Shown here: one piece after another, positions 1-20,000 of the stretch
Numbering within the stretch: the first letter of the stretch is position 1
Layout: every line of letters starts with the position of its first letter
IMG/VR virus record: IMGVR_UViG_3300034279_001265
DNA from: an uncultured virus (IMG/VR IMGVR_UViG_3300034279_001265)
Lineage: Duplodnaviria; Heunggongvirae; Uroviricota; Caudoviricetes
DNA length: 20,000 bases
Strand: one strand, 5' to 3'
Position numbers and translations under genes: made by a program
The notes under the pieces: generated by a model
What the model saw: the letters and a program-made list of their open reading frames with translations, nothing else
Database searches by the model: none
Told to the model about the DNA's origin: nothing

Positions 1-831
1 AGTCAAAGTTCCAGAGTCATAAGCCTTCTTGATGTATTCTTTACCCATCTTAGACACCATTGCGTCAATGTTGTTCAAAGAAGGATCTTTAGCAATGTTG
101 GAATCAAAAGAACGCCAGATTTCAGTAACAGGTACTGTACCATCAGCATTCATACCGCCTTTCATCATCAACTCAGCACGGCTAGAAACAGAGTAATGAA
201 CGTGAGCTTCTGCGCCACCTACAAAGTTGTAGAACTCGCGGAAGCCAGCACTCAGTTCTCCGATGTCAGAGAAACGCTCTCCGTATTCTCCACGGGCAGA
301 ACCCTTGCGGAAGAACTTGGTACCAGGCTTAAGGTAGACTTTGCTCAAAGTCTTTTGGTTGTCGTTGTTCACCAACTGAACAGTGTATACGAAACCGTCA
401 CCAGAAGGAAGAATATCCTCAGCGGTAATGTAAAGTTCAGCGCCTTTGTATTTGTCGTAGGTGATGATGTCACCATGACCGAAGCTGCGCTTGTTCAATT
501 TGATCTTGAAGGTTGTACCATCTTGACCAAGATTTGTCAAACTAGGCTCCACATCCTCTACAACGTAGGGAAGGTCCTGAACAATTGGGGTTTGCCACTT
601 GTATTCACCGCGAGGGTTGTCTACAGTGATGGTGTTCTTGCCACCGAAAGATGCCATCTGGTAAAGAGGCATTTCTACCTTTTGGGTCATAGCCCAAAGA
701 TCAACAGGACCCAAGTCCATGGGTTCTGCGCTCTTCAGCATATTTACCAAGTGGTAGCTGTCCACGTGCGAACTAACCTTGTAGCTAGTGTCGCGCAGGA
801 AGAGACCGTTGTTTAAAACTGGTGTGCTCAT
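1..831 (-). CDS. Major capsid protein, crAss-like (N-terminal 277 codons; continues beyond the left edge)
   Basis: Manual translation from ATG at 831: MSTPVLNNGLFLRDTSYKVSSHVDSYHLVNMLKSAEPMDLGPVDLWAMTQKVEMPLYQMASFGGKNTITVDNPRGEYKWQTP...LGQDGTTFKIKLNKRSFGHGDIITYDKY..., open to base 1. Strongly biased codon use, AT-rich leader, and position directly after portal and scaffold match the crAss-like capsid module. Confidence 0.85.
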   Translation of the reverse strand, partial: MSTPVLNNGLFLRDTSYKVSSHVDSYHLVNMLKSAEPMDLGPVDLWAMTQKVEMPLYQMASFGGKNTITVDNPRGEYKWQTPIVQDLPYVVEDVEPSLTNLGQDGTTFKIKLNKRSFGHGDIITYDKYKGAELYITAEDILPSGDGFVYTVQLVNNDNQKTLSKVYLKPGTKFFRKGSARGEYGERFSDIGELSAGFREFYNFVGGAEAHVHYSVSSRAELMMKGGMNADGTVPVTEIWRSFDSNIAKDPSLNNIDAMVSKMGKEYIKKAYDSGTLT

Positions 832-878
832 AGGATTTTGTTGTTAAAAAGTGAATTTAAAGGGTTAAGTTATATGGA

Positions 879-2123
879 TTAGCGTTTGAAAATGTTTGCA
901 GCAGGTCGCGGAATTTTCCTTGTAGGAGTTTTGTCTTCTTCCTCTTCGCTGACATTAGACGCAATTTTGCGTCCTTCTTCAGTTTTTAGTTTTCTGACAG
1001 TTTCCTGTGTTACCTCGTTTTTAGCTTGCTTTCTGATACTTTCTTTGTAATCATCAGGATCAGATAGCAACCACAGAGTTTCAGCAATAAGATCATAGCG
1101 GGGGGTTTTTCCAAATTGGTGGTCTTCCAAAAGCTTGCCCAACAAGTTTGTTGGACGTCCTGTCATACTCTGGTACTTTGCTGTTGTAAGTTCCTCCCAG
1201 AGAAACTTCTGACGCTTAGCGTCCAGCTTAATACCGTTGACTTCAGCAGGTTTTAAGGTGTTGTAAATGTTTTCCATGTACTCTTCCTTCTTGCGCTGCT
1301 GCTCCTGACGGAACTGCTCTTGTTGCTGAAGTTTGGATTGAATCACTTCTTCTTGCATAGCATCAAGCTTTGGCTTAAACTGCTGTGCTTTTTTAGCAAT
1401 GATTCCTGAATCCAACCACTCTTGGACTTGTTCTTCCATCAATTCTGCGTCACCATTTCCAAAACCGGTTGCTTGTAAATACTGTCTTACAATAACCTCC
1501 TGGTGTTCAGGTGTCGCAGGGTTAAGTTCACGCACTTCCTCAGTCTGAGCAAGTGCCCTAAATAACCCCTTGATGTCAGTGCCGCCCTTTGCTACATATT
1601 CTGCAGCATACTGCAACTCTTGAGGTAACGATTCAAAGAACTCCTTTGGAGTTTGTTCTCTGAGAGATTTCTCCCTTTCTTCCAGATTAGCAGAGATTAG
1701 CTCCTTCCAATCTTTTACAGAGTACTCATCCAGTGGTTTTTCATCATCAAAAGGAACCAGGACACCATCTTCAAAAAGTTTAGAAAATGTTTCTACCAGT
1801 CCGCTTTTGTCAATCTTTTTTCGACCAGGTTTCTGTTTTGAACCAGGAACCTCATCGTCATCTTCTAGATCTGCATCTAACTCTGCAATAGCCGCTTGAG
1901 TTGTTGCTGCACTAGGTGTTTTTTCTTTACCATCTTCGTTTCCATCACCTTCTTCTTCAAGAAAATTAAGATCTGCTGGAATATCTTTGGTAAAGAATCT
2001 TGGTTTTAAACTTTCGTCATTATCTGCTGTCACAACGCTTTCAGCCCCAGGCATTGGTAAAAAATCATCAAGGCTTTCAAGACTTACGCTGGATACAGAT
2101 GTTTGTTGGTTGTTACTGTCCAT
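879..2123 (-). CDS. Putative capsid scaffolding / head-assembly protein
   Basis: 414 aa, acidic low-complexity N-terminus, Q/E/K-rich coiled coil, located between portal and major capsid genes. Confidence 0.6.
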   Translation of the reverse strand: MDSNNQQTSVSSVSLESLDDFLPMPGAESVVTADNDESLKPRFFTKDIPADLNFLEEEGDGNEDGKEKTPSAATTQAAIAELDADLEDDDEVPGSKQKPGRKKIDKSGLVETFSKLFEDGVLVPFDDEKPLDEYSVKDWKELISANLEEREKSLREQTPKEFFESLPQELQYAAEYVAKGGTDIKGLFRALAQTEEVRELNPATPEHQEVIVRQYLQATGFGNGDAELMEEQVQEWLDSGIIAKKAQQFKPKLDAMQEEVIQSKLQQQEQFRQEQQRKKEEYMENIYNTLKPAEVNGIKLDAKRQKFLWEELTTAKYQSMTGRPTNLLGKLLEDHQFGKTPRYDLIAETLWLLSDPDDYKESIRKQAKNEVTQETVRKLKTEEGRKIASNVSEEEEDKTPTRKIPRPAANIFKR

Positions 2124-2242
2124 AAATAGGTTTAAGTTGGTTGTTTTTGTTCTTCATATATAATCTACCGAATAAACCTCTAAGATTTACACCTAGTAGA
2201 TGTATGATAAAAAATATTTTACACTATAATGCTATAGTACTT

Positions 2243-4969
2243 TTATTTTTTGTCATATTTGTTTTTGTTGGTTTGCGCAACTTGTAATTGTTTATCAGCA
2301 ATGCGCTCTTTAGAAAGCAATTCTTGACGTTTGAGTTCTATCTTTTTCTGTTCTGTAATAGTCCGATTTAACTCACGATCTCTTGCAATAGACTGATCAG
2401 CTTCTTTTGCATTTTTCTTGTCAAGATACTCTAAAGTGTCAATGTAGTCATTTTGCTGATTCATGTCACGATCGTTCATTGCTGTGTAACCGGCAGCTCT
2501 GATCTCAGCAACGCGCTCTTGACTTTCACGATTCAATGCATTTTGCTCTGCTTCAAAACGCAACTTAGCTTCAAGACGCTCTGTTTCAGCTTGTTGACGC
2601 ATTTGTTCTGTTTGCTGCAAGGCTTCAGTTTCCTGGGTCTTAGCTTTGGTAGTTTTTTCTTCAATGCCTTTCATGACATGCGTAATCTCTGCCATTGAGT
2701 CTGCTTTGACAATGTTACCAAGATCATAAATAGAAGCACCGGATGTGTTGTTGTTAATTGCCAAAGAACGAATCTGTTCCATAATTTGGCGTTGATTAAC
2801 CTTTGTAGAAATAAAGATATTCAGATCACGCGCCAATAATTCAGTACCATTCATCTCAAAGTTTACTTTTTCATCCATAGATGTTACGTATTGCAAACGT
2901 AAAGAGGGACGATTAGAATGGTAGTATTGAGAAAGATCTGTACGCATCTGATGCACACGCGGCATCAAATACTCTGAATGTTGAGTAAAGTAAGTTTCTG
3001 TTTGAGAGTAACTCATATTGATAGCCTGCTCAATACCCTGTGCAGTTTCTTGAGCATTTACAGCACCTAAACGCTGTGGTGATATACCAATAGACTCAAA
3101 ACACTGATTCTTAAAATAGTTGGCAAGTTGAATGCGACTCAAAAGACGATTTGTTTGCTCAAGATTCAATACTTGATAATGCTGAAAGTTTAATGCATTT
3201 TCTGTATTGGTAATAGATGTATCCAAGGGCAACATCTGAAAGTTCTTCATAGCCACATACGCCTTACCGTAGTTGTTTTTGCCCCAATCCTCCCCCATTG
3301 AGTGACGTGGCAGAGCATTCTGATCCAGCATGATTACTGTACCCAACTCGTCAATCAGAATGTCAGCAATCTGGTTATTAACCAGGTTGTAACCAATCTG
3401 ATATGGTTTCGTCTTGTCTACCAAAGACATGGACTTTGTATTGCGTTCTGTAAATACAGCACCTTCTACCGGCAACTTACAACCATACAAGGTAAAATCA
3501 CCCTTAAACTGAAAACGTAAAGGCTTTACATTCAGATAAAGTGGTTGAAATCCAAAAGTGTCATTATTGCCAAAGAATGCAGGTCTATTGGGACCAATCT
3601 TAGTACCTCCCCAAACCTCATTAATCCATATCCATTCAATATGTTCGCCATATACAAGATTTTCTTTACTTTTTCTTTTAAGTACTGAAGTATCATGAAG
3701 AGGTTTGTTTGTGATTTTATAATTTTCATCTACAATCATTTCAATCATCTCCCCATCCTCCTTAATTTTTGTCAGATAACCGACCATGCGTTGGCTCTTC
3801 CAGTAGCAAGTAGTAACCCTGAGAAGACTGATATCTTGAAAATCCTGAATACTTTCAGATTCGTTGACAATCTTCATGATGATATCATCACCTGTATTCA
3901 TAAATACATCACGTGCACTTAAAAACTGACGCATACCCAAAGAAGGACCCTGGGTATTCCATTCGTGTGAACGCGTAGCATCATAGAAAGAACCGTCATT
4001 CTGCAATCCTGGTATCAGATAACCTGCTGAATGCACTGGATAAATAGCTTCCAATGAAGCAAGTTGATCATCTGTCATCATGTATCCGTACTTGTCAATG
4101 ACATCTGAAATCGTCATAAGATCCACGCGACCTACCCAGTTAGACTGAGAAATATATCTTGCTTCAGGAGATTTATGATAAAAGGTTAGTACAGGATTCC
4201 AAAGCTCTACATCATAATCGTCCTCATTCATCTTAAAGTGCCAAAATTCCCTGTCAGAAATGAGCATGTCACGAAATGCAATATTTTCCAACTCTTTAAT
4301 TGCAAAACGCTCCTCATCAACATGATGCTGGTGATTAGCCCACTCTTCAACCATAGATCGGTAGTTCTTGCGAAAGAACCCTTCAATTTCTGGCAAACTC
4401 TTAAGACTTTCAGGTGCCATCATTTCTTGAGCTTGAGCAGCTTGCTCTTCATCCTCAAGATTCAGACCCATTGACTCAATGGTGGCCATCATTTTTTTCT
4501 CTGCTTCAGCGACCAATACCTGTTCTATCATTACTCTTTTTGCTTCCATCATCTCATTATAAGAGATGTCATCTACAGAACGATAGGTTATTTTGTCGTT
4601 ACGCTTAGCAAACTCCCCACACATTACGTTAATGATGTTGGGTATAATCGGAAAAAACTTCAATTCAAAAGCTGATTCATCCTGCTTAGTCAGAACATCA
4701 ATCAACTCTGCAACCTCGTTATCCTCTTCAATAATGTAGTCTGTTTTGTCAATAATGCCATTTGCAAGCTTATAGTTCTTCAAAAGTTTGCGCGCGTTTC
4801 TGCGGATTTGCTTAAGACCCTGCATTTCCAACCAGTCTATATTCCACGCGCCCCATGCTTCGTCTTTGTCTGTTCTGTTCAAAAACTGCACAGGTTGGGT
4901 TAAGGTGCCCATTCTGGTGTTGTCCACCTTGGCTCCGTTTTTGAGTTGTAATGCGTTAACTATTTTCAT
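2243..4969 (-). CDS. Portal protein (crAss-like)
   Basis: 908 aa immediately downstream of TerL; FFPIIPNIINVMCGEFAKR, FRDMLISDREFWH and GISPQRLG segments and a long C-terminal coiled coil resemble crAss-like portals. Confidence 0.85.
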   Translation of the reverse strand: MKIVNALQLKNGAKVDNTRMGTLTQPVQFLNRTDKDEAWGAWNIDWLEMQGLKQIRRNARKLLKNYKLANGIIDKTDYIIEEDNEVAELIDVLTKQDESAFELKFFPIIPNIINVMCGEFAKRNDKITYRSVDDISYNEMMEAKRVMIEQVLVAEAEKKMMATIESMGLNLEDEEQAAQAQEMMAPESLKSLPEIEGFFRKNYRSMVEEWANHQHHVDEERFAIKELENIAFRDMLISDREFWHFKMNEDDYDVELWNPVLTFYHKSPEARYISQSNWVGRVDLMTISDVIDKYGYMMTDDQLASLEAIYPVHSAGYLIPGLQNDGSFYDATRSHEWNTQGPSLGMRQFLSARDVFMNTGDDIIMKIVNESESIQDFQDISLLRVTTCYWKSQRMVGYLTKIKEDGEMIEMIVDENYKITNKPLHDTSVLKRKSKENLVYGEHIEWIWINEVWGGTKIGPNRPAFFGNNDTFGFQPLYLNVKPLRFQFKGDFTLYGCKLPVEGAVFTERNTKSMSLVDKTKPYQIGYNLVNNQIADILIDELGTVIMLDQNALPRHSMGEDWGKNNYGKAYVAMKNFQMLPLDTSITNTENALNFQHYQVLNLEQTNRLLSRIQLANYFKNQCFESIGISPQRLGAVNAQETAQGIEQAINMSYSQTETYFTQHSEYLMPRVHQMRTDLSQYYHSNRPSLRLQYVTSMDEKVNFEMNGTELLARDLNIFISTKVNQRQIMEQIRSLAINNNTSGASIYDLGNIVKADSMAEITHVMKGIEEKTTKAKTQETEALQQTEQMRQQAETERLEAKLRFEAEQNALNRESQERVAEIRAAGYTAMNDRDMNQQNDYIDTLEYLDKKNAKEADQSIARDRELNRTITEQKKIELKRQELLSKERIADKQLQVAQTNKNKYDKK

Positions 4970-5034
4970 TTGTGTTTTTTGTCAAGGCGTATATGTCTGT
5001 ACACGTAAGGCATCGTTAGTTCTTAGTGTTAGTG

Positions 5035-7233
5035 TTACCTCATGTTCTTGAAAGGGTTTCTGGGAACTTTGACCATGGTGGAGGAGCTGTTTGCGTTTCC
5101 CATGTGCCGGAAAGGGGTCACTCTTAATTTACTGATTTTTTTAGAGTTCTCCAAATTGCTGTCTTCATGTTCTACACGCTTGGAATAGCCCCTGTTAGAC
5201 TCCTGCACCTTGGCAAAAGCTACCAGGGCACAGAACGCTACCAGTCTGTCCACGTTCAGTCCATCTCTGTAAGCAGCCATTTCCTTTAGGAGCATGATGT
5301 CAGGGATGCGCTCAATGCCATAAGTTGTCCTGACTATTTCTCCATCAGGTTTCGTTTCAACATCCAACTGTTCTTCCAGGAACTGAATGGCGTAGGAAAT
5401 AAGGTTGGTTTTAAAAATCGTTCCCACATTGCGCCAGCCATATTCCTGGAAGACATTGGTGTTACTTTGAAGCTCTTTGAGAAAGAGAATCTGATTCTTT
5501 GGCACTAAATAACGTTGTTTACGCTTAGAAATCATATACTGAATAAACAAACTAACGTTGTTTTCTACAACCGTCCACGCGTTGTAATACTCAATAAGCA
5601 TTTCTAAACGCTCATGGGTTTTATTAAGGTCATCAAAACGACCGCACCAAGTAGCAACTATTCCGTCACGTTCAATGTGCTGTTCAATGGTACTATCCAT
5701 CTTGTGCTTGGTGATTTCTTGTGCAGTCTTATAGACATAGATAGAACATAATGACTCAGAAGTTGTGGTTTTACCTTCTGATACAGGGTCAATAGACGCA
5801 TAATACATGCCAAATGTTGGATCCTTCACAGGACGCTCGTACACTATAATGACACCTTCTTTATCAACTGTTTTTGGAGATATAGGAAATTCTGAAATAG
5901 GTAACTTGCGAGATTCTTTTGTGTTGATTTTCCCGTTGTCATCTCTATACAACTCTACAAACTCCCTGTGGTAATCACCATCTTCAATGCGTCTAATCTG
6001 TTTACTGACAAGTGCCAATGGAAACTTGGATACTTTGCGATATGCAAAAGCCTCCTCAATGTTAATTGGTTTCTGAGAAATTCTTAATTGATAATCCTCA
6101 GGTTTGAGTTTCTTTTTCCAATCCAGTCTTTCAGCAAGAATCATCTCCAAAGCTTTTTCTACCTGGGAGTTTCCATACTCATCAATGCAAGGCTGCATGC
6201 TCCACTGCTCAGGGATAAACAACCCACACTTGGCGATTTCACCGGATTCATTAACCAGGTTAGTATCTACTGCCAATACATCTTTAGAGTCTGGGTTTAA
6301 GATCAATTCTTTTAGAGGTTCACACTGCTCTAAGTCACCCACGGAACCTGCTGCAACAAACATACCTGTATAGATCATACCTGATTTCATCGCAGGTAGC
6401 AAATACTCTAAAGTCTCATTCATGCGTGGAGCAATACCTGCCTCTTCATGAAAGAATAAAGTACAGGGACCACCAACACCATTATTGGGATCTTTCTCTA
6501 AAGCAAGACCAAAGATTACTGATTTCAGACCCACATCACGCTTTTTACCCCCTTGGTTCACCTCAATTTTTTGTTCCCAGTTAAGTATCTTATCAGGGTT
6601 AGAAGGACGATACCAACCGGTGTGGCTGTTCAAGAAGTTGCGGTACTCTTCCAAAAACCTCCAGGTTCCTTTCTCGTTAATATAGTCTTTTAGAGAACCT
6701 GCCATCTTGCTAACAGCACCTTCTTCAAACCAGTACAGATTGATGATCTTGGCAGCATGAAAGTAAGAAGAGGCGATCTGTCTTTTCTTTAAGATTCCAC
6801 AATGTTTGTAACTGTGCTTGGCAATGTCTTCATATAGGGCCATGTGGTACTGCGCGTCACGCACGTCAGCAAATGTGAACTTGCCCACCTCTTTGTTGTA
6901 GATAGGCAGAAAGTTCAGCCACATGTAGTAATCCCTGGTTAGATACCAGGTACTACGAAGTCCTTGGATAATTACCCCATTGCGGCAGCGTTCCTTCTGG
7001 GTATCCCAGTAGTAGATGAAGTCTTTGCTGCGATTAGGCGCTGTGCAGTATACTTTATACTTGTTAAACAGCGTTGCCTGCTCGTTAAACTTTTCACAAC
7101 TCTTGTCAAAGTTGTACTGACCGGGTTCTTTTAACATGCTCCACAAAAACTCTACAAACGCTTCCCTGGACGCAAACTCAGTATGCGACCAGGTGTCTGT
7201 AGCAGTAGTGTATGTAGGAACCTTAATGTACAT
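5035..7233 (-). CDS. terL: Terminase large subunit
   Basis: 732 aa; Walker A-like LKKRQIASS, Walker B FFHEEAG, coupling motif AGSVG, RNase H-like nuclease motif YASIDPVSEG, C-terminal NVDRLVA aspartate. Confidence 0.92.
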   Translation of the reverse strand: MYIKVPTYTTATDTWSHTEFASREAFVEFLWSMLKEPGQYNFDKSCEKFNEQATLFNKYKVYCTAPNRSKDFIYYWDTQKERCRNGVIIQGLRSTWYLTRDYYMWLNFLPIYNKEVGKFTFADVRDAQYHMALYEDIAKHSYKHCGILKKRQIASSYFHAAKIINLYWFEEGAVSKMAGSLKDYINEKGTWRFLEEYRNFLNSHTGWYRPSNPDKILNWEQKIEVNQGGKKRDVGLKSVIFGLALEKDPNNGVGGPCTLFFHEEAGIAPRMNETLEYLLPAMKSGMIYTGMFVAAGSVGDLEQCEPLKELILNPDSKDVLAVDTNLVNESGEIAKCGLFIPEQWSMQPCIDEYGNSQVEKALEMILAERLDWKKKLKPEDYQLRISQKPINIEEAFAYRKVSKFPLALVSKQIRRIEDGDYHREFVELYRDDNGKINTKESRKLPISEFPISPKTVDKEGVIIVYERPVKDPTFGMYYASIDPVSEGKTTTSESLCSIYVYKTAQEITKHKMDSTIEQHIERDGIVATWCGRFDDLNKTHERLEMLIEYYNAWTVVENNVSLFIQYMISKRKQRYLVPKNQILFLKELQSNTNVFQEYGWRNVGTIFKTNLISYAIQFLEEQLDVETKPDGEIVRTTYGIERIPDIMLLKEMAAYRDGLNVDRLVAFCALVAFAKVQESNRGYSKRVEHEDSNLENSKKISKLRVTPFRHMGNANSSSTMVKVPRNPFKNMR

Positions 7234-7448
7234 TATTTGTCAGGAGAAAAACTCATAAGTAATGTAGGATTACCATTGCTTTTAACAAGATGTTTTATGA
7301 GAACTTTTATGTTTTTATGTTTAAAGACAGGATGTGCTGATTTTTCAGCATTAAAATACGCTTTATGATCATCGCGATGATAAGCTGCCCATTGATTAGT
7401 AAAATGGTTGTAATGAAACACCCATTCATAAAGAGTTTCTTTACTCAT
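7233..7448 (-). CDS. Small hypothetical protein (71 aa)
   Basis: More likely start is ATG at 7448 (MSKETLYEWVFHYNHFTNQWAAY...) after an AT-rich leader; its TAA overlaps the TerL ATG (translational coupling). Confidence 0.7.
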   Translation of the reverse strand: MSKETLYEWVFHYNHFTNQWAAYHRDDHKAYFNAEKSAHPVFKHKNIKVLIKHLVKSNGNPTLLMSFSPDK

Positions 7449-7467
7449 AATTGTTTGATTTTTTAGT

Positions 7468-7983
7468 TTAACTCTGATCGTAAGCAATATGTTGCCCCCC
7501 TCTTACCTGAGACTTTTGTTCTTCCATCAAATCCTTGTACGCGCCTTTAAAGGAAATGCGTATCTGTTCAAACTTTGCGGCAGCGTTTACTAAAGAGTTT
7601 ATGTTACCATCACGCCCATGTTCAATAGGGGTATTTTCCATGTAGCGTGCTAACCGGTCAAGCATGTGCTTGATTCCCATAAATGCTCTATAGGTAGGAG
7701 TTTCATAAAGTTTTTTACAAAACTCAAGAGCGGCAACAATCAAGTCATCTTCTGTAGAAAACTCAGCACTCAACTGTGAAAATATAAGTTCTTCTTTTTC
7801 GTTTTCTGGAACATCAAAAAAAGGATTAATATCAGGATTTGGACAGGTCATGTAAAACAAGTAAGCGTACACATCCATGTATTCTTCAGGGTAATCTTTC
7901 ATAATCTGCTTAAGCACATTAAGTGTAAAACAGTGCTCAGTAGGAACTATCCTGCCGTTTTCAACATCAAACAGTTTTATCAT
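7468..7983 (-). CDS. Conserved crAss-like hypothetical protein upstream of TerL (candidate terminase small subunit)
   Basis: 171 aa, helical, operon-packed two genes upstream of terL; TerS role inferred from position only. Confidence 0.55.
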   Translation of the reverse strand: MIKLFDVENGRIVPTEHCFTLNVLKQIMKDYPEEYMDVYAYLFYMTCPNPDINPFFDVPENEKEELIFSQLSAEFSTEDDLIVAALEFCKKLYETPTYRAFMGIKHMLDRLARYMENTPIEHGRDGNINSLVNAAAKFEQIRISFKGAYKDLMEEQKSQVRGGQHIAYDQS

Positions 7984-7986
7984 GTC

Positions 7987-8829
7987 TTATTTCTTTTTTT
8001 GAATTGCTCCAGGGTTTTCTTTATACCAGGTAAGAATAGCAATCACTTCATCTTTCAAATATGGCAGCTCATACGGAATAATCTCTTTAATAATAAAGTT
8101 TCCATCTGCATCCTGTTTTAAAATAGGATAACCATACTCATCTTTGCTTTCTTCTTCTTCAAACAAAATGTGATGTATAATTAGTTTTCCTGGCTTAAGT
8201 TTAGGGTTATGCTTAAGAATAATATACATGTAAATAGAAAGCTGCAAATTGTAGTGATTTAAGTTGCAGTCATCAAGATGACTTACTGGTGGAAACATCT
8301 TTTGAGAAATTCCTTCCCAGTTTTTAAAACTTTCTGTTTTGATTTCTTTATTAGTCTTGTAGTCTGTGATGTGAACTTCTCCATTAGCTACTTCTGCTAA
8401 ATCTATTTGACCACAGATTCCCGCTGATCTCATATACACCATGTGCTCAGGATAAATTCCTTCTATAAGTTTTTGAGAAGGAGCAACCTTTAAACCATGC
8501 TCGTCTTTCATAGATTTAATGACCGGCAGTTCTGCATTATACCTGACTATCGTGTTACAACCAAGTATGTCTTTCTCGCGTTGATCATGGTACCAATTAC
8601 CAAGATTGCAAGCGCGTTCTGACTCTTTTTTCCAAATTGCTTGGATTTGTTCAGGAGTAAGTCCAAACCATTTGCTTTTCTTGTTTGCAGCACTTTTTTT
8701 AGCAATACCCTTACCATCAAAGGGTTGCTTTAAAATACTAAGCAAAGTGGTTACTGAAATCCATTTGGTTTTATCCTCAGGATCCACAGAGGTGTAAGTG
8801 TGAGTAGAAGGTTCAAAATATATGCCCAT
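7987..8829 (-). CDS. PD-(D/E)xK family nuclease
   Basis: Motifs SVTTLL, E-x9-GQIDL, ITDYKTNK and HYNLQLSIY are typical of RecB/Cas4/lambda-exonuclease-like nucleases. Confidence 0.85.
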   Translation of the reverse strand: MGIYFEPSTHTYTSVDPEDKTKWISVTTLLSILKQPFDGKGIAKKSAANKKSKWFGLTPEQIQAIWKKESERACNLGNWYHDQREKDILGCNTIVRYNAELPVIKSMKDEHGLKVAPSQKLIEGIYPEHMVYMRSAGICGQIDLAEVANGEVHITDYKTNKEIKTESFKNWEGISQKMFPPVSHLDDCNLNHYNLQLSIYMYIILKHNPKLKPGKLIIHHILFEEEESKDEYGYPILKQDADGNFIIKEIIPYELPYLKDEVIAILTWYKENPGAIQKKK

Positions 8830-8834
8830 AAGTT

Positions 8835-9143
8835 TTATTGGTTTTCAATGCTTTTCTTTACAGCATCCTCTTCATCTTGACTAAGAATCGCGTCCCAATA
8901 ACCCTCAGGGCAGGAAGACGCAAGAGAACGCAGCTTAAACTTTAAAGAACAACCGCACTGAGGGCAACACGGATGAGTGCCTGGAACAATGCAGTTTTTA
9001 TCTCCTTTTGATTGCATGAACGGACAACTTTCACATATCGCCATCCGATGATCATGAATCTCCTCAACGTGTTCTTTTTTAAAAACACTATTAGTGACTC
9101 CTTCAAGAATCTTATTACGCTCCTTCCACAGTTTGATTAGCAT
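8835..9143 (-). CDS. Cys-rich zinc-binding protein
   Basis: RMAICESCP...C...CCPQCGCSL..K.RSLASSCPEGYW pattern. Confidence 0.7.
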   Translation of the reverse strand: MLIKLWKERNKILEGVTNSVFKKEHVEEIHDHRMAICESCPFMQSKGDKNCIVPGTHPCCPQCGCSLKFKLRSLASSCPEGYWDAILSQDEEDAVKKSIENQ

Positions 9144-9510
9144 GGTGTTTTTCTTTTAAGGTTTGTACTTTAAGTTTTCTTTCTTCTTCTTGATTCATCC
9201 TTTCTAAAACAGCTTCATACTTTTCAATCTCTCTCTTGACATCTTGCTTAATCTCAAAAGCTTTAATAGAAGAAGTCTCATCAAGACCCTCCATAAAGTT
9301 TCTGTGACGGTCAATTTTCTTTTGAACCCTTTTCTTCTTAAGCATAAAAGTCCCTAAATTAGGGACATTTACAGCAATGTTTTCAACACTGCTTAAACGT
9401 TTTTGTACATATCTGTAAAAAAACGCAACAATATCGTCAACCTCCTGGAACTCTCTGCCAAGTTTCTTGGCTGTAAGAAGAGATAACTCTTTACGCTTTA
9501 TTGGATTCAA
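9115..9510 (-). CDS. IHF/HU-like DNA-binding protein
   Basis: Helix-turn-helix (KRKELSLLTAKKLGREFQEVDDIVAFF) followed by VNVPNLGTFMLK, resembling the HU/IHF V.I.GFGTF.V strand; IHF-like genes are typical near crAss-like packaging genes. Confidence 0.65.
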   Translation of the reverse strand: MNPIKRKELSLLTAKKLGREFQEVDDIVAFFYRYVQKRLSSVENIAVNVPNLGTFMLKKKRVQKKIDRHRNFMEGLDETSSIKAFEIKQDVKREIEKYEAVLERMNQEEERKLKVQTLKEKHHANQTVEGA

Positions 9511-9886
9511 TGGATAAAAAATTATAGTCTAAAAGAATGTTTCCTTTGCGATAAATATCAATGGTAGGTGTAATCTGTATCAGCTTCTTGTTGTCTTTGC
9601 TCTTTACCACAATCTTACGCTTTTCAAGTTTGGAAATGCGATTGCGTATGTTTTGTGCACGAACAGAAAACTCCTCAAGCTCTACTGCTCCATAAAGCTT
9701 TCTTGCAGCAGCATTACAAAACTTACTTAACTCAACCGGTCCCCAAAGAGCAAGCATTGTCAGAATCTCTATGTCTGACGGAATAAGGTGCTCTTTCTTA
9801 AAAAAGATCAAATTTGTAATGACCTGATATTTAACAAGGTCGTAAGGTGTGACCCTGATTTTTTTTTGAACTTTGTTTACTTCCAT
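9491..9886 (-). CDS. Hypothetical protein, possible winged HTH
   Basis: Likely start ATG 9886 (MEVNKVQKK) after TTAAAAACC; LIPSDIEILTMLA...AQNIRNRISKLEKRKIV resembles a wHTH. Confidence 0.6.
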   Translation of the reverse strand: MEVNKVQKKIRVTPYDLVKYQVITNLIFFKKEHLIPSDIEILTMLALWGPVELSKFCNAAARKLYGAVELEEFSVRAQNIRNRISKLEKRKIVVKSKDNKKLIQITPTIDIYRKGNILLDYNFLSIESNKA

Positions 9887-9901
9887 GGTTTTTAAAATTA
9901 G

Positions 9902-10027
9902 ATACCATACACCCAGGATTTTCACCTGAACACTCCTTAGCTTAGCAACACCCTTGCGAGAGTGTGAGCTGCAGTTCCACCATACTGCTAGGATATGCTT
10001 TTTTACGCTTACATCAGTGTCAGGTAC
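9902..10027 (-). ncRNA. tRNA-shaped structured RNA with enlarged, branched anticodon-domain equivalent
   Basis: Minus strand folds by eye as: closing stem GUACC..ACAC/GUGU..GGUAU, UG linker, 4-bp D-like arm AUGU/GCAU, UCCUAGC/GCUAAGGA stem enclosing two hairpins, 4-nt variable segment, T-like arm UCAGG-UGAAAAU-CCUGG. Confidence 0.45.
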
Positions 10028-10045
10028 AAGTATTTATGTTTTAAG

Positions 10046-10077
10046 ATGTCCAGTTTATTAGTAAAAAAACTGGACAT
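10046..10077. other. Perfect 11-bp hairpin between the two tRNA-like RNAs (processing or termination signal?)
   Basis: ATGTCCAGTTT (10046-10056) / AAACTGGACAT (10067-10077); no clear U-tract on either side. Confidence 0.45.
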
Positions 10078-10080
10078 TAG

Positions 10081-10152
10081 TTGCGGGCGCAGGGGTCGAA
10101 CCTGCCACACATCTATGGTTATGAGCCAAGACTGCCACCAAGGCTGCCCGCA
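10081..10152 (-). tRNA. Atypical tRNA with CAT anticodon (Met/fMet/Ile2-like)
   Basis: Acceptor TGCGGGC/GCCCGCA plus discriminator A; anticodon loop CTCATAA; T arm GCAGG-TTCGACC-CCTGC; D arm reduced to GCC-TTGGT-GGC; followed by CTA rather than CCA. Confidence 0.75.
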
Positions 10153-10158
10153 TGTATA

Positions 10159-10416
10159 TCAAGACTCTCCGATAATCTTTGAGATCTGAACAACAGTTTT
10201 TTCTGTACTAAGGGCCATCTTCTCTACTTCACGTTTTTCGTTTTCTAGTTCAGCAAGTTTTAGTTGCAGATTTTCAATAGCGATAACCTGCTCTTTATGC
10301 AGTGCGGTTAGCTCTATGGACATCTTGTAAAAAGTGCTTAAGATGTCATGTTTTTTGCGTTCAAGGGTGGCCAAAGCGGAACTGCGTTTGAACAGGTTGA
10401 TTAAAAATGTAAGCAT
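10159..10416 (-). CDS. Hypothetical coiled-coil protein
   Basis: 85 aa heptad-rich ORF with AAAAACCA leader, in operon orientation. Confidence 0.7.
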   Translation of the reverse strand: MLTFLINLFKRSSALATLERKKHDILSTFYKMSIELTALHKEQVIAIENLQLKLAELENEKREVEKMALSTEKTVVQISKIIGES

Positions 10417-10450
10417 TGGTTTTTGGAGGTTTGAGGGTTAAACAAAAAAA

Positions 10451-10741
10451 TTACCATATAATGGCAATGTCGCGCTCTGCAATCATAAGTTTGATGCTGT
10501 ATTCTAACTGAACTACATCTGCATGCTGCAAGTATTGGGTAGGAACAAAGACTTTGTCGCCAGGAACTACATGCGTGACCTCATCACCTGTAGCAAAAAC
10601 TTCCAGCATAGTCCACTTTTGCATCATTTCACGTTCTAGTTGAGCTTCTGCTTCCGGTGAAAGCTGAATGACAGACTCTGGTTTGTCAGGTTTGTTTAAC
10701 AAGATCCTGGTTCCAAGTAGTGTTTTAAAGGGTTTTGACAT
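10451..10741 (-). CDS. groES: GroES/Cpn10-like co-chaperonin
   Basis: 96 aa; FKTLLGTRILL (cf. PLxDRVLV), EVFATGDEV..VVPGDKVFV (cf. VVAVG...VKVGDxV), LMIAERDIAII (cf. LIxRExDILA). Confidence 0.75.
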   Translation of the reverse strand: MSKPFKTLLGTRILLNKPDKPESVIQLSPEAEAQLEREMMQKWTMLEVFATGDEVTHVVPGDKVFVPTQYLQHADVVQLEYSIKLMIAERDIAIIW

Positions 10742-10816
10742 TAGATTAAAATTGGTTTAATAAAGATAAAATTTAAAAGATTTAACGCAGTAAAGTTAAA
10801 CGTCTGCTGTTTGATT

Positions 10817-11059
10817 TTAAGACACTTCTTCTGAAGGTTGTTTATCCTCCGGCTTGGTCAAAGGAGCTTTAAACTGAGCAATCACAGCCATAGCTTGCAG
10901 ACGCTTTGCCTCTTGTATTACTGTGTTGCTTTGCAGCTTAGTTAGTCTATAGCGAAGCTTTGCCACCGCTATTTGCTCATTGTACCAAGCAGTTAGATCT
11001 TCCAATGATGGTTCAGCTTGCTTTGATGGTTCAACTGGTGTTTGATTTTCGTTTGTCAT
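10817..11059 (-). CDS. Hypothetical protein, first gene of the leftward operon
   Basis: 80 aa, central helix with disordered termini, directly downstream of the leftward promoter. Confidence 0.7.
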   Translation of the reverse strand: MTNENQTPVEPSKQAEPSLEDLTAWYNEQIAVAKLRYRLTKLQSNTVIQEAKRLQAMAVIAQFKAPLTKPEDKQPSEEVS

Positions 11060-11089
11060 AAGGATTGGTTTACATTTAAAAGAGTTTTC

Positions 11090-11149
11090 TCTCTACAAAT
11101 ATACTCCAAAAGTTTAACTTCTGCAAATTTGTCTTTATATTTGTAGAGA
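11090..11149. promoter_or_regulatory. Divergent Bacteroidota sigma-A-type promoter pair
   Basis: 14-bp perfect inverted repeat TCTCTACAAATATA (11090-11103) / TATATTTGTAGAGA (11136-11149). Each arm reads TATATTTG (TAnnTTTG -7 element) outward; minus strand TTTG-N20-TATATTTG, plus strand TTTA-N19-TATATTTG. Lies exactly at the strand switch. Confidence 0.75.
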
Positions 11150-11163
11150 AGATATTTTACACA

Positions 11164-11538
11164 ATGCAGTACCAAGACTTTAAAAAAATATTGCTCACAT
11201 ATAAAAAAGGCACTCAAAACATCACTGCACTGGATAAAATAGGTGTTGACCTCTTTGAAAGTCCTTATGAACTAAACAGCGTTCTTGAACACATGCTGAT
11301 GTTTTCCATGGGTTGTCACTACACAGAAGAGGGCTTGGAGTGGATCAGCTGGTTCATCTATGAGAACGAGTGGGGAAAGAAAAAGTGGAAAGGGCCCTTG
11401 TATGAGCGCAACAGTGAAGGAAAGCTGGTTGCTTCTGGAAACTCTGATGGATACGGGGCGCATGACCGCAAAGGAAAACCTATATGCTATTCTATGCGCT
11501 CTTTGCATCAGCATTTACAAAAAGACCATCTTAAATAA
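11164..11538 (+). CDS. Hypothetical phage protein
   Basis: 124 aa ORF (EGLEWISWFIYENEWG motif), first gene after the rightward promoter. Confidence 0.75.
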   Translation: MQYQDFKKILLTYKKGTQNITALDKIGVDLFESPYELNSVLEHMLMFSMGCHYTEEGLEWISWFIYENEWGKKKWKGPLYERNSEGKLVASGNSDGYGAHDRKGKPICYSMRSLHQHLQKDHLK

Positions 11539-11547
11539 GCTTTAGCC

Positions 11548-12033
11548 ATGTACGTCACCAGAGAAAAAGAGTGGGAGGCCTTGGTCAAGGTCTGCCAGGT
11601 CCTTGAGAAAAACCTAAGCCTGGTGCCAGGCAAAGCGGCAGTAGCCATGGTCAGTCCTGACTACAGTGCCACGGCAGCCATGCACATCGCCCATCACTTA
11701 AGCCACGGTGGTGAGATGCTGGACATTGTGCCTGTAGAGGTGCCTTACCCTGATGAGGATCCTGAGCGTTACCGCAAGCTCTTTGCCAACCGCACCTGCT
11801 TTGAGTTTTTTCCCTTTGAGACAGTGATCCTGGTAGAGGCAGGGGTGATCACCGGTGGCAACTACAACTTTTTTGCCAATCATCTTATAGAGATGGGCTT
11901 CAGAGTAGTCACTGTAGCCTTGTTTGAGAACGTCCACAGCAGGTTTCAAAGCGATGTGGTAGGTTTTTACTATGACCACCAGGCTGAACAGCTGGAGTTT
12001 TACTATGAAAGAGACAACAACCACTGGAAATGA
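11548..12033 (+). CDS. Type I phosphoribosyltransferase-fold protein with divergent PRPP loop
   Basis: VILVEAGVITGGNY aligns by eye with the PRPP-binding motif hhhhDDhhxTGxT; flanking VVTVALF and DVVGFYY...EFYYE resemble xanthine/guanine PRT-like C-termini. Confidence 0.55.
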   Translation: MYVTREKEWEALVKVCQVLEKNLSLVPGKAAVAMVSPDYSATAAMHIAHHLSHGGEMLDIVPVEVPYPDEDPERYRKLFANRTCFEFFPFETVILVEAGVITGGNYNFFANHLIEMGFRVVTVALFENVHSRFQSDVVGFYYDHQAEQLEFYYERDNNHWK

Positions 12034-12476
12034 AAAAAGCCATCTTTAAGTTCAATCGTGGAAGAATGGCGCTGCTGTGCTCCAAATGCAGAAGAATTGT
12101 CAAAACAGGTCCTGAGTTTTCTTTAGATGAGCTGGCAGCATCCCAAGGGGAAGGTGCCATAGGACCACAATACTGTGAACAGTGCAAACCTGGTATAGAA
12201 GAACCTGACTACATGCTGGTTCGCGCAGAAGATGGTCTGACACTCACTGCAAAAGAAATTAAGTTTATTGAATGGAAAGAAGACGGTTCCTTTGAAAAAG
12301 GTCATGATCAAGCAGCTGAAGGGCGGTCTTTGATTCTAGATCCTCAGTACGGCAGGTTCTTCACCTGGATGACCACCCAAATTGTCAAAATCACTGAACA
12401 GAACCCCAACTCCATAAAATTCTCTACCAAAAACTCTAACTACCTGCTGCAATGGAAACAGAAACCAAGCGACTAA
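12030..12476 (+). CDS. Hypothetical protein with N-terminal zinc ribbon
   Basis: CSKC...CEQC followed by a separate beta-rich domain (GRSLILDP...FTWMTTQI...IKFSTKNSNY); ATGA overlap with the previous gene. Confidence 0.7.
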   Translation: MKKAIFKFNRGRMALLCSKCRRIVKTGPEFSLDELAASQGEGAIGPQYCEQCKPGIEEPDYMLVRAEDGLTLTAKEIKFIEWKEDGSFEKGHDQAAEGRSLILDPQYGRFFTWMTTQIVKITEQNPNSIKFSTKNSNYLLQWKQKPSD

Positions 12477-12916
12477 CCGCTGAGATCATCAAGATTTACC
12501 CTGAAATGTTCCAAGGTACAGACCCCAACTACACCCCCTGGAGAGCAGGTTTAGGTGTAGACCTGGGTTGGTACCCTATCATAAAGCGCCTGGTCACTAC
12601 CATAAAGGAAAACGATGACCAGTACAACCTGGAAAATGGTACTGAGGTGGTGACAAAGGTTTTTGACATCAAAGAAAAGTATGGCAGCTTAAGATTCCAT
12701 CCTGTTGGTGGAACCAGTGACAAAAACTGGGATGCCATAGAAGCTGCAGAAAATGAATCTGAAAACACCTGTGAGACCTGCGGGTCAACAGAGGATGTAG
12801 GCACCTGGACCAAAGGATGGATTGTGACCTGCTGCAAGAGCTGCGCTCAAAAGCGTACTGAATTTCAAACCCCTAAACAAGAGCTTGACGCAGTCTGGCT
12901 ACCAAGAAAAAAATGA
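12452..12916 (+). CDS. Hypothetical phage protein with C-terminal zinc finger
   Basis: GWYPII...IKEKYGSLRF...ESENTCETCG...WIVTCCKSC pattern. Confidence 0.7.
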   Translation: METETKRLTAEIIKIYPEMFQGTDPNYTPWRAGLGVDLGWYPIIKRLVTTIKENDDQYNLENGTEVVTKVFDIKEKYGSLRFHPVGGTSDKNWDAIEAAENESENTCETCGSTEDVGTWTKGWIVTCCKSCAQKRTEFQTPKQELDAVWLPRKK

Positions 12917-13176
12917 AAACCTGGATGAAACTATTTTTGACCGGTGTGGTGCAGGTCTACTTTGTTGCTATTAACACCGTCTTTTTAAGCAAAGAACTCT
13001 ATGTTGGTGTCTTCTTTGCAGCCTTTATGATATCCATGGTTTGGTCTTACAATATCAAGAAGATTGTTTTTGGTACAATGATAGACAGAGTGCTATACTC
13101 TCTAGGTGCTACTGTAGGCAGTCTGCTTGGGTTATTCACAAGTGGTTTACTTGCAGATTTTATCACTAACTTATAG
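12913..13176 (+). CDS. Small membrane protein (about 3 TM helices)
   Basis: 87 aa, three hydrophobic stretches; ATGA overlap. Confidence 0.7.
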   Translation: MKTWMKLFLTGVVQVYFVAINTVFLSKELYVGVFFAAFMISMVWSYNIKKIVFGTMIDRVLYSLGATVGSLLGLFTSGLLADFITNL

Positions 13177-13189
13177 TGAACCCCACATT

Positions 13190-13837
13190 ATGAAAGACCC
13201 TAATAGATCGCGTAAGACTGAAATTAAGTATTTAGTTGAGTTAAATGAAGAGCAGAAAGACGCCAAGCGTCTGATAAGAGATAACCAGATAGTGATCGTT
13301 ACAGGACGCGCAGGTTCAGGAAAGTCATTGGTATCAGCTCAAACAGCACTAGACTTCTTATTCAAGAAAGAGTGCGAGAACATCTATGTAACGCGTGCCA
13401 CCATTGAGGTGGGTGCTACCATGGGGTTGTTGCCTGGATCACTGGACGAAAAGTTTAACCCTTACCTGGAAGCTTTTGTGGAGAATCTGGAAAAGTGCTA
13501 TGATAAAACTAAAATCCAGGAGATGGTCAAAAACAAACAGATCGTGGCATATCCTGTGCAGTTCATTAGGGGTAAGACTATAGATGATGTCTTAGTAGTA
13601 GAAGAAGCACAAAACCTGACTAAATCTCAGATGCTGGCTATTCTCACACGCTTGGGTAAAACAGGTAAGATCATCGTCAATGGAGACAACGAGCAAAAAG
13701 ATATCAGAGATGAGTACAACGGACTATCCTACGCTATTGAACTCAGCAAGAAAATCTCTGAAATCAAATGGATCAAGCTTAAAGAGAACCACCGCTCTGA
13801 TCTAGTAGGAAAGATCCTTGACTTTGAATACAACTAA
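13190..13837 (+). CDS. phoH: PhoH-family ATPase
   Basis: Start more likely ATG 13190 (MKDPNRS). Walker A GRAGSGKS, MGLLPGSLDEKFNPY, FIRGKT, VVEEAQN, LTRLG, NGDNEQKD, HRSDLV. Confidence 0.92.
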   Translation: MKDPNRSRKTEIKYLVELNEEQKDAKRLIRDNQIVIVTGRAGSGKSLVSAQTALDFLFKKECENIYVTRATIEVGATMGLLPGSLDEKFNPYLEAFVENLEKCYDKTKIQEMVKNKQIVAYPVQFIRGKTIDDVLVVEEAQNLTKSQMLAILTRLGKTGKIIVNGDNEQKDIRDEYNGLSYAIELSKKISEIKWIKLKENHRSDLVGKILDFEYN

Positions 13838-13850
13838 CTAACCTGACACC

Positions 13851-14063
13851 ATGATACGTTTACACAACAACTTTGACTTTGGTCAAATTGTCTACCTAAA
13901 GTCTGACACCATGCAACTCCCAAGACTTATTAACGCGATGCAACTGGCCGGTGACAGCACAGCACCCATCATGTATAGACTCTGTCAAGAGACAGATGAG
14001 ACCTGGCACTATGAGGTAGAAATCTCAGCAGAGAAAGACATCATGATGACAACTAACAACTAA
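13851..14063 (+). CDS. Hypothetical protein (70 aa)
   Basis: FDFGQIVYLKSD...WHYEVEIS small beta-domain pattern; followed by a terminator. Confidence 0.7.
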   Translation: MIRLHNNFDFGQIVYLKSDTMQLPRLINAMQLAGDSTAPIMYRLCQETDETWHYEVEISAEKDIMMTTNN

Positions 14064-14086
14064 AAACACTCCCCCCTCCTTTAAAC

Positions 14087-14122
14087 AACCCTCAGGTACC
14101 CCCCTGGGGGTTTTGTCATTTT
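14087..14122 (+). terminator. Rho-independent terminator closing the phoH block
   Basis: AACCCTCAGG-TACCCC-CCTGGGGGTT followed by TTGTCATTTT. Confidence 0.65.
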
Positions 14123-14307
14123 GGGGCGCACTACACAAAATCGGGGCGCTCTCATGATTTCCCTATAGAGAGAGAACAAACACTAAGGAGAGAAATGACA
14201 CACTAACTCACGCACTGACATGAGGTGTGAACTGATGGGTGTAAAAATGTGATGTGGGTGAGAGTGGTGGGAGTCCCTATGACAACGATCCCCCCAAGAA
14301 ACACAAC

Positions 14308-14322
14308 AACCCTCAACCCCCC
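14308..14322 (+). promoter_or_regulatory. Repeated upstream motif, copy 1 (AACCCTCAACCCCCC)
   Basis: One of six similar copies; 43 nt before ATG 14351. Confidence 0.6.
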
Positions 14323-14350
14323 TGTGTATGCAGGTCAAATCCTTTACGCT

Positions 14351-14452
14351 ATGTACCACACATGGAACATTGCAGGACACGACATCATTGCTAAGAGTCT
14401 GAGGGAAGCCTTTGCTTACTTTAAGAACTACTGCATGAATGTCAATGGGTGA
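14351..14452 (+). CDS. Micro-protein (33 aa, MYHTWNIAGHDIIAKSLREAFAYFKNYCMNVNG)
   Basis: ATG at the same distance from the repeated motif as the starts of the next modules; followed by a strong hairpin. Confidence 0.55.
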   Translation: MYHTWNIAGHDIIAKSLREAFAYFKNYCMNVNG

Positions 14453-14480
14453 AAGTCATCCAACCTGCACACGCAGACAC

Positions 14481-14521
14481 AAGAGAGATGCTCTGTCACA
14501 AGGGCGTCTCTCTTGGTCTTT
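14481..14521 (+). terminator. Module-ending hairpin / terminator
   Basis: 14-bp stem AAGAGAGATGCTCT/AGGGCGTCTCTCTT with GU pairs, then GGTCTTT. Confidence 0.6.
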
Positions 14522-14534
14522 AAGGCGTTTGATT

Positions 14535-14568
14535 AACCTTCAACCCACCTTGTTGTTCAACTAAACCC
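14535..14568 (+). promoter_or_regulatory. Repeated upstream motif, copy 2, with GTTCAACTAAACCC leader
   Basis: AACCTTCAACCCACC-TTGTTGTTCAACTAAACCC, 41 nt before GTG 14576. Confidence 0.65.
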
Positions 14569-14575
14569 AATTCTC

Positions 14576-14815
14576 GTGCACAAAATCAAATCTTTCGTCA
14601 TGCCTGCCCAGGTGCTTGCATGGCTACTCATCTCAGGTACCATGACAGTTATCTGGCATGTATTTGTTGCAGGCGCTATCAGCATGCTAACACGCAGTCA
14701 GACATTCATGGATGTTAGCGACTCATATACCACATGGAATATGAGCTTCATGATGTTCGTTTTCTCACTAATTATTGTTGGCGTATGGTTGTGGGCGGGA
14801 GAGTCAAAGCGTTGA
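14576..14815 (+). CDS. Small membrane protein (2 TM)
   Basis: 79 aa, two hydrophobic helices; GTG start at the conserved distance from the motif. Confidence 0.65.
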   Translation: MHKIKSFVMPAQVLAWLLISGTMTVIWHVFVAGAISMLTRSQTFMDVSDSYTTWNMSFMMFVFSLIIVGVWLWAGESKR

Positions 14816-14845
14816 CCACTGGCTGTCTGGTATCTGTTGGCACAT

Positions 14846-14880
14846 GGTTGTGGGAGGATTAGTCCTCTCACAGCCTTTGT
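14846..14880 (+). terminator. Module-ending hairpin / terminator
   Basis: GGTTGTGGGAGGA-TTAG-TCCTCTCACAGCC then TTTGT. Confidence 0.6.
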
Positions 14881-14890
14881 GTCTCATATC

Positions 14891-14924
14891 AACCTTCAAC
14901 TCCCCTTTTGGTTCAACTAAACCC
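14891..14924 (+). promoter_or_regulatory. Repeated upstream motif, copy 3, with GTTCAACTAAACCC leader
   Basis: AACCTTCAACTCCCC-TTTTGGTTCAACTAAACCC, 41 nt before ATG 14932. Confidence 0.65.
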
Positions 14925-14931
14925 TAAACTC

Positions 14932-15156
14932 ATGTTAAAATCTTTGATTATCCAACAATCACGCCCCACAGACCGCATTGCTGTTGCCGACGAGTACATA
15001 AATGTCGACAAAGAAACTCATTTGTTTGTACACGGCATGGTAATAGATGCTAAAAAGAGTCCTTTTGTAAAGCGCGTCACCGCATTCAATAAGACTGTCT
15101 ACTTGGTCAACATAGACCTCATGATGAGAATTGAGGCGTCTAACCTTTTAACATAA
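14932..15156 (+). CDS. Hypothetical protein (74 aa)
   Basis: ATG 14932 (MLKSLIIQ...) preferred over TTG 14908, which lies inside the repeated leader. Confidence 0.65.
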   Translation: MLKSLIIQQSRPTDRIAVADEYINVDKETHLFVHGMVIDAKKSPFVKRVTAFNKTVYLVNIDLMMRIEASNLLT

Positions 15157-15162
15157 ACCACT

Positions 15163-15201
15163 GACCCTCCTGCGATAGCATCAAAGGAGGGTCTTTTGTT
15201 T
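15163..15201 (+). terminator. Rho-independent terminator
   Basis: GACCCTCCT...AGGAGGGTC followed by TTTTGTTT. Confidence 0.7.
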
Positions 15202-15209
15202 CTCACTGC

Positions 15210-15224
15210 AACCTTCAACCCCCC
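15210..15224 (+). promoter_or_regulatory. Repeated upstream motif, copy 4 (AACCTTCAACCCCCC)
   Basis: Followed by ...CACTAAACCCTAA and ATG 15272. Confidence 0.65.
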
Positions 15225-15271
15225 TTTTCATTCAGTTCATTTTGTTTCACTAAACCCTAATTTAAACTACC

Positions 15272-15772
15272 ATGAACAAAGTTTTCATCACCCCCAATGC
15301 TCAGACCGGTGCTCTTGTCACTCCGTTTAGTAGCAACCCAGACTACGGTTACCTCCAACTGCAGTCTGTCGAAATGACCCAACGCGATGGCGGTTGGTTG
15401 GAGGAAAAACGCCGCAGTGCATTGCTACGCGCTAAGACAGAGGTCTTAGAAAGCTTCATTGCACAGCAAGGCAAAACGCTCATGCTGCCCGGTCGCATTG
15501 TTGTTCGCGAGTTTGTTGAAAGCAACCTCCCTGAAAACTATGCTTCGCGTCTGAACAAAAAGCTCTCCTACGAGCAAGCTGTTCAACCGTTCCTGAAGCG
15601 TGCAGGTAAAGACGGTGTTGCGCTTACCTGCGGTGGTGAGCGCATCCTGCGTTTCTCAGACTACGACGCATCCGGCACGCAGTCTGACGTCTCTGTAGCT
15701 CACGACAATGTCAGTGAGGTCGCAGAGTTCCGCGCAGCTGTCAACGCACACAGCGCCACACTGCCTGCGTAA
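15272..15772 (+). CDS. Conserved hypothetical protein, paralog A of tandem pair
   Basis: 166 aa; shares YGYLQL, RSxLLRAK, LPGxIVVxE, KRAGxDGV and GERIxRFSxYD with 16025-16516. Confidence 0.85.
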   Translation: MNKVFITPNAQTGALVTPFSSNPDYGYLQLQSVEMTQRDGGWLEEKRRSALLRAKTEVLESFIAQQGKTLMLPGRIVVREFVESNLPENYASRLNKKLSYEQAVQPFLKRAGKDGVALTCGGERILRFSDYDASGTQSDVSVAHDNVSEVAEFRAAVNAHSATLPA

Positions 15773-15774
15773 CG

Positions 15775-15840
15775 CTGAACTTGACACACCAGGTTGGGAG
15801 ATTCGTCTCCCAGCCTTGGTGCAAGTCAGGTCAGTTTTTT
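15775..15840 (+). terminator. Large hairpin / terminator after paralog A
   Basis: AGGTTGGGAGA-TTCG-TCTCCCAGCCT core with outer CACC/GGTG and ACTTG/CAAGT pairing, then TTTTTT. Confidence 0.6.
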
Positions 15841-15924
15841 CTCAACCACAAGTCAAGAACGTGCTCTTGTGCATGCATGCAAATCACGAGGGTGTCAGTT
15901 TTTTCCTAAGTAACCTCTCAGAAC

Positions 15925-15990
15925 AACCCTCAAACCCCCTTTGAGTAAAACTCTGAGAACAGACTTAGTACAGACAACCTTCAACCCCCC
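15925..15990 (+). promoter_or_regulatory. Repeated upstream motif, copies 5 and 6
   Basis: AACCCTCAAACCCCC (15925-15939) and AACCTTCAACCCCCC (15976-15990); the latter is 49 nt before ATG 16025. Confidence 0.6.
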
Positions 15991-16024
15991 CATCAATTCA
16001 CACTTAAAACCAAATTTTTTTATT

Positions 16025-16516
16025 ATGTCTCAAGTCCAAATCATCCCCAACTCCACCACAGGTAGCCTCATTACTCCGTTCAAAAACAATGCTGAGTACG
16101 GTTACCTACAATTGTCTCAGTCCTCTATGATCCCCGAAGGAAGTTGGATCAGAGAACGCAAGCGTAGCACCCTGTTGCGCGCTAAGTGCGACGTGTTGCA
16201 GCGTTTTGTGCAGTCTAACAAGACACTGTCACTCCCTGGACACATCGTTGTCAAAGAGTACGTTGAAAGCGAAGTTCCTGAGAATCTCTTTGAACAGTTC
16301 GCTAACAAGAATCTACCCGCTTCTCAAGCACTTGACAGTTTTGTCAAACGCGCAGGTCAAGACGGCGTAGAACTCTGTGTAGACGGTGAACGCATCATCA
16401 GATTCTCTGTGTATGACGCAACCGGTCAAGACCAGGATGTTTATGTACAGCACAACAACACCGATGCTGTACGTGAATTCAACGCTGTACGCAATTCTCA
16501 GAACGCAAAACTCTAA
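16025..16516 (+). CDS. Conserved hypothetical protein, paralog B of tandem pair
   Basis: Start ATG 16025 (MSQVQIIPNSTTG) aligns with the N-terminus of paralog A; the 15941 TTG extension runs through the regulatory repeat. Confidence 0.85.
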   Translation: MSQVQIIPNSTTGSLITPFKNNAEYGYLQLSQSSMIPEGSWIRERKRSTLLRAKCDVLQRFVQSNKTLSLPGHIVVKEYVESEVPENLFEQFANKNLPASQALDSFVKRAGQDGVELCVDGERIIRFSVYDATGQDQDVYVQHNNTDAVREFNAVRNSQNAKL

Positions 16517-16541
16517 GAATTGTAAAGCACTACAACTAATT

Positions 16542-16597
16542 TCTGAGAGAGTTGCTGAAGATTTAATAAGTCTTTAGCACTCTCTTAGATTTTTTTT
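16542..16597 (+). terminator. Rho-independent terminator
   Basis: TCTGAGAGAG-T-TGCTGAAGA / TCTTTAGCA-CTCTCTTAGA long stem followed by T8. Confidence 0.75.
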
Positions 16598-16754
16598 GTA
16601 AACGTAATGATTCCACAAGTAATTGATATACAAGAACTTATGTGAGTGGTAAGACACCCTCACTCAATACTTGAATGATCAAGAACACCTGTAGAAATCA
16701 AAAAATTTGACACTAAATGGCTATAAACCACTTGTTTTTGCCAGACAGTGTCAT

Positions 16755-16950
16755 TCTCATGCACCAGTTGTAGTAGTAAGATTAGACTTATCTTACTAGT
16801 AAGTCCTTACATTAAGTCTCTGTAAAACCTCCCTATGTCTATACATGAAAAGACTTGAGGTTGAATGCTAGGCAGCAGAGTGTGTTTTGAAGGCAAGGTA
16901 TTAAGAGCAAGAGCGCTACTGATATACTACTACAACTAAGTGCTATGAGA
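16755..16950 (+). ncRNA. Structured RNA, 'AGTTGTA...TACAACTWAGTGC' motif copy A
   Basis: Long-range pairing TCTCAT/ATGAGA, GCAC/GTGC and perfect 13-bp AGTTGTAGTAGTA (16766-16778)/TACTACTACAACT (16925-16937); no ORF. Confidence 0.55.
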
Positions 16951-16979
16951 GAGATATCTTCTTATCTTCTCTCTTCATG

Positions 16980-17170
16980 TAGAATCATAAGAGTCACCCG
17001 CGCCAGGCAGATCTGTGAGAAAAACAATACCGCTCCTCTCCTCTGGTTTATGCAGACCTGTTAACAAAGATGATATCACCATCATCTTGTCTGTGTAGAC
17101 TACAATCAAACGATAAAAGCAGACCAACGAGCGGCGTTGGTGTGTCTGGCGTTGGTACTCTAATGTTCTA
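16980..17170 (+). ncRNA. Rod-like structured RNA candidate
   Basis: Nested stems GAGT/ACTC, CGCCAGGCA/TGTCTGGCG, CAATACCGCTC/GAGCGGCGTTG, GGTTTATGCAGAC/GTCTGTGTAGACT, AAGATGAT/ATCATCTT; GU wobbles favour the plus strand. Confidence 0.55.
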
Positions 17171-17207
17171 TTTATATCATATTGTCCACTAAAACCTTCT
17201 AATTAAC

Positions 17208-17477
17208 ATGAACCTTAAAAAACTATTTGTATTTCTCACACTTTTGGTTAGTGTGATAAGCTTGTCTTCTTTTGGTATTAAAGCCTATGTTGATTATGAG
17301 GTTCTCAACACTCTTGAGGATATGAAAGAGTGGGTTGAGTATGACATGGCTGAATGCACCGATTCATGCATGACCAGCAAGTTGGATACTTACAAGCTCA
17401 ATCTAGATTTTTGCATTAAAAGACTGCGTAATCAAAATTCACACACTAAACGTGCATCTCATGACAATGACTATTGA
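17208..17477 (+). CDS. Hypothetical protein with N-terminal signal/TM segment
   Basis: MNLKKLFVFLTLLVSVISLSSFG; CACTAAAACC leader similar to those of the upstream modules. Confidence 0.7.
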   Translation: MNLKKLFVFLTLLVSVISLSSFGIKAYVDYEVLNTLEDMKEWVEYDMAECTDSCMTSKLDTYKLNLDFCIKRLRNQNSHTKRASHDNDY

Positions 17478-17712
17478 CGAATTCTTTAAACAACACAGTT
17501 CTCAGCTTGTAAAACTGCATGAAGACGACTCTGAAACAGGCAACTTCAGGCTCTTTTGTCCTGAAGAATGCTCTACTGCTACCCATTACAAAGACAATGG
17601 TTATGTTTTAGCGTCTATTTTTGAAGATCTTGACGGTGATGAGTATGTTGTCCTGGACAACGACTCAGATGATGCATTAGACAAAGTTGGTTTCTTTATC
17701 CTGCAACCTTAA
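17467..17712 (+). CDS. Acidic hypothetical protein
   Basis: D/E-rich ORF; start at ATG 17467 or 17461, overlapping the previous gene's end. Confidence 0.65.
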   Translation: MTIDEFFKQHSSQLVKLHEDDSETGNFRLFCPEECSTATHYKDNGYVLASIFEDLDGDEYVVLDNDSDDALDKVGFFILQP

Positions 17713-17726
17713 AATTTACAAAACCA

Positions 17727-17840
17727 ATGAAATTAAAAGTTACTGGTCAAGATAGAGCATACTATCTTATCGTAGTTCTTGGAGTTGTAACCATACTTTT
17801 CAGAATTGTTTGTCTTATCCTTTATCCTTTAAACCCATAA
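17727..17840 (+). CDS. Small single-TM protein (37 aa), not in ORF track
   Basis: MKLKVTGQDRAYYLIVVLGVVTILFRIVCLILYPLNP*; AAAACCA leader; fills the gap between neighbours. Confidence 0.6.
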   Translation: MKLKVTGQDRAYYLIVVLGVVTILFRIVCLILYPLNP

Positions 17841-17845
17841 ATCCT

Positions 17846-18205
17846 GTGAATAATTTAACCGGCTCAAAGTTTTTGCACCCTCGTTTCTGGACACAATCAG
17901 AAGAAGCTATTGTCACTCTTATTGTAAACAACCGTAAGAAAAACAAGACCCTTCACCATGCGTTTACTAAAGCAGCACGCGCTACAAACCGCAGCGTTTC
18001 AGCTGTTGCTGTTCGCTATTACACAAATTTGAAACCCACAAGTGTTATTGCCGGCAATGTACACAAAAAGATTACAGTGGGTAATGTCAGTAAAAGACAA
18101 ACATTAGGTGTTGAAATGAACACACAGCTTGTCTGTTTTGTCAAAACGCTGTTCACAAGACTTACACCTGCTGAGAAAGCAGAAGTATTGAAAAACCTAG
18201 GTTAG
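17846..18205 (+). CDS. Myb/SANT-like (RsfA-type) HTH protein
   Basis: WTQSEEAIV...HAFTKAARATNRSVSAVAVRYYTNLK resembles the W(T/S)xEE...AF..aa..l.Rs..a...R(W/Y) pattern; GTG 17846 is the likely start. Confidence 0.6.
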   Translation: MNNLTGSKFLHPRFWTQSEEAIVTLIVNNRKKNKTLHHAFTKAARATNRSVSAVAVRYYTNLKPTSVIAGNVHKKITVGNVSKRQTLGVEMNTQLVCFVKTLFTRLTPAEKAEVLKNLG

Positions 18206-18220
18206 GTTTGACCCACCACT

Positions 18221-18245
18221 GGCATACTGGTTAAAGTATGCTTTT
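18221..18245 (+). terminator. Putative terminator
   Basis: GGCATACT-GGTTAA-AGTATGCT-TTT just after the HTH gene. Confidence 0.5.
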
Positions 18246-18317
18246 AGCATGAAAACTTACTAGTTCTCTGTTTTTACTATAACAATCTGACCGCACAGCT
18301 GAGTGCAAATGGTATTA

Positions 18318-18399
18318 ATAGAGGTAAGCAGTTGTAATCTCCTTTGCTGGAGTTAAATAGGGGATTTATGACGCAGAACCAGTTACAACTTAGTGCTAT
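18318..18399 (+). ncRNA. Structured RNA motif copy B
   Basis: GGTAAGCAGTTGTAAT (18323-18338) ... TTACAACTTAGTGC (18383-18396). Confidence 0.55.
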
Positions 18400-18403
18400 A
18401 CTT

Positions 18404-18516
18404 TGTCTAAAACAACTGCAGTGCATGAAGGGTGTTTACAAGGGTTGATCACCTTATTGCACCTACGAAGGCTTAACAAGCCACTTGAAACGTAGCACTG
18501 TGGTTGTTTTTAGACA
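18404..18516 (+). ncRNA. Multi-stem structured RNA candidate
   Basis: 16-bp basal stem AAAACAACTGCAGTGC/GCACTGTGGTTGTTTT (2 GU pairs), internal GGGTG/CACCT, AAGG/CCTT, GGCTT/AAGCC and CTACG/CGTAG stems. Confidence 0.5.
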
Positions 18517-18517
18517 T

Positions 18518-18608
18518 TGTGTTGTTCCCTTGAGAAAGGAATATGGAAGCATAATAAATGGAAGGAAATTACGAACATTTTCCACAACACAGAGGACTTC
18601 TCATCCTC
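18518..18608 (+). ncRNA. Pseudoknot / kissing-loop RNA candidate directly 5' of the tRNA-like gene
   Basis: TGTGTTG/CAACACA stem; loop TGAGAA (18531-18536) of the TTCC/GGAA hairpin is complementary to loop TTCTCA (18598-18603) of the GAGGA/TCCTC hairpin. Confidence 0.5.
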
Positions 18609-18613
18609 AACAC

Positions 18614-18709
18614 AGTCAGGTGGCGGAATGGTAAACGCTCGCTTCAAGGTGCGGTCAGTCAACGAAATGTAAAACTGACTTGCAGGTTCGAATCCTGTCC
18701 TGACTACCA
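18614..18709 (+). tRNA. tRNA-Leu-like RNA with aberrant anticodon arm (possibly non-decoding)
   Basis: Acceptor AGTCAGG/CCTGACT + A + CCA; Leu-type D arm GCG-GAATGGTAAA-CGC; T arm GCAGG-TTCGAAT-CCTGT; anticodon stem only 3-4 bp with 8-nt loop TTCAAGGT; long variable arm GTCAGT/ACTGAC. Confidence 0.75.
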
Positions 18710-18972
18710 AGTTAACCACACTAAGACTAGAAACGTGGTGACAGCGTGGAAAGACACGCGTTTAATGTACCATTCTCACGTGGATATAAAGACTTCTTAG
18801 TAGTAACCATAGGTTTACAGTAACAATACTGGATGAAATTCTCCTATGCAATATTGTTTATGCTCAAGAGATACTAAGATGTAAAACCACACTGATTAAT
18901 TACAGGTTATCTAGATAACTTCTTCACAATATATATGTTTTAAACGCAACAAGAATGGTGAAGGTAAATCAG

Positions 18973-19116
18973 TCTCCCAAGGGTGAGCAGTTGTAATAGA
19001 GTAATGAAACATATAGAGTTGAGAAGTTAGCAAATAAATCTTCTTAATGTCCTAGCGGGCATTCCTATGTGTTAGTAATTACTAGTTTAAACCTATTACA
19101 ACTAAGTGCAGAGGGA
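18973..19116 (+). ncRNA. Structured RNA motif copy C
   Basis: GGTGAGCAGTTGTAATAG (18982-18999) ... CTATTACAACTAAGTGCAGAGGGA (19093-19116); 11-bp perfect stem. Confidence 0.55.
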
Positions 19117-19120
19117 ACGC

Positions 19121-19175
19121 GGCAAGTGCAAGGTGTCTGGTTTCTCATACCCAGGCACCTCACTTGTTGTTTTTT
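19121..19175 (+). terminator. Rho-independent terminator ending the ncRNA island
   Basis: GGCAAGTG-CA-AGGTGTCTGG / CCAGGCACCT-CACTTGTT followed by GTTTTTT. Confidence 0.7.
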
Positions 19176-19216
19176 AAAACTTATTTGATATTAACTTTAC
19201 AACTTAAATTTTAATT

Positions 19217-19423
19217 ATGAAAAAACTTTTTGTTTTTATCACAATCATCTTGACAATTGGTTGTGAAAATAATCGTCCGTATAAAGTTGTAAATGTAAAC
19301 AGCTTGAACGACAGTACTTGTAAGTATGTATTGTCACGATCTAATGGATTTGGTCCACAAGTCAAAACTATGACAGCACCATGCGGGAAGTACACACTTT
19401 TCCAAACCATAAACGAAAAATGA
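19217..19423 (+). CDS. Small putative lipoprotein
   Basis: MKKLFVFITIILTIG|C lipoprotein-type signal; AT-rich leader. Confidence 0.65.
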   Translation: MKKLFVFITIILTIGCENNRPYKVVNVNSLNDSTCKYVLSRSNGFGPQVKTMTAPCGKYTLFQTINEK

Positions 19424-19704
19424 CAAGAGAAAAATTTATAAAAAAGTGGCTTGGTAATAAAGACTACCAATACACAGAAGAAAACCGAGATTTAATGCGA
19501 GATGATTTAGACAAAGTGATAAACCGAGCATTGCAACAACCACTTGTTGGCGGTTCGTTGCCGATGTACGATGTTGAAGAATTGAATGAAATTGTAAAAG
19601 AACTGAATAGTGGGAAACTCTCTCTGTTTGATTTTGTAGGTAAAGTTTGGAACAAAGCTTATATACTCGGATGTATTGATGGGTTGAAAGGCAATGACCA
19701 CTAA
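19420..19704 (+). CDS. Hypothetical protein spanning a GTT repeat site (cassette-like gene 1)
   Basis: ATG 19420 overlaps the TGA of the previous gene; contains LVGGSLP encoded by the repeat; stop TAA lies inside CACTAAC. Confidence 0.7.
   Translation: MTREKFIKKWLGNKDYQYTEENRDLMRDDLDKVINRALQQPLVGGSLPMYDVEELNEIVKELNSGKLSLFDFVGKVWNKAYILGCIDGLKGNDH
19546..19562 (+). repeat. Cassette-start half-site GTTGGCGGTTCGTTGCC
   Basis: 15 of 16 nt identical to 19825-19840 and an imperfect inverted repeat of 19690-19705. Confidence 0.75.
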
Positions 19705-19840
19705 CGGTTTGCGTATTGCTGACGTTGCCAATTTGAAAAACAAATGTTGAATACTTAAATAAAAGTTGATATGAAAATTGAAGTTAAAATTACCGATGAA
19801 GCTGGCAATGTTCAGCAATACGATGTTAGCGGTTCGTTGC
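19690..19840. repeat. attC-like imperfect inverted-repeat site
   Basis: GCAATGACCACTAAC-ggtttg-CGTATTGCTGA-CGTTGCCA ...72 nt... TGGCAATG-T-TCAGCAATACG-at-GTTAGCGGTTCGTTGC; AAC/GTT cores, asymmetric spacer, single extrahelical base. Confidence 0.7.
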
Positions 19841-19968
19841 TATTGGATGATAGCAAATTGAAACAACTAATATGGGAAGATTGGGAAGGTGAAATTAAAG
19901 AGGAAGACCCAAGACAAATGGTTTTTAAGTATATGAAAATGATGCGTAGTGAGTTTGTTAAGAATTGA
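19771..19968 (+). CDS. Hypothetical protein starting inside the attC-like loop (cassette-like gene 2)
   Basis: 65 aa; contains DVSGSLL encoded by the repeat; stop TGA lies inside AATTGACCGCTAAC. Confidence 0.7.
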   Translation: MKIEVKITDEAGNVQQYDVSGSLLLDDSKLKQLIWEDWEGEIKEEDPRQMVFKYMKMMRSEFVKN

Positions 19969-19976
19969 CCGCTAAC
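19963..19976 (+). repeat. Cassette-end half-site AATTGACCGCTAAC (next site truncated by the window edge)
   Basis: Its reverse complement GTTAGCGGTCAATT matches the first 9 nt of 19825-19838 exactly; similar to 19692-19705. Confidence 0.7.
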
Positions 19977-20000
19977 TCGTTTATTTGTCCAGTTTTCCTT

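Follow-up and report, generated by a model that had tools for sequence, protein, structure and literature searches.

The twister ribozymes are a well-known ribozyme class (reviewed in PMC6154101 and PMC6765202), of which type P1 is catalogued as Rfam RF03160. The Rfam consensus for type P1 reads ccuu-UAA-cgCc-GCC-[P3]-P4(GUCCCAAGCC)-UAAA-gGcg-GAGGG-aagg, with helices and loops in the order P1-L1(UAA)-P2-L2-P4/L4-P2'-L1'(GAGGG)-P1', an L4 core of UCCCAAG, and a pseudoknot between L4 and L1. Passages of PMC6154101 place the scissile bond at the U-A position and list P0 as an optional stem. P5 is an optional arm of the class, and type P1 twisters lie near phage genes and other twisters. According to passages of the reviews, what genomic twister ribozymes do biologically is not yet known. 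The phage RNAs described here share with type P1 the order of helices and loops, the L4 core, the pseudoknot, which covaries among the phages, the P5 arm, a P0-like hairpin, and the location.

The window analysed is a 20,000-nucleotide stretch from an uncultured virus of the Caudoviricetes (IMG/VR IMGVR_UViG_3300034279_001265). An earlier note, made from the letters of the window, had described three copies (A, B, and C) of an unrecognised RNA motif with a conserved bulged basal stem around a variable insert. The shared 3' strand is real, as TACAACTWAGTGC was found with 0 mismatches at 16931, 18384, and 19097 and, in exact form, nowhere else among the 121,380 bases of the phage genome; these sites share the + strand and lie within 2.4 kb, and the control of this exact search gave 0 matches. 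If up to two mismatches were allowed, 4 matches were found versus 1.49 expected, and the three exact ones constitute the finding. The 5' strands of copies B and C (GGTAAGCAGTTGTAAT, 18323-18338, and GGTGAGCAGTTGTAAT, 18982-18997) are identical at 15 of 16 positions as had been reported, the stem extensions pair as claimed (GTAGTA/TACTAC in copy A and ATAG/CTAT in copy C), and the insert sizes of about 145, 45, and 95 nt are close to the roughly 150, 45, and 100 nt measured between the core strands. Folds of copies A and C scored z -4.05 and z -4.01, respectively, and that of copy B was no better than shuffles in two computations (z -0.20 and 0.04). In all three copies A or U stands at the position that is G in 100 of 102 relatives, so that the first P5 pair is mismatched.

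Hand alignment to the type P1 consensus gave the motif an identity that the earlier note had not recognised, as it revealed the twister helix order, the UAA site, the L4 sequence UCCCAAG, GAGGG, and a covarying CCC:GGG pseudoknot. The motif is thus real, and it is not a new class of RNA but an unlisted variant of the known twister class, since its stems are one arm of that phage variant. Read from the sequence, the shared strands correspond to the base of a P5-like arm and the P2 strands of a type P1 twister-type ribozyme. On the 5' side, the shared strand covers the P2 end (GCA/GCAC) and then the 5' strand of the P5-like arm. On the 3' side, it runs from the 3' strand of P5 through a joiner of two bases into the P2 3' strand, and the distal portion of P5 makes up the variable insert; what had been taken for a bulged basal stem acting as a scaffold is P5, an AG joiner, and P2. 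We consider it likely that the three copies are members of a large twister-type (type P1) lineage not catalogued by Rfam, with copy C residing in a complete ribozyme, copies A and B disarmed, and self-cleavage predicted. The full core is present in copy C only, and the extents of the units had been drawn too small, with copy C lying within a 365-nt structure that starts at 18757 and copy B spanning 18236-18401 (Table 1).

Table 1. Features mapped in the window (positions are those of the whole stretch)
Feature	Position	Strand	Basis or remark
Copy A, a long hairpin: CUCAUGCAC/GUGCUAUGAG as basal helix, P5 core, and arm of ~150 nt, without P4	16748..16957	+	
Copy A 5' strand GCACCAGTTGTA	16761..16772	+	
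Copy B: P1 GUAU/AUAC, P2 AGCA/UGCU, P4 CUUAC/GUAAG, P5 18330-37/18383-90	18236..18401	+	
Hairpin abutting P1, P0-like or terminator-like	18744..18759	+	Similar hairpins precede many relatives
Complete expanded twister-type element, ~365 nt, with copy C as 3' half	18757..19121	+	Hand mapping
P1 5' strand CGCGUU, pairs with 19116-19121	18757..18762	+	6 contiguous pairs; identical pair in L005
UAA of loop L1; predicted cut U18763/A18764	18763..18765	+	Equals UAA of Rfam twister-P1 consensus
P2 5' strand UGUA, pairs with UGCA 19107-19110; CC is T2 partner of GG 18981-18982	18766..18771	+	Sequence
P4 5' strand CUCAC, pairs with GUGAG 18983-18987 across ~200 nt	18775..18779	+	MFE fold
Extra arm a in P4 loop: GUGG-AUAUAAA-GACUUCUUA..variable..UAAGAUGU-AAAA-CCAC	18780..18890	+	MFE fold
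Extra arm b: ACUGAUU..AAUCAGU	18891..18973	+	MFE fold
L4 loop CUCCCAAGG; T1 CCC 18976-18978, T2 GG 18981-18982	18974..18982	+	Matches family loop UUCCCAAGG
P5-like arm: copy C core stem and insert	18988..19103	+	z -4.01; first pair C-A mismatch
Joiner AAG, P2 3' strand UGCA, GAGGG (L1 3' strand)	19104..19115	+	Sequence; GAGGG identical to Rfam consensus
Hairpin and U-rich run after element, putative terminator	19131..19175	+	Kept in L005

The IMG/VR database was searched with the exact pair CAGTTGTA..TACAACTNAGTGC and the matches were binned by spacer length. This search resulted in 8 loci with spacers of 30-60 nt (pattern with W), at least 125 with 60-90 nt, 71 with 90-120 nt, and 25 with 120-150 nt, placing the strand pair around variable inserts in more than 200 phage loci; the matches listed contain 196 distinct elements. 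This lineage of twister-type RNAs occurs in freshwater crAss-like phages, and its members range from about 110 to 365 nt. The family consensus is P1-UAA-UGCA-CC-A(U/C)(A/U)(A)-P4(UUCCCAAGG)-[P5]-AG-UGCA-GAGGG-P1', in which P5 takes the form CAGUUGUAAU..variable..AUUACAACUG. The compact form could be parsed in 102 of the 196 elements, and the following counts carry a retrieval bias, the elements having been retrieved by sequence patterns taken from the motif itself: UAA is present in 98/102, a fully paired P2 (4/4) in 101/102, CC in 100/102, the L4 loop in 93/102, and GAGGG in 92/102. For 120 of 186 elements a same-strand ORF beginning with ATG starts no more than 200 nt away (median distance 58.5 nt), and 77 of 83 such neighbouring ORFs match no Pfam family. 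Many relatives are preceded by a hairpin and a U-run, and the usual setting is after such a hairpin and either 25-50 nt ahead of small early genes, as in most relatives, or adjoining tRNAs.

Covariation had been named beforehand among the tests of the motif, and it was found in P1, P4, P5, and the CCC:GGG pseudoknot. The helix and loop order P1, L1, P2, L2, P4/L4, P2', L1', P1' holds in copy C and in an alignment of 40 elements, where 91.3% of the cells are paired versus 82.5% in shuffles (reached by 0 of 500) and 32-46% with a slid partner, part of this pairing being present by construction because the rows were selected to have at least 4/5 P4 pairs. All five P4 pairs and all six P1 pairs change on both sides, and contiguous P1 pairs average 2.71, compared with 1.44 for shuffled partners (shuffled maximum 1.79). 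In the T1 pseudoknot, formed by the L4 CCC and the GGG of GAGGG, 96.7% of the cells are paired, two of the three pairs change on both sides, and loop variants co-occur with matching partners (UUCCAAAGG with GAUGG, UUCACAAGG with GAGUG). When retrieval did not use the P5 sequence, the P5 helix was exact in 35 of 45 distinct elements, and the ten variants are mostly compensatory, such as CAGUCCUGUA/UACAGGGCUG and CAGUUUAUA/UAUAAACUG. The T2 partners, CC in L2 and GG in L4, are complementary in 98.8% of cells and essentially invariant (the Rfam consensus has GC), and T2 thus has no support from covariation.

The Rfam comparison gave no match for the motif, in agreement with the earlier note: the twister models at E values up to 10 matched nothing in the window, in 10 typical relatives, or in the 4 loci with the shortest-armed members, and RF03160 at an E value of 1 gave no match on the whole genome. 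Ordinary small twister-P1 matches were found beside two family members (L051 and L068), with 48-49 bits and E values of ~1e-9, below the gathering threshold of 67.2; these neighbours have the same UUGUUAAUGCA.. start and the same CCA:UGG T1 variant as the family. In the family the P5 arm and a following AG take the place of the conserved UAAA linker that joins P4 to the P2 3' strand, and we therefore file the family as a variant of the class rather than as a member of RF03160; the GCC of the Rfam consensus is likewise replaced by CC.

The expanded element holding copy C was recovered by an unaided MFE fold of 18755-19125, which contains P1, P2, P4, both extra arms, and P5 (z -2.77), and model R1 scored 36.7 bits (E 1.4e-7) on its 3' part. 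Its T1 partners are CCC 18976-78 and GGG 19113-15. Of the 13 expanded elements in which the 5' part could be located, 12 form 5/5 pairs of the long-range P4, which has variants such as CCUGA/UCAGG and CUCAU/AUGAG. The conserved base of arm a with a variable tip of 21-100 nt recurs at 19 distinct loci, and the arm b flanks CUGAUUAA..UUAAUCAG recur in relatives. A distant relative (L005, with a neighbouring protein of 58% identity) carries an ortholog at 5237-5530 with the same P1; P1, P2, P4, L4, and GAGGG are kept, and the P5 arm is different. Parts of 18600-19300 were present in lake metatranscriptomes, in 20 runs from 12 studies. In 4 runs from 4 studies the RNA contigs start at 18777-18789, 13-25 nt past the predicted cut, which is a weak hint of the predicted self-cleavage; contigs cannot show RNA ends.

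Copies A and B both lack the cleavage-site loop (UAA), the L4 loop, GAGGG, and both T1 partners, and are disarmed derivatives. Copy A keeps P1 and P2 as one helix together with P5, and model R1 matched its P5 part only (9 bits); its ortholog in L005 (3041-3263) retains a P4-like hairpin and GAGGG and scored 37.9 bits. Copy B is probably decaying as well as disarmed. Its P4 carries a 63-nt insertion, R1 aligned to it with 16.1 bits (E 0.029), it is missing from L005 as a precise, CTTT-flanked indel of ~160 bp, and RNA contigs from 3 runs cover it. The orphan 3'-like strand of the earlier note, ACAGCTGAGTGCA, is present at 18295-18307 (+) and sits within the copy B P4-loop insertion; a similar stretch lies inside arm a of a relative (L100). 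Among 194 classifiable elements, 49 have no L4 loop, of which 32 keep GAGGG and 17 do not. As this is about a quarter of the family, selection cannot act on cleavage alone. The disarmed forms have their CCC, the partner of GGG, shifted to the 5' side of P2, giving a continuous helix (for example CCCUUUGCAC/GUGCAGAGGG); this ordinary helix stands in for the P1/T1/P2 stack, preserves the stacking, and cannot be cut.

In the proposed mechanism, the intact form would fold through a double pseudoknot, L4 CCC with GAGGG and L4 GG with CC, and would cut its own transcript between U18763 and A18764. The cut would split off an upstream transcript of tRNA and non-coding RNA with a 2',3'-cyclic phosphate at its end, and the downstream RNA would begin with a 5'-OH and a compact structure. 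The element may thereby serve early transcripts as a self-processing punctuation mark, a role suggested by its position 25-50 nt ahead of a small gene in most relatives. A further and tentative reading, which we regard as possible though rather unlikely, is an exaptation of the twister fold: one copy in four, A and B among them, would be non-cleaving, with a plain helix replacing the pseudoknotted P1/T1/P2 stack and the retained, near-invariant P2-P5 axis offering a surface for recognition by a factor of the phage or the host, and together with the ribozymes they would form a graded set of 5' leaders tuning the fate of early transcripts, with arms swapped as cassettes. If so, the axis could be recognised, for example, by a protein that processes or stabilises RNA ends.

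It is improbable, in our estimate, that the selected unit is instead the P2-joiner-P5 helix itself, by which a phage or host protein would bind or process the RNA, with the twister-like loops ancestral or accessory and cleavage irrelevant in many copies. For a peripheral arm, P5 has an unusually conserved base (exact in 35/45 without P5-based retrieval), copies A and B and 47 others of the 194 elements keep the P2-P5 axis without the L4 loop, continuous helices of the CCCUUUGCAC/GUGCAGAGGG type keep the stack yet cannot be cut, and copy B is unchanged over 18321-18409 in RNA contigs of relatives in which nearby sequence varies. However, both pseudoknot partners are kept in 139 of 194 elements and the T1 pairs covary, as is expected only if the ribozyme fold matters. 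Moreover, copy B, which folds no better than shuffles, is wholly absent from L005, several of the elements with neither L4 loop nor GAGGG, L012 and L237/L230 among them, resemble chance matches or coding sequence, and no candidate protein was identified. The roles offered in the earlier note included small ribozyme and processing handle; the stem is not a free-standing scaffold. The description of a + strand, RNA-level structure whose base is conserved and whose distal insert is variable and structured was borne out.

We give very little credence to the proposal of a constant scaffold that displays functional cargo, such as guides, antisense RNAs, or decoys, in its variable arms. The arms are extremely diverse (150 clusters among 196) and structured (mean z -2.26, 56% below -2). 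The same 101-nt arm occurs in the expanded element of the window and in a compact element of a relative whose expanded element is otherwise identical upstream and has a different arm, and arms therefore move as cassettes. Such exchange is, however, simply explained by recombination between the conserved cores of neighbouring copies, a search for a motif shared among the arms found none, and comparison of the phage's own genome with the arms of all three copies and with the two extra arms gave matches of 11-13 nt at best, the level of shuffled inserts; the guide or decoy loops suggested earlier thus found no support within that genome. Least probable is a DNA-level feature, with the inverted repeats acting as protein operators, recombination sites, or the ends of a miniature mobile element. 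In its favour, inverted repeats make up the conserved arms, a similar duplex sequence with its loop at the opposite end occurs in a hairpin at 18406-18528, copy B is a clean, CTTT-flanked presence/absence difference of ~160 bp, and one locus (L205) matches on both strands. Against it, all three copies share the strand of the flanking genes, as does the family in general, G-U pairs, which would be mismatches on the other strand, are common (17/40 at one P1 pair), the covarying pseudoknot has no meaning in a DNA duplex, the inserts are unrelated, unlike those of mobile element copies, and the region is found in RNA libraries.

The twister-type lineage of the preferred reading supplies natural copies by the hundred, found in one consistent setting and with expression in public lake metatranscriptomes, and its disarmed copies can be used as built-in controls. 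Together, the copies, size variants, disarmed controls, and expression make the processing hypothesis testable. Standard covariance models miss this abundant branch of the class, and surveys of phage genomes based on Rfam therefore under-count ribozymes.

Several features distinguish the family from twister type P1. Every retrieved element has the P5 arm, in contrast to 1% of annotated twisters according to a passage of PMC6154101, and its base is nearly invariant with a hypervariable tip of 40-150 nt; P3 is absent and the UAAA linker is replaced, the L2 CC pairs with GG in place of GCC, some members, including copy C, have two more arms in the P4 loop and reach 215-365 nt, and no member is scored by the Rfam models. 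Twister-sister (RF02681) has a similar P4 terminal loop and a multi-stem junction, but passages of PMC6154101 describe its L4 pseudoknot as impossible and its cut as lying on the opposite strand of the P1-P2 loop. It was rejected since the pseudoknot of the phage family covaries, UAA is on the twister side, and no Rfam match was found. Integron attC sites have core sites of the form RYYYAAC..GTTRRRY, and here the polarity of the arms is reversed (AGTTGTA..TACAACT). MITE copies would be expected to have related internal sequence, and the inserts are unrelated (150 clusters among 196). Theta (minimal HDV-like) ribozymes are likewise small self-cleaving phage RNAs that adjoin tRNA genes and have been proposed (bioRxiv 10.1101/2023.06.13.544163) to process transcripts. 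Inspection excluded an HDV-like or theta fold, whose nested double pseudoknot places P3/L3 between the P2 5' strand and the P1 3' strand, because the four bases (AAGG) between CCC and the P4 3' strand leave no room for the HDV P3/L3, and there is no Rfam match. In phage T7, RNase III hairpins between genes allow long early transcripts to be cut between cistrons, leaving structured ends; those sites are cut by a protein enzyme of the host, whereas the RNA of the phage family is predicted to cut itself.

The strand TACAACTWAGTGC, 13 bases long and shared by three look-alike stem motifs (copies A, B and C), was matched with 0 mismatches at each of its three positions by a pattern search of the window. 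Searching the whole 121,380-base virus record resulted in the same three copies only, all on the + strand, and a reversed-pattern control gave 0. The 5' strands are as the earlier note described them, with GGTAAGCAGTTGTAAT (18323-38, copy B) and GGTGAGCAGTTGTAAT (18982-97, copy C) identical at 15/16 positions, and copy A carries GCACCAGTTGTA at 16761-72; the stem extensions differ among the copies yet pair, and the orphan 3'-like strand is present. The folds of copy A (z -4.05) and copy C (z -4.01) are far beyond those of shuffled sequences, whereas copy B folds no better than its shuffles (z -0.20 and 0.04). From these stems the note had proposed an unrecognised RNA motif, a modular scaffold with a small ribozyme among its possible roles. 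The observation is borne out, and the interpretation in part: the RNA scaffold is real and the note was right to list a ribozyme, but the class is not an unrecognised one, since the consensus of the twister ribozyme maps onto the conserved blocks. Judged from its proteins, the window is part of a distant crAss-like phage; the portal and terminase match PHROG families, and the terminase is 25-27% identical to crAss-like and Flavobacterium phage terminases. A scan of MAG contigs returned only 6 contigs, all from lake-type assemblies, and did not indicate a host. Blastn searches of GenBank phages gave no match to 16400-19400 and only chance-level matches of 27-33 nt to 18740-19180.

Relatives were collected from IMG/VR by exact-pattern scans for CAGTTGTA..TACAACTNAGTGC in four spacer ranges, which resulted in 8 loci with spacers of 30-60 nt (pattern with W), at least 125 loci at 60-90 nt, 71 at 90-120 nt and 25 at 120-150 nt. 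Together, at least 267 pattern matches correspond to at least 196 distinct elements, with 1-3 copies per related phage record. Among the matches listed, the inserts are nearly all unrelated (150 clusters in 196 elements) and are structured regardless, with a mean z of -2.26 and 56% of values below -2 relative to shuffled inserts. A guide or antisense role of the window's arms against the phage's own genome found no support, the matches being at chance level only. One relative, L153 (200-740, compared with window 18840-19120), agrees fully with the window across arm b, L4 and the 5' strand of P5, after which its P5 arm is a different one. The 101-nt arm of the window lies about 185 nt further on in L153, within a second, compact twister. 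This placement indicates that P5 arms are exchanged among copies as blocks, with recombination between conserved cores as the probable route.

When the flanks of all elements were compared, the conserved blocks reached well past the strands first noticed. The typical form of the family is (U-rich)-UAA-UGCA-CC-A(U/C)(A/U)(A)-[CUCAC-UUCCCAAGG-GUGAG] in its 5' part and [CAGUUGUAAU..variable..AUUACAACUG]-AG-UGCA-GAGGG-(variable) in its 3' part, and the Rfam twister-P1 consensus in printed alignments is ccuu-UAA-cgCc-GCC-[P3]-P4 loop GUCCCAAGCC-UAAA-gGcg-GAGGG-aagg. Block by block, the family has P1, the UAA, a 4-bp P2 (UGCA/UGCA), a P4 hairpin whose loop contains UCCCAAG, the GAGGG and P1'. The pseudoknot between L4 and GAGGG is present as CCC:GGG, and in the L4-L2 pseudoknot the GG of the loop can pair with the CC after P2, which replaces the consensus GC; the UAAA linker of the Rfam twister is not present. 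By this mapping, the "conserved bulged stem" combines P2, a joiner of two bases and an arm of the P5 type, whose tip makes up the "variable insert". On this comparison the family is evidently derived from twister and is predicted to work like one. The review PMC6154101 describes the P0, P3 and P5 stems of twister as optional, with frequencies of 21%, 78% and 1% among annotated examples, defines the pseudoknots T1 and T2 as L4 with L1 and L4 with L2, places the cut at a U-A step, and treats P1 as dispensable, cleavage being possible without it. Some of the 1% of P5-bearing examples of the original twister paper may already belong to this branch.

The Rfam twister models did not pick up the elements searched. 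Searching Rfam with the window, at the gathering score and at E <=10, returned a tRNA only; ten typical relatives and the four shortest-armed loci gave no twister match on the elements, and twister-P1 (RF03160) matched nothing in the whole genome. Our literature search found no paper joining the twister ribozyme with crAss-like phages or Crassvirales. In two of the ten relatives, L051 (388-456, +) and L068 (1025-1088, -), the Rfam search did return ordinary small type-P1 twisters, with P3 and without P5, which precede family members by 100-150 nt. Their scores of 48-49 bits (E ~1e-9) fall short of the gathering score of 67.2 bits, so default annotation would miss them too. Among other readings, an HDV-like fold was dropped as the element has no room for P3/L3, and pistol, hatchet and hammerhead, for which Rfam gave no match, were dropped as well. 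If TTAATGCACCA is taken as a promoter, no motif matching it appears in the accessible text of the phi14:2 preprint, and the string is better read as the end of P1 followed by UAA, P2 and CC. Y RNA, retron ncRNA, a CRISPR-repeat mimic, an attC site, an invertible promoter and spliceosome-like GTRAG..CAG ends, each weighed on sequence, were dropped when the twister alignment proved to explain every conserved block.

The fold was then assessed across the family. Among the matches listed, the compact form could be assigned to 102 of 196 elements, and of these 98 have the UAA, 101 a fully paired P2, 100 the CC, 93 the loop UUCCCAAGG and 92 the GAGGG. P1 in the compact elements listed has a mean of 2.71 contiguous pairs, compared with 1.44 for shuffled partners (maximum 1.79 in 500 shuffles). 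The rare loop UUCCAAAGG (5 elements) co-occurs with GAUGG (4), and the rare loop UUCACAAGG (3 elements) with GAGUG (3). For covariation, 40 of the 102 compact elements, no longer than 150 nt and selected for at least 4/5 P4 pairs, were aligned. The named structure including both pseudoknots is paired in 91.3% of cells versus 82.5% in shuffles, none of 500 of which reached 91.3%, and sliding the partners lowered pairing to 32-46%. Changes on both sides were seen at 5/5 P4 pairs, where pairing is partly by construction because of the selection, at 6/6 P1 pairs and at 2/3 T1 pairs, with almost no variation in T2 and P2. Because the search patterns fix the sequence of P5, a separate scan was anchored on the L4 loop and GAGGG; it resulted in 45 distinct elements, 35 with the exact P5 base and 10 with a differing, mostly compensatory one, indicating that P5 is a genuine helix whose base is conserved to an unusual degree. 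Covariation and conservation thus demonstrate the fold.

Copy C forms the 3' half of an element that is complete but enlarged, in which two added arms lie between the 5' strand of P4 and L4. An unconstrained fold of 18755-19125 recovers every helix of this element listed in the table.

Positions of the RNA features in the window
Feature	Position	Strand	Sequence
13-base strand	16931; 18384; 19097	+	TACAACTWAGTGC
Gene-free stretches around copy A	16517-16740; 16960-17207		
Copy A	16748-16957	+	
Copy B	18236-18401	+	
Orphan 3'-like strand	18295-18307		
123-nt RNA	18406-18528		GUCUAAAACAACUGCAGUGC..GCACUGUGGUUGUUUUUAGAC
tRNA	18614-18709		
Expanded element (contains copy C)	18757-19121	+	
P1	18757-62 / 19116-21	+	CGCGUU / AACGCG
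UAA	18763-65	+	UAA
P2	18766-69 / 19107-10	+	UGUA / UGCA
CC	18770-71	+	CC
P4	18775-79 / 18983-87	+	CUCAC / GUGAG
Arm a	18780-18890	+	
Arm b	18891-18973	+	
L4 loop	18974-82	+	CUCCCAAGG
P5	18988-19103	+	
GAGGG	19111-15	+	GAGGG
Conserved hairpin and U-rich run	19131-19175		

The relative L005, whose neighbouring protein is just 58% identical, has the same expanded architecture and an identical P1 with a different P5 arm. An expanded-type 5' flank was found in 31 elements, and among the 13 in which the 5' part could be located, 12 have 5/5 pairs in the long-range P4, including CCUGA/UCAGG and CUCAU/AUGAG. Arm a looks like a recurrent peripheral domain, its conserved base GUGG-AUAU(A/G)AA-GACUUCUUA..UAAGAUGU-(G/A)AAA-CCAC occurring with a variable tip of 21-100 nt at 19 loci. 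A model built from the 40-row alignment (R1) scores copy C at 36.7 bits (E 1.4e-7) and, over the whole genome, matches only copy C and one weak site outside the window, G000:C1:2277-2343 (-), at 19.9 bits (E 0.018). That site reads UAAUGCACC..GUGCAGAGGC without the CCCAAG loop, and may be a chance match that falls within a gene. The weak points of copy C are a mismatched first P5 pair and about 190 extra bases in the P4 loop; we give the enlarged form barely better than an even chance of being active.

Copy B has P1 (GUAU/AUAC), P2 (AGCA/UGCU, differing from UGCA/UGCA on both sides), P4 (CUUAC/GUAAG, enclosing a 63-nt insertion) and the P5, and lacks the UAA, the L4 loop and GAGGG; R1 scores it at 16.1 bits (E 0.029). 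It is missing from L005 as a clean difference of about 160 bp (L005 4425-4445 versus window 18236-18405), and the junctions share CTTT, fitting microhomology deletion or insertion alike. Copy A is a long hairpin with P1 and P2 fused into one helix and P4 missing, and R1 matches its P5 region only, at 9 bits. Its L005 ortholog retains a P4-like hairpin and GAGGG (37.9 bits), so copy A looks like a further-reduced derivative. Both copies are most likely inactive as ribozymes. Such disarmed forms, which are without the catalytic loops, are a regular part of the family. Among the matches listed, 98 of 196 elements are compact with site, L4 loop and GAGGG, 27 have a site-like motif further upstream in addition to the L4 loop and GAGGG, 14 have the loop and GAGGG with no site found, 32 have GAGGG without the L4 loop, 6 have the L4 loop without GAGGG, 17 have neither (including copies A and B and some chance or coding matches), and 2 have too short a flank. 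In many L4-less elements CCC lies directly 5' of P2, giving a single uninterrupted helix, for example CCCUUUGCAC/GUGCAGAGGG or CCC-AA-UGCAC/GUGCA-GA-GGG, in which the stack is preserved and the scissile loop lost.

The elements lie in transcribed, gene-poor spacers, on the same strand as the neighbouring genes. An ATG-initiated ORF of at least 40 codons starts within 200 nt of 120 of 186 elements (a raw count ignoring gene density), the median distance being 58.5 nt and many of the values clustering at 35-60 nt. Of 83 ORFs examined, 66 lie wholly inside the flank, with lengths of 50-165 aa. No link to a downstream gene family emerged, as Pfam assigned no family to 77 of the 83 and the 6 matches are mutually unrelated. 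ARAGORN placed a same-strand tRNA within 300 nt downstream of 6 of 191 elements. P1 commonly adjoins a hairpin, in many cases with a U-run after it; this hairpin may be a terminator or the optional P0 stem. In the window, a tRNA lies ahead of the expanded element, and a conserved hairpin with a U-rich run comes after it. This tRNA (Rfam 41.3 bits) has a long hairpin variable arm and an encoded CCA. ARAGORN gives it an 8-base anticodon loop and a four-base anticodon, 'caag', but assigns no amino acid. The gene could encode a frameshift-type tRNA, or one of the Leu type whose loop has an additional base. L005 has two tRNA-like genes (4620-5190) upstream of its expanded twister, with large insertions, for example in the D-loop region, which ARAGORN-type tools may miss.

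The 123-nt RNA, closed by a 20-bp stem (z -4.2), is conserved in L005, covered by RNA contigs and without a match in Rfam; in sequence its stem is similar to the P5/P2 duplex, but the loop closes the opposite end. The gene-free stretches flanking copy A contain blocks conserved in L005, such as GAGUCACCCGCGCCAGGCAGA near 16992, and RNA contigs lie over 16947-17143 in three of four runs, suggesting that there may be more non-coding RNAs around this copy. Twenty metatranscriptome runs from lakes, drawn from 12 studies, contain 25-44% of the words sampled from 18600-19300, and four runs from four studies, all in the form of contigs, were aligned. These contigs cover 18214/18230-18612, including copy B, two of them stopping at 18612, just ahead of the tRNA. 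A second covered stretch runs from 18777/18779/18787/18789 to 18998, with the X6 piece stopping at 18896 and contigs X1-X3 running on into a different P5 arm. The starts are 13-25 nt past the predicted cut, a weak hint only, as contigs cannot show ends. Among the pieces listed for the four runs, no contig lies on copy A and none bridges 18640-18776, although contigs cannot show absence.

By the established twister mechanism, as given in the review PMC6154101, the intact form would cut between U18763 and A18764, leaving a 2',3'-cyclic phosphate on the upstream RNA and a 5'-OH on a downstream RNA that would begin with a compact structure. Such a cut would uncouple adjacent units of early transcripts. 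Compared with known twisters, the family differs in always carrying P5 with a near-invariant base, in the predicted use of CC:GG in T2, in having expanded forms of up to 365 nt, and in including a sizeable disarmed fraction.

Follow-up and report, generated by a model that had tools for sequence, protein, structure and literature searches.

The DNA considered here is a stretch of 20,000 nucleotides, the window, which represents bases 41733–61732 of a viral contig of 121,380 bp with a GC content of 38.8%. Among its 150 ORFs, Pfam searches revealed a replication module, genes for giant virion proteins, and matches to Crass_capsid, CrAss_Ring_1 and CrAss_Ring_2; the genome is that of a freshwater crAss-like phage with a CheckV completeness of 96%. 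Two small genes near the end of the window, gene 1 (19420–19704, plus strand, 94 aa) and gene 2 (19771–19968, plus strand, 65 aa), lie in a plus-strand run of small ORFan genes, with the structural module on one side and the replication module on the other. Genes 1 and 2 and their neighbors gave no above-threshold match in Pfam or PHROGs, blastn of 19100–20000 found no match among deposited phages, and a tRNA was the only match in Rfam. The last 12 bases of the window (19989–20000) differ from the assembly at 9 positions, which does not affect the finding.

The two genes share a 28-nt repeat (19545–19572 and 19824–19851, 79% identity) with a 17-nt core, GTTGGCGGTTCGTTGCC at 19546–19562 and GTTAGCGGTTCGTTGCT at 19825–19841. 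The 12-mer GCGGTTCGTTGC is present in exactly two copies in the 121,380-bp genome, where ~0.01 exact copies are expected by chance; the remaining 10 matches listed for it all have two mismatches. An earlier note on this DNA had pointed out that the GTT core of the repeat is a valine codon in both genes and that the repeat encodes a common linker. This was confirmed from the sequence: GTT stands as codon 43 in gene 1 and as codon 19 in gene 2, and the encoded segments are ...QQPL-VGGSLP and ...QQYD-VSGSLL.

Gene 1 begins with N-part-1 (codons 1–42; 19420..19545, plus strand), whose ATG overlaps the stop of an upstream lipoprotein-like ORF (ATGA). It continues into cassette 1, a segment of 160 nt (19546..19705, plus strand) with a 5′ arm at 19546–19562 and a 3′ arm at 19690–19705, which encodes VGGSLP...KGNDH and has its stop codon, TAA, inside CTAAC. 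The arms pair over 8 of 9 bp, followed by a TCG/TG internal loop and 5 of 5 bp. An attC-like site of 119 nt (19706..19824, plus strand) then lies between TAAC and GTTA cores. Cassette 2 (152 nt; 19825..19976, plus strand) has a 5′ arm, GTTAGCGGT, at 19825–19833 and a 3′ arm, ACCGCTAAC, at 19968–19976, which form 9 of 9 Watson–Crick pairs. There is no ATG near its start and its stop, TGA, is at 19966–19968, so that the product of gene 2 consists of 18 codons from the site and 47 from cassette 2. In the window and in relatives alike, TAAC is directly followed by the beginning of an inter-cassette sequence of a second type, TCGyTyATTyGT... (19977..19988, plus strand), which has three copies in each of two related loci (L005 and L010).

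The claim that gene 1 has a different, 42-aa N-terminus fused at the same point is borne out by these boundaries. In relatives the DNA of N-part-1 is conserved from the ATG to GTT and divergent beyond. Since N-part-1 is outside any recognizable hairpin site, and a Met six codons after GTT in cassette 1 (Met49) is conserved in relatives, translation of gene 1 from this internal start is possible.

The site upstream of gene 2 forms a hairpin in which the 5′ arm (19712–19729) pairs with the 3′ arm (19804–19822, with a bulged T at 19811) as the inner stem, and CTAAC (19701–19705) with GTTAG (19825–19829) as the closing stem. It had been proposed that gene 2 starts in the loop of this hairpin and takes its first 18 amino acids from the site. 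Both statements hold. The ATG at 19771 is within the ~74-nt loop of a hairpin that is supported by covariation; the loop comprises an A-rich leader and codons 1–11, and the 3′ arm encodes codons 12–18. The predicted RNA fold has a minimum free energy of −38.5 kcal/mol (z = −3.75), and none of 200 shuffled sequences folded as well. In 18 related elements, 89.3% of 411 cells at 23 pairs were paired, compared to 82.0 ± 0.9% in shuffles, none of 500 of which reached that value, and 28–60% in slid-partner controls on the same elements. Compensatory double changes occur at seven pairs, and one G·U pair is invariant in 18 of 18. A DNA block of ~125 nt is conserved from TAAC, just past the previous ORF, to GTTAG(C), with abrupt divergence on both sides. 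Selection on the peptide encoded by N-part-2, the site-derived N-terminus of gene 2, appears weak or unclear, since differing codons in the loop are mostly non-synonymous (372, vs. 53 synonymous). Codons 8–13 were fixed by the search pattern used, hence their invariance is uninformative.

The attC sites of integrons are ~57–141 nt long, with AAC...GTT conserved at the ends; their R and L boxes pair to form an imperfect hairpin, which is interrupted by an unpaired spacer and capped by a variable loop. The AAC...GTT ends, the imperfect hairpin, the unpaired spacer and the variable loop are all present in the window site and in 13 of 13 sites of a 362-kb phage (L171) described below. The R boxes match GTTRRRY/RYYYAAC at only 5–6 of 7 positions.

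In relatives, as in the window, the two ends of a cassette are reverse complements bounded by GTTA...TAAC. The pairs of ends covary by cassette family (GTTAGCCGTAGTTC/GAATTACGGCTAAC, GTTAGCAGCAGTGC/GCATTGCTGCTAAC, GTTAGGTGCAGTTT/AAATTGCACCTAAC and GTTAGCGGTTCGTTGCC/GGCAATGACCGCTAAC). The 22 distinct end pairs, with both arms in 20 of the 22, gave 308 cells: 233 Watson–Crick, 25 G·U, 4 A·C and 46 other. There are two classes of stem. The first has 9 bp, a TCG/(C)TG internal loop and 5 bp, and is translated as V-S-G-S-L-P ... G-N-D-R-stop; the second has 14 continuous bp with G·U at position 11. Permissive scans for inverted repeats, and one of gene ends with RNAduplex, gave too much background to be of use, and stricter scans took their place. 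At 27 viral loci TAAC and GTTAG(C) are the exact limits of homology, with unrelated flanks beside them, and the crossover can be placed no finer than the 5–6 nt that are shared. At one locus (L094) the end of one cassette and the start of the next are separated by 5 nt.

Among 110 loci with the 15-mer, a matching 3′ arm was present in 33. An ATG-started ORF runs through the 5′ arm in 29 of 33 class-I cassettes and has its stop no more than 14 nt from TAAC. Of 31 distinct cassettes, 27 are open in the sense frame that reads GTT, and one, two and one in the three antisense frames. Cassettes with whole genes have the same arms untranslated ahead of their own ATG (L005, 3260–3516, and 10 of the 15 cassettes in L171). 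In two loci, L022 and L037, the core is in another frame, and the loss of a single base within the site brings the reading back into frame. Because the arms are untranslated in whole-gene cassettes, and because the core is found in other frames at these two loci and in 13 of 39 ORFs started in a site loop, the shared linker is, on the evidence of these comparisons, primarily a translated hairpin arm rather than a protein motif.

One family of cassettes is always found with the same upstream site and with differing downstream flanks, and other cassettes swap behind one and the same site; both cores thus act as boundaries. The codon three before GTT in 31 cases was TTA (10), CAA (9), AAA (7), ATA (3), TAA (1) or GTA (1). 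Such codons, like the 5-nt gap at L094, could reflect an origin of the N-parts by loss of a stop codon. However, the pattern may be structural, since in N-parts encoded in a loop this codon is in the inner stem.

When the two genes were compared with a collection of 5.8 billion proteins and the parts before and after the junction were considered separately, the predicted split was seen in both directions. Matches to gene 1 fell in 89 protein clusters, of which two matched both halves, 63 the N-part only and 24 the C-part only. For gene 2 the corresponding numbers among 105 clusters were 56, 31 and 18. N-part-1 was followed by 37 C-part clusters (51 proteins) and N-part-2 by 15 (65 proteins); C-part-1 was preceded by 13 N-part clusters (22 proteins), and C-part-2 was also seen with other N-termini or its own start. 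The junctions are at V-S-G-S-L, and VSGSL occurs 91 times among the matches. In one cluster (P0023) three modules are strung together. The homologues do not uniformly extend over both halves, as they would without exchange; there is a breakpoint at V-S-G-S-L, and clusters with only the N-part and only the C-part exist for both genes.

Relatives in viral contigs, confirmed by tblastn, agree. In five of six loci only residues 1–47 or 1–51 of gene 1 were matched, and in the sixth residues 24–94 were matched behind a different N-terminus; for gene 2, nine of nine loci match only residues 1–26 to 1–45. A DNA pattern for the N-part found 38 stretches, 27 with the gene-2-type N-part, which is fused to about ten different C-parts. 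None of the cassettes fused to the gene-2-type site has its own start codon. One C-part is a 265-aa N6/N4 DNA methyltransferase, in which the family match begins just past the junction; it is the single exception among cassette proteins that are otherwise ORFans.

In-frame exchange at GTT that swaps C-terminal modules is thus supported at the level of comparative genomics, as is the interpretation that translated recombination sites build chimeric proteins. Two of the earlier claims need to be narrowed. The frame was said to be fixed; GTT is a codon in 26 of the 39 loop-started ORFs and the other 13 use the other two frames. The cassettes were said to differ from classical integron cassettes, which carry whole genes. 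Some of them are indeed C-terminal modules, but most cassettes in the same arrays carry whole genes.

The gene-2-type element extends beyond crAss-like phages. Among five contigs tested, the crAss capsid gene was present in one, and three were giant (334–640 kb), each with a gene for a tyrosine recombinase. The 362-kb phage L171 has at least 15 tandem cassettes, with at least 14 sites in 15 kb. The inter-cassette sites are 40, ~80 or 117–122 nt in length (52–134 nt including the cores). Ten of the cassettes carry whole genes with their own ATG, and five are read from an ATG in the loop of the preceding site. The same fold is seen in 13 of 13 sites: a 5-bp outer stem (TAACG/yGTTA), 3–5 unpaired bases on the 5′ side, an inner stem of 12–22 bp, and a loop of 4–75 nt. 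An ATG that opens an ORF extending 30 or more codons beyond GTTA is present in 39 of 105 distinct sites. These supply 5–36 codons, and 31 of them are 105–131 nt long. Of the 66 sites lacking such a start, 51 precede a cassette with its own start.

The gene that follows the last cassette in L171 encodes a 268-aa Xer-like tyrosine recombinase of the XerA type. Its best models are XerA-type (NF040815, 186 bits, cut-off 220; 4a8e, 3e-35). Against the integron integrase model TIGR02249 it scored 158.6 bits, below the cut-off of 265, and its alignment to IntI4 (2a3v) breaks off at residue 181, short of where the IntI-specific insertion lies. The enzyme therefore seems to lack this insertion. In two of three giant-phage copies examined the gene is broken (frameshifted or truncated).

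Homologues of the recombinase with 57–100% identity are present in 34 viral contigs (409,044 nt). A structural scan of these contigs, with a background of ~0.4–1 site per 121 kb per strand, found 109 sites on the strand of the recombinase gene, 104 upstream and 5 downstream of it, and 5 on the other strand. Where at least 2 kb of upstream sequence was available, 18 of 20 loci had two or more sites; L191 and L199 had none. Homologues at 14 loci in bacterial genomes, most of them distant, had one site in total, and no host array was found. The arrangement is not that of an integron, where attI and Pc are beside a divergent intI; here the recombinase gene is downstream of the array in the same orientation.

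In the stems of the sites, 44 G·U pairs have the G in the 5′ arm compared to 6 the other way, and the sense fold is the more stable in 10 of 13 sites. The asymmetry here, and that in the cassette arms (25 G·U vs. 4 A·C), suggests that the folded species is the sense strand or RNA.

The window genome is poorer in these elements. No recombinase is encoded among its 150 ORFs, with no match to PF00589. The structural scan found one complete site on the plus strand and none on the minus strand, where shuffled genomes gave ~0.4 per strand. A CALIN has at least two attC sites within a few kb and no intI; the window genome has a single orphan site with two cassettes whose ends pair, and falls outside that definition. 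Since this genome has no recombinase and only one complete site, the two cassettes may be inert relics.

We think it rather probable that the repeat delimits mobile gene cassettes in an integron-like system of freshwater phages, in which exchange at the cores builds chimeric proteins. The proposal starts from what comparison of the sequences establishes, namely the anatomy of cassettes and sites, the covariation of the arms, the exact boundaries of the mosaics, the in-frame ORFs, and the linkage of arrays to the recombinase. A cassette begins with GTTA and an arm and ends with the complementary arm and TAAC. Between neighboring cassettes is an attC-like site, in which a 5-bp outer stem (TAAC/GTTA) is set apart from a long inner stem by a few unpaired bases on the 5′ side, and the loop is variable. 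Roughly one site in three has an enlarged loop that contains an A-rich leader, an ATG and 13–23 codons, and the 3′ arm would be translated as well. Landing behind such a site, a cassette with no start would thus be expressed as a fusion of the N-terminal peptide of the site, the arm-encoded linker (VSGSL) and the domain of the cassette, and the 3′ arm of the cassette would often close the protein as GNDR-stop. Swapping at the GTTA and TAAC cores would have joined one N-part to many C-parts, and one C-part to many N-parts. We infer that the agent of exchange is the 268-aa Xer-like recombinase encoded downstream of arrays in other phages, which probably exchanges cassettes at folded single strands, presumably the sense strand. 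The two cassettes in the window would have arrived by such exchange and now be without the enzyme. The fusions would be translated and used, and the system may be active in this phage.

The hairpins could instead be regulatory or insulating RNA elements of an early polycistronic mRNA, which keep an A-rich initiation region open in the loop, stabilize individual cistrons or serve as processing sites, with the mosaics formed, as with the PeSL cassettes of T4-type phages, by ordinary homologous recombination between these conserved elements when phages co-infect a cell, and no dedicated recombinase. This is the most serious competitor, although we consider it unlikely. The strong bias of G·U pairs to the sense strand, which differs from integrons and keeps a role at the RNA level alive, fits it, as do the start codon within A-rich sequence in the loop and the lack of a recombinase in the window phage. 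A contig from an RNA library (X15, record 20) covers the site and N-part-2, a weak pointer in that it concerns contigs only. The lack of cover of gene 2 among the contigs of X14 and the small RNA shares in X15 and X16 have no bearing either way. In PeSLs, repeated regulatory cassettes are able to bring about modular shuffling and mini-circles (PMC2839356; PMC4122927). Homologous recombination does not explain junctions placed exactly at TAAC and GTTA beside non-homologous flanks. Moreover, the arms differ between cassette families and yet still pair, and in 18 of 20 loci the sites are grouped on one strand, immediately ahead of a gene for a tyrosine recombinase. The region 19700–19830 has no sigma-70-type promoter or terminator. 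This would count against the RNA reading, but the promoter type of the host is probably different and the result is uninformative for Bacteroidota. A preprint on the crAss virion RNA polymerase reports no common early promoter motif (10.1101/2020.03.07.982082), which is neutral for the reading of the site.

That V-S-G-S-L is a protein linker and GNDR a C-terminal tag, with domains shuffled at a coding motif and the hairpins incidental, is improbable. The frequency of VSGSL among the matches and the behavior of the two halves as independent domains are consistent with it, and there is a precedent in polymorphic toxins, which are described as swapping C-terminal domains by recombination (PMC3482391). 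It does not account for arms that stand untranslated before the ATG of whole-gene cassettes, for cores in other frames (13 of the 39 loop-started ORFs, L022 and L037), or for arms that covary as base pairs across families with different encoded peptides. Inverted repeats do flank each C-terminal module, as they would in an invertible segment of the shufflon or Gin/Cin type that switches the C-terminus in one genome. Each site has a single module, no locus showed an inverted form, and the antisense frames of the 31 distinct cassettes are nearly all closed, by which an invertible switch is excluded; we give it almost no weight. A further suggestion, that the N-part is a capsid-targeting or protease-site sequence like those of T4 internal proteins, was considered from sequence alone and dropped.

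The system favored here, cassettes exchanged at hairpin cores, has several points in common with known ones. Integrons and CALINs have been described in 21 phages, virulent phages included; the phage attC sites work with IntI1, methyltransferase cassettes were found, and it is the bottom strand that is recombined in integrons (Qi et al., 2023, PMC9892861). Phages are thus already known to carry orphan attC-like arrays. As in integrons and CALINs, the arrays are co-oriented and consist mostly of single-gene, promoterless cassettes, the sites are ~50–135 nt with invariant AAC...GTT ends, outer and inner stems are split by unpaired bases below a variable loop, and a recombinase of the Xer/IntI clade adjoins the array. 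A cassette for a DNA methyltransferase and orphan arrays in virulent phages are likenesses to the phage CALINs as that paper describes them (PMC9892861). Unlike integrons, the recombinase is short and XerA-like, seemingly without the IntI-specific insertion, and is encoded downstream of the array in the same orientation. The cassette ends pair over 14–17 nt, compared to 6–7 in integrons, and the bias of the G·U pairs favors the sense strand. Roughly one site in three holds a start and N-terminal codons, and some cassettes are C-terminal modules only. The integron unit is an ORF with a 3′ attC, whereas one cassette family here keeps its upstream site while the downstream flank varies.

The PeSLs of T4-type phages are mobile regulatory cassettes (Arbiol et al., 2010, PMC2839356; Comeau et al., 2014, PMC4122927). 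PeSLs share with the present elements a repeated stem-loop, an intergenic position in hyperplastic early regions, and swapped ORFan genes that they bound. PeSLs have a strong early promoter and a terminator, are non-coding and move by homologous recombination, in contrast to the exact 4–5-nt core junctions, covarying arms and translated site seen here. PeSL-like intergenic repeats of the stem-loop type are also present elsewhere in the window, at 14520–15270.

Shufflons and the tail fibers of Mu and P1 switch C-termini in frame by inversion. Like these and other Gin/Cin/Hin systems, the present cassettes join a constant N-terminal part in frame to alternative C-terminal parts inside a coding sequence. 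Those systems invert DNA in one genome and need ORFs on both strands; the present cassettes have closed antisense frames, and their variants are in different genomes. In polymorphic toxins the VENN motif is the junction for displacement of the C-terminus. A short conserved junction motif, a constant N-part and many alternative C-parts are common to both. The toxins differ in that they are large and secreted, have immunity genes, and recombine by homology at a coding motif, while the junction here is a translated hairpin arm in phage early ORFans of 60–100 aa. Integron cassettes can also be expressed as fusions, as in aac(6′)-Ib variants whose N-termini come from upstream sequence. There, too, a cassette without a start is translated from an upstream ATG. 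Such fusions are sporadic and arise at attI or neighboring genes, unlike the starts in 39 of 105 sites here, which are inside the site itself.

Loop-encoded N-termini, in-frame C-terminal cassettes and Xer-linked phage arrays were not found in a search of the openly accessible literature, and starts encoded in the loop together with in-frame C-terminal cassettes are apparently new. The joints of integrons are usually treated as non-coding. Here the joint is translated, with a start and an N-terminal peptide from the site and arms that supply an in-frame linker and a stop; recombination would therefore make new proteins, and not merely reorder genes. For phages it would be a fast route to recombine the domains of small early proteins, and it would broaden the notion of a gene cassette. 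A recombinase of the Xer type that seems to be without a domain thought necessary for attC chemistry is tied to arrays of hairpin sites in at least 18 viral contigs.

A wider reading, which we hold tentatively and at somewhat less than even confidence, is that crAss-like phages and giant freshwater phages of the Bacteroidota type share one integron-like gene-capture system. A minimal Xer-like recombinase would act on sense-strand hairpins, the sites would be portable expression modules that bring a leader, a start codon and a short N-terminal tag, the arms would stay in frame (VSGSL...GNDR-stop), and proteins of two or three modules would be built combinatorially. With sites as expression modules and arms in frame, cassettes would behave like exons. 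If true, this would be exon shuffling without introns, by which early proteins, probably for host takeover or anti-defence, are diversified.

The stretch is present in at least 14 DNA runs from many studies, and the system is abundant in lakes. In one lake run (X14), a contig in which N-part-1 is joined to another cassette coexists with the form found in the window; the two diverge at window position 19557, right after the core.

The protein P0023 is composed of three modules. It begins with the segment encoded by the first 42 codons of gene 1 (N-part-1; gene 1 is window 19420-19704, + strand) and continues with a short second module, to which a third is joined at another ...KPVSGSL junction, the second in the protein; therefore more than two cassettes can be chained by fusion. 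In another locus (L094), the 5' arm of a cassette comes 5 nt after the 3' arm of a cassette (GGCAATGACGCTAAC). Here one cassette is joined directly to another, without the long site between them; the reading frame is closed at the junction.

Upstream of gene 1 lies a lipoprotein-like ORF of 68 aa with a signal peptide and Cys (window 19217-19423, + strand). Its stop codon overlaps the ATG of gene 1 (ATGA), which suggests that the ORF is translationally coupled to N-part-1. The ORF at window 17208 has a similar beginning (88% over 24 nt).

Damaged genes for the Xer-like recombinase were found in two giant phages (L172 6208-6990 and L173 2990-3450), each directly preceded by a cassette. In one of the two, a frameshift lies close to the catalytic C-terminus; in the other, the N-terminal domain is missing.

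Other repeats are present in the early region. Three intergenic copies of a repeat resembling PeSLs, the mobile regulatory stem-loop cassettes of T4-type phages, occur within window 14460-15270, each with a GC-rich hairpin followed by CAACCTTCAACCCnCC, CTAAACCC and, shortly after, an ATG. These represent another type of repeated regulatory cassette, which shares the early region with the hairpin-bounded cassettes. The gene-poor stretch at window 16500-19200 holds the repeated motif (T/C)TACAACTAAGTGC (at 16529, 16929, 18377 and 19095), and inverted-repeat pairs of the form GTTGTA.../...TACAAC are located at genome positions 58499-58668 and 60722-60834. The motif and the inverted repeats may belong to a further family of hairpin-bounded units, or may be small RNAs.

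A tRNA gene of 96 nt was located by ARAGORN at window 18614-18709 on the + strand (Rfam tRNA, 41.3 bits). ARAGORN assigned no amino acid and called the anticodon as four letters (caag); the anticodon loop may be enlarged, or an insert may be present. About 700 nt past the window end there is a tRNA-like stretch (L167 5440-5590, genome about 62440-62590), over which contig depth is very high. From L167 5467 to about 5555, many contigs in three of the four runs (X13, X14 and X15) skip 81-89 bases or differ in their letters. From these alignments, the phage copy seems to contain an intervening sequence of ~87 nt that is absent or replaced in abundant relatives.

Also outside the window are a Tad2-like (anti-Thoeris) gene (L168 7243-7572) and a zeta-toxin/AAA_33 domain within a giant protein of 1368 aa (L170 9165-13268). 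The window is identical to the assembly except in its last 12 bases (19989-20000), where nine positions differ.

Follow-up and report, generated by a model that had tools for sequence, protein, structure and literature searches.

The tract at 19546..19976 of the 20,000-nucleotide window (the whole stretch of DNA that was analysed), which belongs to the genome of a crAss-like freshwater phage (121,380 nt, 121 kb), is made up of a half-site, a full site and a second half-site, and is probably a two-cassette remnant of an integron-like gene-cassette system. There is good reason to think that this system is common to the chromosomes of Bacteroidota and to their phages, and that the source phage lacks the recombinase that belongs to it. 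The original prediction, made from the letters of the window, had proposed integron-like cassettes, and that proposal has since gained an attC-type junction, breaks in homology and complementarity of the cassette ends. Two of its expectations did not hold. The array was thought to run on past base 20000, and a whole-genome motif search finds no further start or end motif elsewhere in the 121,380-nt genome, which has one full site and an end motif, E2, that lacks a hairpin partner downstream. The system was also thought to be one distinct to Bacteroidota phages, and the same site family lies in Bacteroidota chromosomes beside an IntI/Xer-like recombinase.

The start motifs at 19546 and 19825 (S1 and S2) and the inverse, stop-carrying end motifs ending at 19705 and 19976 (E1 and E2), on which the prediction was built, are present and non-random. 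The first end motif, AATGACCACTAAC, contains the TAA (19702-19704) that terminates the open reading frame 19381/19420..19704, and the second, AATTGACCGCTAAC, the TGA (19966-19968) that terminates the frame 19771..19968. The exact start motif occurs at only two places in the 121,380-nt genome and the exact 10-nt end core at the same two only; at up to 3 mismatches the 16-mer start motif has 3 matches (2 of them exact) against 0.10 expected, and none of 200 shuffles reached 3. Chance is ruled out for the repeated motifs by these shuffle counts together with their restriction to two places genome-wide. The gene of cassette 1 runs through S1, read as V-G-G-S-L, to its stop inside E1, and S2 is read as V-S-G-S-L in the gene of cassette 2 (Table 1). 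Within the tract S1 pairs with E1 and S2 with E2, so that the ends of each cassette are complementary. The core of E1 is followed by a G that is invariant in the site family, and S2 is preceded by two bases that the family keeps invariant, T at -1 and A at -7. Nothing convincing lies upstream as a 5' partner for S1, the best being a weak 74% arm at 19253-19275, and the sequence downstream of E2 folds no better than chance (z +0.71, 75 of 100 shuffles as good). Neither cassette protein matches a Pfam or PHROGs family; the body of cassette 1 has a homolog in L094, and the dN/dS of 0.115 between them points to purifying selection. At 19730-19748 the loop of the full site holds an A/T-rich motif, AATTTGAAAAACAAATGTT, that is promoter-like by sequence; a motif of the same type recurs at L001 4148-4166, directly before another start codon (family D11), and the loops of other phage sites contain related ATTTGAAACAC motifs.

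Table 1. Features of the two-cassette tract, in window coordinates.
Feature	Coordinates	Strand	Remarks
Cassette-1 gene	19381..19704	+	107 aa from ATG 19381, or 94 aa from ATG 19420
S1 half-site, 3' outer arm, GTTGGCGGTTCGTTGC	19546..19561	+	Junction of leader and body 1
Body 1, coding cargo of cassette 1	19562..19690	+	Homology to L094
Full attC-like hairpin site, 150 nt	19691..19840	+	Fold, covariance model R2, homologs
E1, 5' outer arm and AAC core, GCAATGACCACTAAC	19691..19705	+	Holds TAA stop of gene 1
Unpaired spacer GGTTTG	19706..19711	+	Opposite AT at 19823-19824
5' inner stem	19712..19730	+	Fold; paired changes in L038
72-nt loop	19731..19802	+	A/T-rich promoter-like motif and start codon of gene 2
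3' inner stem	19803..19822	+	Doubles as codons 11-17 of gene 2
S2, GTT core and 3' outer arm, GTTAGCGGTTCGTTGC	19825..19840	+	Junction of leader and body 2
Cassette-2 gene, 65 aa	19771..19968	+	Start in site loop, stop at TGA in E2
E2 terminal half-site, GAATTGACCGCTAAC	19962..19976	+	Closes the two-cassette tract

Between the two bodies the DNA folds as had been predicted, into a long hairpin at 19691-19840 with AAC and GTT cores, a spacer, an 11-bp stem and a 72-nt loop. As single-stranded DNA the segment 19680-19850 reaches -24.2 kcal/mol, compared with -14.2 +/- 2.7 for shuffled sequences (z -3.75, none of 200 as good). The order of its parts is E1 outer arm, AAC core, spacer, inner stem, loop, inner stem, GTT core and S2 outer arm; the outer stem pairs 19691-19705 with 19825-19840 and has one unpaired base within it, and the inner stem consists of 11 bp (19712-19722 with 19812-19822) and 7 bp (19724-19730 with 19803-19809) separated by a small 1x2 mismatch loop. 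In L038 paired changes on both arms preserve the inner stem, and homologs carry compensatory changes. Among the TAAC...GTTA hairpins of the source genome that reach -20 kcal/mol or better this one stands alone. Hairpin scan and covariance model agree on one full site, in place of the further copies that the prediction had looked for across the rest of the genome.

That covariance model, R2, was trained solely on 40 hairpins from the arrays of three Bacteroidales genomes; its structure was taken from column pairing, the automatic RNAalifold structure of a first model having only 7 pairs. R2 matches 19691-19840 over model positions 1-149 of 149 with 47.1 bits (E 7.8e-10), the sole match in the 130,380 nt scanned, and the runner-up in the phage genome has an E of 2.5. 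The family is defined by folded sites of 144-153 nt with invariant AACG...TGTT cores, AACG and GTT being invariant in the 40 bacterial sites, while the T at -1 and the A at -7 are each present in 71 of 73 cases and nearly invariant in the bacterial sites. The source site has all of these features (150 nt; AACG at 19703-19706; TGTT at 19824-19827; A at 19818, which is -7 before GTT), and its asymmetric spacer recurs in bacterial and phage sites. These comparisons support the view that the hairpin is an attC-type cassette junction of the same family as the sites of the bacterial arrays.

The same motifs flank more than 80 unrelated coding bodies in viral contigs, with 67 body families among 85 units of median length 166 nt, each enclosed by S and E as inverted repeats of 15-16 nt. 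Conservation holds whichever motif is used for selection: in 69 cassettes chosen by S alone E is conserved at 93-100% per position, and 100 contexts chosen by E alone include 51 with an exact S and 10 with S one base off. The arms are unchanged even where bodies have diverged to dS of 0.5-2.4. Sites inside reading frames, as the prediction had them, are borne out in the phages, where genes lie on the better-folding strand, start in the loop of a site (62 of 96 phage sites) or just past the site, traverse its 3' arm and end in the 5' arm of the next one. In 15 of 15 S-type sites the frame through S is the same, and the two invariant bases before S, T at -1 and A at -7, fall on third codon positions. 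The phase of the GTT core in phage sites divides 43:18:1, frame 1 being the one that reads TAG in GTTAG. E provides a stop codon in either of two frames, TAA in 44 units and TGA in 26 out of 83. Among neighbouring gene families the commonest is a methyltransferase, at 7 of 53 loci. Three other interpretations of the motifs were discarded: a long-range S:E stem closing each body (covariation was limited to one extra pair, inward or outward), an ATG inside E as the start of the downstream gene (frames from that ATG have 4-59 codons, median about 15), and a diversity-generating retroelement, for which there is no second long repeat copy.

Comparison with other phages bears out the expectation that breakpoints would fall at the motifs. 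Homology to L094 (79.6% nucleotide identity) is confined to 19544-19705 and thus begins at S1, and that of L036, L040, L052, L091 and L109 stops exactly at 19840. Three of the 6 multi-member leader families join at least two body families, and 6 of the 13 multi-member body families join at least two leader families, which shows that leaders and bodies have evidently been reassorted at S, as have bodies and the sites that follow them at E. In contigs from four sequencing runs none of the 15 joints listed, out of 43, lies at an S or E core; contigs span both cassettes with at most 4 changes, and those of three runs diverge from the reference 12 nt past E2. Body 2 has no contig cover in run X20. 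Joints that skip ~2,182 nt from one tRNA-like stretch to the other combine very high depth with sides of 25-27 letters, and tRNAs of other organisms may be their source. The cassettes have no blastn match among 50,697 phage records when the 4 kb around the tract are queried; what that query did match was confined to genes nearby and to a tRNA-like stretch.

A recombinase, sought in phage or host, is absent from the source phage and present in Bacteroidales genomes and in five viral contigs. The source genome encodes general recombination functions by Pfam, namely AAA_24 (Sak4-like), two PD-(D/E)XK nucleases and a SegE-like GIY-YIG endonuclease; beside these Pfam finds no site-specific recombinase, and no tyrosine recombinase among the 128 open reading frames of at least 70 aa, and tblastn gives a best match of only E 0.11. 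In G001, 17 co-oriented hairpins of 148-151 nt extend over 34 kb, and the array ends at an UpxY antiterminator and at a tyrosine recombinase; among PDB structures this recombinase best matches VchIntIA (2A3V, E 6e-36). This enzyme scores 217 bits against NF040815 (cut-off 220) and 204.7 bits against TIGR02249 (cut-off 265), the latter matching in two stretches that skip model positions 177-238; it thus appears to lack about 43 residues where IntI has its specific domain. An integron integrase above the TIGR02249 cut-off was found in 0 of 5 host genomes. Homologous recombinases in G012 and G040 accompany arrays of 10 and 8 hairpins, compared with 0-1 hairpins per 20 kb in control regions, and in G102, whose recombinase is a paralog of 53% identity, there are no hairpins in the 20 kb downstream; of 8 recombinase loci, 5 lie on contigs that end within 3.7 kb or less, too short for such a count. 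Among viral contigs, four have recombinase homologs of 37-44% identity 0.2-2.4 kb from S/E cassettes, and a fifth also codes for a homolog. The linked IntI/Xer-like recombinase that belongs to the definition of the site family is found in G001, G012, G040 and these five viral contigs and missing from the source phage. The tyrosine recombinase beside a site in L250 was rejected as an integron platform, as it lies in a 2.44-kb element of which an IS-rich region holds three identical copies. The genes of the bacterial arrays sit on the strand opposite to the better-folding one, and the same 16-mer is found antisense to, and after, unrelated bacterial genes.

The arrays also preserve a trace of how cassettes were joined. 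In bacterial arrays the 3' arm of one site and the 5' arm of the next match at 8.15 of 12 positions, compared with 5.21 for the two arms of the same site and 4.88 for other pairs (p 1.4e-5 and 3.8e-10). Phage arrays with other arm alleles give 8.17 of 12 for adjacent sites, and at least 9 of 12 positions match in 36 of 60 adjacent pairs, as against 2 of 117 own-arm pairs and 0.9% of random pairs. Such complementarity between a 3' arm and the 5' arm of the next site is the mark that recombination at the AAC/GTT core leaves on cassettes, and these comparisons show that the 15-16-nt outer arms, E to the left and S to the right of the core, are part of the cassette and not of the hairpin. Of 52 phage hairpins 42 fold better on the S strand, and G-T pairs exceed A-C mismatches by 38:14 in phage stems and by 36:12 in bacterial ones. 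Because the mRNA strand and the better-folding strand coincide in phages, roles in RNA and in DNA are inseparable there.

One plausible scheme is that an IntI/Xer-like tyrosine recombinase, supplied in trans by a co-infecting phage or by the host, would catalyse exchange on a folded single strand at the AAC/GTT core, with short-homology recombination at the identical 15-16-mers probably contributing extra crossovers. The site would double as an expression module, its loop giving a promoter and a start codon as well as a leader some 15-30 codons long. If the GTT core is held in a fixed codon phase, a crossover at the core would fuse any leader in frame to any body, and the 5' arm of the next site would supply a stop in two frames. 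The system driving this would be integron-like, with an enzyme other than an integron integrase. We advance only tentatively, as a possible account, the full reading in which the phage site is a combined exchange and expression module that shuffles exons of small phage proteins at the DNA level and in which cassettes move between Bacteroidota chromosomes and lytic phages.

Other explanations can be set against this proposal. S and E could be portable stretches of short conserved homology, at which modules of co-infecting phages are swapped by phage or host homologous recombination, with the hairpin mainly an expression element and a site-specific enzyme unnecessary, as in the promoter-stem-loop cassettes of T4-type phages. 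The free reassortment of leaders and bodies at both junctions, the general recombination genes of a source genome that has no site-specific one, the promoter-like motif and start codon in the loop, and the lack of a dominant neighbouring gene family are all consistent with such linkers. We nevertheless judge them unlikely, since homology leaves unexplained that S and E are inverted copies of one another, that the AACG/TGTT cores and the A at -7 are invariant despite differing arm alleles, that arrays lie beside a specific recombinase family in bacteria and some phages, and that a common strand bias exists. A structure acting in RNA, as a processing, stability or translation-control element of a polycistronic message with its start codon in an open loop and its sequence conserved through a trans-acting RNA-binding factor, would account for the better fold of the sense strand, the excess of G-U-type pairs over A-C mismatches, the compensatory changes in homologs and the start codons in the loops. 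This appears quite improbable, because the strand bias is the same in bacteria although the genes there lie on the opposite strand, and because the outer arms pair with the neighbouring site and not within the hairpin, which is predicted by a history of recombination and not by an RNA helix; over six loci Rfam 15 yields tRNAs only and no other family at E 1 or better.

It is scarcely credible that the peptides V-S-G-S-L and G-N-D-R of one small phage protein family drive the similarity of the DNA, even though the start motif is read in a single frame and the bodies are under purifying selection. Conservation acts at the nucleotide level: the rare serine codons AGC and TCG are fixed in S, S is exact in about half of the contexts chosen by E, and the invariant bases are third codon positions of variable amino acids. 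The use of E in two frames and the antisense copies of the 16-mer at unrelated bacterial genes contradict a protein motif as well. A miniature inverted-repeat transposon (MITE) or a repeat of REP/REPIN type, in which S and E form the terminal inverted repeats, would agree with the inverted repeats around a short unit and is likewise extremely improbable. MITEs have terminal inverted repeats, a conserved interior and a target-site duplication, and here the interiors are unrelated and the flanks show neither duplication nor covariation, carrying no information or pairing. REP/REPIN repeats occur in tens to hundreds of copies per genome together with a cognate RAYT; the motif has 1-8 copies per bacterial genome and 2 in the source phage, five genomes searched at up to 2 mismatches gave 1-11 matches (controls 0-4), and no transposase or RAYT is seen in the source genome by Pfam. 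The reading that best accommodates these observations is thus the one given at the outset, a remnant of an integron-like cassette system, with its mechanism of exchange held more loosely.

The usual definition of an integron, a device by which bacteria capture genes, rests on IntI and canonical attC sites. What is described here points to a parallel system, with a recombinase that lacks the IntI hallmark and with 150-nt sites in Bacteroidota chromosomes and many of their phages, among them a crAss-like lytic phage common in lakes; in its phage version genes run straight through the recombination site. If the proposed mechanism is true, it would offer a concrete, testable route by which phages could turn over small accessory genes quickly and by which genes could flow between phages and hosts, and an entire class of cassettes would escape standard integron finders. 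Metagenomes can readily be probed for such cassettes with the conserved 16-mer and 15-mer motifs.

Classical attC sites are folded imperfect palindromes with an unpaired spacer, extrahelical bases and a variable loop, and their 5' core often holds a stop codon; in sedentary chromosomal integrons they are long and homogeneous, as in the Vibrio repeats, and recombination uses a single crossover point per site. The sites of the present family share the imperfect palindrome, the AAC...GTT cores, the variable loop and the frequent stop in the 5' core, and have an unpaired, asymmetric spacer; their co-oriented arrays adjoin a tyrosine recombinase whose nearest solved relative is VchIntIA; cassette ends are complementary to one another and not to the arms of their own site; and one strand folds better, which in bacteria is the strand antisense to the cassette genes. 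A hairpin with an AAC 5' core, a GTT 3' core and cassette-specific complementary ends, as in attC, is thus in place. There are differences as well. The sites measure 144-153 nt and pair for 12-13 nt beyond the cores, the source spacer is asymmetric at 6 x 2, the array-linked recombinase falls under the integron-integrase cut-offs and is about 43 residues short where IntI has its specific domain, the phage gene lies on the folding strand, begins in the site or immediately past it and continues across its 3' arm, and junctions occur at both cores, E and S. The attC core consensus is G|TTRRRY, with a bottom-strand preference (PMC9892861, section 3.4). Measured against RYYYAAC/GTTRRRY, the full source site has CACTAAC/GTTAGCG and the family allele is CGCTAAC/GTTAGCG, neither of which fits; sites with other cores in a bacterial array of the family conform to it, GCCTAAC/GTTAGGC being one. 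The tract is not a canonical IntI-attC integron, its 7-nt cores being off consensus and no integrase with the additional domain lying next to it.

Two further systems resemble this one in part. The attP of CTX-phi is a folded single-stranded hairpin used by the host XerCD, and shares with the present sites the inverted half-sites (about 90 nt apart in CTX-phi), the fold of one strand and an Xer-type recombinase that the phage does not encode; CTX-phi, however, integrates its whole genome at dif, without the bounding of cassettes and without arrays. The PeSLs, promoter-stem-loop elements that were reportedly described by Arbiol et al. in 2010 as mobile regulatory cassettes of T4-type phages, are similar in that a conserved promoter plus stem-loop stands ahead of small accessory genes in a plastic region and delimits the modules that are shuffled. 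Unlike the present sites, PeSLs reportedly act through homologous recombination, are intergenic rather than placed in a reading frame, and are not known to have AAC/GTT core logic, cassette-end complementarity or an associated tyrosine recombinase.

Cassettes of attC type have been reported in lytic phages without an integrase, including the Bacteroidota phage P12002L of Polaribacter, with sites that were predicted by classical attC models and of which 5 of 6 recombined with IntI1 (Qi et al., 2023; PMC9892861). A search of P12002L finds no S or E within 2 mismatches and no exact 9-nt core. No description of the present motif or system was found in the literature, and the supplements of PMC9892861 could list more phage CALINs; that paper makes no mention of sites inside reading frames and has 0 occurrences of 'bacteroid', 'flavobacter' and 'crass'. 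As its authors use the term, a CALIN lacks an integrase and has two or more predicted attC sites within 3 kb (Qi et al., 2023; PMC9892861), and the source phage, with one full site and two half-sites by the counts of R2 and the hairpin scan, falls outside that definition. In common with those phage CALINs, cassette genes are joined to attC-type sites in a phage without an integrase, and the methyltransferase neighbours at 7 of 53 loci recall the DNA methyltransferases that are frequent cassette cargo there (Qi et al., 2023; PMC9892861).

The short motifs that delimit the two cassettes at the end of the window are not chance. Both start motifs (S) and both imperfect inverses (E) lie where the original prediction had placed them, stop codons included (table), and three matches to the start motif at up to 3 mismatches, two of them exact, occur in the window where 0.10 are expected, a number reached in 0 of 200 shuffles. 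Neither exact motif has a further copy anywhere in the phage's 121,380 nt. The DNA fold of 19680-19850 is more stable than the folds of its shuffled versions (-24.2 kcal/mol versus -14.2 +/- 2.7, z -3.75) and has the predicted spacer, stems and 72-nt loop. The order along the window is half-site S1, body 1 (a body being the coding cargo between S and E), full site (E1...S2), body 2 and half-site E2.

Cassette motifs and hairpin site, in window positions
Feature	Position	Content
S1, start motif	19546-19561	GTTGGCGGTTCGTTGC
E1, inverse motif	19691-19705	contains the TAA stop of ORF 19381/19420..19704
S2, start motif	19825-19840	GTTAGCGGTTCGTTGC
E2, inverse motif	19962-19976	contains the TGA stop of ORF 19771..19968
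Full hairpin site	19691-19840	

An exact scan of viral contigs recovered S in at least 118 stretches; among the matches listed, 97 of 118 had a G+C content below 0.45, and in 86 of these 97 an E with up to 3 mismatches followed on that strand after 50-450 nt. Each position of GCAATGACCGCTAAC is 93-100% conserved in 69 distinct cassettes picked by S alone, with flanks nearly devoid of information. Conversely, among 100 distinct contexts picked by E alone S was exact in 51, one base off in 10, 2-5 bases off in 6 and absent from 33, the last including several high-G+C chance matches. The 83 distinct S..E units measure 65-448 nt (median 166). The S-frame ORF terminates on the TAA of E in 44 of them and on its TGA, which lies in a different frame, in 26; the other 13 stop elsewhere. 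The bodies are genuine coding sequence, with dN/dS of 0.05-0.13 in six of seven homologous pairs and 0.44 in one, and S and E are unchanged at dS up to 2.4. Upstream of S there is a T at -1 and an A at -7, each in 71 of 73 cases and each at the third position of a variable codon. An explanation of S and E as a protein motif fails, because E is conserved at the nucleotide level with stops in two frames, third-codon bases are invariant, and both motifs persist at high dS.

Hairpins are a general feature of these loci. Upstream, S pairs with an arm made up of an E-like sequence and 20-25 further nt, which covary with the final codons of the leader, the coding part before S: the duplex energy of S with its own upstream region is -35.7 kcal/mol and with those of other loci -26.4 (p 4e-13, 67 leaders), and the difference by alignment score has p 4e-20. 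The downstream pairing arm of E ends ...T GTTA... (p 1e-11, 73 units), and there is no covariation that would lengthen an S:E stem around the body. Of 36 phage hairpins with S at their end, 23 measure 139-153 nt. The window hairpin is a member of this family by a covariance model trained solely on bacterial sites (40 distinct hairpins; 28 pairs, derived from column pairing): the model's one match in the phage genome is the full-length site, on the + strand (L001 2691-2840, L001 being this phage's locus; 47.1 bits, E 7.8e-10), and the next matches have E 2.5 and 4.6. This genome holds only one full site. The same model gave 143 matches at E <=0.001 in 80 viral loci (538 kb), often 5-9 per locus, so arrays with other arm alleles are common in phage contigs.

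Homology among phages breaks at the ends of these elements. In BLAST of 19201-20000, one locus (L094) resembles the window over 19544-19705 only, from S1 to E1, and in five others (L036, L040, L052, L091, L109) the likeness ends exactly with the final base of S2, 19840. Six sequences homologous to the hairpin interior have 19702-19840 in common and differ on both sides, and in L038 the inner stem is preserved by paired changes on both arms. When 85 units were clustered into 55 leader families and 67 body families, three of six multi-member leader families had two or more bodies and six of 13 multi-member body families two or more leaders. Cutting and joining of cassettes at the AAC/GTT core predicts pairing of the 12 nt outside the cores from one site to the next rather than within a site. 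In bacterial arrays the 3' arm of one site pairs with the 5' arm of the next at 8.15/12, against 5.21 within a single site (p 1.4e-5) and 4.88 between other pairs (p 3.8e-10). Adjacent arms of non-S alleles in phage arrays pair at 8.17/12, with 9/12 or more in 36 of 60 adjacent pairs versus 2 of 117 own arms and 0.9% of random pairs. S and E are therefore one very common allele of the outer arms, which are specific to the cassette.

The strand bias of folding is likewise established: in 42 of 52 phage hairpins the more stable fold is that of the S strand, and G-T pairs outnumber A-C mismatches in the best stems of both phages (38:14, 15 stems) and bacteria (36:12, 12 stems). Since bacterial genes lie on the other strand, the folding strand there corresponds to the integron 'bottom strand'; phage genes lie on the folding strand itself. 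Among the approximately 150-nt phage hairpins a loop ATG opens the V-S-G-S-L frame in 19 of 23 and the +1 frame in 3, and none of 17 bacterial hairpins has a loop ATG in the V-S-G-S-L frame. Of 96 distinct full-size phage sites, 62 contain an ATG whose ORF runs at least 25 codons beyond the site, 31 have an ORF start within 80 nt downstream and one has an opposite-strand ORF alone. An in-site start may in some cases be no more than an in-frame ATG ahead of the gene's true start. GTT is read as a codon at 43 sites, in phase 2 at 18 and in phase 1, where GTTAG would read TAG, at one. The 5' arm contains the stop of an upstream ORF of at least 40 codons in 62 of the 96, and in 29 of those 62 this is the TAA of TAAC. 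A 19-nt motif, AATTTGAAAAACAAATGTT (window 19730-19748), recurs with 95% identity at L001 4148-4166, right at the start codon of a different small gene, and other phage sites have related ATTTGAAACAC motifs in their loops. The 19-nt motif may act as a promoter of the phage or as a signal for translation start.

The S 16-mer is also present in many Bacteroidota assemblies, with titles naming Chitinophagaceae, Saprospirales, Cytophagales, Bacteroidales, Flavobacterium, Chryseobacterium and others. E follows S in only 8 of 120 bacterial loci; in the remainder S is the 3' arm of an approximately 150-nt hairpin after the stop codon of unrelated accessory genes on the opposite strand, including KilA-N, DUF1706, LinB-like nucleotidyltransferase, GNAT, RibD_C and NmrA. 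Repeats of the REP type were considered and excluded because the copy number is low. A tract of KilA-N, DUF1706 and lincosamide-nucleotidyltransferase-like genes (L271 4615-5382; also L250, L302, L346, L361) is bounded by the same hairpins and has identical flanks in several Bacteroidales assemblies, and hence a resistance-type gene travels in this cassette system. In a Chryseobacterium assembly an IS91-family (Y2) transposase fragment (L286 1103-1648) lies 1.4 kb from a hairpin site.

Bacterial arrays are linked to one recombinase family. A Bacteroidales contig (G001:C16) carries 17 co-oriented hairpins of 148-151 nt at 146-180 kb, followed by an UpxY-family antiterminator and a tyrosine recombinase whose closest solved relative is VchIntIA (2A3V, E 6e-36). 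The recombinase scores below the cut-offs of NF040815 (217 vs 220 bits) and TIGR02249 (204.7 vs 265), and its matches form two stretches with a gap at the place of the IntI-specific domain. Of 151 genomes sampled from the same order, 74 contain a homolog at E <=1e-40. Among eight loci examined, hairpins directly downstream of the recombinase number 10 in G012, 8 in G040 and none in G102, and five (G119:C21, G147:C98, G099:C18, G112:C26, G133:C25) are cut by a contig end within at most 3.7 kb, the contigs stopping 0.1-3 kb past the gene, as an assembly-breaking repetitive hairpin array would produce; three 20-kb control regions hold 0, 1 and 1. The NusG-like antiterminator (L378 16376-16888) sits between the recombinase and the first cassette and could serve transcription read-through of many hairpins. 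A 308-aa ORF without a family match (L378 17755-18681) directly precedes the 272-aa recombinase frame, and because close homologs elsewhere are single open frames of 450-600 aa, the enzyme probably has a long N-terminal domain, which is split or frameshifted in this genome.

The window is G000:C1:41733-61732 of one 121-kb virus record. Pfam searches of its 128 ORFs of at least 70 aa found a crAss-type capsid, tail-ring proteins 1 and 2, replication and nucleotide-metabolism genes, a SegE-like GIY-YIG endonuclease, PD-(D/E)XK nucleases and an AAA_24 ATPase, and no integrase, HUH enzyme or transposase. Twenty runs, belonging to 14 lake or freshwater studies, have contigs with at least 75% of the sampled words of the tract, and contigs of three runs span both cassettes with at most 4 changes; no excision product was seen in the run contigs compared with the phage reference. 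Contigs of runs X14, X18 and X19 agree with the reference across the cassettes and depart from it 12 nt past E2 (L001 2971-2988, window 19971-19988), continuing for 184-252 letters of different sequence, while other contigs of X18 and X19 follow the reference, so natural populations differ just past this terminal half-site.

Several other features of the region and of the phage genome were seen. ARAGORN calls a 96-nt tRNA-like gene at 18614-18709 with a four-base anticodon (caag) and no amino acid assigned (41.3 bits with the Rfam tRNA model), and direct repeats of 21 nt (90% identity) and 28 nt (93%) mark another copy, one that was not called, lying 2.1 kb downstream and beyond the window (L001 3713-3851, window 20713-20851); the cassette tract therefore sits between two tRNA-like stretches. 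Read by eye, a G+C-rich inverted repeat followed by a T run (19118-19176) resembles an intrinsic terminator, just upstream of a small lipoprotein-like ORF (19217-19423). Two adjacent downstream ORFs (L001 5806-6666 and 6670-7005) share a C-terminal peptide (...WQ.ERMYSEEEV...EWFEQF.KK), which suggests another kind of module among the small genes of the region. The phage also encodes a protein with a Tad2-like anti-Thoeris domain (L242 14243-14572) and one of 1,393 aa whose kinase domain is AAA_33/zeta-toxin-like (L244 14162-18343).

How cassettes are moved can be proposed in outline. The folded strand would be recombined at the core by the array-linked recombinase family. Four viral contigs have homologs of it (37-44% identity) at a distance of 0.2-2.4 kb from their S/E cassettes, and a fifth also encodes one. 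Neither Pfam, over the same 128 ORFs, nor a homolog search found such an enzyme in the window's phage genome, which it would presumably reach in trans. One classical crossover point leaves junctions at both cores unexplained; recombination of the other strand could account for them, as could short-homology recombination at the identical 15-16-mers by the AAA_24 and PD-(D/E)XK functions of the phage.

Bacteroidota are listed among the phyla with integrons in two reviews (PMC8618304; bioRxiv 10.1101/2022.02.06.479319), and Qi et al. (2023) describe integrase-less attC clusters in virulent phages, one of them a Polaribacter phage (PMC9892861). That Polaribacter phage contains no S/E-type site, and full-text literature searches turned up no published description of the S/E motif or of the approximately 150-nt site family. 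The cassette feature is real and its integron-like reading is supported, with corrections; what the window contributes is a gene architecture that runs through the site, together with a very widely conserved S/E allele.
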